The notes below the pieces were generated by a model, which searched no databases, was not told the origin of the DNA, and saw only the letters and a program-made list of their open reading frames with translations. Both the position numbers and the translations under genes were made by a program. DNA of 62,962 nucleotides, the filler included, from Collodictyon triciliatum (taxonomy: Eukaryota), in assembly GCA_043381765.1 (NCBI GenBank). It is 10 parts of 10 records of this genome, joined end to end, with 100 filler letters (N's around TTAATTAATTAA, not from the genome) between each part and the next. Parts side by side here need not be neighbours in the genome. Positions count along the whole stretch, not along the records: positions 60,978 to 62,962 come from JBHJMP010004503.1; 9 more parts are not named here. The stretch is one strand, 5' to 3'. Of the stretch, positions 1 to 62,962 are shown in pieces (position 1 is the stretch's first letter; each line of letters opens with the position of its first letter).

Positions 1-549
1 ATGGAGTAGAGGAGGTGGTAGAAGCGTGAAGAAGCCAAACCCATACGATAAGTACAGAGATCAAATGATTGTTCGCGAAAGAAGCGAGAAGACTCACAGC
101 ATTCTTAGTACACAGGAATCTATATGCGACTCCCAGGAAGATCCGACATATCATCCAAGAGCCTCGTCTTCATCCAATAGGACTCTGAAGAAAACAATGG
201 TCAAGGGCTCCAAAAACTAGAGGCAATAAAGCCTTGAGGCAAGCATGAGCCCTACGAATACGTCTGGACTCAGGAACCCAAAAGAAAGGAAAGAAATCAT
301 CACATGCTGGTAAAAAAAATCAAATGAAAGAAATAAAAACAAGGAACAGGAAGCATAAAACAATTTAAAAAACCAGCAAACTATCGACACACTGTCCAAG
401 AAAACGCGATAAATGTTGTTTTCTTAAAAAAAATTCCTTGTCTGTCATCCACCAGCAAACCATCAGCTCCAAAACAAAATAAAAACAAAAAACCACCAAT
501 TTGAAAGCTTGCACCTCATTTATAATAACATTGTAAAGGTGAGCATTCT

Positions 550-1930
550 AATGGACGCATTCTCTATTAACTCGTTCACTTTGCGATATAACAGCCTGCA
601 TGAACTTTCTTTTCTTTTTCCAAATCTTTTGTTTCCCTTTTATTTGAATGTTGACTACATGCATGTCTTAAATTGAATTATTGTTTATTTTCTAAATTTA
701 CATTCTCAAGCAATAATGAAAACAATGCCCAAGACACCTCAGAGGTATCATCTATTGCAATTATTATATATAAGCGAATAAATTTGTTGGACACGGTTTT
801 CTGAAATCAATTGATACTTCCGTAACCTTATTCAAGAGAAGAAAAAGGATTCTTCGTCCTTAAACAAGTGACTTACCAAAAGAGAGGATTTTAGCACCAC
901 CGAAAAAAATGCATCGATATTCAAATCAAGATATGCAAATTTAATCACAGCCGTACTGAACGAAAAAGTTAACCGGCTCTCTCCTTATAATATCACACAC
1001 AGAGCCCCATTCCCATTTATCTTTCGCTTTAATGACAAAAGACGATCAAATACACTTGACTGTTTGCATCTCTCAACAACCATGGCATATTCCAAGCTCA
1101 TTTGATATTAAATCATCAGCCTAAAATCCTTGAAAATCAGAGAAAATAAGTTGATGGGCCGAAAATACAGGCATTATAGACCCGATGACATTCAAAAGAT
1201 GCAGAAAAGCCTGCACACCTTGGCTACTCCCGAAACACTGTGCTCTACATCTCAATAAAACTAACATTTGGGTGTGGATAGGTGATCGCGCAGTCTATAC
1301 AACGGCTGCATATCCAGGATGCATCATGTGCCAAAGTGAGGATGAATCTATCGAAATCACATCTATTCAATGCAATGGTGTTTAAAAAGTGACAGAATTC
1401 ACCCACAAGATACTTTCTGAGTTTAATTGTCCTCGCTGACCAATTCAACGAGCCAGACATCCTGTTTGGCCTGAAATACCAAACATATTGCGACTTTAGT
1501 ATACTCTGATTAGTCACAGTAGGGACACATGCTGTGTTAATTGAGGGGAATATGCGCATTTCTCTCGCACCGGTTCCTCGAATGGACGAATGATTCATGC
1601 ATACACTCTGGCAATCCTTTTTCAACACAGCTCCTCGAAAAGATTGCTGGAACATACCCATATTATTCGCTACTCTGACCGAAAAAGTAGAGTGGTGTGG
1701 GAATGTGTTGTGAGATATCTCCTACAACATATTCAACCTCTTCTAGCCCGAAATTGTTAAACCAGTCGAGATTTCCACTCAAAATATCCCTATCACTCAT
1801 TTCCCTCCAGTGCTAGCCTCTCCATAATAGCTTCTTCTCTTACTTGTGTGTTGCTCTCTACCATGCGCATATGCGTTTCCTCTCGTATGGCATAGTCTTA
1901 ATGCATTTTGAATCGAATAAAGGGAAAACT
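550..1930 (+). mobile_element. Decayed non-LTR retrotransposon (L1/Tx1-like ORF2 remnant with 3' tail)
   Basis: Frameshifted zf-RVT-like motif CIMCQSEDESIEITSIQC (ORF 1185-1385). 1640-1800 is homologous to the minus-strand copy at 4595-4760. Ends in ...TTTGAATCGAATAAAGGGAAAA (~1907-1928). 5' boundary approximate. Confidence 0.7.
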
Positions 1931-2017
1931 CAAAACTACTGAAACAGAAACATATAGGTTTATTCGATATAATAAGCACGAGTTTCAACAAATTCTTGAA
2001 GAAAGAATCCGAACCGA

Positions 2018-2660
2018 TCATTTCTTATTCTTTATATCACCAATAGGAAGCTTTAGATAGGAAAGCGTGCGGCAAAGGCTACCAAAGTCACCCAACAATT
2101 CACACTTTGCAGCAACCGTGATGAATACATTGAGCACGCATTTTCGCAATGACTCTGGGCTCAAAACCTGCGCCAAACAGCCGGTTAGATTCTTCGTCTG
2201 ACAATCGACACTGGTTTGGCTATTTTCTAATCCATGTAATATTTGGACCACTGTAATAGCCGTCTCCAGAGGAAAAAAAACATTCGGATAGTGACGCGAG
2301 ATCATTTGCTATGCATTATGCAGATAGAATACATTTCATCACGCAAAGCGATATTCAACAACAAGCCAACCAATACTTGATAATAGTATAGATGAAATCA
2401 TACAAATATCTATTCCTCAACGTCTTCCTTCTCCGTTTTCACTTTTTCTACAACTCAGACCCCGTGAGAATAGACATGAGGAAAGAAACAGAGATAAAGA
2501 TTAAAACCTTGCCTTGTCTATCTCATGCAAGCACAAGATCCATACTAAAGGCTATAGGTTATAGGACAGACTGCTGGATACAATGCCTGATTCCCACGTC
2601 ATTCTCCACCACCCAGCCGAAAAGTAGCATCCATGCAAAAGAAGGCTAGCAAACCAAAAA
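2018..2660 (+). mobile_element. Decayed LINE 3' ORF2 fragment, second subfamily
   Basis: FLNVFLLRFHFFYNSDPVRIDMRKE is homologous to FLNSFLRHLHVLYYSDPVRRDMWKE (3063 ORF) and FLNSLLKHTCILRYSDRKRGEMWE (4595 ORF). Boundaries approximate. Confidence 0.55.
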
Positions 2661-2889
2661 CAACCCTAACACCATCATATATTTTTTTGTTTCAATTCAA
2701 GAATCTGCTGAGAGAAAACAGAGCCGAGATAACCACCTTGACCTTCTAGGGGAAAAGATGAGCTTTTGAAGATACAGTGGAAAACTCCGGATGATGCGGT
2801 TGGTGTTTTTTTTTTTTTGGTTCTTAAGTCGATGAGGACAAATAAATGGAAAAAAAAGATAGAAAGGAGAGAAAATCTTGTCATATGCA

Positions 2890-3425
2890 GACTATTCTAG
2901 CTGACAAAACGCTCCATTATCTTGTACAAATAACAAGGATTCACAGAGGATTCCTTAAAGAGCTCTTTAAGATACTAAAAACATAAGACGGGTTTAATCC
3001 TATAAAATAATCCATCCTCTTATCTGCAACAGCTGCGTCCAGATGCAAAAACATTCTGGGCAGTGACGCGAGGCCATTTGCTATGGACTATGTGGATAGC
3101 GCGCATATACTCAAGCAAAGCAAGAATCAACAACCAGCCACCCATTGCTGTTAACAGGCTGAATGAAATCATACAAATCTCTTTCCTCAACAGCTTTCTT
3201 CGCCACCTGCACGTTCTCTACTACTCCGACCCCGTGAGAAGAGACATGTGGAAAGAAGCTGAGAAAGAGTCTCAACCTCGTCTTGTATATCATGCAAGCA
3301 CAAGACCCAGGCTACAGGCCAAACCGCAGGATGCAATTCCTGAATACCGACTACTTCTCCGCCACCCGGCCACCAATTAGCGTCCGTGCAAACAACGGCT
3401 GGCGAACGAAAGCCAAAAACCTCAA
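2890..3425 (+). mobile_element. Decayed LINE 3' ORF2 fragment, second subfamily
   Basis: Nucleotide similarity to 2280-2660 (gtgacgcgag..catttgctatg; gaccccgtgaga..agacatg..gaaagaa; catgcaagcacaaga). Confidence 0.55.
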
Positions 3426-4446
3426 TCTTTTCTTGTGCGAGTTAATTAAAAAAATTTTTTTTTGGGTATCAAGAGAAGAGGGGTATTTGGTGCTAACATC
3501 GAGTACAGCGCAACTCAGGGTTAGACTCACGTACTTGTGGATTTGTGACCACCATGTTATTTTAAGTAGCAACCGCAAGTCATAATCTTTCCCAATCATT
3601 GCATTATAATTGAGAGACATAGACATAGACTAGATGTATTGACGAGCGACATAGAATGGCACAGAAACGCCAGAAGGTAATGAGCTTCTGTGAAACATTA
3701 GCGCTCTGCGGAGGCCACTGTACTGTAGCCAATGTGTGGTGATTCTCTGTTCGGTCAATGTCTATGGGGGAATTGTTATCGTATGACGCCATGACTTGGG
3801 AGGGTGAATGGAAATTCGGGTATTTTGGTGGGACCGTGTATGTGGCGGTATCGAAAAGTTACGGGTTTCGATAGTTGTCGCTGGAGCCGCTACGCTTTGA
3901 ATTATGAAGTCGATTTTTTTTTTTTTACAAAAAGTCAAAAATTACCATTGCATGAAAGCAGCGCCTTACCCGAAAATAAAATAAAAAGAAGACAGGAGCG
4001 CTCGCCTGCCCGAAAGTGTCAGAAATCAGTTGTTATTGCGACTGCAGAATTTCTTAGATTTTTGCTCGTTGAAGCGTTTAGTAAAAAACGTCTTCGCAAT
4101 TCTGGCGTCAAGTCTGGTTGGATGAATTTCGTCGACATTGCTAAGGTCACTAGGTGTGATAAGAGAGCAAACTTGAGGAAAAATTACACCTAGCTTAAAG
4201 CTGTCATTTATACCTTTCTATATATTATGGAGAAATATAAATGACAAAAGCGCCATACTTAAATATATGTATTTTGATGAAGTTCTTTCTACAACCACGA
4301 GCTTTCATCTACAGTCAGATAGGCTGGAGGACATACCTGTCCCTACATTGCACTGTCTACCCCATGCATAATTAAGTATTTATCAACATCACGTAAAATA
4401 AATCGGGAATTACACATAAGGCATTTAGAGCATAAACCCGCTAGGG

Positions 4447-5660
4447 TTGGTTTTTCCCTTTATCATATTCAAAGTGCAGCGAGGTTATGCCATACGAAGG
4501 GGCGGGATAGGTGCGTGCGGTAGAGAGCAGACGCTAGTGAAGACACCACTGTGGAGAGCTTGGCACTGGAAAGAAATCAGTGATAGCGAGTTGGTCAGAT
4601 TAGCGACCCCAATGGTTTATTGGGTATTAGGGGTTGATTATGCTGTGTGAGATATCGCACGACACATTCCCACATCTCTCCTCGCTTGCGGTCAGAGTAG
4701 CGGAGAATGCAAGTGTGCTTCAGCAGGCTGTTCAGGAAGCTGTATTGCACGAGGCCTTCCAGCCTGGATACATAGATTTCCCGTTCGGATGAATCATTGG
4801 AGCGAGATTGCGAGCGCACTCTATAAGGACCACAGCATATGTCCCTTGTGACTGTCCAGAGTATTCTAGAATCGTGGTTCATTTGATATTGTGCGCCAAA
4901 CAGGATTCTGACGCGCTGAGACGGTTGGGAGCATAATCAAGTTCAAAGAGCATCTTTTGGGTAGACTCTGTCACTTTTTGAGCAACAAAGCACTTCACAA
5001 ATGTGTGTTCGATAGAGTCGTCTCCACCATGGCACATGGTGCATTCTGGAGAGGTCGTTGCTGCGCGGACTACACACGCGCACCTATCCATAGCTCTCTG
5101 TTAGAGATATAGAGCAGCAGGGTGCGGTGTTTCGGGAGTAACTAGGGTATACGGGCTTGCTTCCAGCTTTTAATTTTGATTATTCGTAGTGATGAAGTTG
5201 CGGCAGATGTCTTCCAGCTCCTTCAGCCTCTGGAGATTCAGCAAAGTGCCTTTCATGTTGTAGATAAGGGTCGACACCATCACTTGGTTCCACAACCTTA
5301 CTTTCCCCACGTCCGAGAGATGAAAGTTGCTCCACACTGATATTTTCGACTTGATGTCCTCAACCAGGGTTGTCCATTTGTTATCCATTTGTGAACCTAA
5401 GATGGTGTCAATTTGGCATGCCTTCCCTTTCCTCAACATCTCCTTCATAATCTGAATGTGAATTCGGTGAGATATCTTCGACTTGAGGGAGTTGGTAATC
5501 TTGGGAGCTGACGGTGTTTTCTTCATTTTTTCGAAAAATTGACTCCGCTATTAATGTATTCTCTTCCGTGTTGATTGACGAAACTAGAGCAACAGGTCTG
5601 TGCAAATAGACTAGTGGTTCGTCCGTACTTCCGATATCCATTTCTTGATTTTGGGCCATT
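4447..5660 (-). mobile_element. Decayed non-LTR retrotransposon, post-RT region, zf-RVT and 3' tail
   Basis: KWTTLVEDIKSKISVWSNFHLSDVGKVRLWNQVMVSTLIY (typical L1/Tx1 post-RT block), CTMCHGGDDSIEHTFVKC (zf-RVT CCHC), and tail cgtatggcataacctcgctgcactttgaatatgataaagggaaaaa at ~4450-4497. Confidence 0.8.
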
Positions 5661-6680
5661 CATGTACCCTTGTCTTGAAAGAGACTAGGGCATTTCTCTC
5701 ATGGGGGGTTTCCACGATTTCTCCTGGCGTTGGGAGATGAAGCTCCTTGCCTTTCGCTAAGTTGCCAGTCCCTAGGTTGATTTTTCAAATACGATTCATA
5801 AATAATCAGCCAGGCTTCAGCGCTGTAGAAGACTACCATCGTCGTGCGGCCCAAGGTGCGTGTGGCTGCACTTTGCTTGTTGGTCGTAATTGTTTTGTTT
5901 TTTTCTGCTTATTGGGCAGAGACGAAGCAATGTCAGATCCCTTCTATGTATCTGTCTCTTCTCGAGAGCGCCCATCACAAATGGCGAAGCGAAGAATGAG
6001 AACTATTCCAACGCTTTTCCTTGAGATTGTTGAGCGAGCCGCCCGTTTAACCCCTTCCAGGCTTTGATAGGATGGACCACCTTGGCCGGGCGACAGACGC
6101 TTATTGCAACCTACGATTGTCTCTTTCTTAGCCTTGTGTGATGTGTGGCATCTCCCGTGCATGTGACTCGCTCTCCGTCCACAAACCCTGCGCGTTGCCG
6201 CCGCCCAAGACTCTGCCAGGTGCACACGGCCAGACAGTGCAGAACGCATCCGCCTGACAGCCTCACGCAGGCCTTATCCCGGGCATTGCAGGAGGAGGGT
6301 GATCTTAAGGAAACACGGTGCCACCTGGTTAAAAGAGAAATAGTATAGATTCTATTGCAGGGAGCACGTTCTTGTGTATTAAGCTTGGCGGGAGCAATAA
6401 TTTCCAGATATATAAAAAACAATCAAATGTGGGTGCAAAGTTGACACGCCTAATCCGGACCAATTCTGACACTACCAAATCCCAACCAGCCACCTCTCAG
6501 CTGGTGTTATCCCCCTGAGCAAAAAACAAAAGTCGCCCGACCGCGCCCGTTCGACCAGGAATCAAGCGGACGTGCAGGGATAAGGCAGGCAAAGGGTGTG
6601 AAAAGAAAAGAAAAGAAAAGAAAAGAAAAAAAATGAAAAAATGAAAAAATGAAAAAATGAAAAAAATGAAAAAATGAAAA

Positions 6681-6780
6681 NNNNNNNNNNNNNNNNNNNN
6701 NNNNNNNNNNNNNNNNNNNNNNNNTTAATTAATTAANNNNNNNNNNNNNNNNNNNNNNNNNNNNNNNNNNNNNNNNNNNN
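6681..6780. other. Artificial contig spacer N44-TTAATTAATTAA-N44 (also 13458-13557, 20236-20335, 27013-27112, 33789-33888, 40562-40661, 47335-47434, 54105-54204, 60878-60977)
   Basis: The same 100-nt linker with six-frame stop codons occurs nine times, separating segments of 6670-6680 nt. Confidence 0.97.
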
Positions 6781-7065
6781 AAGAAAAAAGAAAAAAGAAA
6801 AAAGAAAAAAGAAAAAAGAAAAAAGAAAAAAGAAAAAAGAAAAAAGAAAAAAGAAAAAAGAAAAAAGAAAAAAGAAAAAAGGATAAAATCCTCGGTGGCC
6901 TGCCAAAACCCACATGCATTATTTTTACAAGCTACGAGGCCTTTACATCTTCAATCTTGGAGAGAAAATTCCTGAGCAAACGTGGTTTAGAAGAGAGGAC
7001 AACGCGGCACCAATAAAAAAAACAAAGAGAGAAGATAGTTGAAAGGAGCCAAGCTAATCAGGGCA

Positions 7066-10000
7066 ATGGAGCAGCGGCGGAAGCTAAAGAACACAGGAGC
7101 TCAATTAGGAGCAGCTCCAAAGCGTATGTTTTTTTTTTTTTTTGTTATGTTTTGATGTCTTGGGGTCTCGTAAGGTTTTGTTCTTCAGCACCTTTTTAGT
7201 TTCGTCTGCTCAAAGTATTTTTTTTCGATAAACACGATTTAATATCATCTTATTTATGATGAATGAGATATATAATAGTAAGAATAACAATTTTAAAAGA
7301 AAATAGCGGAATGTTTTAGCCAATAATATATTTTGTTTCTTTTTTTTTTTTTGCAATAAGCGATGGAAAAAAAATACTGTTTGATCTTTATGTTCAGGAT
7401 AAGTGTTATAATGTTGAGATTTCATGACTATGTCTTTCTGTAGTGCCTTTCTGACTGTATATCAAATATAATGCATACACAATTATTTGTCAGCCGGTGC
7501 ATCTTCGACCTCAGTCTCTCCTGGTACGTGGAGAGCGCAGACGAAGCTGCATCACAGCCGAACGGTTATTGTGCTGGACGATTTGCCCACAGAGTATACA
7601 GAAGAAGGCGGTGTCTTTAATGATTTTCTACTGTCTCTGCAGGAATTGTGGTATTCAGTTGTTGACCTGTGCGTATTTATTGACATGAATATTTCTTTAT
7701 TCAATAGCATGCAATATTTATTTATCAGTTTTCTGTCTCGGTACTATTTGTCTAGCCTATGTGTGATTGGTCATTTGTACATTTTATATGATAAGCCAGT
7801 TTGCAATCAAAACCTTAAACATCAGGCACAAATGTAAAGGAGACACGTCTTAAAAAAAAACTGAGAAAGATAATAGAAGCTGGGTCACGAGTGCTAATCA
7901 ACCAATCATTTTATTAGATGGAATTCTGTTAATATCGCAGACTCAAAGTGTGCTAAATTTCACATCAAGCCTGGTATACTCTGACAAGATTTTTTTCTTT
8001 CATTACTCTTCCTTTTATTTTTTTTTTCATACTTTTATTTTGATTCTCCATTTTGGAACCAGTCCGGTTTGTTTGTCATTTTTGCTTCGAGACAAAAGTG
8101 AGGCGACCCACCAGCGAAGTTCTTTATTATCTGGAAATGTGGCTAATTGTTGACATCTTTATTGTTTCCCCCCGCCTCGAAAAGGATCGAGAAGTCGCCG
8201 CATAGCATATCTGCTGTTGGCTGTCGCCATTCTTCTGGAATGTTCGTTCATTCCGTACAGGGCTGTGTGGGGATTTGAATCGTGGACGCCTTTGCCCCTT
8301 TGGCTTGTTCTCGACTACACCCTCGATCTGATATATATCGTTGACATCGCCATCAACTTTGTTACTGCATACACTCAGGTCATACCCGTGCGAATGATAA
8401 GTCAACAGTTTTCCTTTGAGCATCATCACTATTACCCTTTTTTTTTTTAAATATTTCCATGGTTATCGTAGGAAGGGACCGGGAAAATCATTACAAATCG
8501 CGGTTTGATTGCAAAGAGATATATGCGTTCCGATTTCCTTCTTCATCTGCTGGCGTCGTTGCCGCTCGATCTTCTTGCTTTGGTATTACTTCTCACACCC
8601 GATTTTTTTCTGTGAAGCCACAAAATTTTCATTATTAGCTCATATCTAAATATGCACCCAACAGAAAGTATAAGACTTGCAGAAACTAATATAATGAAAC
8701 AGAAATTTGGTATCAATTCGCTGCCTTGGTTTCGACTGAATCGACTTCTCAGGTTTGGATTTCGCAATAAGTTTATAATTGGGATGATAATAAATTATTG
8801 GATATATTTCTACGTGTCTGTGGGCATACTGTTTTCCATTACATTTAACATCTACATACTCGATTGATTTGGTTATTTACAAAAATTGAACCTTCCATGC
8901 ATAAATCATATTCTTTTCTTTCTCTTCAACATCTCCTATTCCATTTACCCACGGCTACAGAGTGACGCAGCTTATTCCTATCTTCTCGGCGTTAGAAAAA
9001 AGCTTTGGAAATCATAGCATCCGCATATTCAGATTATTTTTCTTAATGCTCTTGTTTGCTCATTGGTTTGGATGCGGATGGTTCTATATCGCTAAACTTG
9101 AAAATTTCACAGAGGTAAACCACCGTCTCGAGATTGATATACTCTTCCACGAGACATTTCCCTAAAAAAATAATAATCATGTATTCAAATATATCACTTA
9201 TACCTTTATAGCAATGCTATTTATTCGTTGATTTCCTGATTAATTAATCCAGAGAAACACCATTTATTGTACTTTTTTTTCTTTCGTTGCATATATCATC
9301 GCATCAAAATCGCCTGGTCACAGAATACCTGGGTATTTAAGGCAAATCTTATGGACAAGAATTCATGGACCCAGTATATTACCTCTGCTTACTGGGCTTT
9401 AGTAGTGATGACAACGGTGCATTTTGCCCCTAAATCATATTTCTTACAAAATACATCTTCACATGATCCATTATCAATTTCAATTTGTTTAGAACGAAAT
9501 GCCACCTATCTCACCAATGAAACTCATATTTTTTTTTTATTAATTTTTTTCCGCCATTTATATGCTGAACATAATACATAGGTTGGGTTTGGAGATATAA
9601 CACCAATATCAAATTACGAAAAGTTGTTCACAATCATGACGATGATTACGGGTGTTTCCATTTATGCCACCATTTTCGGTAACATGGGTCAGTCTAACAT
9701 TTTGATGAATAGCTTTATTTTATAGTAACACCATAATATATAATGTGAAATGTTGATATAATTTTTTTTAACAATATCATAAAGGAACCAATATCATAAT
9801 AATTTCGTCGGCACCAACGTTATTTATCCTTCATCGCAGCAACCCTGATTGCGCAGCTGGATGCTAGTGCCACTAGGTATCGCGAAAAATTAGACAGTCT
9901 ACACGAATATATGAAATACAGGAATCTCCCAACGTACCTTCGAAATAGAATATTAAATTACTATGAAGTCATTTGGTCCAGACATAAAGGTTTGATTCGA

Positions 10001-13000
10001 ACAATTTTGATGCTTCCTCGCCTATTGAACAACATAACTGTGAATTCATAGATTAAAATCACATTGGTCTATAGAGTCAAGTTTTTTAAGTCATTTTTAT
10101 TTATCATTTCGCTACTGACATCTATATATCGATTTCTATTTTTGCTTATTTATTACAACCAAAGGCATTGACGAGAGTATGATATTGAATGAGCTACCTT
10201 CCTCTCTTCGATCAGAAATTGCATTATATCTGAATAGAGAAGTATTTTGATTGCTTAATTGGATTTCTCTCGCTATTTGCATGACTCTGTACCTTACCAA
10301 TATGAAAGAGCATCACCAAATATTGTTTTTTCCCTTTCTCCTTCTTTTTTTCTCATATTATACGCCCACCTAACAATCGGAAAAATATAAACTTAGCTTG
10401 TGGAAAACGTACCACTGTTCAAAGGGTCAAACGAGCCGGGGTTCATCAATTCTCTTGTAGTAATGCTAAAGCCTCAGGTGTGTTGAATGTAAATAATCGG
10501 GCGAACTGTGATGCCTTTATCGAAGTCTTGAATGAATGAAAAACTGCCCATTTTTCGTTCTATTATATATTATTCCATATGATCACATTCTCCTTACTAT
10601 TTTATGTAAGGAAATTTATGACAGGCTAATTTCCATTTAATCATTCTACTTACGATAGGTTGCGTTAGAGGGTGATTATATCATTAGGCACGGAGAAATC
10701 GGCCGTGAAATGTACTTTATTAGTCGCGGTGAAGTTGAAGTCGTGTCTGGGGACGGAAAGACAGTTTTTGCGGTGCTGAAAGAGGGAAGCTATTTTGGAG
10801 AGATAGCACTCTTATTTGCGGTATTAACGTCTTCTATAGATATATCTTCTATTTGAGGGTTACAGTTTTATTTCTTCCTTTTTTTCTCCAAAAAATGAAA
10901 AATTAAAGTAAAAAAAAAGAAGGAAAATAAAAAAATGAAAAGACAACTTTATCTTATCATACACGCATTACACTGAAATCAGGCTCGCCGAATTGCATCC
11001 ATTCGCGCTATCGGATATTGCGAGCTTCTCATGCTAACAAAGGTATCATATCACTCTTTTCCTTCCTTCACCTTTTTAGTGATTTTTTTTAAATATATAT
11101 CTCCCTGCTAAAACACTAAAACAAGATCCAAGGTGCAAGAATCATATAATCAAAATCTTTATGAATTAATATGTGTATCTGAATTCGTCCGTGGTGAACT
11201 TCGTTAGGAGGACTTTGACTCTGTGCTGAACTTCTTCCCAAGCTTTGCAGACTCTATGCGAGCGATTGCAAAGCAGAAAATCGAAGAGGAACGAAAGAAA
11301 AGAGAAGCTGAGGCGCAAGCCCAGGCTCAGTCCCAAGCACAAACACAGCCACAAAGTCAAGAGACTCCGCAAGGACACACTGCAGGAGACCATCGACATG
11401 CAAATCACGTCTCCGAAGCAAAGTCCCAAAACTCATCGCAATTGAACAGCAGAGCGCCGAGTCGCGCACCGAGTCACTCTGTCTCAAATTCCAGTGGCCA
11501 CAGTCGAACTCATGCATCTCTCGACAAGGCCATCGCACTCGCTGAAGTTGAGGAAGGTGAATCAGCTGTCCGTACTACCTACCGGAAATGCTATTATTTG
11601 ATTAAGTAGAAAGCATTCTTGGCAGGAATATCATGAGAATACAACGCCTATTTTTTTTTTTGGAAAAAAAGTAGAAAAAAAGTAGAAAAAAAGTAGAAAT
11701 AAACGACTTTTGGTTAAAGGGTTTGAGCATGTGATATGGTTGTAGTAATCCTTTTTACCCTATGGTATCCTTTTTTTTTTTTTAGAACGAATGAAAGACG
11801 AGAAGGCTAAGCATAGAGATGGGTATATTTGATAAGATGGAATTTGCATTTGATACATCGATTGATTATCCATTTAATCTAAATTGCGTGTGGACCATAA
11901 ACGTGAGTGCTTTTGTTCTTGGGCTTGTACTTATTTAAACGGTGTTTTAGGTCAAAGATGATGGCTTCGACTCGAGTCCAAGGTCGTGAAGAGGATAGAG
12001 GCCGTGGGCCCAAAATATCATCGTATGAATATTTCCACTTTGTGAGCTGAAGAAAAATAGACAAACAACAACAGGGACAACTAAGATCAAACATAAGGAA
12101 TCACTACGCCATGTGTTATCAAGTAAATTTTGTATCAAGCTGATTTCCTTAAATATTCATTTTTTCTACAGTGTCTCAAGTGTCTATGCAAAGACTTTAT
12201 CAAGAGACGAAGAATCTACAAAGTCCAATCCGAACATCAATCGCAGTTTGCGCCATTTGCCTTTGGAGAAGAGCAACTCTCAGATTTTGAAATCCTCAAA
12301 GTGATTAGAGTTGATATCATATGATTAACTTTACATTATAAAATGCGATTGGAATGACCGCATACATTTTGAATATCTTTTATCCAATACCTAACAATGA
12401 GGTTTTTTTTAATATATATATAACAATCCCTTTGAGTCGAAATTAAAGTGCCTTATGATACCCCATTCAGGTCAATCACAAAGCTCAATCGTGATGGTTC
12501 TACTTTGCTTCATCCAACAGACAACCCAGTAAACAAGAAAGATACGCACCAGCCGAGCACAGAAATACAGGTGCATTTTTTTTTCTATTAGATTATGAAG
12601 AAACGTACTTGTGCGATGGTTCGTGACTGTAGTAATCATTTGTCTTTTTTATTTTATTTTTACATACATATTTTAAAAATTATTATCTTCGTTCATTAAA
12701 GTCCAAACTGATTTATCATTACTGTTTAATTACGAACAAAGCAAATGGCCATGAAGCGAAGTGTCTCGAGGTCAAAGCTTTCTCAGTCCCGGAGCGGACC
12801 AGTGAATACTTTCATCATATTGCTGTTGCTATTTCGATGAATAATGTTATTATTTTCAAAAGAAAATTATCAACGATACGTTTGACATGATTTATTATTT
12901 GTTCCCACACATACTCACACATCGATATAACCAGGTTAAACAAGAGCGGCCGGATGAAGATGTCAGATCTGATGAAACTAAAAAACATCATCCTGCTGGG

Positions 13001-13361
13001 GTGTGATTTGCATTTTATGCAATTTATAGATACATGCAGTATTTCTTGTCGACAAGAATCGAAACCACCTTTTTTTTTTTTTGTTACACTGTTGTAAATA
13101 AAGGAAATTTAAGATATAAATAAGAATAATGGAGAGAAAGAAAAAGAAATAATAAGGCAAGTAATTCAAGTATACCAATGTATTGACGAAGCTACAACAC
13201 AGGAAATCAGTTCCTCACCAGAGGCAGCAGGACATCTCCTACGGCAACCCAGCAAAAACTCACATGAGGCTCCGGGTTGCCCAGGAGTCTCCAAGAAAGC
13301 AAAGCCCGTCACGCAAGATAGCACCTTATTGATTCAGCAAAGTATTAATCGCTTCTCATGA
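7066..13361 (+). CDS. Multi-exon cyclic-nucleotide-binding-domain potassium channel (KCNH/HCN/CNG superfamily) with long low-complexity C-tail
   Basis: Spliced exons give S4-like FRLNRLLR, pore [18 protein letters not shown]-linker [18 protein letters not shown] and [24 protein letters not shown]...[19 protein letters not shown]. About 20 GT-AG exons. The 3' end may splice beyond the contig. Confidence 0.9.
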
Positions 13362-13457
13362 ATACAATACAATACAATACAATACAATACAATACAATAC
13401 AATACAATACAATACAATACAATACAATACAATACAATACAATACAATACAATACAA
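13361..13457. repeat. (AATAC)n microsatellite at contig end
   Basis: Direct read of the tandem pentamer. Confidence 0.95.
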
Positions 13458-13744
13458 NNNNNNNNNNNNNNNNNNNNNNNNNNNNNNNNNNNNNNNNNNN
13501 NTTAATTAATTAANNNNNNNNNNNNNNNNNNNNNNNNNNNNNNNNNNNNNNNNNNNNTCTGGAATGCCTCGAAAAGCCCCCTGTTATTATTCCTCAAGAA
13601 AGACTTAAAGCTACCATACATATCCTTAACATTTGATGTATAATCAAACAGAGCGCACAGATTATGTGCCGCCATAATATTATTTATTACCAATCCTCTC
13701 TGAAAACGAATAATAGAAATAACCTTAACGAGCTCACAAACAAG

Positions 13745-17424
<3,680 letters not shown>

Positions 17425-19073
17425 ACTGCAACACTTTTGGCAACCTAGTCGATCAATCAACAACAACAACAACAATAACAACAACGAAAAAAAAAATGGA
17501 AAGGAAGAAAAAAGGGAATCAAGAATCAAAAATCTCGATTATCCGACCTTCTCGTTGCCTTTTCATTCCCTTTTCCTGATTGCATCCCATTCACATGGCT
17601 ATGATTATCACGACAGGGTCGAAGCCGCCGCGGCACATTTGCCTAGCCATAGTATCGTTTGGTATCACAATACTCTACCGCTCCTTCGGGACACCCAAAA
17701 AGAAAGGATTAACTCACCCACCAGAAACACAAGAACCCCACAAGGCGGTGAGACAAACCGCCTGTTCAATAGAATAAACCATCACTTATTCTGCTGAAGA
17801 ATCTTTCTCGAGTGACTTATGCTTTTCTTTTCTGTTTTTTTGTAGAAAAAAAAACTCCCAACTCCCCTTTATCAGAGGTTACGCACCATTTAAGCCTTGG
17901 ATGTCACAACTTGGTTGATTCAGGGGTTTTCTTTATGTCTGTGCGGCCATCATAGGCTCATCAATCAATGCCATTACGACACATTCTGACGTGTTTGTGA
18001 CCTTTGGCGACGTGGGCGTGATTTTGTGTGATGCAATCGGGTTGGTCATAACTTTCTTGGAATAGGGCGCTTCGGGATATGCGTCTCTTTAGGTCAAAGT
18101 TCTTCCCTACCAGTTTTCCTTTGTAGAGCAATTTCACTGAACGATGTGTTAAAAAAATCCTATTCGTCAAAAGAGTCTGCGAAACATGAGTGTAACGTTT
18201 AAAAAAACGCGTTTCATAAGTAAAATTGCAACTTAGCGCATGTCCAATAATGGAAAAACAGATGACAAATGTATAAGTTATTACATCATATAAATCTAAT
18301 CGTTTTCTATTAATGGAAAATCCCTTAGAGTTTTTTTCTTGTTTTTTTTTTTAATTGATTAATTCAATGCGCCATTGCAGCAAAAAGGCCAAGTGAATAT
18401 TTTTTTGAATGAAAAAAAGGGATTGTATAAGTATCATAGCCATCAAATCCTTCGCCCAAGCGTGAATCTGTTGCCAGTCGCGTTGATCAAGTCGAATAGC
18501 GGAAAAGCAAAGGAATCATCCCCACCATAACACACGCACAATTCGCACCGGGAGTAAAGAAGAACAAGAGGAAAGAGAAAAAGAAAAAAGAGAATAAAGA
18601 AAGAGAAAAAAAAAGAAAAAAGAAAAAAGGAGAGAAAATAGATAAAGAAGAAATAGAGGAGAGAGAGAAAGAAAAAGGAAGGGAAAAGAAAATGTGCTGG
18701 TGAGTTGGACTAGGGTGATGATTTGACTAAACCTCCCTCCTGGGCCGAAGTTTAATATTTTTTTGTTCTTTTTTTTTTAAAAAAAAAAAGATTGATTTAA
18801 CCATGCGGACATACATGAGTGTTGGTATTCAGTGCTTTTGGTCGAACAAGTTTTCCAATAAGAGTGAAAGGCTATTGGAGCCAAAGGGGAAGAACAGAGT
18901 CAAACTACATACAGGCTTTGTTTAAGGAAGCCTCGAACGTTTCCTTCCTCGCATTCACTGTTATTGTTATTTATTTTATATAAAAAAACTAGAAACTTTC
19001 TTCAGCTTTAGAGAAAACCAGTCAATTGTGAAATGCTTGAATTGCTAAATAGACAATTTTCTGAACAGGTAAC

Positions 19074-20031
19074 ATGTCGCAGAGTGTCATTATGAATGAG
19101 CCCCGCGGCGAAGCTGAAAAAGCGTTTGTTTCACTCACAATTTCAATTATTTTGGGTGGTATTTACTTTTATTTTATTTTATTTTTTATTTTTATTAAAA
19201 AAAAACTTCCCATCTATTCTATATTTCTGAAGGTAGTATACGGTGGTTTTCCCTCCCAACCACTAACACGCGCATGTCCTTTTACTCATTCTACAGTCTG
19301 AGAATCCATATTATGGAATATCTGCGCAAAAGAGGCTTCTCAAGGTCGCACCAGGCTTTCAAGGACGAAGCACAACTGAACGGGGTATGTGACATACGCG
19401 ATAATGATGATGATGATGATGTTTTTTTTTTAATATATGTCATGAAAACATTATGAATTTATAACAATTCCAATATCATATAGAACACATGTCTTTGTTT
19501 AATCTCATCTTTCCGTGTCAATTAGTTTCCAAATGATGCCGATCCACCGAGTGGTTTTCTTCTGGAATGGTGGACTGTCTTTTGGGATATTTACAGCACC
19601 AAACACAACACAGGAGGGTCAAAGGAGGCCGCAATATATACTAAAGTCCTTTATTTATATATTTCCTCTACAATTCTATTGGATTTATTATCTTTTTTAC
19701 AATAAATATGATTTAATATGAAATATTCCTTTATTATTCGTGATTTATTCTACAGTTTCAACACGAAAGAGACAATGCGTTTCTTCGTGATAGAGCAGAT
19801 GAGAAGGGATATCCTCCTGACCAGATCAGATCAACCAGAATCACACTAGCAGAGACTGAAGTATTATTTAATATTATTGTTTTTATTTATGTGTTTAACG
19901 AGTTTTTTCATTTATGAATCAATGGCGGAACATACACACGCTGTAATAAAATCAATACCCTAACTGTTAATAGAATATTGTTGTTCAACCGAAGGGTTCT
20001 CAATTGGCAGTAAAGCCAAAAATACAAAAAG
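19074..20031 (+). CDS. LisH/LUFS-domain protein (LEUNIG/Flo8/SSDP-type N-terminus), 3' partial
   Basis: Spliced: AEKR|LRIHIMEYLRKRGFSRSHQAFKDEAQLNG|FPNDADPPSGFLLEWWTVFWDIYST, matching the LUFS motif GFL.EWW..FWD. Confidence 0.85.
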
Positions 20032-20137
20032 GTATGCTTTTCTTTCTGGTATAAGAGTGAAAAATTAAGTATCAAAAAGGTGAATTCGAATTAAGAAAAA
20101 ATTAAATATAAAAAAGTTGAATTATATTCAGATGGAA

Positions 20138-20235
<98 letters not shown>

Positions 20236-20335
20236 NNNNNNNNNNNNNNNNNNNNNNNNNNNNNNNNNNNNNNNNNNNNTTAATTAATTAANNNNNNNNN
20301 NNNNNNNNNNNNNNNNNNNNNNNNNNNNNNNNNNN

Positions 20336-20435
<100 letters not shown>

Positions 20436-20546
20436 AAATAATAAGACCAAACACTTTCTTGGCAATTCGATTAATAGGCAGTAAAAAAAAGGAGAAAAGT
20501 ATTTCGATAGATTTTATTAGAAATTATAAAGAGCTATCTGAAATAC

Positions 20547-22239
20547 CGTCCGTGATAGAACTGTCGAGTTTGGCCAGTCTCATAAACAGGACAGACTTTT
20601 CCATGAACCTACGATGTTTAAAACAAAAAGGAATGGACTCCATCACACGCCTGCAGAAAATGATGAAACGTGTATTTCTTTGAAAGAATTATGAAATAAA
20701 AATATAGCCATACTTTCCTATATGCGACTTGAAGTGCCATTTGCATATATGCATCGGGGCTAAGGTGAGATAAAGAAAAAAAAGAAAAAAAGTGCATATT
20801 GCCCCATTTAATCTACTAGCCATTGCATACCGATTTAAGGACATGATTTCTTAATACTTGACCAAAATGCGTACCTGATTTTGAACACATCCTTGATTCT
20901 ATCACTTCCGTATTCTTGAAATCGATAGAATCGTAGCTGCAAGTCATCACTGAACTTGTTCCAAGCAGTTAATGCTTGGTTTTTAATTTTTGTGATTATC
21001 TTGCGGTCATTATTAGAGCTCTTTAAAGCTTTTCACGATTTTTGAATATAAGAAAAAATTGTCTATGCTTTGAGAACTGCGGGTTATTGAAGATAATTAC
21101 AGTCTTGAAGAGCGCTGATAATATCAGAGTTCACAAAAAAATGAAGCTCTTCAGGTTTGGGTACCGCGACAGATGATTGAAGCGTAGTATCATAAGGATC
21201 AATATCTAATCATCGAAAACCATAAATCAATAAACCTGATCGCATGAAACACACAGCACCTGCTGGCAAGTTATTACAGCTAGGAACTGATTTACCTAAT
21301 GGCTAATAATTTTCATATTATGAAACCAAACGATTTAATACCGTCATTATGAAGTGGGCGAACTCGACCAGATAGATAGTCAGCAATCCTGGCCATGGCG
21401 ATTCCGTCTGATAAAGATTACAATGCGAAATTTAGATTGCTATCTTTTCTGTGATGCTCTAAAAAATTTTCTGATTTGATGTTGAATTGAACTGCAACCA
21501 AACAATGTCCCGTTCAATTATCTAAACATGAACATTGCACTAATGAATCATCTGAGATAACCTGCAGGAGAGTGCTCTCCATTCATCCCGCATCGCCCAT
21601 TTTTGAAAATGATGACTTGGAAAATCTTGTCAAACCATCGATTACTTGGGTGTCTCCTTTAGCATTTATTCGTTTATTTTGCTTCTGTTTAGGCGAATAA
21701 AAATTTCGAAAATGCAGAAATGGAAAACGATGAATTTGCTCGGACAGTCTATCTGCCTCATTACCCACCCAGCTAATAGACTCCAAGCGGTCTCTGCATC
21801 ACCACAAGGACTTTCATCATCCAAAACAAAGATGCAAAGAGACCGGGCAATCGTATCTGTGACAATTAAACTGCATTAGAATTAAAAGTCATGTACAAAG
21901 GTGGTGACAACTCAGATATTACTATGGCCATGTATCTAAAAATCAAACCAAGTAAGATGCGATTGGAAGGATGCAGATCAATAAGTTTCTTTCGTTGATT
22001 ACTCCAGACATGTCGGTCTCCAGAGGTGAACCCTCCGGGGGAATAGTGGATCGGCGCTTGAGATTCACTAGGTTTTAAAAGAAAAAGAGAAGCAGATATG
22101 TATGGCATTATCAGATTTTGCACTAAAGTCTAGTTGCCTTTCTAGAGAAATATCACAGTGTGTTGAACGCATGTCTAAAATTTACCATATGTTGAGAATG
22201 GAGTCAAACGCAGCCTCAAAATCAGAAGACTTATGATCA
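20547..22239 (-). CDS. Carnitine/choline O-acyltransferase, internal exons (CROT-like)
   Basis: Spliced minus strand: FVLDDESP...[30 protein letters not shown] (catalytic His), [29 protein letters not shown]. Both ends are missing (N gap and contig end). Confidence 0.88.
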
Positions 22240-22922
22240 CTGTATTTAAAATTAATGATGGCATTTATCAACAAGAAAAAAAAAGTTATCATAATTATGA
22301 TAATAAAACAATACCAACTTATTAAATAAATAAAAACGAGCACGAAATATCTTTTCTTTTTTCTTTCCTTTTGTTTATACTTGATATTNNNNNNNNNNNN
22401 NNNNNNNNNNNNNNNNNNNNNNNNNNNNNNNNNNNNNNNNNNNNNNNNNNNNNNNNNNNNNNNNNNNNNNNNNNNNNNNNNNNNNNNNNNNNNNNNNNNN
22501 NNNNNNNNNNNNNNNNNNNNNNNNNNNNNNNNNNNNNNNNNNNNNNNNNNNNNNNNNNNNNNNNNNNNNNNNNNNNNNNNNNNNNNNNNNNNNNNNNNNN
22601 NNNNNNNNNNNNNNNNNNNNNNNNNNNNNNNNNNNNNNNNNNNNNNNNNNNNNNNNNNNNNNNNNNNNNNNNNNNNNNNNNNNNNNNNNNNNNNNNNNNN
22701 NNNNNNNNNNNNNNNNNNNNNNNNNNNNNNNNNNNNNNNNNNNNNNNNNNNNNNNNNNNNNNNNNNNNNNNNNNNNNNNNNNNNNNNNNNNNNNNNNNNN
22801 NNNNNNNNNNNNNNNNNNNNNNNNNNNNNNNNNNNNNNNNNNNNNNNNNNNNNNNNNNNNNNNNNNNNNNNNNNNNNNNNNNNNNNNNNNNNNNNNNNNN
22901 NNNNNNNNNNNNNNNNNNNNNN

Positions 22923-22969
<47 letters not shown>

Positions 22970-22976
22970 GATATTA

Positions 22977-25900
22977 CTTTCGTTCCTACAGTCACCACAG
23001 TAAAAAAGAATTTCACTAGGAAAGCCAGTGTCAGTCCCCCAAGAGTTTTCCATACAGCCCCATGTCTTATTTTTGAATGAATCGTATTTTGCGAATTAAA
23101 AAAATTATATATGTTAGGACAGAGTAAAATTTGGAAATTTGGGGCTACAAACATTACCTGCATATAAAGTATAGCTCATCATATTGAAATGACCCTTCGC
23201 AATCAGAAAAAAGCTTTCCAATAAGTTCAGCCGAATTCATTCTTTGATAAAGTGTGCAATGTTTATTATTGGAAACGGTTAAAAAATCAAGGTATGTTTG
23301 ATTAAATTAATCTATGATCTTTTGTCAACAGTTTTTTTTATAACGAGGGGTAAGCTAAAGCTCATAGATTATGTGTAAGATGGCGTGCCTGAGGAAAGGA
23401 GAATAGTAGCATACTAGCGAGGTAATCGTGATGTTCATCATGACCTCTTGCACTGGGTAATTAGACACAAAGGAAGATTTCCTCATCTGACACACATATA
23501 CATTCAAACGAATGAAAAGAGCTCCAAGAAGACCTTACAAATGGAATAGTGCAAATGAGCATACTTCAGATTTCTTGTTCTAGAATAACCCATCCATAAA
23601 ACTAAATAACTTTTTCAAAATATCGCACAATTTTTATAACAAACCTCCGCATATCCCAAGAAATATGAAAAATGGCATTTCAAACCAAAACCATGGGATT
23701 TGGTAATCAACTTCATATAGCACCATCTTGAATGAATGTGCCGGATTTACATACTAACGTCATTTAGAAGAAGAAAAAATGTCAGACATCCCTCAACATA
23801 ACAACTTAAAAAAATGAAAGTGACATTTTTTTAAGATTTTCAATAGTGTCATAATTTATCGAATAACTATAAGCAAGTATTGTTACTAAAAGGAATTCAG
23901 ATTAATTAGATAAATTTAGGAAGGCATAGTACTCTGCTTGGAAAAAATCACACCCTAATCACGACGGCAGCTGTGCTTGCGCAGAGAAAAGAGCGTAACA
24001 TTGTTTTATTCGGAAAGAAAGAACTAGCTTCCTATATTTATAGTACAAATATGAGGGGAAAATAAGCAGCTAAGTTGTCGATTTTATGAATTAAATTCAT
24101 ATTGACCACAAGGATTTAATAAAGGTTGCGTAATTACACGTTCCAAAAGGACGGATGGAGATTTAAAATATGTAACGGAGAAGGAAAAAGATATGATATT
24201 TCATTTCATTTGATAAAGTAATTGTATTTCTATACTTCGAGACTAAACAAAACTCCTCCAATTGGAGCACTAAATGCAGCAGAAACCCCGGCCGCTGCTG
24301 CTGCAGAGAGAACTTCACGGCGCTTAGCTAGTTTTTTATATATTGATTAACTGTTCAATCAAAAGAAATGATAGAAAATGAAAAGAAATTGGTGTAATTA
24401 TGTCGCGAATGTGGACGTTATTTCTTGAAAAAATGCAGATAAAGATAAAGCATATTGAAAGATATACATAATCGATATTGGTTCAAAAGATAAGGTTATG
24501 TTACCGACAATCACCTTCATTGAGTCTATACTTTCTGAATATCCCAGAAAAAATATGACCGCAACAACATGCAACATGAATCATGGGCCCTTCTTTTCCT
24601 ACATTCAATCCAGACCCTACAGACATTATCTACAATAGGATTAGAGGTGAAACCTCAAGAGTTTGAGGGAAAATTTAAAAAGAGATGAATTTAGCTTCTT
24701 TTTTACATTCAGATTACATAAGCATCTCTATTGTTCAAAAAAAAAAAAAAAACAGCTAGTGACGGAAAAAAGAGAGAATAGGATATACGATTGCGATATA
24801 ATCAAATGATTTTTCTTTGTGAAAAATGTCACTTCTATGAATAATTTAAGATGAAATATGAAAATAAAAATAGAAGTACCAATCCTATGCATTTAATAAG
24901 TAATGTCCATGCGCCTAAGTAGCCTTTCATGATAAACCCGCCGAGTATAACCTTAATTTCAGGTATTCCGCTTCCTGCAGCAGAAGGACAATACAGCTTG
25001 ACGAACCAAGCACTTAAACCAGCTGCGATAGCCTAATGCAGAATAATATGTGAATAAATTTGTACCAAAGACATGAAGAGACGCAGCCAAACAACCAGCT
25101 ATTTACTTAATGATATTATGTATGCACATAAAATTGTTAATATCTGTACACGGGCGATTAATTGTATAAAATACTTCGAAACGGAGAAAATTAAAATGCT
25201 ACATACCGATACTAGAACGAAGAACAAATAGTTGATGTAATCACCAGCGCTGGGAGAAGAAAATATAAGGTCCCCCCAATTCGACCACGATTCACAAGCC
25301 TCCTCTATGGAAGAAAGGGGTTAGCTCGAACTTTCATGCCATGCAATCCAAGCAAGTATATTTTACAGTGCGCCATTGATAGGTCTGTCAGTGTGCATGT
25401 TTTGGTAAGGAAACAGGTTATTGAGATCATACTGAGATGTCTTATTATATTATGTGCTCTGNNNNNNNNNNNNNNNNNNNNNNNNNNNNNNNNNNNNNNN
25501 NNNNNNNNNNNNNNNNNNNNNNNNNNNNNNNNNNNNNNNNNNNNNNNNNNNNNNNNNNNNNNNNNNNNNNNNNNNNNNNNNNNNNNNNNNNNNNNNNNNN
25601 NNNNNNNNNNNNNNNNNNNNNNNNNNNNNNNNNNNNNNNNNNNNNNNNNNNNNNNNNNNNNNNNNNNNNNNNNNNNNNNNNNNNNNNNNNNNNNNNNNNN
25701 NNNNNNNNNNNNNNNNNNNNNNNNNNNNNNNNNNNNNNNNNNNNNNNNNNNNNNNNNNNNNNNNNNNNNNNNNNNNNNNNNNNNNNNNNNNNNNNNNNNN
25801 NNNNNNNNNNNNNNNNNNNNNNNNNNNNNNNNNNNNNNNNNNNNNNNNNNNNNNNNNNNNNNNNNNNNNNNNNNNNNNNNNNNNNNNNNNNNNNNNNNNN

Positions 25901-26880
25901 NNNNNNNNNNNNNNNNNNNNNNNNNNNNNNNNNNNNNNNNNNNNNNNNNNNNNNNNNNNNNNNNNNNNNNNNNNNNNNNNNNNNNNNNNNNNNNNNNNNA
26001 AATCTAAAATACTTAAACAACTAATGGGGTGTCAATTGATCAAGGATGTGGTATACCTGCAAGAAAAACCACAATCCAACCTTGAGATGCATCGCATGCC
26101 TTCCAGACGAACCCGATGTAGCTTTTTTCCCACTGTTCAGTAATAAAATGTAAGAATATTGGTTAATAAGCGCACAAAAACCGTTCGAAATCGAGATACA
26201 TTTTTTCTCTGCAAAAATGTTAAAAAAAAAATCGCATTTGGACATTTCCCGTGATTTTTCATAGTGCAAAAGAAAGAAATTGGGAATTATCCTTATAGTT
26301 CAATCAATAAAATGTAAAATAAGCTGTTCTATAAGAGGGATGTGAGGAAAAAGTGAGACATTGAGGTGAATCAATAACCTGGTCATGCAAAGACCTGACT
26401 CGACTCATATCTTTAGAGCTATCATACATCCAATCTATTAGAGCATAAAAGGATAATTTTATTTTCAATTTACATACGAGTCAAAGTAGAGTGCTTGAAC
26501 CCCTCAATCATTATATTTTACTTGTAAAAATATACAAATGAAAAAAAGAAGTGGACATGAAAAATAATTGATGGAAAACCAATTGTCGGCAAGTCCTTAG
26601 AGATGTGATTGTGTTTAGTGGTCATATTCTGAGTTGTGTTCGGCCATATTCTCGAGCGATGAACCTATTCATAATTTTGGCGATTTCAAAAGAAAACAAG
26701 CGCCTGATTTTTTATGGTAAAAGAAATCAGGAAGCAGTATATAAATATAAAAGGGGGTGGGGAAGAGAATTCGTTCGCTTCAAAACGATGTCAGTGTGAA
26801 TAAATGAATTATAAAATTGTGTGACAGGAGGACTGAACATACAAGGTTGCTTTCATCTTTCCCGCTTTGCCGTGTTTCCT
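22977..26880 (-). CDS. CLC chloride/proton antiporter, CLC-3/4/5 (Gef1)-like, N-terminal ~60%
   Basis: Spliced minus strand: [30 protein letters not shown] (gating Glu), [12 protein letters not shown] (proton Glu), [32 protein letters not shown]. The C-terminal helices and CBS domains are not in the window. Confidence 0.92.
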
Positions 26881-26952
26881 GTTCATGTCAAGTTAAAAAA
26901 ATAAGCAAAGCTAAATAGCAGTATTGTTTGTTTTTTTTTGTTTTTTTTTTTT

Positions 26953-27012
<60 letters not shown>

Positions 27013-27112
27013 NNNNNNNNNNNNNNNNNNNNNNNNNNNNNNNNNNNNNNNNNNNNTTAATTAATTAANNNNNNNNNNNNNNNNNNNNNNNNNNNNNNNN
27101 NNNNNNNNNNNN

Positions 27113-27167
27113 CGCTGAGGGCGGCCAGGAGGACGAGGCCGGCGGCGAGGGAGGAGCGGCGGACCAT
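27113..27167 (-). CDS. 5' start of a probable secreted protein (signal peptide), truncated by contig end
   Basis: ATG at 27167 reads MVRRSSLAAGLVLLAALS with GC-rich codons. TATA-like box about 50 nt upstream. Confidence 0.5.
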
Positions 27168-27215
27168 TCTGTTGGGGTTGGATGTTATACGTTGTGTCTG
27201 GAGAGTGGCTGGGGG

Positions 27216-27222
27216 TTATATA
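27216..27222 (-). promoter_or_regulatory. TATA-box-like element (TATATAA) in GC-rich flanks
   Basis: Minus strand reads ccccacccTATATAAccccc upstream of ATG 27167. Confidence 0.45.
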
Positions 27223-27919
27223 GGGTGGGGTGGGGAGGGAGTTGTCTGCGGCGACTTTTCGGCTTTTCGAATGCGGGTCGCTGATTCTGCCCAACAGGGC
27301 CAATGAGTAGAGGCGGTGGGTGAAAGGTGGTCATTTTCGAAGCCTTCGGTGGGAAGCGTCCATCTGGTTCTACTATACACAGCGGGATTGTACGAGTGGA
27401 TTCTTAAATGTGGCAGAATACATGCGATGCACCAATTCGACTCGGCGAAAAAGCTTCCCATGCACTTTAAATACCATCCCCTCACGCACCGCAAGTTTTT
27501 CTCCTCTTTATATCGGGCACAATGCGGCCTGGGGCTCTTATAAAGTTGCTTGGCGGCGTATTTAATGAGGCGCGTGTCATGTCCGCTATTTTATGCTAAA
27601 ATCAACTAAATATCACTATAGTACGGTATAGCTTAGTTATATTGACTATGATAAACTAAAAGTCACTATATGTCACTCTGTGGGTACTTAGACATACCCA
27701 ACATCCGGATGTGGAAAAGGTCGTTAGTATCTTTTTAATAATTAATTTTAGGTATTGGTGGATTATATAAATGCATAGTAAATATCTAATAAATATTATT
27801 ACAGTTTTTATAGTCATTTAGTTATATAATCCAGATATAGATAAAGACTGGTCTGATGCTTTGCCACAAGTCTGCGCATTTTGTTGGGGGGTTTTTTTTT
27901 TTGTGGGTGGTCTTTTTAA

Positions 27920-30900
27920 TCACTCCACCGGCTCGATGACAGGGAGCGGTATTCTCCAAAAGTTCCACTCATTATACTCTTGAGGAGGCGGGTGCTCCTT
28001 CTCTTCGCTAACAGCGGGGAACATTTCGTTGACGAAATCATTGAGCTTGACATAGCTGTCGTGCAGAGAGGTAAGTGCGCATTACTTGAGCTGCAAAATG
28101 TAGAAAGGTGAATGGTATGACAAACTCTTACGATGATTTAAATGTTCCTCCAGCGACCTCGATTTCTCCTTGGGTGTTAATTGTAAAAATCCTTCCAATG
28201 GGGATGCCAACCGACCGATATGAAACGAAATCCTGGCATTTATTTTATTCTTAGCAGTGTTGGGTTCTTTGTAACAAAATGTTCTTGCATGTGAAAGTTT
28301 TGTATAGTAGAAACTGATTGGGACATTTTGTTCGGGGTCATACCGTGTATCTGTTGCCGAAGCCAGCATAAAATGGATTTGATTCCGTGGGGAAAAGTTG
28401 GCGGATATCGTGAAGGCAAGCAATTTTGAACTCTTCCGGCTTCCTTCGAATTACCTATATAACTTGTTTCAGTCTCAGATTTTTGCGGCTCGATGGTGAT
28501 TGCCTTTTATCAACAGACCTCTCGGGTGAATGACTCAAACAGCCGATCTGGCGATATAATCAGGGGACCTGGAGGAAGCTTTTGCTCTCCTTGCCGCAGG
28601 TTGGAAATATATCCACGAGTAATATCAGCCTATTCATAGATATCTACTTTAGCCAGGTTTCTTTTGATGTTGGCAATAATGATAGAAGTACAAATACAGT
28701 CATTTAGGATGGGAATGATGATATCAAACCTGTCCAACTGCTCGGGAACTCAAGTATATGATTTTATATCCATTTGCCTGAATATTTGTATATAGATTTG
28801 CGACACCGGAGTGTGACCAATTCACTCCAATAAGAGGTAGCAAATGCCCCAGGGCATCCGAACGAGTGATGGTGCCATCAATATCAGAAATAAGAATCTT
28901 GACAGATGGTTTCCACAAATATATTGTGGCCAGAATTTCTTGCTTCCCTTGGAATCGAGACGACACAGAAAATGAAATCTGGTTTGGACCATACCGAAGC
29001 TTCATTTTGTCCTATTCATTAATTAAAAGAAAAGTATCAAAAAAAAAATGCGTATCCCTTTCAAAAAAAAAAATATTCATACAAATAAAAAAATAAAAAT
29101 CAAAGGGTCAGATAAAAAACAAAATCGTGAGCGTGGTAGCGAATGTCAGGGCGATTTCTTTTGCTCAATAAAAAGGTATACGCCAAATCTGATAAATATA
29201 CAAACAAATTGCTCTGTTGATGGACGAAGTCTCTTCGCGACATATTTTGTGAGCATATTAGCAGGAACTTCAGCTGGGTGAAATCATGAACCCGAGTTAG
29301 CAAATTTGTATACATAATCAAATCAAAAGCAGACGCTTACTTTTACCCACGCCGCTCGGAGATGAGGAGGGTGTTGGGCCCTCTGAGCTTTCAGGGGATT
29401 TTGAAGGCAAAGTTAGGTCGTCTTTAGATGCCTGAAGAACAGGGGAAGCAACAAGCGTGGTAGGCGGAAGGGGCGCAATAGATTCTTCATTTTTTTGAAA
29501 TGTATCCGGTAGTTTTTGTGTTGATACAGACTTCGGGGCATCTTTTAATGTCTGCGGAGTGTTCTGGGCTGTAGGAGTAGAGCGTGCTGACTGCGGATGA
29601 AATTAACGATGGATTTGCGTATAAATATTATTATAATTTTATAATGAAAGTTGCAGGTATGTCTTTTATTTTTGGCCTTTTTGAGATATTAAATGATGTA
29701 TCGTGTAGTCAAAATAGTACTGGTCGAAAGAATGAGAACCATCCTTTTTCCTGATTTACCCTTGCTTGTGTAAATTCCTATTTACATACATAAGTTAAAC
29801 CCCTATTTACGTTACCTTACAATATGAAAAATGTTCAAAGTAGATGATCACATATTAATTGGATAGGTAGGCTTGCTAGAATAGCATTTTTTTTTTAAAA
29901 AAAGATAATCAAAGAAAAAAAAGAGAGTTACTATTAACTTCGCTTCGTATCTAATTGAGCTCATATAAGGAATACAATTAACAAAAGCTATTGAAGATTA
30001 GAAAAATCATAGTCATCTAAAATTACATAATTTTCTAGGGTCAAGCGTGTCATCGTCTCGTCATCGAGTGGGTCTCCAAAGACCAACAAAGAAACAAAGT
30101 ACGGAGCGCCAACTCGAGCGGGAACAATCCTGAGTTATTTGACATTTTTATTGTCAAAAATTATATTTCATTTTAGAGAAATTTGAAACATACGATTTAA
30201 TTATTATTTTTTTGTCAAAGATTTCCTTTGCGGTCGATAAATAATCGAAACATAAAATCAGAGGAATTACCTTCCATTAATTCGAAACATAATTTCTCTG
30301 TGAAAAATCATGTTTGGATTAGAATAAAAATCTTCCTTGGGGACCAAATATTCATCAAACTTGGTATTAGCCTCCTATGCATATTTTTAAGTTAAATTAG
30401 AAAAGGACCTTGCACCAAATATATCTTTCCGCGGTTTTTTTTTTATTTCACAAAATTGAACGCCTATTTGTATGGCATAACCTCGCTGCGCTTTGAATCG
30501 AATAAAGGAAAAAAAAATCTCACAAAATTGAAAGGAAGAATAAATAATTGTTTCCGCCAATCTTATTTTCATCCCAAGAATTTTAAAAGTGTCAAACATA
30601 CAAAAGATTTAATGGAGGTATTGTTTCGTATTATTTCGGTCTTTTTCTTTACTATTTGTATAAGCTGAAATATACATCGTTGGGTGTGTCCATATTTACT
30701 ACATGGCCGCAATGAGACATTTCCACAGGAGGGGAGTATTTCCAAGACGGCAAGCTTTGGTATTCTAGAAAAAAAAGTTGAAAGATTTTTTTTATCATCG
30801 ATTAGTTATTCTACTAGGAAACTACAATAACGTCTTTGCCTCGGATAGTAAAATAATCGATACAGATGTCACACTAATTTAAAGATGAAAAAAAACCAAT

Positions 30901-33509
30901 TTGGGAGGGCTGCTCTAGCTTCATAACATGCGCTGGGTGTTCAACAAGAGAGGTGTCATTTGTCTCACTAAAATCTAACTTTAAAACTTGAACGACAGGG
31001 GTTTTCTGCTCCTTCTCAATGGCTTCATCTAGCGGGGCACTGTCTCCGTAATCACGATACTGATTAATATACTCTTGGAGAGATTCCTGGACTACCTCGA
31101 CGGCAGTTTGATTGGGGGTGGGGTCGAGCAAAGTAGGGGCAGATTCTGCAGGTTCGCTTTGGAACATTGTTTGGTTTCCGTTTGGTAAGGTTTTTTCTGG
31201 GACTGGGGTGGTAATAGTGGGTGGAGCCGGTTGAGCAATCTGATTAGTGTCTTCACCCACAGAGGAATCCTTGAAAGGTTGTGCGTTTTCAACTGCAGAT
31301 TGATTATCATGCTTCTTCTCACCAGACTGACTCAGATGCCGCGAGGCCTTGGACATCATAATCAACGTCTCTTCATCATCAAGGCCGGTTGTGATGAGAG
31401 AAAAGGCTCTAGAGCGCGTTTCTGTGTTGAGGGGCTCAGATTCGTGTGAATGAGCCATAGTATAGATGTCTTTCGGTGCGGTATTTGCCATTTCTGGGGC
31501 CATGTTTCTTAGAGAAAGTGCAGAGTTCATGGAATAAAGGGATGGAGAGGATGAATCCCGGGACATAGCAATTAGGTTGGCACGGGAACTCTTCCTGGAC
31601 ATTGAAAGGCCATCTGAATCCTCGAATTCAAAGAATTTTCTGTTATGAGTATAGTAATAGAATCGTTTTAGTTGAGCAAGAATTTATCATTTATATCCAT
31701 ATATAAGATCGATATCAATTCGATAGGCATCTAATTTACGTATTTTCATCATCTTCATCATCTTCATCGTCGTCATCGCCATCTGTGCCAGTTGAAGGGT
31801 CATCAGCTCCTTCATTAGGAAATTTACTTGGCCATGCATGGACAGGCTTTTCGTTTTCAGTTCGTAGTGGAGATTCTACATTTCGAGTATCTGGCTTTTT
31901 CGGGTCCCGACTTTTAAACATACCAAAGATTGAATCCTTCCACGACGATTTCCCTTCTGCAGATGAACTATCTGTGATTTTTACCGGGTATTATTCCAAA
32001 AATGGAATAAAAGGCACATTTAATAATATAGTATAAATAACTTTGAATCGAATAAAGGGGGAAAAATAAGATATTTCGATGGGTTTTATATTTCTAAAAA
32101 AGATAATCGACTGCATAGAACTTTGACAAACTTTGAGAGGGTGATGCTTTAATATTGATGTTGTCGGAGCGCTTTACAAGACTGACATGTTTATGAAATG
32201 TAGTTTAGTCTCAACTCCAAAGTATATGACAGTCAAGATGACCATGATCAAATAAGAAATACAAAGAAGGAAAAATCGTCAAAGTGCTGATTGTTTTAAT
32301 GATGGTGATGATGCTTTTAGTGTTTGGATAGACATGCGGACCTACCTATCATCGCTTTGTTTAATAGTTACATCCAACTAATTTAATATTAAATGGCCAA
32401 GGGAGGTGAATGCAATGGGTTTCACACAAATCAGCTCATACATGTTAGGTGATATATATATTATGCAATGAGGACATTTGAATTTTACCTCTTCATAAAC
32501 TTCTCCTGATTTGATAGGGACTATTTGAAATATAATATTTTCGGGGTTATTCGTAAATAAATAGAAAATGAAACTAAGCTGAATAACTTAAAAAGGAGAT
32601 CACGTATACCAAACATTTATGCAGTTATGTTTACTTGAAAAATAAGCAAACAAAAAACCTGGGGTAGATAATTCTTCAGATAATTTTATTGCCGGGATTG
32701 GGCTGATTTCGTTATCTTTTCCCTGATATTGTTATATAAATTGTTTTTTCAAAATATTTTGGTTTTGGTTTTATTTGTTTGTTTGTCCGAGAATGACCAA
32801 AGTAAATGACCCTTTAAGGAATGAAAAGTATGACCATATATGTAATAAATAGGCGAATACATAAAAAAATGAAAAGAAGGTCTAACAAACCTCTATTACA
32901 CTCTTTTGTGGGGACATTGGCGGAGTGGCCAAAGGTGATGTGGACAACCCTTCTCTTGGCTGTATCTATTATCATTTTGAAAATTAGGTGTGACATGAGG
33001 ATTCTCTTTGAATTAAAGATATACAAACTGTTATGGTACTTAATTTAAATATGCCTGTATAACATACGTCAGTTTCTTCCAGAAAAAATGCTTCTCCAGC
33101 ATCACCAAGTTTCATGAACAGATCGACTTCTTCTCCATTTACCTTCACTACGACCTAATAACATAAAGAACTTTTAGCTATACAACAATTTATTTTATTT
33201 TCTAGGAACTGTGAGGTCAAAAAAAGAAGAGAAAGAAGAAAAGACAAACAAATTGATTGGGCAGCAACACACAGTAACCCAACATACAGAAAAATACTGA
33301 TATACAAAGAAAGCTCATAGATAGGAGGCTACTTTCTTCTCTTTGCTCTTTAGAACAGAAAACTTTCCGAAGCGGACATGGAATGGGGTGCTGCGATACG
33401 TCCCGTCAGGATGTTTAATGACAATCACGTCAATAGCCCCGCTGAGAGTGGCCTGATTGATTTCCAGAGCATCCGTCACACGCTCAAAGAGCTTCCCGAC
33501 ATATTGCAT
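27920..33509 (-). CDS. PAH1: Lipin / phosphatidate phosphatase (PAH1/LPIN family), multi-exon
   Basis: [19 protein letters not shown]...[13 protein letters not shown] motif [33 protein letters not shown] and C-terminal EYNEWNFWR. Stop at 27920-27922. Confidence 0.95.
30445..30532 (+). mobile_element. 56-bp LINE 3'-tail insertion (30461-30516) with 16-bp target-site duplication, in a lipin intron
   Basis: Flanks ATTTCACAAAATTGAA (30445-30460) and ATCTCACAAAATTGAA (30517-30532). Insert gtatggcataacctcgctgcgctttgaatcgaataaagg-A(n) matches the LINE tail at 4450-4497 (-). Confidence 0.85.
32041..32066 (+). mobile_element. LINE-tail micro-copy CTTTGAATCGAATAAAGGGGGAAAAA in a lipin intron
   Basis: Same motif and same 5' start as the 50369 and 51266 copies. 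No clear TSD. Confidence 0.55.
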
Positions 33510-33888
33510 CCTAGGCTGACAAAACCCAGCGTCGAAGCAAGTGCATGTTAATGAAAGCGGGTCCCTTCATTGTGAAAGTACACGCTTGGCAGGAGCTTTT
33601 GGGCGCCCAGAGATCACAGTAAAAGATGGATCGGGTTGGTTTGAATGAAAGGTAAATCAAAGATGGCAGCATCAACCCAGATAATACAAAACAAAAACAA
33701 GAACAATAATAAAAAACAATAATAAAAAACAATAATAAAAAACAATAATAAAAAACAATAATAAAAAACAATAATAAAAAACAATAATNNNNNNNNNNNN
33801 NNNNNNNNNNNNNNNNNNNNNNNNNNNNNNNNTTAATTAATTAANNNNNNNNNNNNNNNNNNNNNNNNNNNNNNNNNNNNNNNNNNNN

Positions 33889-33947
<59 letters not shown>

Positions 33948-34060
33948 TAATGAAAATAATAGATAATAGATAATTAAACAATAGTATACAATTAAAAAAA
34001 AATAACCGCTATATAATAATCGTCGGAATCCACACCCAGAGCCACGCACGAATCCACCAC

Positions 34061-34902
34061 ATGGACGAATCAAGCGCCAAACGCCCGCGCCCTCCAAACG
34101 AGCCTGCAAACCCACCGATTCCGCGCATATTCCAGACTTCAAGCGCCCTCCAATACACGCCCCCGTTTGAGCCGATGTCTTTGCCGCCTTTGCAGCGGAC
34201 CGAGCATGAAACGCTCCCGCCAACGCCTCAGCACGAACTCAGTATGCGCCGTCGTGGACGCTCGCGAAGCCGTTCGCCGATTCCGCGTGGGCCGCAACAG
34301 GAATCCGCGGCCGAGCGCAGCCCGAGGCGAAGGACCGGCGAAGAGGCAAAGTCTCCGGCCCGGCTGCGCTCGCTTTCGTCTTCGCGCTCTCCGATAGCAT
34401 CAGACGCGCAGTCTCCAACGTTCTTTGAGTTACTAGGCGAAGAGGAGGCGGCTGCTGATGCCTCTTATTCATCCTCTATTGTCGAGGAAACGCCTAGTGA
34501 TGGTGTTGGTGATGGTGGTGATGATGATGATGCAACAAATTACGACCCTGATAATGATGGTGGTGATTATGATGATGCTTATGATGATGGCGATGGCGAT
34601 GGAGATGGAGAAAAAGTCAATCATGACCAAGATTTGTGTCTGGCGGATCAGCCTTTTGTGGAGGTCAGCTCATGGTTGCGCGTTCCAAAGAGAATCATGG
34701 ATGCTTTGTTTGACTACCAACAAGTGGCTTTAAAGTGGATGGCTGTCCTCCATGAATCTCGTGTTGGCGGCATTCTTGGTGATGAAATGGTACTGCTGTA
34801 ATCATTCTGCGTATTAAGTTGTATTTGTCAACTGTTTTTTTGGATTCTGATTTATTAGTATCAGTATTATCATTATTTCTATCCTTCTTCTATTATTGTT
34901 AC

Positions 34903-35001
<99 letters not shown>

Positions 35002-38000
35002 GATGCCTGGATTTCAAGCATGATTTACTCTCCCATACATATTTATGAAAGCGGTCTTATTTATGTCATTTATGTTGTTCTGGTTATTATAGGGCCTCGG
35101 CAAAACTGTCCAAGTTGCTGCATTTCTTGCAGCATTAGACTTTTCGGAGAAGTTCAAGACAGCTTTAATTGTGTGCCCCACAACAGTACAGTTTTTTTTT
35201 TAAAAAAAAATATTGAGACCTTTCCTCTTCTCTTCTTCTCTTCTTCTCTTCTTCTCTTCTTCTCTTCTTTTCTTCTTTTCTTCTTTTCTTCTTCTCTTCT
35301 TCTCTTCTTCTCTTCTTTTCTTCTTCTCTTCTTCTCTTCTTCTCTTCTTCTCTTCTTCTCTTCTTCTCTTCTTCTCTTCTTCTCTTAGGGAACGATATCA
35401 TATGTTGACATAAAATATTTCCTCACTTTTCTTCATGATATGATAATATATGTACTCTAAATTTATAAAATAGTCTGAATATGCACGATTAGCATTTTAA
35501 AATAAAAAAATCATGTAATCTTTCTCTTTTATTAGTAAATGTAAAACGACATTAGGTCATGTTGCAATGGAAACGAGAACTTCTAAAATGGTGGCCAAAG
35601 TTTCGAGTCGGTTTGTATCACAAAGGCTCTACTCAACCGCAATCTGTTCACGAGACATTACACGATATCATGGAAAATGGTGATGAAAACTTTGAATGAA
35701 TGCATTTTCATCTAGAATAGACTTACGATATGCTTGAATTGCAAGCAAGAAAAAAAAATACCGAAAAAAACATTTATCTTTATGTTTCACTACAGGTGGA
35801 ATTATTATTACCTCGTATGACATGGTAAGAATAAACATCGCTAAGATATGCTCATACAGACTTCAGTATGTTGTCCTTGACGAAGGCCATGCAATCAGAA
35901 ATCCAGACGTGGATACCACAATAGCTTGCAAGAGACTTCGGGTTTCACTTTTGGATTCAATTTACCGCCCCTAATTTCCTATTCTTATTCATATTCTTAT
36001 TATCCTTATCTGCTTATTTATGATTGAGCTAATCGAATCGATGTAGTTACTAATTTGAATAAACCCAAAATATAAATAAAGACCTCGCATAGACTTATCC
36101 TAACAGGCTCCCCAATACAAAATAATTTGAAGGAGCTTTGGTCTCTTTTTGATTTCATTTATCCCGGAAAGCTCGGTGTAATAGTCTCATTTGATCTTAT
36201 ATGTGTGACATCAAGTTTAATATCTTATTATTTATTTATTTATTTCCTGATTTTCTCCAATACTAATCAGCAAATCTCTAATTGTGTGAAATTTGCGCGT
36301 TAAGACATTTCCTATATTCGAAGAAAAATTTGCAAAACCTATTACAATTGGCGGATACTCGAATGCTTCTGAGCTTCAGGTAGATAGAAGATATACTAGA
36401 CACTTCTATTCCGAATGAATACCTAGTTAAACATTAATCTATTTGAAAATATATGAAAGATTTTACAATCCAATGAACTTTTTTTTTTTAAAAAAAATAA
36501 AATAAAAACCTGTCCAGCTCGAATTGGCTTATCAATGCGCCCTGATTCTGAAGGATATGATAAGTCCATATATGCTTCGCAGAATGAAATCAGAAGTTGG
36601 AATTAATTTGAAAAGCAAACAAGAGAAGGTATTTTTCCAATATAAACAAATGTGCTATAAAACCTATTGTTTTCTATTTTTTATATCATCTGTAAGAGTT
36701 GCCTATTCATTAATCACATTTCAACACTTAGATTCTGATGTGCCATTTAACTCCGTCACAAAAAGAGGGCTATCTAAGATTCGAAAGGTCCTCTGTAAGT
36801 CATCTTCTGATTTCAAAGTATAAAACGGAATTTCGCATGCCTAAATGTTTCCCACTAAACGCTTTGACAATTCTCGCACTTCTAAAAACTTAACATGAAG
36901 TGTCGTTTTAATTTCCTTCACAACTCAAATTAAACCCCGCACACTTTCCATCTGATATCTTTTCACAGGATTTGGAAGCCATTTTAGATGGAAGATTTTC
37001 ATTATTTCATGGAATTGACCACTTGAGAAAGATATGCAATCATCCCGACCTACTTGAAGCACACAGACCAGATAGGGTAAATCAAACAGAAAGCATACAA
37101 TATCCTACCCATGTATGTGATCAGGAATAAAATGACACATGTTTCAAAAAAAAATAGTCGTCTTCATACGGTTCTCCTGAAAAATCCGGCAAAATTATCC
37201 TTTTGTTGAAGTTGCTCCATCTTTTGAAAGAACAAAATCACAGAGTCCTGTTATTTTCCCAGACAATCCAAATGCTTGATATCATCGAAGGCTCTATCAA
37301 ACCAATAGGTATAGAAATAATTGGTTCTCTACAATCCAATCCACCGACTTCGTGCTTTTTGCAATATTGATATGGTTATCATTATTTATTTTATCATTTA
37401 CCTTTATTTTCATCAGCCTCACTGTTAAAGTCAATCTTATGAATTCATATATCAGGGTACAATTATTTGAGAATGGACGGTAAGACAAGGACACAGTCTC
37501 GCTTGGATATGGTAGACAGATTCAACGTCAGTGACGATATCTTCATTTACCTTCTTACTACACGCGTCGGTGGGTTAGGTATCAATCTTATTGGGGCCGA
37601 CCGTGTCATCATATTCGACCCGGATTGGGTTTGCATTCGATTTTACATCACCTAGAGTACAATTATTTAGACACATGCCATACAATCGCATAATACATCA
37701 CTATACTTACTGTCGCAGTAACTCGTTTTTCGCATCCACGGTTTTCTTCTTTTTCTTCTATTCGTGTTCCATATTTCTTTTTCATTTACTTTCACAATTT
37801 ATTTTATTCTCTGTTGGTATTGTTGTTTTTTCTTCTTGCTCGACCCTGGTTGCAACCGCGAACAAAGAATCCCTCTGTCGATGCTCAGGCCAGAGAGCGT
37901 TCGTGGAGAATTGGGCAGAAGAAGGACGTCATAATCTATCGACTTATCACACAAGGAACAATTGAAGAGAAAATTTACCACAGGCAACTCTTCAAACAGA

Positions 38001-39723
38001 CTTTATCAAATAAAGTCCTCAAGGATCCAAGCCAAACCAGATTATTTCGGGTCTCATTAAGCCTTTCATTCAAATATAAATTGCATTCTATGTATTCAAT
38101 TACAAACATACTATCACATGAATATCGACAAAAAAAAATCGAATAGATTGTGTGAACGAATGCCTTTTCAATTTCTTTTTAGTACCGCGCTTGGACATAA
38201 ATAGGGTATTAATAGTGTTTAACACATTTTGGGTTGTAGAGAAAGGACTTGCGAAACCTTTTTACTTATTACGAGTCAGAATCGGGTAACTCTGCATCCC
38301 ACGACATTTTTGGTTCGCTGGATGAGAACCTCATCATCAGCGAAGGAGACGTAAAAAAAGACGAGGACGGGTTTGTGTTTATGTCTACAACATCCATATT
38401 ATATCTCTTTTTTGAAATATACATCAATTTTCGAACCAGTTCTCACCCTCACCAGCTCCCTCTCAGCACCAAACAAAATATCAGCAGCAAACTCTGTTAT
38501 GCCGAACTCATATATTTATCAGTGAATATTTTTAATTTTCTTTTTTTCTTTTTTCTTTTTTCTTTTTTTCTTTTTTTCTTTTTTTCTTTTTTTCTTTTTT
38601 TCTTTTTTTCTTTTTTCTTTTTTTCTTTTTTTCTTTTTTCTTTTTTTCTTTTTTTCTTTTTTTCTTTTTTTCTTTTTTCTTTTTTCTTTTTTCTTTTTTC
38701 TTTTTTCTTTTTTCTTTTTTCTTTTTTCTTTTTTCTTTTTTCTTTTTTACGTCATTCAAAACTGGAAGGGGTGTGCCAAAACACGCACCCACCCAAAAGG
38801 ACGATGCCCATATAATTCGTGAGCTTTTCAAAGGCGGCGGCCTCGGAAGTGTGTTATTACACGACAAAATCGAGAGAAAAGAGGGTGTCGAACAATCCTT
38901 GCTCCAGCACGAAGGTTTGCATGTTTACGCAGGAGTTGGCCACCTTCATTTTACCATCCTTAAAATGTAGACACATTGGTCAAAAGTATGAGTGCTGACA
39001 TTGTGGCATCCATGCATTCATTTATTTTGCAAAGAAAAGTTAAAGTATTAAAGACCTTTAAGGACTAAGTGAATCGCATCAATAATCATCATAATCATCA
39101 TCATTAAGAGTAATAATAAATGTAAACCCCAGCAATCCAGATGGCAAAAGCTGCAGCACAGGTACTCAAGAAGTCGCAGCAAGCATGTAAAAAAATGAAA
39201 TCACAAGGCCCTACCTGGACTGGGAAGAGAGGTTTAGCGCCTCTCCTTTTGAAACAACGCATCACAGACTCACAAATCCTGTCATGAATCAAACCATTCT
39301 ATGTCTGCAGGCGAAGCCGGAAACCCTGACTTGTGTGAGGACTCTGCAGATATAACAAAGCCGATATCTGGCAAGGACCTGCTCTCCATCTTTCAACGGA
39401 CCGCACCTTCTTCAGGCAGTTCGGCCGGCCAGGCACCAGATCCGAGAACGCCACACAACCCGCCCAGGCCGGGACTGCCCAGGTCAGGACTGCCCAGGTC
39501 GTATCAGAAGGGAAACCCGGAGTCGATTGCGACAGACCTGCAGGCTTTTTTTCTGTCCAACAACGGCGTTGTCACGACGGACCATATCTTGAAAAAGTAC
39601 GGAACAACAATCCACACAAAGGACAAGCTCGCTTTCCGCAACATCCTCCGCGAAATCGCAGAATTGGACGAAGGGATTTGGAGGCTGAAGGAAGAATACA
39701 GCGATGCGCCGCGTGCAATGTAG
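34061..39723 (+). CDS. ERCC6: ERCC6/CSB (Rad26) SNF2-family ATPase, multi-exon
   Basis: LFDYQ...[86 protein letters not shown]-type C-terminal winged-helix region FRNILREIA...IWRLKEEY. Confidence 0.93.
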
Positions 39724-40196
39724 TTTGGTGGGAATGGCGTTCGACTCTACTTTCTTTCCCTCACTCTCTTTTTTTTTTAATCTTTTTTTACGGACGGTTT
39801 TCCTTTTTGTTTTCATCAATACAACAGCAAAACTACTTCAGACGGAACAAAAAAAACCATAAAAAAAATATGTAATTGGATATATGGCATTAACGTCAGT
39901 TTTTTTTTTTATTAATAGGTTTGCTTGTTTTAAATTTATTTATCGAAAGCATGTAAAAAGGTAGAGAGGCAATGAATTGGTGTTTTGATTTGGAGAAAGA
40001 AAGGGAAACGAAGTATAAATACTTGAATTGCCTGATGCATAAATTTAGATGTTTTAATAGTATATAGCAAAAGAGTAAATCTCCAAGGAGAGAAATGCAT
40101 GTTGGGTAAGTAACGATGAACCATTAACCAATAGGTTTTTTTTCTTTCATTTTCACTATTTTAATCTTATCATTTTGTTGTCGGGTTCCTTTCTGC

Positions 40197-40437
40197 TTCA
40201 CTTGGGCGTGGGAAGTGGTAATCCACTGCGGCGTATGGAAATGCGGCGAATATTCTGGTTGTAGGATTAAGCAAGATCAGTAAATCGGCTGTGATCAGAT
40301 ACATACATATATGTATGTATATATGCATGAATCTGATGGAACGAGAAGATGCGGGTTGGAGCATACGGCGATGAACTGTCCTAACGGAAGCTCTGAGGTG
40401 TTGTCCACTCGCCCGGTTCTTGGATTTGCGTGAAATG
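40197..40437 (-). CDS. Possible last exons of an unidentified convergent gene
   Basis: Minus-strand AG/GT-bounded segments can be spliced to ...FHANPRTGRVDNTSELPLGQFIA|NIRRISIRRSGLPLPTPK*. No family recognised. Confidence 0.25.
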
Positions 40438-41142
40438 CTGGTCGATAAGGAGGAAGAGACAGAACAAAAATTAAAATGGTGCTTATTTTTTTCTTTCCAA
40501 ACGCTTTTTACTATAAAAAAAAAAAAAGAGAAGAGAATAGAAGAGAATAGAAGAGAATAGANNNNNNNNNNNNNNNNNNNNNNNNNNNNNNNNNNNNNNN
40601 NNNNNTTAATTAATTAANNNNNNNNNNNNNNNNNNNNNNNNNNNNNNNNNNNNNNNNNNNNAGTTTTTAGTTTTTAGTTTTTAGTTTTTAGTTTTTAGTT
40701 TTTAGTTTTTAGTTTTTAGTTTTTAGTTTTTAGTTTTTAGTTTTTAGTTTTTAGTTTTTTTTTATACCGCGTTTTGTGAAGAATCATGGCAGGCATCGTT
40801 GCTCCCTTGCAAATCGAATTTCCAGAAGTAGGAGATGAAACCACCGCGCGTTTGGTTGTGGCGGGCGACGTACTCGGTGATATTTGCGGGCGGCTTTCAG
40901 GTTCAGAGATCAGCCAAACCCTCGTAAGAACATCGCACACACAGAGAAATTAAAAGAGAGTATGACTCGTGCCTGGAGAAGAACATAAGAAGAAAAGTCA
41001 GAGAGCGTTAATGAAGACAACTTGGATCAGTGTGGAACACCCAAGCGCTTTCGGCCAAGATCATCCCTGTGGCCGCACTTGTTTGCGTTCTCAGTCTGAT
41101 CATTTTCTGTTGCAACTATGTATTCCCTTTAGGCTTTTCATC

Positions 41143-44100
41143 ATGAATGAAGATGATCCTGACCAAGGTGCTTACCCGACACCCCCAGACGAGGAAAATG
41201 AGGACGAAGAAGAATATGAGGAAGGAGAGGAAAACGAGGGCGAAGAGGAAAATGAGGACGAAGAAGAATACGAGGAAGAAGAGGAAAATGAGGACGAAGA
41301 AGAAAATGAGGAAAATGAGGAAGAAGAGGAAAATGAGGGCGAAGAAGAAAATGAGGGCGAAGAGGAAAACGAGGGCGAAGAAGAATATGGGGAAGAGGGA
41401 AATGGGGACAATGACGAGGATGCGCATGACGAAGAAGACGCTGTTGCAGATCATTACCATCAGGAAGAAGCTTGGAAAGAGGATAATGCCGAAGAAAACG
41501 AACCCCTGTATGTTGGCGATCAACAGGAAATGAGCAAGAACGGTAACCCTCAGGCAGACAGTGTCGATTTGTATTCTCTGGACCAATTAGATGACAATAT
41601 AAGTGAAACTTCCTCTAACTGCGACTCACTCATCAACGAAAGCGATATCCCACTTTATCGTATCACAATCAGGTTATGTGAAAGGGGCTCGATCCCACGC
41701 TTCAGTGAACATGATGTTCTTCAACTGTTTCCCAAGTGCCTTCGAGTTACAAAAATACTTCCCATCCCAGATAGAAGCATTCATATCATCTTTGACTCTG
41801 AAGAATTGGCAAAGGAGGCATATAATGGATTCATCGACCCAGGGAAGGCGTCTGCCAAATGCTCCACTTGTATCGACGACCAGAGGTTGGCTGTACTTCC
41901 ACCCATGCTAGTTGGAAGATATCCACCTGGTTACCATAGGGGCACAACTAGACACCGAGGTAATCCCAGAGGAAACATGGCCAGCTGGAATGCATCTGAA
42001 CCCGTCCTAACACCACCAGGTCAAGTGACCAATCCCACCGGAGCTTCACAGCCAAACTACCCAGGCACCAGGGGCACAGCTAGAAATCGAGGAAATCACA
42101 GACAAAACATGGCCAGCCGGAATGCATCTGAACCCATCCTAGCGATACCAGATCAGTTGACCAATCCCACCGGAGCTTCACAGCCAAACTACCCAGGCAC
42201 CAGGGGCACAGCCAGACACCGAGGTAATCCCGGAGGAAACATGGTCAGCCGAAATGCATCTGAACCCGCCCTAACACCACCAAATCAGTTGACCAATCCC
42301 ACCGGAGCTTCACAGCCAAACTATCCAGGCAGCAGGGGCACAGCCAGACATCGAGGAAACTCCGGAGGAAACATGGTCAGCCGAAATACATCTGAACCCG
42401 CCCTAACACCACCAAATCAGTTGACCAATCCCACCGGAGCTTCGCAGCCAAACTACTCAGGCACTAGGGGCACAGCCAGTCATCGAGGAAACCACAGACA
42501 AAACATGGTCAGCCGAAATGCATCTGAACCCGCCCTAACACCACCAGACCAGTTGGCCAATCCCACCGGGGCTTCACAGCCAAACTATCCAGGCAGCAGG
42601 GGCACAGCCAGACATCGAGGAAACTCCGGAGGAAACATGGTCAGCCGAAATGCATCTGAACCCGCCCTAACACCACCAGGTCAAGTGACCAATCCCACAG
42701 GAGGTCCACAAAATAGCAATATCGCCCCTGAATCACAGGCAAGGAAATACATAACCCCGAAAACCATCTCGAAAGGGCCGAATCCAACAGCTCTTGCTAA
42801 GCTTTCTATAGCATCATCTGAGCCTTCATTAAACATCACTGGACTTCCACTATCGCCACAAGCAACAAATCCCACAGGAATCCCACTACTGAACTCCCCA
42901 GGCATCGTTCCACAAGCAGGGAATCATGTAGTTAGGACAGATCGTAGCGTCAGCAGAAATACTTCTAAGTCTACTTTAGAAACACAACAAACCAAAAATG
43001 ATGTAGACCCTCAAAACACTCAGAAGATGGCGACTAAAGCAAAACCGAAAAGCAAATCCCCTCCCCCAGGCACTGTTACAATTGTTGGCATGGTAGAGAG
43101 AGACTTTGAAGTCGGATGGGCTGATGCTGTTCAGTCAGTGGTGAACCATATAGAAATGAGCACACAAATTAAAATTTTAAATCATGAAGATTCTGAACAA
43201 TTAGGCGCATTTTCTATCAAGCTAAGGCTGGTCGATTCTAAACTACTTCTTGAGAAATTTGGAATCCAATCACCAATCATCTTTGACCATGTTACTGCTT
43301 ATCTAACTGCGGATATGATTCATGTGGCTATGAAACCGAGTGATTTTTTTTTCACGCCCATGCTAGAGAAGTACTATATTCTGAAGACGAATGCCTTGGC
43401 GGAGCAAGTGAAAAGAGAGTGTTTTATAGCCATGACAAGAGAACCACATCCCATTAAGATTAACTTTAAAGGAACGTTTGAAAAAATTAAGCTGTTCATT
43501 AACAGTGAGCATTACAAAAAATTCTACGCCAAGACGAAGGATTATCCAAAATCTGTTAACCCCTTCCTGAAGAGGATTATTCTTTCGAAATACAATGTGG
43601 ACCATTCCGCTAATAAACTAATTGGATTTTCTGAAGAGGATATAACCGCTGCAGAGAGTCATTTGAATAAGACGGAAAAAAAAGTGGTGCCGGTCATAGA
43701 AGGCAATCACGAGGTCAAGCAAGAGCTCTCTGATAACCAACTCAAATGGATCGAAGTGAACTTGAAATTCCTTAGAACAAACTATGGTTTATTCATCACC
43801 GTCACAAGAAAGTCTAAAGAACTTTGCATCAGAGGTAAAAAAGAAAAAATTGAAATGTTTGCCAGAGCTTATAACGGACTTGCTTGCCAAAAAGTGGATA
43901 TTTTCTTTGACACCTCCAGAGTAAATTCCGATAGCCTAGATGTCTCTAATACTGAAACAATACAACCAGTCCAATTACCAACCGATGTAGAATTCGAACA
44001 AAAGAAAAAATACGTGCATTACGTCATACAAAATATAAGGAAAATCATACCTTTGGCACACTCTGTAACCAGGGCAGCAGAAGACCGTATTCAATTCTCT

Positions 44101-47053
44101 GTTGAAATCATTTGTGTAGCCGAATCGATGAGGAATGCTATAGCCACGCTGCAAAGCAAAACCATGAGGCTATTCACACTATCACCAGTTTCATGTGCAA
44201 GCGATGAATTTTACTTCCCACCTTCGTTCACTAAACTTGGTCACAAAGTCAGATATGAAAAGGAAAAGAAGAAGCTTGTAGTGCTTTCGCACGGATCCCT
44301 TCTTTCCCGTGCAGCCACAATACATAAGCAAGGCATCGATAAATACATTTTTAAATCTGAATTTCTCGTGAAAAAGGGCCAGAAGCTACTTCGTTCATCT
44401 TGTGCACCAAATAGCGTGGGGTATTCTTTTGTTAAAGGAAAAGTTGCTACCAGTGGGCTCAGATTCTACATTCCTGTGAGTAAAGATAGAGCCTGGTCCA
44501 TTATAGAAAATGATATATTTTCCAGGGTTATGCATCAGAAACATGTTTTAGAAGGAGATTGGAGTAATCGACATTACCTTGTTTTGGATAAATGCCTTCA
44601 GTTGGCCAACTGTGTGTATCGAATCCCAGTAATTAATGAAGGAGGCATTCTAAAGTTGTTCCCAGTAGAATATTGCTGCTCTGACGAAGATCATTCTGAC
44701 ATGATAAAGTTTATAGAGAGTATGTGCCCCAAAGACACTTACTTTGACCTAGATTTTCAAAAAACTGACTTATTTGAAAAGTCGGAGGTAAATGGGTCTA
44801 AAGTCCTCCATATCCATGACAGAGCTCTCGTTACTATTCAAGAGAAGCCACAAACTGTTTTGGAGAGTCACATTGTAACTTTGATCATCAGCACCATCCA
44901 CCCTGAAGTTGATGCTGAAGTTAGGTCGATAATCGAGAGCAAGATTCATGTCACTGAAAGTGGTCGCTTTGAAGAAAAATCTTTTGATTTGGAAGGAACT
45001 TCTCTATGCCGTCTTTTTTTTTATGACCAAGACACCAAAGATAAGTTATCTGAAGCTTGTGGACAAAACATAAGGGTAGAATACGTTAAAGCAGTCTCTT
45101 TTCCAGAATACATGGTCTTAAAGATAAGAGGAAGAGAGAAAGACCTAGCTGCCAAAACGGACATTGTGAAAGAGTTCATTGAGTCGACCAAAAAATTGAT
45201 AACGAATTACACGATAGAACTGCAACCCCATGAAGCAGGATGCCTGAGTACCGCAAAGTGGCTTACGGAGAGGTCCAAGCTTAATGAGATTGATATTGAG
45301 CTCATTGAGGAGAAGTCAAACAAACCCCGGGCGTCGATTCAAGGACAGCGATTCCTTCGTGTCGTTAAATTCCCAAACAATTTTACTTTTCAGATTAGAC
45401 ACGGAAACATAGCGAACGACTCTGATATTTCTGGTATTGTTTTGTCATGCGATAATTTCCTACAGCAAGGAGGAGAAATAGCCCGAAAAATACATCTCAC
45501 GTTCGGAAATAAATACAAAGAAGCATGCTGTAAGTACATCGCGGAAAATATTCGCGTGTCAACTCTATGTTCAGTGTCGTTTAATGTTGTGCAGAGCCCC
45601 TTGAGATACGTGATTAATTCGGTGGCACCCATCTTTCAAGAGAAAAAATCTGAGGAGGAAGCATTAAAATCTTTGAAAAAGATGTTTTGTAATATCCTTA
45701 ACGAGGCGGCGAGACTCGGTATCAAGTCAATCGCCTTCCCAGCCCTGGGCAGCAGAGTCTATGGAAACCCAAGTAAACTTGTTGTGCAGGCCCTCATAGA
45801 GGCCTTAAACGCTGAAGTAGTTAAAAAGGAAACTCCTGGAATTATGATTGTTCGGTTTGTTGATACAGATATATCAGTAATCCATGAAATGACTTCCGCA
45901 GTAGACAAAGAGTTTGAAGCATATTCAATTGAGAAATGGTACTCTAAACAGAACGACCTCTACTTTCCGTTCCACCCGACCTATTTGTGGTCTTGGAAGG
46001 CTGATGATGGAGAATTAAAGCCTTACGATGAAGATTCAAACTGGATTATTGATCAGGCGTTCAGAGCAAACGCGCCGAGTGTTGTCATATATATTCCATT
46101 GTCTGAATCCATCCATAGCCGAAGATATGTCGTCAAATTTAAGACAATGAGGCAATATAATTGTGTTTCAACCCATAGCAGGGAAATCAAAAAAGAAATG
46201 TATACCCAAACAACATCATCACTACTTGAGGGCGCCGACGAAACAAATACGGTTGACGTTGAATCTAGCCATGACATGGGCTCTGAGAGAGGGGATGATG
46301 ATTATGGAGATGGAGACTATGGTGGTGGTGGTGGCGGTGGTGGTGGTGATGATGATGATATGAGTGACGAAGAGGACCTTACTTCTGGAAATTCTCAGAG
46401 ATTGTGGCAGAATAAATCGTCCTTTCAACTCAAAGTATCCCATGTACGGGATCGTTTGGACAGTGCAGTGCAGAGAATTAAAACCCTGCTCGAGAAATCC
46501 ATCAGCACATTGGATACTACGTTGTGGATCAGTCAGGACGATGTCAATCTCGAGTACCTAGTCAGATCGATTGAAATCAACCATTTAGCATCTCTCTCCA
46601 TCATACCCGATAATCACACAAAAAATGCAAAAATACGGATAATGGGTGCTCCCGAGAGAATCATATATGCCAACCAGGAGTTGATAGACGGCGCACATAA
46701 GATTTATGACACAAACTACACAGCTACAGCCAGGATTCCCGAATCCTGGACGAGTCCTTCCCCGCAAAGCAAATTGGTTAATCTGAGCGTTGATTCCCGG
46801 GAGTGGAAGGAAATCGAGCAGAAAGTACGAGAGTCTCTTAACCATGTCACTATTGAAGCCATTCAAAGGGTCCAAAATGAGCTCATGTGGGAGGCCCACG
46901 CAAGCCAAAAGCAGAAATTGGCAAAGATACTCGGCCACAACCCAGCCATTACCCGTTTATTCCACGGTACAAAAAGTCGCAACCCACAACTGATTTATGA
47001 TGATCCTGAATGCGTTGGATTCAAGATGAGATTCTGTCAACCAGGCGCATGGG
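41143..47053 (+). CDS. Giant exon of a macro-WWE-PARP protein (PARP14/PARP9-like architecture), 3' partial
   Basis: Within the 2030-aa ORF (likely ATG 41143): acidic tract, RRM-like segment, 44-aa repeats, KH-like region, macro-like domain (~45382-45915, KSIAFPALGS), WWE (~45982-46197) and PARP catalytic start IQRVQNELMW...LFHGT...GF...GAWG. GT donor at 47054. Confidence 0.85.
41938..42729 (+). repeat. Coding tandem repeat, 132-bp (44-aa) unit, about 6 copies
   Basis: RGTARHRGN.GGNMVSRNASEPALTPP.QLTNPTGASQPNYPG(T/S) repeated six times with near-identical DNA. Confidence 0.95.
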
Positions 47054-47434
47054 GTATTTGAATGCACAAAGGCTCTTCTTTTTCTTTTTCTTTTTCTTTT
47101 CTTTTTCTTTTCTTTTTCTTTTTCTTTTCTTTTTCTTTTTCTTTTTCTTTTTCTTTTTCTTTTTCTTTTCTCTTCTTTTCTCCTTTTTTTCTCCTTTTTT
47201 TTCTCCTTTTCTCTTCTTTTCTCTTCTTTTCTCTTCTTTTCTCTTCTTTTCTCTTCTTTTCTCTTCTTTTCTCTTCTTTTCTCTTCTTTTCTCTTCTTTT
47301 CTCTTCTTTTCTCTTCTCCCAGACATGAAGCTAANNNNNNNNNNNNNNNNNNNNNNNNNNNNNNNNNNNNNNNNNNNNTTAATTAATTAANNNNNNNNNN
47401 NNNNNNNNNNNNNNNNNNNNNNNNNNNNNNNNNN

Positions 47435-47510
<76 letters not shown>

Positions 47511-49280
47511 CATTGTCCTACCTAACAGACGCTCACTTTTGAATCCCTGCTATGATTTTTCTTGCTGCTACCTCAACAAAAGTATTCATATTCAAATTAT
47601 TTCTCTTGCCTCCACCGCAAATATTACCGCTCAGTCTCCACTCTTTGGTGGAGACGAATCCATATCATAAAATCCGATAATGCAAACGAGGCAAAAAGCA
47701 AAAGGAAAGAAAGAAAGAAAGACAGAAAACACTGAGATTGCTGCGTATGAACCGAACCAAATCTGCAATTGACTTTGCCCACCCAGCAGGACACGCCTCC
47801 AGTGGCAGTGTATGCATGTAATTGTAAACGTGTTCCATTCAACCTCCTGCACTTGGCTGGTGTTGATGGGCTGCGGCAGATTAGCGGGCTATGCTGCCTT
47901 GAAAAGACACGGGCATAAACCGCAGGAATCCAAGTATTCAAACAGAGGCTGCTTCATGCAAGCACTGCAGCGCGAAGTTGAACAAAGTCATGAAAGGGAG
48001 CGCCCCAGGCAGACGGCACAGATATAATGCAGAGTCATCCTCATCGCGCTGCGATACTCTTTCGGTGGTGAAGTCGGACAACCCGCTGTTTCATATAATG
48101 GTCGAGGCACCCGCAGAAAACGAAGATGGGAAAATTGGAAAGGTTGGGTGCAGCTATTCTTATTCTCTCCTCTGCTGTTTGGAAGGAAAAGAAGGAGAAA
48201 AAGCAAACGCAAATGAAAAGAGCCCGCAGGACAAAGTTACTCTGTGGGGATAGAGAACGAGAATCTGAGTGGGGCGCCTGAGAAAGAGCCTTACATGATA
48301 TACGATACACGAGCCACGCGCTTTATTTTTCTTTCGGGTGGCAAAGTTACTTGTGGGAAGCAGCAGTGTCCTCCTCACTGTTGTTGCGTCCCAGATCGGC
48401 GTAGGTTCCCCGAGTCGGTGAAAGATTCTAAGGCAGGTGCTCTTGTTGCGGAATGCTTGGCCCTTCCCGTTCCGTTTTTGCTCGGCTTAGTCCTGGTCAG
48501 TTTGCCTTGTTTATTTTATTTACATTTCTGTTTCGTAATTTGTTTATATACTTGATCGTTTATTCATTCCTATCATACTAACACATCATCTTTTCTATCT
48601 CAAAGATACATATTATATAAGTGATCTCTGTTATTTATGGTCAAAGAGCTTTTAGAGATATATGTTACAAATCATAAGAATGAGAGTAAAATTTAGTTTT
48701 AATAAATTTTATCTAACCCGATTGACCACTCTGCTAATAAAGTAGCACATCAACAAACATCACACAAATGGTTATTTCATAAAATTATCAAAGTATCAAT
48801 ATCATCTTCTTTTTTTTCATTAATTTCAATTATTTTTGATTTTCTGCGTTTTATCCCTTAATTATTTTTTTTTAAAAAAAAAAAAAGAGTTTCATGTTTA
48901 TATATAACTGTATATGAGCGTAATTAAGAATGTGACCTTTTATTTTCACATCTTTCATGTATATGTCTGCAGTATATCGAAGCTGGAACCACTTCGTTCC
49001 ACGAGGCATCCAAGTATAATACCTTTTTACACGATGTCTTCTCAAATTCATATTTTTGCACAATTAAACAAATAAAGAATTGAATGAAAGTTTCGCCGGA
49101 ATTTTTGTCCAAATATATGTGTTGCAATATAGAAAAATGAATATATATATATATTGCAACGTTAAGCTTTTGAGGTTCCTCTTATTCCTTTTTAATAAGT
49201 AATAATTATATATTACCCATACAGAAGCCTTTGAATCCGGGTCGCTTCTGTACTGAAAACTAGCAGCATCGACATCATCA

Positions 49281-51841
49281 ATGCCTCGAAACAGTATCTA
49301 AGCGCATTTTCTTTCGTCAACAATTAATGGATACATGTTTCTATGACCCCAACATAGATTCCTCGGAGAAACCTTCCTACTTCAAACCGTTCGCAATAAC
49401 CAGCGGAATGACTATGTTGGGCTTCTATATCGCTTATTCGGATTCGATTGAAGCTGGCGCAAAAAAATTGATCGATACATGTGATAAGGGATTTCATGGG
49501 GCCATCCGATTCAGCAGGGCTGTGTTTTATGTAAGTATCTATGTGTAAGGAATCTTTAAAGCATGTAACTCATGCCTCATATTTTTCTGGTGCAGTTTGT
49601 ATATCCCATTGTATTCCTTTGATATTGTTATAATTATATAAATCAATAATAAAATATTATATCGTAACTATCCTGAAAATTAATTAGGGTGCCAGAATTA
49701 CTAAAGTTTACTGGGATTGTCCACCTCCAAGTGCATTTGAATCCGAAACTCATTATAAGGCTATCAGAGGGCAGGTATGAGAAAAAAGAAAAATGCCATT
49801 GATGTACCTCAAGTATGAGTTGTTGACCGAGAAACCCATATCAAGGTCCATCAAAGCGCAGCCAACCTATTTTTAGAGATGTTCCAAAAGAATGGAGGCA
49901 TATTTGTAAAGGTATCTTTTCTCAAAGAAACAATCAAGTGAACTGAAAGCTCCCTCGAACTTTAAGAATTGTTGTCACCATAAGTGCTGCTTTTTTTAAA
50001 AAATTCTTTACTTACTAATATATGACGTTGGTTAGGCTGGACAGCACATGTCCTCTCTTGTTTATATTCTCCCTGATCAGTACACAAAAACGATGAGTGC
50101 CCTTTTGGATCAGGTTATTTGCTACCTTTTCGAATTACTGTCCTTTTTTTTTCGTATATTTTGTTAGGAGTCTTATCGGTATATGTAAACAAACATGAGA
50201 TGATATTGACTCATGCTAGTATTTCCTTCTCTTTTTTTTCAATTGGAATCGTAGGTTCCATACAATAATTTTGAAGACATTAAACGTGTTATTGAGGATG
50301 ACCTTAAGAAGCCCATAGAAACTGTGTAAATTTCTAGAAATTGATATTTTCATATTGTCATTCTTGTACTTTGAATCGAATAAAGGGAAAAATATTGTCA
50401 TTCTTGTAATTTTCAAATGATGTCGAAGTTTCTCTATTTATTTATTTTTTTTTTAAAAAAAAAAAAGGACTCATACGAAGTCACAAGATTGCTCTATGTT
50501 ATAATATGCTCTTCTCTTTTTTTTCTTTGTCTTTTTTTGTTTTTTGTTTTTTTGCGATACCTCTTTCAAAATTGATAGTATATTTCATAAATTAATAGTA
50601 TATTTCATAAATTAAGCATAAATGATCATACGTTTTATGTATCGATGTCATTGCTGACTGGCAATAGATTCTCTAATTTTGAGAAGACTCCTATCGCTTC
50701 AGGTTCTCTTGCGCAGGTCAGATTTATATTGTTGAACCCGTGATTATAGCTATTCCATTTATTTTTTTTAAAAAAAAAGAGGCCAACTTAGGTACACAGA
50801 GCTACTTTATTGAACGGAAAAGATGTCGCTGTCAAGGTTTGCTTTCGAATGAAACAAAATTTTGTTTATTACTATTTTTAAAAGAAAATAATCGTAACAT
50901 TAATGAATTAGTACATTTCAATTTTTGTTTTCTCTTGCCTATTAGGTTCAATACCCACGTTTGAGAAAGGACTGCGCGGCAGATTTGATGACAATCAGAT
51001 TTCTTGTTTTTGTTGCGAAGAAGGTCCTTTTTTGTGCTTTTTTTTCAAATGAAGAATCTGATGTAAATACGAAATGGTATTGGTTCAAACTGAGATCTTT
51101 TGTAATACTTATCCATCGCTTCTATAAAATACCACCATAGATTTTCCCCGAATTTGAACTCGAATGGTTGGTTAACGAATTTGAACTAAATCTTCCGAAT
51201 GAACTAAGTAATCGAATAATGGAATATACACATATAAGGGTGCTTTTTATATGGAAAAATCCTTACTTTGAATCGAATAAAGGGAAAAATATGGAAAAAT
51301 CCTTAATTTTCTTTCAATTTATATGATTTCTTTAATTTTAACACTATGTTACCCATATATTCCAATAATGTGGATTGTTAGACTTTTTGGAGGAATCAAG
51401 AAATGCCTCCAAGATATCTGCCATGTTTTCAAGAGACAAGTGGGTCAAGGTCCCCGAAGTGTATTGGGTAATCCTTTTCTCTTCTAAAGTATCTAATAAT
51501 AGGCAATTATACAGTACATTATGGATCATTAAATTATTATTATTTTACAATCTGTCAGGAAATTACTAGCGAACGGGTTCTTACCATGGAATTTATATCT
51601 GGGTGTAAAATCACCGATATTGAAAGTCTCCAGAAACTTGGGATTAACCCTGTCAAGGTAACCAGTGTTGCCTTCTACGCATCTATGATTTGGGTGATAA
51701 GTGACAGTAATGCTTGACCAGTTTCTTGAATCTTTATTCTGTATAGTTAATATCAATCTATATATTGAAAGGTTGCCAAAAGGATTAGTGAACTGTATTC
51801 CAAGCAGATCTATATCTACGGATTTGTACACAGCGATCCAC

Positions 51842-51889
<48 letters not shown>

Positions 51890-53149
51890 GCATGGTATAC
51901 TTTTAGACTCTAAAAACATGATCTAAATTAAGTTCATTTCTAGTCCCGGAAATGTTTTGGTCCGGAAACTGGATGATTCGAGCGACCCACAAATCATCTT
52001 GCTTGACCACGGTCTGTACACAACTCTACGCGAAGACTTTAGGTAAACTAGTTACCCGATCATATCAGCATACATTTTATTATCTTTTCCAACCACACTT
52101 GAGGTATAATATAGATTGGATTGAGATTTTTGTGGTAATAACGCAAGAGAATCATGCATGGGCCTTATATGAAAAATTAAATCAATCCAATGTATTCAAC
52201 AGCTTCGATTGTTTCATAAAGGAGCTGATTTAATTATAGTGCATAGTAACTGTCTTTTAAAATTTATTAATTCTTCAAAAAAAAATATAACTAAAGGATA
52301 AACTATTGCAATCTGTGGAAATCTATCATCGACATGGATGAGCAGAATTTAATGAAGTACTCTGCACTAATTGGAGGAGAGGGCACATACCGCATGATTG
52401 CTACCATACTAACTGCAAGGCCATACGAAAGGTATGTATGCTTCTTTGGCAGTACATATGCTAATCATTTGAAGCCTACTTATTACTTTATGATTTACTG
52501 AAATATTGTGTTAGTCACCTTTTAAGAGAAAAAATATTTCGCAGTTTGCAAGAACAGTGGGATGCGAGTGACATCTCAAACGAAGAAAAGCAATATTTGC
52601 AGAAGCATGCTCAAGAACAAATGGAAGCCATAACTCAATTGCTTGGCGCAATACCGCGAGAAATGTTGCTCCTTTTAAAGACAAAGTGTATTTAACCTAA
52701 TGTGATCATTTTCATGCACATGTAAAGCATGTTAGCGCGTGCACTATTGAAAATAAATTCATTTACGGATCTGCTTGGATTTATTGAATAAACGACTTTA
52801 TAAACTCATTTTTCTACTTTTTTCTACTTTTTTCTACTTTTTTCCTCGTAGTGATTTGCTCAGATGCATCAACAAAGCTCTGGGAACTCCGTCTAATGGG
52901 TCTGTAGAAATTCTTGGCGAGTACTGCATTAAGGGCCTTTACATTCACCGTGATATGGACAGTAAACTTTCGATGCAAACCTGTTCATGTTCCTTGCGTC
53001 GCATTACCTAAGCAAATATGTATTAAAGTAATGAAACCTTCCCCTGTTTAGCCTTCTCTGTCAAGTCAACTCATACGTGGCATGTCAAATGGCTCTTAGC
53101 CTGGTGGCATTTGAAAATGCTGTTCATCAGCCTGTTTTACAGATTGTGA
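49281..53149 (+). CDS. ADCK1: ABC1/UbiB-family atypical kinase, ADCK1-like, multi-exon
   Basis: NGGIFVK|AGQH (KxGQ), PIASGSLAQ|VHRA...VAVK|VQYP, DFLEESRN, RVLTMEFI, GFVHSDPH|PGNVLV, IILLDHGLY. Stop at 53147-53149. Start codon uncertain. Confidence 0.9.
50352..50408 (+). mobile_element. 23-bp LINE-tail micro-insertion (50369-50391) with perfect 17-bp TSD
   Basis: ATATTGTCATTCTTGTA (50352-50368) + CTTTGAATCGAATAAAGGGAAAA + ATATTGTCATTCTTGTA (50392-50408). Confidence 0.92.
51249..51305 (+). mobile_element. 23-bp LINE-tail micro-insertion (51266-51288) with perfect 17-bp TSD
   Basis: ATATGGAAAAATCCTTA (51249-51265) + CTTTGAATCGAATAAAGGGAAAA + ATATGGAAAAATCCTTA (51289-51305). Confidence 0.92.
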
Positions 53150-54437
53150 TTCGGTAAATAGGAAGGTGCAAAAGAGATTCATACAAAATTATTTTCATTC
53201 GATAAAGCTCCACAAAATGTGGAAACCAAGTAGCCTTCGTTGACTCTTTGAAGAGGTGTCTTTTTTCTCTTTTTTTTTCTTAAAAAGAATAAATATAAAT
53301 TATATGAGTTGTATAGAATTGAAATGGGTTGGGTATGAAGCCATGTTGCTATTGATGGAACAGCATCATTCGATTGCGTTTTGCAACAGCGTGGTTTGAT
53401 GCGTGGGTTTTCATACCTCATTAGGACATTGGCTGATGATGCGAACATGTAGGAAAGCTCGGATATCAAAAGCGGTTCATTGACAACCCGGAAGACAGAG
53501 TGCTTGTGTTTCGCTGTGCCTGTGGCTCGATCTTCAGTGGGGCGAATTGCTGTGAGAAACAGGAGGACGCGCCACATAGAAGCGGCAAAGCAGCGGGATC
53601 GACAAAGTTGATGGAGGGTGAACCTGGAGCCGCATCACCACCGGGTTTATTTTATTTTATATGCTTTCATGAATGTTCTTCCCTTTGCTTCGCTCGATAT
53701 TTCTCCTTATTATTCGGTTTCATTCTGCTTGTTTTTTTAATTTATCGTATATTGCATGCTTTTTTGTTGATTTTTGCTTTTGCTTTTGCTTTTGCTTTTG
53801 CTCTTGCTTTTGCTCTTGCTTTATTTTTACTCGACTTTATTGCATATTATTTTACTTTATAGATTGTTGATATATTTCTTTGAAAAATGATAACATCGCG
53901 GGTAACTCTTAACAGATCTGCCGGGCAAACGCTATTCTGGCTCAGCCTATCCGAGAGTCAGACATTCGAATCCTGTTTGGCTCTTTCATTGTCTCCTATG
54001 TGTCCATATCGACATCTATGCTGCTGCCTAGAAAGAATTTAAAGCATGTGCCTTGTGAAAAAAAAAACGTGTATTTCTTTCACATATCGAAATAATCGTT
54101 ATTGNNNNNNNNNNNNNNNNNNNNNNNNNNNNNNNNNNNNNNNNNNNNTTAATTAATTAANNNNNNNNNNNNNNNNNNNNNNNNNNNNNNNNNNNNNNNN
54201 NNNNTTTTTGTTTTTGTTTTTGTTTTTGTTTTTGTTTTTGTTTTTGTTTTTGTTTTTGTTTTTGTTTTTGTTTTTGTTTTTGTTCATAACTCGCTCTAAC
54301 TGGTACCCTTATCTGCAATTCAGAGCAGAGCTACATTATTGAGGCATATTCAAACTATGAAACCCCATGTTTTACATACTTGAAAAGAGCGAAATGTAAC
54401 CACTGCCATTTTTTCTTCCAGTAGGCTTAGTTGTAGG

Positions 54438-56256
54438 ATGGCATCATCGCAAAGTACGTCGGGTCTAGAATTAATAGCTCGGGAATTACAAAATATATGG
54501 ATAAATGAGCCAGTCGAACTACTCACAGAGCTTGGGAAGGGAAGTTTCGGGCGAGTTTATTCTACAACGTACAAAGGATATGATGCGGCCGTAAAGATTC
54601 AAAGTGTGAAAGGGACAAAGGAGCTTGGCTTCAGCGAAGTTATCGACTCTCTTATTCTCGAAGCAAAATATATGCATGATTGCCGAGAGCATGAGAACAT
54701 TGTCAAGTTATTTGGTGTTTATCGAGAAGATGAGGATTTCTTCATGGTAATGGAAAATGCAGGTACTACGTTGAAAATTTTTTTGGAGAAAGAAACTTCG
54801 CTGCTAGAAGTATCAAAAATTGTATCATACTCAAGACAGATATGTAACGGCATCATGTTCATGCACTCAAAGAATCTCTTCCATGAGGAGTTAACAGCCG
54901 ATAATATCATGGTTGCCGGAGAAAAAGTGAAAATCGGAGACTTTGGAATCGTGAGCCTTCGCGGTCCTGAAAAAGTTGGTTCTAACCTACCAACACGATT
55001 CGGAGAAGCTAAACAAGGCGGTACATCAAACTGGCAAGCTCCAGAAATTCATGATGTTGTCTGCAAACCATATTACGAAGATGGTATTATGTATGGTGAT
55101 GATGAAATCAATATCGGACATCGTGGAGAGCCGAGTAATATTTATGCTATCGGGTTACTTGTTTGGTACATGTTCTCTCGAACGGAGCCGTTCAAGAATG
55201 AAGCACAACCTGAGAGCTTTACAATCAGAGGCTTGAGGCCGGAAATACCAACGAGCATCCCAAGGGAGTTGCAACATTTGATAACATCATGTTGGAGGCA
55301 AAACTACAAGCTACGTCCAACTTTGCGACAGATATCCAAATACCTGGATGACCTGTTATCTAGTGGGCTGAGACTGTCTCAAGAATATATCATCGAGATA
55401 CTTCCGATCACGTATTCTCCTCTGATAGACATGTACAAGGGAGAGTTTGTAGAATGGATTCGAGACTGTGGATTTCAAAAACTAGGTGAGAAGTTTGCTG
55501 ATGAGGTTTGGGTGACAGTGAGTGAAATCCAACACAATTTGAGCGAGGAGGAAATGATAGCATCTTATCACATAAGTATGTCTGATGTTTCTGCATTTAC
55601 TAAGCTATCAGAACAGAATGTAGAGGAAGGAGGTTTGGGTGTTTCCAAAGTGAAAGTTAGGGAACTGAGGCATTTCCAGTTGGCGAGCTATTTACAAAAG
55701 AGGAATGACGAATTATCCCGTGTGCTGCTGAGAAAGGTGAAGGCCTTGAAGCTTACTGGTGACGCAATATCGAGACTTCATCAACCTAACGAGCGAGATA
55801 CTTATTCTATCAGCGAGGAAAATATCAAGCTGGCAGCTCAGATGATATCTGATTATCAAAAAAGTAACTGGACAACAAACCTGCAAGACTCCGAGATACG
55901 GGTAGAAGAGAAAGCCCCAACATACTTTGTTCAGAAACTTGTCCCGAAGGATGAAGTAAGGACTAAATAACATATAGAAAAAAATGTATTTCCTTCATGA
56001 TTCTTGTGGTATTGAGGCTTTTAAGGTAAGCTTTACTTTTTGACACTAGGATTTGATTGAATTACAAGACTTTGTTCCTCCCAACACTGTTACGACCAGG
56101 GATATTCCAGATATGCATCAGGAAGAATCAGTCAATCAAAATCCCATCACCCCACGACAAGAATCTCCGAAACCTATCGCGATTGAGGTGAATGAGCCAA
56201 CCTCAGCAAAGCCCCACAGAACCTCGTGCTCAGAAAGGGGGTGTCTTTTGATTTAA
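54438..56256 (+). CDS. TKL-like protein kinase (putative pseudokinase) with SAM-like region and C-terminal CaaX; two exons (54438-55955, 56050-56256)
   Basis: GKGSFG, AAVK, DFG and APE are present but HRD reads HEE. Phase-0 intron GTAAGG(55956)...CTAG(56049) joins in frame to an exon ending GCLLI*. Confidence 0.82.
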
Positions 56257-56475
56257 TCGAATCGCACTTGCTTGTCTATTACTCAGCAACCATAAACGAA
56301 ATCCTGGCGGGTGCTCTTGAGCCATTTGGTTTTTGTATGGTTATTGATATTGTTTTTCTCGCAGTCATGAAGTCCAAAGATTATGAAAGTTGTGCCATAC
56401 AAAAGGCAGTAAGGTTGTGCAAGATAGATAGAAGATGGAAGATAGAGGCTAGAAGATAGGAGAGATTGCACTAAC

Positions 56476-56770
56476 CCTGGAAAGAAATCAGTGATAGCGA
56501 GTTGGTCAGGCAGGCAGCCCGACTGGTTGATTGGTTGCGTGGATAACAGTAGTTAGATATGTTGTTGGAGATGTTGTTGGAGATGTTGTTGGAGATGTTG
56601 TTAGATATGTATCACGACACATTCTCACATCTCTCTTCGCTTGCGGTCATAGTAGCGAAGAATGCTAGTATGTTCCAGCAATCCATTAAAAAAAAAATGC
56701 TGCATGAGGCTTTCTAGCCTGGATACATTGATTTCTCGTACGGCCGAGTGATAAGAGCGAGAGAAAGCAT
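56476..56770 (-). mobile_element. Decayed LINE 3' fragment of the same family as 4447-5660
   Basis: ctggaaagaaatcagtgatagcgagttggtcag is identical to 4566-4598, and 56612-56690 aligns with 4657-4735. Contains an internal (GTTGTTGGAGAT)n expansion. Confidence 0.8.
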
Positions 56771-57328
56771 GCATATAGTAGTTGCGTTATTATTGGGTAG
56801 TTAATCAGTTTGTTGAACCGTTCAATCGAATGAATCAAATTAATAACCCGCAGTGTGCATGTTCCATTCGCGTTTCACCCCCCAACTATCTGCGACCAAA
56901 GCGTCCTTAGACTGCACCAAGCGAGATAACAAAGTGTAACGAAGCACAACCCGCGACATGGATATGATTCCACGGTTGACCTATTTTGAGCCTTCCTTTT
57001 GTGTTTTCTTTTTTGGTTTCTTGATTTACTTGATTTACTTGGTTTTTTTTTATTTTTTTCAATAACAATGGTCTGAGTGGGGAGAGTAAGAGATATTCTA
57101 AGGGGGAAACAGAAGGAACGAAAGTAAACTGTTGGGTGGGAAGTAGAAGTCTATAATGGAGAAGGCGTGGGAGGATTTACTGCGGTATATACGATGAGAC
57201 GCACGTTCGCGTAGCTGAGTTCCCCTCCGGGGTATATCAGTGATGTATTTTCTAGACTGATCATATTCCCGGAAGATTGCAGCAGAGCAACGTGCATTCT
57301 CCTGCTTTATCATAGTTGTTGCTTTAAA

Positions 57329-60300
57329 CTAAGCGTCATTATTGGCCTCGAACTCTGATTCGAGTGTCTCATGCACCTGGGACGAGACAACAATATTCCA
57401 TGCCTCTCTTATCAGCTCGTCCGTGGGTGGCAAGTTGCTTTGGAGTGTGCTGTATTTGTCGGGAAATTAATGGGATTAAATGCTTCTCAAAATATTATTT
57501 TGAACATGTAAAAAAAAGCTGCCCTTATTGTATAAGGGAGAAGAGGTGAGAATTTTTTGTACTTATCTATTCTTAAGAAATGATAAGATTGCTTATAAGG
57601 AAAAAAAAAGGAAAAAAAGGAAAAAAGGCTCACCGAAAGTAGTTGAGAGTCGATTCAAAGTCGAGAGCAACAATCTGGTCTAAATGGTGATATTATATAA
57701 AACATTAAGACTTATTCAACTAGGTTTTTATTTGTCATATTTATCATCTTTTTTATATTATTTCTTTTCTTTCCTCTTAATCCCTTGCTAATTTTTATCA
57801 CATTTTTATTTTCATCTTTTTATTAGGTTTGGTTTTCGTTGGTTTTTGTTTTATAAAATATAAAAGTTAGTGATTGTCCCACCTTGAACGTGTCGCATGA
57901 TTGCAAGTGCAACACGAAGGAGGATATTCAGGTTCTTTTCGGCTAGAAGAATATCCCAAATCCGGTAGACAACTAACAGAGTAGAATATTTTAGCCTCCA
58001 CATAATTACAGCAATGAGGGGAAATGTGCATGCATCAGATGACAATTACAAATCAGAACAAACCTGGAAGAGGGAAGTTGTAAGAATACAATGTTATAAA
58101 CCAATGATTGACGTACAAACTAGCCTCGATGCTATATCCTTTCTGTATTTCGGCGCAGGTTAGTTAATTAAAAAAAAAAAAAAACAGCTGACAAAATCAA
58201 TACATAGACATGTAAATAAATCGTATTGTATTAACAAATCAGAACTTCTGCGAGAAAATAAATCGACACATAGATTAAGATAATAAAAATAATGTTCATA
58301 AGCGTACCAGATGATTATGAAGTTTAGGTAGAAGGTGCTCCAGAATCCTATCGAACTATAATTTGATGGAAATATCGAGTTTAGCGGTAAGCTTAAATCA
58401 TATTAAATCGCTCCAAAACTACATGGCATCAAAAGACATAAAATGAAAAAAAATGGGATTATGGTGTGTTTCATTCGCTTGTATTATTTGTTGTTTGTTA
58501 TTTGTTCATTTGTTCATTTGTTCATTTGTTCATTTGTTCATTTGTTCATTTGTTTATTTGTTTATTTGTTCATTTGTTCATTTGTTCATTTGTTCATTTG
58601 TTCATTTGTTCATTTTTTATTTATTTGTTTATTTGTTTATTTGTTTATTTGTTTATTTGTTTATTTGTTTATTTGTTTATTTGTTTATTTGTTTATTTGT
58701 TTATTTGGTCATTTGGTCATTTGTTTATTTGGTCATTTGTTTTTACTTTTGTTCTTGTTTAATATGAAAAAAAAAAAGCTGAGGTCATCAAAAGGCATGA
58801 GACGGAAAAAAAGTACACCTTGTACATCAAAAGTCTTATCGCTCTTGCACCAGGCTGGAAAAGCTCGTTGAGGTGAAGCGTTTTCATTAATTGGACATAC
58901 GTCCAGAATGCCTCCTATACATAATTATTGATAAGGTCATTCATGAATATACTCGAATTTTTTTATTTTATTTTTTTTGCATTTAATTATACATATGTGT
59001 ACAAATTTTGATAATTAAGTAATAAAAAAAAAAATACTTCGGGTTTCATAATCAACAGCAATATCCCGCCCACAAAATTCATTCCTTGGCAATAACCAAT
59101 CGATTGGTCTAAAACAGAGTATGCTCGCAAGAGGTCTGACAGTAGCTTCTTTCTGGAGTTCCATATGATTATATATTAGAATCCATTGCGGTTGGTCCAC
59201 ATTCTTAAAAAAGAAAATACACATTTGCTCCCAAAAAAATGTGCATCTGTCTGGGTATATCCACCCAGAAATTATGAGGATATTTTTTTATTTTTTATTT
59301 ATTTATTTTTGCATATTATTTGCTCACCCTTCAGCAGAGTCCCTGAACATAGGATGATCTGGAAATGTTCTACTCACGTCGTTGCCAATTTTATGCTCAA
59401 CACAACTCTTGGAGTTGACGAGGAACTAGAGCGTGGAATGGGGAAAACATGTAAGGAATTTATTTGGAAAAAAAAAACATAACATCAATAGATATGTAGA
59501 AACATGCGAGTAGAATCGTGAGTAAGGCAAACTTCATAAACTCCTGGATTCTTTTCGATAAAATCACAGCTGCACGTAATTGTTTTCCATATGTCTCTTC
59601 GCATGTTCTCGGGAAACCCACTCCAAACAAGCGTAAGAATCTGGGAATGAACATAGATATGTATGAGCGATGAATTGCCAAATTGAGTAAATTAGGAGAT
59701 GTGAGAGTTTAATAAAGAATTAAGCATATGCACAGATTAGACAAGATGACAAGAAAACATAGGCCAGGGGGAGAGGGATAAAAGCTTAGGGATTGAAGAC
59801 ATCTATTCACCTTTCGCTCCTTGATCTTTTCTTGTCTCCAAGTCTGCGTGATTTCGCTGTAATCAGCGTCACGGTTATCGGTTGAATTTATCTTCAGGGG
59901 CAGCGAAGTAATCGAATGGCGAAATGAAAAGGCGGCAGGTGATAATACTGCTGTGGCCCGCATGAAAGATGGAACGCTGGTAGAAACACGGTGTAGATTG
60001 GACGAATGCATGTCTTCTTTAGACTCTGCTCTCCGCAATGGGATTCTGGTCATGGGCGGTGTCTTCTTGCCGGTCTGATTCTTTGTGCTGTCAGCGTTCG
60101 AAGTGGGCGACGTCGGTCCAGTTGAAGGCAACACAGTGATGTCTGGCACACTTTGAGAGCGATGCGGCATATTGCTTTCCCAGGAATGAACTCCGTCCTT
60201 TTTGTTACATAACGGATTGATAATCATGAACAACAGGAAAGTATTTATCATGAGGGAAATGCTCGCCAACCTTGTGAGTTCGCTTCTGGGATGGAGAGAA

Positions 60301-60357
60301 CTTATTGCTGATAGTCTGTGGGCGGACCGGGCGGAATGCGATGCATGGCTCAGTCAT
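57329..60357 (-). CDS. TBC-domain Rab GTPase-activating protein, multi-exon
   Basis: Spliced: [25 protein letters not shown] (Arg finger), GYCQGMNF (Gln finger), [19 protein letters not shown]. Stop at 57329-57331. Confidence 0.9.
58487..58742. repeat. Intronic 8-bp minisatellite (TTTGTTCA / TTTGTTTA / TTTGGTCA)n
   Basis: Direct read; lies in a TBC gene intron. Confidence 0.9.
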
Positions 60358-60640
60358 GTTTTCACTTAAAAGAAAAAAACCAGAGAAATGGGTCAGGTGT
60401 GGAAATCTTCTAGTCGATTTCTTTGGTCGATGGTTGCAGAAAGTGTTATATCGGGATGCAATGATTTTTCAGTCTGCCAAAGAACGCGGTATATGTGGTG
60501 AAAATAGGCTATTCTATTGGTTAATTCTAGGGTGGGTGTTTTTTGTTTTATTTTTTGTTTTATTTTTTGTTTTATTTTTTGTTTTATTTTTTGTTTTATT
60601 TTTTGTTTTATTTTTTGTTTTATTTTTTGTTTTTTTTTTT

Positions 60641-60722
<82 letters not shown>

Positions 60723-60977
60723 TTTTTTTTTTTTTTTTATTTTTTTTTTTATTTTTTGTTTTATTTTTTGTTTTATTTTTTGTTTTATTTTTTGTTTTAT
60801 TTTTTGTTTTATTTTTTTGTTTTATTTTTTTGTTTTATTTTTTTGTTTTATTTTTTTGTTTTATTTTTTTGTTTTATNNNNNNNNNNNNNNNNNNNNNNN
60901 NNNNNNNNNNNNNNNNNNNNNTTAATTAATTAANNNNNNNNNNNNNNNNNNNNNNNNNNNNNNNNNNNNNNNNNNNN

Positions 60978-61113
60978 AGCAATGGCCCATCAGCTTTGGT
61001 AGTGCTAATCAACTGTAGTAATTTGGCTTTCAGCTAATCGCGTTTTTTAGTGGCCAAGCCAGCAGCAGGAACAATATTCCCCAAACTGCGTTAAGCCCCA
61101 GAACGTTAGCGGC
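60978..61113 (+). repeat. attC-like repeat, copy 1 (5' truncated by contig start)
   Basis: Differs from copy 2 by 3 substitutions over about 130 nt. Ends ...AAGCCCCAGAAC-GTTAGCGGC. Confidence 0.88.
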
Positions 61114-61122
61114 AACCTTAAT

Positions 61123-62046
61123 ATGACAAACCCTCCTAGAAACCACCACTACGTGCCTCAATGTTATTTGAATTCTTTTACAAACTCCCAAAAGAAATTT
61201 TGGAAGATGCGTATTGATAATAATAGGATTTCAGAAACTATGCCTGTTAAGGTCTGCTATGAAATTGATTCAAATCGATTTAGAAACAAGCAATTACTAG
61301 AAATAAATAATCTTGACGATGAATATTTCATCGAAAAACACTCCTTTAAAATTCAGGAAAATAATTTTAGTAAAGCTCTTCATGAATTAATCAAGTTCAA
61401 AAAAGAGCAAATAATAATTGATAAAACAAGGCACCAAATTTTTCTTGAAACACTGGTTACTATAAAGAGAAGGAATCCCGATTCAAGAAACAAAATAATT
61501 CAAGTTTTTAAGGAAAGCTATCAAACTCAGGAGGGCATTCAAAAATTTTTAGAATTTTTTTTAGAAGAATCGGGCAATCAAAAGATTACTCCAGAGATCA
61601 AAATTAATATAAAGAATTTTCTTGCAAACGAGTCACAGGATCCCAATCGTCTTCATGATATGTATCTTAGTGCTTACTTGAACAAGGTCGATTATACAAC
61701 GATTGCCAATATAACCCGTGATTTCTATCATTTAAAGCAATATATACTCCATACTCCTATAGGTCAACAGTTTATAACTTCAGACAATCCCGGTTTTACA
61801 TTAGCGGGCAATACAATCATTAGTCTTGGCGGTTTAGGAGGTCGATTTGAATTTTATTTTCCGCTTTCGCCAACAACCTGTCTTTATCTGAAATCAACAG
61901 ATATAGAGCAAACCGATGCTATCGAAAAAATAATATATCCAGTGATGATTAACAAGTCTGACGTAACCCAAATCAATAAAGCAACAAAATCAATAAGCAT
62001 GAAAAATGTTTTTGCTTATAATAAGGAAACACTAGAAAAATTGTAG
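61123..62046 (+). CDS. DUF4238-like bacterial protein (gene cassette 1)
   Basis: Intronless 307 aa. N-terminal HHYVPQCYL, FITSDNPG and YFPLSPTTCL match the DUF4238 pattern as recalled; no HMM run. Confidence 0.8.
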   Translation: MTNPPRNHHYVPQCYLNSFTNSQKKFWKMRIDNNRISETMPVKVCYEIDSNRFRNKQLLEINNLDDEYFIEKHSFKIQENNFSKALHELIKFKKEQIIIDKTRHQIFLETLVTIKRRNPDSRNKIIQVFKESYQTQEGIQKFLEFFLEESGNQKITPEIKINIKNFLANESQDPNRLHDMYLSAYLNKVDYTTIANITRDFYHLKQYILHTPIGQQFITSDNPGFTLAGNTIISLGGLGGRFEFYFPLSPTTCLYLKSTDIEQTDAIEKIIYPVMINKSDVTQINKATKSISMKNVFAYNKETLEKL

Positions 62047-62049
62047 GCA

Positions 62050-62221
62050 GCCGCTAACAATAGGCTTTACGCAATTTGGGTTTCAGTAATGGCCAATCAG
62101 CTTTGGTAGTGCTAATCAACTGTAGTAATTTGGCTTTCAGCTAATCGCGTTTTTTAGTGGCCAAGCCGGCAGCAGGAACAATATTCCCCAAACTGCGTTA
62201 AGCCCCAGAACGTTGTGCGCA
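62050..62221 (+). repeat. attC-like repeat, complete copy 2 (~167 bp from CGCTAAC to GTTGTGC)
   Basis: AAC (62056-58) and GTT (62212-14) cores. Inverted arms GGCTTTACGCAATTTGGG (62063-80) and CCCAAACTGCGTTAAGCC (62187-204), 16/18 paired. Confidence 0.9.
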
Positions 62222-62226
62222 ATTTT

Positions 62227-62844
62227 ATGAACCCTGTACGTTTAGAAGATACTATAAAATTTTTGAAGGATAATATCGATCCACTTGAAGATATTGCATA
62301 TGGTCCTGGCTATAGAGCTTCAGTATTTTTATTAGATGGTACATATTTGCCATGCGTCATTTTCCGAAATTCTAAAACAATAATTGACTTAGCTATAAAT
62401 CGGTTTAAAAAAGAGCAGACAGCCAACAATTTATTTCAAAGGTTTTCAAATCGTAAATATAGAGAAGCTGTAAAGACATTTGTTGCTAGTGGTAATAGTA
62501 TAAAACTTAGTGATATTGGAAAGGTCCAAAAAAGTCGTTTTGCTTTTCCAATAAGTATCCACAATCAAATAAAGGGAGAAACTGCAATGAGTTGGACTGC
62601 ATTTGTTGCAAAATTCAAAGATGGAAGATTCCTTAGTTTTGGTACAACTTGGAATTGGGAATTTTTTGATTTGCCTGAAAATTATCTTGTAGAGGATATT
62701 ATTGAAATAATAAATCATAGCTATATAACAAAAACAGGCGAGATTATTCGACACGGATCTATAGATAGGGCACTTCAATGGGATAAATTAGAAACAATTC
62801 ATAGACCACGTCAATTTTTTGATTGTTATTTAGATCATTTGTAA
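62227..62844 (+). CDS. Hypothetical bacterial protein (gene cassette 2), 205 aa from ATG 62227
   Basis: Intronless ORF filling the interval between two repeats. The ORF-track GTG start at 62215 lies within the repeat core. Confidence 0.8.
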   Translation: MNPVRLEDTIKFLKDNIDPLEDIAYGPGYRASVFLLDGTYLPCVIFRNSKTIIDLAINRFKKEQTANNLFQRFSNRKYREAVKTFVASGNSIKLSDIGKVQKSRFAFPISIHNQIKGETAMSWTAFVAKFKDGRFLSFGTTWNWEFFDLPENYLVEDIIEIINHSYITKTGEIIRHGSIDRALQWDKLETIHRPRQFFDCYLDHL

Positions 62845-62869
62845 CATGACTTAAATGAAAATATAATAC

Positions 62870-62962
62870 TGCGCACAACAATAGGCTTTACGCAATTTGG
62901 GTTTTAGCAATGGCCCATCAGCTTTGGTAGTGCTAATCAACTGTAGTAATTTGGCTTTCAGC
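62870..62962 (+). repeat. attC-like repeat, copy 3 (3' truncated by window end)
   Basis: TGCGCACAAC-AATAGGCTTTACGCAATTTGGG... matches the copy 2 left arm and the copy 1 body. Confidence 0.88.

Follow-up and report, generated by a model that had tools for sequence, protein, structure and literature searches.

Positions 60978-62962 of the window, a 62,962-nt stretch joined from ten parts of the Collodictyon triciliatum assembly, hold a 1985-nt piece that we regard, with a probability of roughly 0.8, as a fragment of a chromosomal cassette array of a Sediminibacterium-like bacterium in the family Chitinophagaceae (Bacteroidota), in which an array-adjacent tyrosine recombinase (ARR) is proposed to move cassettes between attI and attC-like sites as an integron does. 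The bacterial piece was probably co-assembled with the eukaryote. The cassette system it represents is a real, integron-like one and is widespread in freshwater and soil Chitinophagaceae. It may have been described before; our search of the literature, which covered the main text of openly available articles, found no description of this cassette system.

A repeat of about 160-170 nt occurs three times in the piece, once complete and twice truncated by the contig ends; all copies are on the plus strand, and they flank two co-oriented open reading frames. The initial annotation had reported three copies, and their positions agree with ours, but only copy 2 is complete. Copy 1 (60978-61114) has lost about 31 nt of its 5' end at the contig start and covers nhmmer model positions 32-153; its GTT lies at 61105-61107 and is followed by the bases of GTTAGCGGCA that are specific to the first cassette. 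Copy 2 spans 62047-62221 when the cassette-specific bases are included, and its core runs from AAC at 62056-62058 to GTT at 62212-62214. It begins with the R'' side GCAGCCGCTAAC, the spacer AATA, an arm at 62063-62080 and a middle part of about 106 nt, which is followed by the second arm at 62187-62204, the spacer CCAGAAC, the terminal GTT and GTGCGCA, which is specific to the second cassette. Pairing of the two 18-nt arms leaves two mismatches, T62068.T62199 and A62074.C62193, and on the bottom strand the latter is a G.T. The AAC/GTT bounds, the arms with their two mismatches, the single bottom-strand wobble and the unequal spacers of 4 and 7 nt had all been proposed beforehand and were borne out in this copy. 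Copy 3 (62870-62962) comprises no more than the initial ~95 nt, made up of the R'' side and about 85 nt of the repeat, and is cut by the end of the window and contig. Since the 57 nt at the start of the piece are identical to the 57 nt at its end (60978-61034 and 62906-62962), the contig ends in a repeat on both sides, as is typical of an assembly break or a loop. An Rfam search of the piece with E values up to 10 returned chance-level snoRNA, miRNA and CRISPR-DR matches only, and no relevant family.

In integron terms, cassette 1 (61106-62212, plus strand) is delimited by two successive G|TT points and includes ORF1 and repeat copy 2. ORF1 (61123-62046, plus strand) encodes a 307-aa protein of the DUF4238 family (Pfam PF14022, E = 3.6e-37, 128.8 bits). 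Its ATG at 61123 is located 15 nt past GTT, and its TAG stop codon (62044-62046) directly precedes position 62047, where the R'' complementarity begins. PADLOC returned for the piece a weak DUF4238-Pers match to ORF1 (21.4 bits) and a chance-level Cas11b match. Cassette 2 (62213-62962, plus strand) comprises ORF2 and the start of repeat copy 3 and is incomplete at the window end. ORF2 (62227-62844, plus strand) encodes 205 aa counted from an ATG at 62227, 12 nt past GTT, and belongs to no known Pfam family. Both start codons fall within the 9-18 nt from the repeat core that the initial annotation had noted. Relatives of ORF2 with 58-65% identity occur in metagenome contigs as cassettes between similar repeats and also outside such repeats: one is enclosed by repeats (L125), one lies directly 3' of a repeat (L126) and one is accompanied by a partial repeat (L127), while four of the seven contigs (L128-L131) carry the relative without repeats. 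The initial annotation had seen no integrase in the window, and no recombinase gene is present in the 1985-nt piece.

An origin in the Bacteroidota had been suggested from the sequence of the piece, and the genomes in which the repeat recurs agree with this: a 25-nt repeat pattern matched only three Sediminibacterium genomes and Aquirufa rosea, in which the repeat is found at 78-92% identity. In these four genomes the repeats form co-oriented arrays, which a tyrosine recombinase precedes by approximately 200 nt, so that the enzyme looked for at an array end was indeed found in relatives. Neither ORF1 nor ORF2 had a match in the four genomes, and no direct orthologous cassette is therefore present there. 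Arrays of the system reach 27 sites in 20 kb. Sites of one lineage are homogeneous in sequence, and the cassette content is strain-specific. A few solitary or paired copies are located off the main arrays, at about 0.91 Mb in one of the four genomes (G001) and at about 2.02 and 2.22 Mb in another (G002).

The ends of each cassette are complementary to each other beyond AAC/GTT, a pattern that marks the hybrid sites of integron recombination. Both window cassettes show 9-10 nt of end-to-end complementarity. For cassette 1, GTTAGCGGC (61105-61113) pairs with GCCGCTAAC (62050-62058) at 6 of the 7 variable positions in a run of 9, and for cassette 2, GTTGTGCGCA (62212-62221) pairs with TGCGCACAAC (62870-62879) at 7 of 7 in a run of 10. 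When adjacent repeats less than 1.5 kb apart were compared, all 16 pairs (the two in the window and 14 in the four related genomes) had at least 6 of 7 cassette-specific bases complementary, as against 57 of 1399 non-adjacent controls; these close pairs are not all independent, because some cassettes are common to several genomes. In 16 further genomes, a run of at least 8 nt starting at GTT was found in 62 of 73 adjacent pairs less than 2 kb apart (control: 119/3000). The complementarity is missing in the other 11 and in most pairs that are farther apart. The strict RYYYAAC/GTTRRRY consensus is obeyed only in part by the R boxes of the repeats.

The start of the arrays is marked by a conserved attI-like site, GCGTAnnTTTAAGT|GTT, about 200 nt downstream of the recombinase. 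The motif GCGTAnnTTTAAG(T/A) was conserved in all five recombinase-proximal loci, whose flanks diverge exactly at GTT, and the exact motif was found in none of 20 loci of other genera. One cassette of about 530 nt was found, at about 98% identity, behind attI in one locus (L054) and behind a repeat in another (L048); the identity starts exactly at GTT, and upstream of it, from the very base that precedes it, the two sequences are unrelated. Together with cassette-specific inverted ends, strict co-orientation and copies placed at ORF boundaries, the attI-like junction and the cassette common to attI and attC contexts bear out the integron-type layout that had been recognized from the piece itself. 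The same observations speak to the possibility that the repeat is a self-spreading REP/MITE-like or terminator-like intergenic element whose cassette appearance is coincidental. It is indeed long, structured, present in multiple copies and intergenic, and the stray copies in G001 and G002 would fit such an element. However, the scatter irrespective of ORFs and orientation that the initial annotation had named as the refuting case was not observed: copies are clustered and located at ORF ends, their flanks are cassette-specific and mutually complementary, and all 122 repeat-profile hits, found in 16 of 20 further loci, lie downstream of ARR and on its strand. The remaining four loci yielded no repeats, and three of these four comprise no more than 3 kb. 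The presence of one cassette in both attI and attC contexts is incompatible with a self-spreading repeat, and we consider this explanation extremely improbable.

ARR is a tyrosine recombinase of the Xer/IS91-partner type and is co-oriented with the cassettes. It heads the array, in the same orientation, in all four repeat-bearing genomes (two loci in G001, one each in G002, G003 and G004), and it usually carries an extra N-terminal domain of about 70 residues, the intact enzyme measuring about 400 aa. On the NCBIfam integron integrase model TIGR02249 it scored 183.5 and 178.3 bits, in two stretches, against a cut-off of 265, and on PRK15417 it scored 128 and 118 bits against a cut-off of 435. 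It also remained below the Xer equivalog cut-offs (XerA_Arch, 202.4 bits against 220; XerC, 172 against 335; XerD, 163 against 330). In the region of the IntI-specific additional domain, an insertion around patch III, ARR has 25 residues opposite 65 of VchIntIA, a gap of 40 residues relative to 2a3v. In a multiple alignment, six true Bacteroidota IntI shared the stretch ...ALDRKYPNA..W.WQWVFP..., at which eight ARR sequences showed a gap. The proposal of a distinct cassette system with a divergent recombinase was thus upheld, the enzyme scoring below the TIGR02249 cut-off and being devoid of the IntI-specific insertion. In a quick tree of 50 rows without a reliable root, ARR formed its own group, which was sister to the IS91 partners (support 92) and apart from the IntI of the same phylum; row L062 was left out because the G002 recombinase is interrupted by a stop codon. 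An AlphaFold model of ARR was of moderate confidence (pLDDT 71, pTM 0.42), and its Foldseek neighbours were archaeal XerA (5hxy, E = 1.5e-16) and VchIntIA (2a3v, E = 2.8e-15). The Foldseek alignments, which cover about 290 columns, gave no match for the N-terminal domain. Many ARR genes lie at contig ends, and several look damaged (an in-frame TAA in G002, a frame of only 175 aa in G003, and in G001 a 315-aa form without the N-terminal domain), so some of the arrays may be fossils. The host genomes also carry separate Xer-like genes that are more distant from ARR.

ARR could in principle be a bystander, the piece being an ordinary CALIN with long attC sites that is served by a canonical IntI encoded at another genomic location or by a mobile element. 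AAC/GTT-type R boxes and hybrid sites are integron hallmarks, and true IntI above the TIGR02249 cut-off is common in the phylum, with 113 of 401 sampled genomes. The distribution of the two enzymes argues against such an arrangement. Among 201 sampled Chitinophagaceae genomes ARR was found in 78 and a true IntI in one, and none of the four repeat-bearing genomes has an IntI above the cut-off. ARR, on the other hand, stands at the array head next to the attI-like junction in 5/5 loci and, in 16 of the 20 further loci, precedes repeats of its own orientation, and the repeat profile gave no hit within 10 kb of eight true IntI genes. Canonical integrons of the same phylum likewise have AAC/GTT-bounded sites between short ORFs, but their IntI scores 400-497 bits on TIGR02249 over the full length and carries the ALDRKYP...WQWVFP insertion that ARR does not have. 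In the one IntI array whose repeats were read (L136, G371:C1:1888400-1908399), the array is divergent from intI, and the attC is different, about 105 nt long, with an extra base on one side of the L box (AAGCGTTTCAAGCGG versus CCGCTTAAACGC). Self-BLAST at the eight IntI loci revealed direct repeats near all but one of them, most numerous at four; a regular-expression search for canonical attC around the true IntI genes gave no match but, having had no positive control, is given no weight. The combination of standard attC sites beside a typical intI, which had been named as the less novel outcome, was not observed in the four repeat-bearing genomes. We regard an ordinary CALIN as a very improbable reading.

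The attC-like sites of this system fall into two size classes of about 115 nt and about 160-190 nt, the longer being the main class. Each site has an outer stem of about 10-15 bp in which the two ends of the cassette itself pair (xxxxxxxAAC ... GTTxxxxxxx), an internal loop that is asymmetric, with 4 nt facing 6-7 nt, and an 18-bp inner stem with an invariant top-strand A.C, that is, G.T on the bottom strand. This A.C was present in all of 36 copies examined, in which the inner stem is gap-free and the other mismatches vary; none of the extrahelical, bulged L-box bases of a folded attC was found in the inner stem of these copies, in agreement with the earlier remark that the arms have mismatches in their place. 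A second position of the same kind lies in the outer stem, where 40 of 47 cassettes have an A facing a C at position 11 and the strands pair again beyond it. Compensatory changes were seen at three inner-stem pairs, and the inner stem is kept across both size classes, whose middle parts are unrelated. RNAalifold recovered 11 of its 18 pairs on the top strand. In minimum free energy, the full-length repeat showed no gain over shuffled sequences (z = -0.08 for the bottom and +1.02 for the top strand), and as single-sequence DNA folds are thus no better than shuffled ones, it is the comparative pairing by itself that argues for the structure. The bottom strand was on average 0.6 kcal/mol more stable and was favoured in 92 versus 66 of 160 related copies, a small difference that is weak evidence.

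These data bear on whether folding is involved at all. ARR might be an ordinary Xer-like enzyme acting on double-stranded core sites, with xxxxxxxAAC and GTTxxxxxxx as inverted binding arms and without single-strand folding, in which case the long hairpin would be incidental or have another role, for example as a terminator or an accessory-protein site. The insertion of VchIntIA contacts the extrahelical bases, and both the insertion in ARR and a bulged base in the stems of 36 copies are missing; the fold that is no better than shuffled and the small strand asymmetry are also in line with a double-stranded substrate. Against such a substrate stand an inner stem maintained by compensatory changes between size classes with unrelated middles, and two conserved A.C positions that turn into G.T on the bottom strand only. 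Moreover, the attI-like site has only GTT in common with the repeats and no arm, as in integrons. We consider the double-stranded alternative unlikely, although more credible than the two explanations above.

Each cassette is a single promoterless ORF with a long attC-like site behind it. Under the favoured reading, ARR would exchange strands at or beside G|TT of attI and the attC-like sites, so that cassettes would be excised as circles and then re-inserted at attI in integron fashion. We infer ARR to be the probable catalyst and the folded bottom strand its putative substrate, which may be marked by the conserved wobble positions in place of extrahelical bases. A farther-reaching version, which we put forward tentatively and at somewhat below even odds, is that integron-type capture has a second lineage, in which a recombinase without the insertion, akin to Xer and the IS91 partners, would act on folded hairpins and read the strand through G.T/A.C in two stems in place of extrahelical bases, possibly with the help of its N-terminal domain; in the Chitinophagaceae it would fill the role of the canonical integrons of other Bacteroidota.

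Several known systems share features with the ARR arrays. The usual attC is 57-141 nt long, and the Vibrio superintegron is a sedentary chromosomal integron with VCR sites of about 120-130 nt. Like such integrons, the ARR system has a recombinase gene and an attI-like junction, behind which promoterless cassettes, mostly of one ORF each, form a long co-oriented array; both have ...AAC/GTT... bounds and hybrid sites and a crossover, for ARR a proposed one, at or beside G|TT, and in both the sites are homogeneous within a lineage and the cassette content is strain-specific. In contrast to them, ARR is without the IntI insertion, falls outside the IntI group and is co-oriented with the cassettes; no base is bulged out of the stems, which have conserved A.C/G.T positions, the outer stem measures 10-15 bp instead of 7, and the main class of sites (170-195 nt) exceeds the usual attC length. 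Two articles (PMC9668308 and PMC8138268), which cite Messier & Roy 2001 and MacDonald 2006, report the IntI insertion as necessary for recombination in known integrons, and this counts against the mechanism proposed for ARR. The recombinases paired with IS91-family transposases are the nearest relatives of ARR among those sampled, with the same domain layout and likewise no IntI insertion, but they are 275 aa long without the extra N-terminal domain and are followed by an IS91 transposase gene instead of an attI-like site and cassettes. One such recombinase-transposase pair lies inside an ARR array (L053:7092-9063). Xer enzymes with dif/pdif modules are, like ARR, simple Xer-type tyrosine recombinases. 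Their dif-like sites measure 28 nt, whereas the ARR sites are hairpin-forming repeats of 115-190 nt with cassette-specific ends. Finally, a group II intron with a 420-aa RT/maturase ORF was found inside a recombination site of ARR arrays, as is also the case for the group IIC-attC introns of integrons. The latter, according to PMC7923331, are oriented opposite to cassette transcription and insert into the bottom strand at R'' (TTGT/T), whereas the intron of the ARR arrays runs in the same direction as the cassettes and interrupts the R' side within GT|T.

The definition of integrons, and the search for them, is built on the IntI-specific domain and on canonical attC models. A system that follows the same logic with another recombinase would probably escape such screens, and the ARR system is common in one family (78 of 201 genomes) that almost lacks true IntI (1 of 201). 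It would also account for assembly breaks at such loci and for stray contigs in the assemblies of other organisms. If ARR is active, the additional domain of IntI would not be required for cassette capture, and the system would offer a natural comparison for how strand and site choice are encoded, by wobble positions versus bulged bases. An active ARR would further imply a large, untapped reservoir of cassettes in freshwater and soil Bacteroidota, including defence-like genes such as those of the DUF4238 family.

The last of the ten pieces that, with linkers of N44-TTAATTAATTAA-N44, make up the 62,962-nt window is 1985 nt long (60978-62962) and has 34% G+C. The other nine pieces (1-60877) look eukaryotic, with long T-rich microsatellites (e.g., 58450-58785 and 60530-60877), a 510-aa protein-kinase ORF (54438-55970; PF07714, E 1.7e-38) and two runs of N of about 535 nt each (22389-22922 and 25462-25999). 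Since its neighbours look eukaryotic, the bacterial contig is probably a contaminant or an associate of the eukaryotic assembly.

Three copies of an attC-like repeat, which differ from each other at only a few positions, were found in this piece. Copy 1 (60978-61114) is truncated by about 31 nt on the 5' side, copy 2 is complete (AAC at 62056-62058 to GTT at 62212-62214), and copy 3 (62870-62962) comprises the first part only. Between them lie two co-oriented ORFs, ORF1 (61123-62046) encoding a DUF4238 protein of 307 aa (Pfam E 3.6e-37) and ORF2 (62227-62844) encoding a 205-aa protein of no Pfam family, with their ATG codons 15 and 12 nt past GTT, respectively. Two 18-nt arms (62063-62080 and 62187-62204) pair with T.T and A.C as mismatches, and the spacers are 4 and 7 nt. 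The layout, ATG distances, arms and spacers described in the initial annotation were thus all borne out. The fold of the whole repeat showed no advantage over shuffled sequence (z -0.08 and +1.02), and an Rfam search of the piece returned nothing for the repeat.

The piece opens and closes with the same 57 nt (60978-61034 and 62906-62962), indicating that both contig ends fall inside the repeat, as is common where assemblies meet multi-copy sequence. This identity is compatible with an assembly-graph loop or a break at the repeat, while a tandem or circular two-cassette unit may also account for it.

The decisive feature within the window is the presence of cassette-specific, mutually complementary bases outside the conserved AAC...GTT core. 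Cassette 1 starts with GTTAGCGGC and ends with GCCGCTAAC, cassette 2 starts with GTTGTGCGCA and ends with TGCGCACAAC, and in both cases the two ends are complementary to each other. In integron arrays, complementary cassette ends are described as the product of G/TT recombination between folded or paired sites (available text of PMC7923331). As counter-evidence, relatives of ORF2 are also found away from repeats, in four of seven metagenome contigs.

To locate related arrays, a 25-nt repeat pattern was searched, which gave five places in four genomes: Sediminibacterium sp. C3, S. salmoneum NBRC 103935, an uncultured Sediminibacterium MAG and Aquirufa rosea CAR-16. The proposed Bacteroidota origin therefore holds, as the pattern matched only Sediminibacterium, a member of the Chitinophagaceae, and A. 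rosea, which belongs to a different class, Cytophagia. BLAST with the whole repeat yielded 10, 17, 1 and 17 matches in the four genomes, clustered and co-oriented, at 74-92% identity. An nhmmer profile returned 45 rows from the fetched regions, two being overlap duplicates and a few weak, and including a variant class of ~180 nt. Complementarity at 6 or more of 7 cassette-specific bases was observed in 16 of 16 adjacent pairs less than 1.5 kb apart (the two window pairs included), which are not fully independent, some cassettes being common to several genomes, versus 57 of 1399 non-adjacent pairs. Eight wider-spaced pairs fail this test, either because they are interrupted by an intron or, probably, because undetected sites in between were skipped.

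The A. rosea contig (L049, 11.9 kb) carries a single repeat copy, 91% identical to that of the window, together with an attI-like junction, a recombinase reduced to a C-terminal remnant (175-aa frame) and cassette ends in common with S. salmoneum. Such content suggests either lateral transfer or that the A. rosea assembly includes a foreign contig. In the MAG, a two-gene cassette with overlapping ORFs of 80 and 137 aa (L048:5163-5815) lies directly 5' of a repeat and starts from its own GTT junction at L048:5099; judged by eye, it resembles a toxin-antitoxin pair.

The initial annotation had suggested a divergent recombinase and that a tyrosine recombinase be sought at an array end. A search with the integron-integrase model found one, here termed ARR, at the head of each array in the related genomes, on the same strand as the repeats. 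About 200 nt past its stop codon, GCGTAnnTTTAAG(T/A) is common to five of five loci and is followed by GTT, beyond which similarity among the five ends completely and cassette-specific sequence takes over. The arrangement is that of an attI-like junction. As counter-evidence, its motif is not conserved in other genera. S. salmoneum and the MAG have a cassette of ~530 nt in common (~98% identity), located after the attI-like junction in the former and after a repeat in the latter, and the identity begins exactly at GTT. One cassette thus occupies both attI and attC contexts.

We then fetched 20 regions downstream of ARR genes and applied an iterated repeat profile. This identified 122 sites in 16 of the regions, every one on the ARR strand; three of the four regions lacking sites span 3 kb or less. 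Two size classes were distinguished, with 26 sites of 110-125 nt and 76 of 170-195 nt. Among adjacent pairs less than 2 kb apart, complementarity running from GTT over 8 nt or more is seen in 62 of 73, compared to 119 of 3000 controls, and extends over exactly 10 nt in 47 pairs. As counter-evidence, it is missing in the remaining 11 of 73. Taken together, the complementary ends, co-oriented sites, attI-like junction and context swap support the integron-like reading, and the cassette array is real.

By its defining features, ARR is not an integron integrase. Its matches to the integron-integrase model break at position ~179 and resume at ~239, none exceeding the cut-off (TIGR02249, 183.5 bits against 265; PRK15417, 128 against 435). 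The Xer models were likewise not reached (XerA_Arch, 202 against 220; XerC, 172 against 335). In comparison with VchIntIA (2a3v), ARR has 25 residues opposite 65 of IntI. In a 19-sequence alignment, the IntI insertion (...ALDRKYPNA..W.WQWVFP...) was present in six true Bacteroidota IntI proteins and absent from eight ARR, one IS91-partner recombinase and four Xer proteins. The suggested recombinase is hence divergent, scoring below the TIGR02249 cut-off and lacking the insertion, which the available text of Smyshlyaev et al. (PMC8138268) calls 'not fully conserved' within their integron-like subgroup. A C-terminal SP(L/V)D tail is common to ARR and IntI.

In a quick tree (50 rows, one interrupted gene excluded, root unknown), ARR formed one group with a support of 82, or 97 when one long branch was dropped, sister to the IS91 partners (92), while IntI and Xer formed separate groups (98 each). 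Close homologues are mostly ~400 aa long and are named XerD or tyrosine-type recombinase at source, never integron integrase. In an AlphaFold model of ARR (pLDDT 71), residues 1-71 form an additional beta-alpha domain at the N-terminus, followed by a linker and the two usual domains, and the best structural matches are archaeal XerA and VchIntIA. The extra domain is confidently predicted in most array recombinases and missing in the 315-aa form of Sediminibacterium sp. C3; it was unmatched in Foldseek and may serve in arm-type DNA binding. Damage to several of the ARR genes is counter-evidence. Within the cassette array of Sediminibacterium sp. C3, an IS91-family transposase (NF033538, 406 bits) lies with its own partner tyrosine recombinase (L053:7092-9063), the latter being the nearest sampled relative of ARR; a similar pair is found in region L050.

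ARR (E <= 1e-70) was detected in 78 of 201 sampled Chitinophagaceae genomes, mostly in single copy and often at contig ends, and in 21 of the 401 genomes sampled across Bacteroidota. For true IntI over the cut-off, the counts were only 1 of 201 in the family sample but 113 of 401 in the phylum sample. The latter figure, for full-length IntI, is far above what the available texts of published surveys suggest. IntegronFinder 2.0 gave no more than In0 elements and a single complete integron (Salinibacter) in Bacteroidetes (PMC9024848), and a 2024 preprint lists Bacteroidota among clades earlier found without integrons (10.1101/2024.07.02.601686). Two papers name them among phyla with integrons detected (PMC8618304, PMC9668308). 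Eight true IntI genes had no match to the repeat profile within a distance of 10 kb. The one locus among these whose repeats we inspected (L136:10028-20000) is a classical array divergent from intI, with canonical attC of ~105 nt and an extra L-box base, whereas the ARR arrays lie on the ARR strand and no bulged base is present in their stems. A full-text search of openly accessible main texts gave no description of the ARR cassette system.

Across 36 copies the inner 18-bp stem is kept, and three of its pairs show compensatory changes (CG to TA in six copies, AT to GC and GC to AT in three each). A single position reads A.C in every one of the 36 copies and hence G.T on the bottom strand. Of the 648 inner-stem cells, 550 are Watson-Crick pairs on either strand, while wobbles and mismatches number 17 and 81 on the top strand and 44 and 54 on the bottom strand. 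In the outer stem, A stands opposite C at position 11 in 40 of 47 cassettes, and pairing is complete over positions 12-15 in 28 of 47. Of 160 related copies, 92 are more stable as the bottom strand and 66 as the top strand, and the mean advantage of the bottom strand is 0.6 kcal/mol, which is weak evidence for bottom-strand choice.

A group II intron (L057:957-2840; Rfam RF01999 80 bits, RF00029 59 bits, one copy run) with a 420-aa ORF containing RT and maturase domains lies within GT/T on the R' side of a repeat, in the orientation of the cassettes. The same 5' end follows seven repeat copies (one each in L050, L059 and L060, two each in L052 and L057). In contrast, known IIC-attC introns are described in the opposite orientation, in the bottom strand at R'' (available text of PMC7923331).

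As the most likely mechanism, we propose that ARR would bind both the outer stem centred on AAC/GTT and the attI-like site and would exchange strands at or beside G/TT, so that cassettes could leave as circles and insert at attI. In place of extrahelical bases, it would be the conserved wobble positions that distinguish the bottom strand as the recombinogenic one. The architecture, hybrid sites, context swap and missing insertion were observed directly; catalysis by ARR and a single-stranded substrate are inferred. We conclude that this sequence is a stray fragment from a cassette system of integron-like type that is widespread in the Chitinophagaceae.

What the first reader, a model, noticed from the sequence alone, without database searches (positions are those of the whole stretch)
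61105..62879. Each cassette's two ends are complementary to each other, not to the adjacent repeat half: a footprint of cassette excision and shuffling
Seen: cassette 1 starts GTTAGCGGC (61105-13) and ends GCCGCTAAC (62050-58), a perfect 9-bp inverted pair. Cassette 2 starts GTTGTGCGCA (62212-21) and ends TGCGCACAAC (62870-79), a perfect 10-bp pair. The intact middle repeat itself is mismatched (GCCGCTAAC...GTTGTGCGC). Known: this results when circular cassettes with a self-complementary site integrate by crossover within the GTT core. Inference: the units are mobile and recombine at this core, rather than being genes that happen to be flanked by a repeat.
Basis: partly seen in the sequence, partly recalled or inferred. 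Interest (0 to 1): 0.8.

Follow-up and report, generated by a model that had tools for sequence, protein, structure and literature searches.

The report
Integron-like gene cassettes, Bacteroidota type
The two genes are true mobile gene cassettes whose ends carry the classic footprint of integron-style cutting and pasting, and their repeat belongs to a Bacteroidota variant whose neighbouring recombinase lacks the protein segment thought essential for integrons.

Summary
Every quoted coordinate checks. Across 28 cassettes bounded by this repeat family in 7 sources, the 6 bases outside GTT/AAC pair perfectly with the cassette's own other end in 19 and at 5 or more of 6 in 24. Only 7 of 756 non-own combinations are perfect, and 0 of 100,000 permutations reach the observed total.

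This is the textbook footprint of integron cassettes that recombine at the GTT core of a folded site. The rule itself is long known.

What is less ordinary is the family. The 159-bp repeat belongs to a Bacteroidota site type found downstream of, and co-oriented with, a tyrosine recombinase. That enzyme is the closest kin of integron integrases here but lacks their roughly 42-residue extra domain. The predicted hairpins lack the flipped-out bases which, from recall, that domain reads. Canonical integron integrases are common in the same phylum (90 of 301 genomes), but this repeat was not found beside 20 of them.

The window holds no recombinase, so that link is by site homology only. No circles were seen because only contigs were available. 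I found no paper describing this variant. Earlier notes of this scan report it on other DNA.

The parts
60979..61107 (+). 3' part of a repeat copy (recombination site), cut by the contig start and ending in the invariant GTT at 61105-61107
   Evidence: Aligned with the full copy, 94% over 140 nt
61105..62058 (+). Cassette 1 as delimited by its own complementary ends: starts GTT+AGCGGC, ends GCCGCT+AAC; the AAC opens the next site
   Evidence: I11; 6 of 6 own-end pairs
61123..62046 (+). Cassette 1 gene, 307 aa, DUF4238 family; its ATG lies 15 nt after the GTT
   Evidence: Pfam PF14022, E 3.6e-37; ORF list
62056..62214 (+). Whole 159-bp repeat, AAC...GTT: an attC-like site whose two arms pair around a roughly 100-nt centre. 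In the array it is chimeric: its 5' flank belongs to cassette 1 and its 3' flank to cassette 2
   Evidence: With cassette 1's own flanks the bottom strand folds at -30.1 kcal/mol, against -23.3 as it stands in the array
62212..62879 (+). Cassette 2 as delimited by its own complementary ends: starts GTT+GTGCGCA, ends TGCGCAC+AAC
   Evidence: I5; 6 of 6
62227..62844 (+). Cassette 2 gene, 205 aa, no Pfam family. It belongs to a conserved family of about 206 aa; the members that carry a source name are Bacteroidota
   Evidence: Homologues directly abut a called site in 7 of 55 loci
62877..62962 (+). 5' part of a third repeat copy, cut by the window end
   Evidence: 97% identical to the full copy over 86 nt (D2)

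Best explanation
The contig is a piece of an integron-like gene-cassette array of a bacterium, probably a freshwater Bacteroidota, carried along in a eukaryotic assembly. Each unit is a gene with almost no leader, followed by a roughly 160-bp site whose two ends fold back on each other. In the free circular cassette the site is whole. Its outermost stem is made of AAC/GTT plus about 7 cassette-specific base pairs, then a conserved A-opposite-C mismatch, then 3-4 more pairs. A tyrosine recombinase cuts and exchanges strands at the invariant GTT. Once inserted, a cassette therefore begins with the last bases of its own site and ends with the rest of it. That is why each cassette's two ends match each other and not the neighbouring half of the repeat. 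Shown: the anatomy, the pairing rule with compensatory variation, the occurrence of one cassette gene family beside such sites in several genomes, and the linkage of this site family to one recombinase type in related genomes. Inferred: that the folded single strand is the substrate; that the enzyme is the short IntI-related recombinase lacking the integron-specific extra domain, since none is on this contig; the exact bond cut; and that the array is still active.
For: Coordinates and repeat copies. A metagenome contig with the same repeat (L001) adds a complete cassette with 6 of 6 own-end pairs that carries a PemK/MazF-family toxin gene with a small upstream ORF of no Pfam family. It also holds the start of a ParD/ParE cassette. 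Arm models called 34 complete sites in 9 of 57 sources, all on the gene strand. Own-end pairing is 6 of 6 in 19 and 5 or more of 6 in 24 of 28 cassettes. Same-repeat flanks average 3.06 of 6 (n=34) and non-own pairs 2.75 of 6 (n=756, 7 perfect). 0 of 100,000 permutations reach the observed total. In 21 short cassettes, positions 1-6 pair in 20-21 of 21 although their bases vary, position 8 is A opposite C in most, and 19 of 20 sites fold more stably with their own flanks than as found in the array. The consensus fold of 23 sites has 16 arm pairs, 9 with compensatory double changes. Laid contigs from 4 runs give summed depth of 94-346 on several repeat bins against 0-10.7 in cassette interiors. 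They show 18 listed loose ends (16 more not shown), most of them within a few bases of the AAC or GTT edges, and two short site variants sharing both arms. Recombinase link: in L007 (a complete chromosome), L026 and L065 the array starts downstream of a co-oriented recombinase. Around the 40 best homologues in a 301-genome sample, all 18 called sites lie downstream on the gene strand, with 0 in 279,730 upstream bases and 0 on the opposite strand. In 12 of 13 recombinase-linked arrays the exact GTT+6 footprint predicted from the first called site lies between the gene and that site. In 7 of them it sits 96-420 nt after the gene behind a shared non-arm motif, a candidate primary insertion site.
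Against: The window has no recombinase gene, so the link to the short recombinase rests on homology of the site arms, and the window's own site is a divergent member (arm E-values 2 and 0.002). Only 10 of the 40 recombinase loci showed a called site: 10 of the 22 with at least 4 kb of downstream DNA. One relative in the main clade (L107) has 8 kb downstream and no called site. Four of 28 cassettes pair at 4 or fewer of 6 positions; I attribute this to missed sites but showed that for only two intervals. Two of 34 sites have flanks that match each other (L001 676-834 and L037 8562-8685), so the rule does not discriminate there. The whole-site folds are no more stable than shuffled sequence (z-scores 0.68 and -0.50); only the arm stem is supported. 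No circle or excision junction was observed, and the 'joints' are marked 'between: not known', so they are other cassettes rather than deletions. Contigs cannot show activity. Cassette order in the window is unverified across the repeat.
Confidence: 0.78

Rival explanations
1. It is an ordinary integron array or CALIN served by a canonical integron integrase carrying the extra domain, which simply lies off this contig.
For: Canonical IntI is common in the phylum: 90 of 301 sampled genomes score over the TIGR02249 cut-off. At least 3 of 20 examined intI loci have classical upstream arrays. The window has no recombinase, so nothing excludes this directly. In integrons, integrases are known to act on varied attC sites (abstract seen in the listing, PMC2095811).
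Against: No site of this repeat family was called within 8 kb of 20 canonical intI genes on either strand (226,905 bases), whereas 18 were called beside the short recombinases. None of the 10 sampled genomes with a called array has a canonical IntI match, against 93 of 301 overall. G001, a complete chromosome with such an array, has no match over the cut-off. The canonical arrays' sites carry extra bases on the 5' arm, and this family's consensus does not.
Confidence: 0.12
2. The repeats are static intergenic elements (REP/BIME or MITE-like, or terminators), and the genes between them are not mobile units.
For: The whole-site folds are not more stable than shuffles. The three copies in the window are nearly identical, as dispersed repeats would be.
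Against: Static repeats give no reason for the bases just outside the repeat to be complementary across the gene rather than across the repeat, with compensatory variation in 20-21 of 21 cassettes. The ORF2 family sits beside such sites in 7 different genomes. Many different sequences adjoin the repeat at its exact edges in independent metagenomes. Sites occur only downstream of one recombinase type and on its strand.
Confidence: 0.03
3. The units are Xer/dif-type modules, like the pdif modules of Acinetobacter plasmids, exchanged as double-stranded DNA at short XerC/XerD sites.
For: The linked recombinase has Xer-like size and motif spacing (64-70 residues against 72 in Xer paralogues), and sources name it XerD.
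Against: As I recall them, pdif modules are bounded by 28-bp sites in alternating orientation. Here the sites are 100-190 bp, all in direct orientation, and the selected pairing is between site ends more than 100 nt apart, which a double-stranded 28-bp core would not require. In the tree the recombinase groups with canonical IntI, apart from the genomes' Xer paralogues.
Confidence: 0.03

Closest known systems
Sedentary chromosomal integrons (for example the Vibrio cholerae array with its roughly 120-bp repeats); attC cassette structure as defined by Hall, Stokes and colleagues (recalled, not read here)
   Same: Co-oriented genes with very short leaders, each followed by an imperfect palindrome with ...AAC and GTT... 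ends. The crossover is at GTT, so each cassette's ends belong to one site. Near-identical, long, lineage-specific sites occur within one array. Toxin-antitoxin cassettes are present.
   Different: The site consensus shows no bulged base in the inner stem and has a conserved A-opposite-C mismatch 8 bp outside GTT/AAC. In relatives the array lies downstream of, and co-oriented with, its recombinase. That recombinase lacks the extra domain.
Canonical integron integrases (IntI; TIGR02249; VchIntIA structure 2a3v)
   Same: 2a3v is the best solved relative of the array-linked recombinase (E 1.2e-31). The two group together to the exclusion of Xer paralogues. The conserved catalytic-region motifs KGxKxR and HxLRH are present.
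   Different: It scores 184 bits against a cut-off of 265. It has 29 residues where VchIntIA has 71. Motif spacing is 64-70 residues against 106 in 18 of 18 measurable canonical Bacteroidota IntI. The eLife paper (passages read) calls this I2 segment necessary for cassette capture.
CALIN (cluster of attC sites lacking an integron integrase, IntegronFinder category)
   Same: Taken alone, the window's contig is three sites and no integrase.
   Different: The contig is cut at 1,984 bases, and in relatives a recombinase is present that the IntI-specific criterion would not count.
Integration of CTX-phi single-stranded hairpin DNA by XerC without I2 (as described in the passage of PMC7790495 read)
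   Same: A precedent for a Xer-type enzyme without the I2 segment acting on a folded single-stranded site with only one strand exchange.
   Different: That is a phage hijacking the host dif machinery at a single site, not a dedicated recombinase with an array of cassettes.

Membership tests
Integron gene-cassette array (attC-bounded cassettes) | Tandem co-oriented ORFs with short leaders, each followed by an imperfect inverted repeat ending ...AAC / GTT... | tested here: met
   34 sites in 9 sources, all on the gene strand
Integron gene-cassette array (attC-bounded cassettes) | The crossover at the GTT core splits each site, so a cassette's first bases are complementary to its own last bases and not to the neighbour's | tested here: met
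   19 of 28 perfect and 24 of 28 at 5 or more of 6; non-own mean 2.75 of 6; 0 of 100,000 permutations reach the total
Integron gene-cassette array (attC-bounded cassettes) | The site folds as a hairpin with paired outer (R) and inner (L) boxes, supported by covariation | tested here: met
   Flank positions 1-6 covary in 20-21 of 21 cassettes. 16 arm pairs, 9 with double compensatory changes
Integron gene-cassette array (attC-bounded cassettes) | Extrahelical (bulged) bases on the 5' arm of the inner box | tested here: not met
   The consensus of 23 sites shows only symmetric 1x1 interruptions. The window's own arms are equal in length with two mismatches (read). Canonical Bacteroidota sites do show the extra bases. 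This is prediction only, with no structure probing
Complete integron (IntI + attI + cassettes) | Adjacent integrase reaching the integron-integrase family threshold and carrying the IntI-specific extra domain | tested here: not met
   No recombinase in the window. In relatives it scores 184 bits against a cut-off of 265, has 29 residues where VchIntIA has 71, and has motif spacing of 64-70 against 106
Complete integron (IntI + attI + cassettes) | A primary insertion site (attI) next to the integrase gene | tested here: inconclusive
   In 7 of 13 relatives the first-cassette footprint lies 96-420 nt after the gene, behind a shared motif. Not present in the window and not tested functionally
Complete integron (IntI + attI + cassettes) | Excision as circles and re-insertion, shown experimentally | not testable with these tools
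   Only assembled contigs were available
CALIN | Two or more attC sites with no integron integrase nearby | tested here: inconclusive
   Three sites and no integrase in 1,984 bases, but the contig continues beyond the window
Xer/dif (pdif-type) modules | Short (about 28 bp) XerC/XerD sites in alternating orientation bounding modules (definition recalled) | tested here: not met
   Sites are 99-189 bp and all in direct orientation

The most novel reading that the evidence does not exclude
Bacteroidota carry a second, largely unrecognised lineage of integron-like gene-capture platforms, to which this array belongs. It comprises a recombinase that is the closest kin of integron integrases but has no I2/extra domain, an insertion site just downstream of its gene, and co-oriented cassettes. 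The cassettes' hairpin sites lack flipped-out bases but keep the GTT crossover and own-end pairing. It would be either the missing pre-I2 stage of integron evolution or proof that hairpin-site cassette recombination does not need I2.
Probability: 0.5. Interest if true: 0.8.

Novelty: new variant of a known kind. Interest (0 to 1): 0.55.

Why it matters
It matters because of which array it is. The field holds that the I2 segment of integron integrases is what allows recombination of folded single-stranded sites, and that no evolutionary intermediates are known (passages of PMC7790495). Surveys report almost no integrons in core Bacteroidetes (passages of PMC9024848). Here the same cassette logic, including the own-end footprint, appears in arrays tied to I2-less relatives of IntI. 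Homologues of this recombinase occur in about a third of sampled Bacteroidota genomes (111 of 301 at E 1e-40 or better), though arrays were called beside only 10 of the 40 examined. If the enzymology holds, it offers a natural test of what I2 is for, and it opens a large unsearched reservoir of cassettes in freshwater and soil bacteria.

Tried and rejected
- No whole genome is held for the window, and there were no earlier notes at this place.
- Rfam: no family match on the contig.
- Exact-word scans: the central 22-mer gave 0 hits in reference genomes. The 5'-arm 19-mer and the 3'-arm 22-mer each gave 0 hits in viral contigs.
- blastn of the whole site against the 56 loci gave only arm-level hits outside L001.
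- A family-agnostic hairpin detector (AAC...GTT with duplex energy) was abandoned. The site reads AAC...GTT on both strands, so the opposite strand is no control, and it recovered only 20 of 28 known sites at the loosest threshold.
- Read laying: no circle junction. The six 'joints' are marked 'between: not known' and are most simply other cassettes between two repeats. X7 holds only a 258-nt piece of ORF2.
- The claim in an earlier scan note of an extra N-terminal fork-binding domain was not reproduced. Pfam finds nothing in the N-terminal extension of two long homologues or in the ORF upstream of the L007 recombinase, and that ORF does not resemble the extension.
- My interim idea that canonical IntI is absent from Bacteroidota was wrong.
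- In L007 the first cassette's predicted footprint was not found.
- Supplementary files of the papers were not available. The IntegronFinder tables might list CALINs in Bacteroidota that I could not see.
Full report
**1. What is in the window**

The window is not one molecule. Nine N/TTAATTAATTAA linkers at a spacing of about 6,775 bp show that it is a string of contigs of similar length. No whole genome is held for it. The pieces before 60,879 have few long ORFs and many microsatellites. They hold a protein kinase gene and a 2,030-aa Macro/WWE protein, so they look eukaryotic.

The finding lies on the last piece, 60979-62962, which the window end cuts. It looks bacterial: two close-packed co-oriented ORFs separated by a 159-bp repeat.

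**2. The observation**

The conserved repeat runs from AAC (62056) to GTT (62214). Three copies are present, and a 44-nt core is identical in all three. Sequence conservation stops at AAC and GTT, and the bases outside differ between copies.

Those outside bases pair across each gene:
- Cassette 1 has 6 perfect pairs beyond GTT/AAC, extending to 14 nt at 86%.
- Cassette 2 has 7 perfect pairs, extending to 17 nt at 88% (I11 and I5).
- The two flanks of the whole middle repeat pair at only 2 of 6 positions (read).

ORF1 is a DUF4238 protein. ORF2 has no Pfam family but has many relatives of about 206 aa, and those that carry a source name are Bacteroidota. The ATGs lie 15 and 12 nt after the GTT.

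**3. More cassettes**

The repeat's centre was absent from the reference genomes and its arms from the viral contigs. One metagenome contig, L001, holds the same repeat. It carries a complete cassette whose ends pair at 13 of 14 positions and which holds a PemK/MazF-family toxin gene with a small upstream ORF. It also carries the start of a ParD/ParE cassette.

Twenty public runs from 16 studies hold words of the stretch. One holds 0.63 of them, three runs of the same study hold 0.25, and the rest hold small shares. Contigs of four runs were laid on the stretch:
- Summed depth was 94-346 on several repeat bins, against 0-10.7 in cassette interiors.
- 18 loose ends were listed (16 more not shown). 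Most are contigs that share the repeat and then run on as unrelated sequence from within a few bases of the AAC or GTT edges.
- Two contigs join the 5' arm to the 3' part through only 12-13 other letters, so shorter variants of the site exist.
- No contig listed spans the whole stretch, so the order of the two cassettes is not independently verified.
- Contigs cannot show circles.

**4. A site family across Bacteroidota**

Using the ORF2 family as bait gave 55 loci in reference genomes. In L037 (Chryseobacterium), L002, L007 and L026 (Flavobacterium), among others, the ORF2 homologue lies in arrays of repeats with the same architecture as the window's.

Profile models of the two 28-nt arms, required to pair up within 60-230 nt, called 34 complete sites in 9 of 57 sources, all on the gene strand. 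The ORF2 homologue directly abuts a called site in 7 of the 55 loci.

**5.

The test covered 28 cassettes bounded by consecutive called sites, using the 6 bases outside GTT/AAC.

| Comparison | n | Result |
|---|---|---|
| Own ends | 28 | 6 of 6 in 19; 5 of 6 in 5; 4 of 6 in 2; 2 of 6 in 2 (mean 5.39) |
| Flanks of the same repeat | 34 | mean 3.06 |
| Non-own combinations | 756 | mean 2.75; 7 perfect |
| Permutations reaching the observed total | 100,000 | 0 |

The four poor scorers are intervals of 1,077-5,950 bp. Two of them contain sites seen by eye that the caller missed.

For the position-by-position analysis I left out 7 intervals: six longer than 1,700 bp, including three L007 intervals that scored 5 of 6, and the L037 interval with a known missed site. 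In the remaining 21 cassettes:
- Positions 1-6 pair in 20-21 of 21 although their bases vary.
- Position 7 pairs in 16.
- Position 8 is A opposite C (paired in 1 of 21).
- Positions 9-12 pair in 19, 17, 15 and 13.
- The window's two cassettes follow this pattern.
- 19 of 20 sites fold more stably with their own flanks than as they stand in the array.

RNAalifold on 23 sites gives 16 arm pairs, 9 with compensatory double changes. All interruptions are symmetric, so the consensus has no bulged base. Two to three bases are unpaired after AAC, against six before GTT.

The whole-site folds of the window copy are not more stable than shuffles. Only the arm stem is supported.

**6. The recombinase**

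The window has none. In G001, a complete chromosome, the best match to the integron-integrase model lies 214 bp upstream of the first cassette and on the same strand. The same layout holds in L026 and in contig L065.

This protein falls below every curated cut-off: XerA-type 189 of 220, TIGR02249 184 of 265, XerC 167, XerD 163. Its best solved relative is VchIntIA, but it has 29 residues where VchIntIA has 71 (residues 178-248). I recall that stretch as the IntI-specific extra domain with the I2 helix.

Evidence from the phylum sample:
- Homologues at E 1e-40 or better occur in 111 of 301 genomes sampled from the phylum.
- Around the 40 best, all 18 called sites are downstream on the gene strand. 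None lie in 279,730 upstream bases or on the opposite strand.
- Only 10 of the 40 loci have a called site, and 17 contigs end within 2.5 kb downstream of the gene.
- Motif spacing (KGxKxR to HxLRH) is 64-70 residues in all 37 measurable.
- Array-linked genes cluster in the tree. One clade of 16 holds 9 with arrays, 6 with cut contigs and 1 without a called site (one 25-aa fragment was left out).
- In 12 of 13 arrays the exact GTT+6 word predicted from the first called site's end flank lies between the gene and that site. In 7 of them it lies 96-420 nt after the gene, behind a shared motif that is not a site arm: a candidate primary insertion site.

**7. A correction and a contrast**

I had begun to think canonical integron integrases were missing from the phylum, which is wrong. 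90 of 301 sampled genomes have a full-length match over the cut-off, with motif spacing of 106 residues in 18 of 18 measurable.

Within 8 kb of 20 such genes, no site of the window's family was called. Three of these loci have clear arrays upstream of intI. Their repeats are textbook attC sites with extra bases on the 5' arm. None of the 10 sampled genomes with a called array of the window's type has a canonical match.

A quick tree puts the short recombinases and canonical IntI together, with two Xer paralogues outside. Canonical IntI is one clade within an unresolved set of short lineages. Whether the short enzymes never had the domain or lost it is open.

**8. Literature**

Six full-text searches turned up no paper describing this variant. 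What I read, as passages only:
- IntegronFinder 2.0: only In0 elements had been found earlier in Bacteroidetes, plus one complete integron in Salinibacter ruber.
- The Archaea integron paper: the extra domain is the defining feature of IntI.
- The eLife paper: I2 is necessary for cassette capture, no intermediates are known, and CTX-phi is recombined as a hairpin by XerC alone.
- A review and an Antarctic resistome paper added nothing on this point.

Supplementary tables were closed. The classical papers that defined the cassette boundary are cited from memory only.

Public sources name the short recombinase XerD or a generic tyrosine recombinase. Earlier notes of this scan describe the same system on other DNA. 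I treat them as leads, and I reproduced their main points independently here.

**9. Verdict**

The footprint itself is a long-known property of integron cassettes. The array belongs to a Bacteroidota variant of the integron design whose sites and linked recombinase depart from two defining features of integrons. The link to that recombinase is indirect for this contig, and activity is untested.

Noticed in passing
window 1-60978: The window is ten contigs of about 6.7 kb joined by N/TTAATTAATTAA linkers. The earlier pieces are rich in microsatellites and poly-T and carry eukaryote-type genes: a protein kinase at 54438-55970 and a 2,030-aa Macro/WWE protein at 40969-47061 in one open frame. The cassette contig is therefore a bacterial passenger in a eukaryotic assembly.
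   Followed up: partly
L150-L169 (20 canonical intI loci): Full-length canonical integron integrases are common in sampled Bacteroidota species genomes (90 of 301 over the family cut-off). At least three have classical upstream attC arrays. This is far more than the survey passages I read suggest for this phylum.
   Followed up: partly
L037 8562-8685 and L001 676-834: Two sites have 5' and 3' flanks that are complementary to each other (6 of 6), unlike the other 32. They could be array-terminal or ancestral unsplit sites, or neighbouring cassettes that share a flank type.
   Followed up: no
window 62056-62214, with the joints 62903>61044 and 62908>61050: The roughly 100-nt centre of the window's site is almost invariant between copies, yet metagenome contigs hold variants with the same arms and only 12-13 nt in between. 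The long centre is therefore dispensable for the site and may be a lineage-specific insertion.
   Followed up: no
L106, L113, L119, L121, L128, L130, L132, L140 and others: Seventeen of the 40 short-recombinase genes lie within 2.5 kb of a contig end on their downstream side, several within 100-450 bp. That is as expected if a repeat array that breaks short-read assemblies follows the gene. Arrays are probably undercounted in draft genomes.
   Followed up: no
P0138, P0158 and many hits: Many homologues of the short recombinase are 360-440 aa, with an N-terminal extension of about 110-135 residues that matches no Pfam family. The L007 enzyme (285 aa) lacks it.
   Followed up: partly
X2 record 13 (window 61272-62080): One metagenome contig carries the DUF4238 cassette gene with 18 differences and diverges from the window upstream of 61272, inside the gene. 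It is a variant or recombinant form of cassette 1.
   Followed up: no
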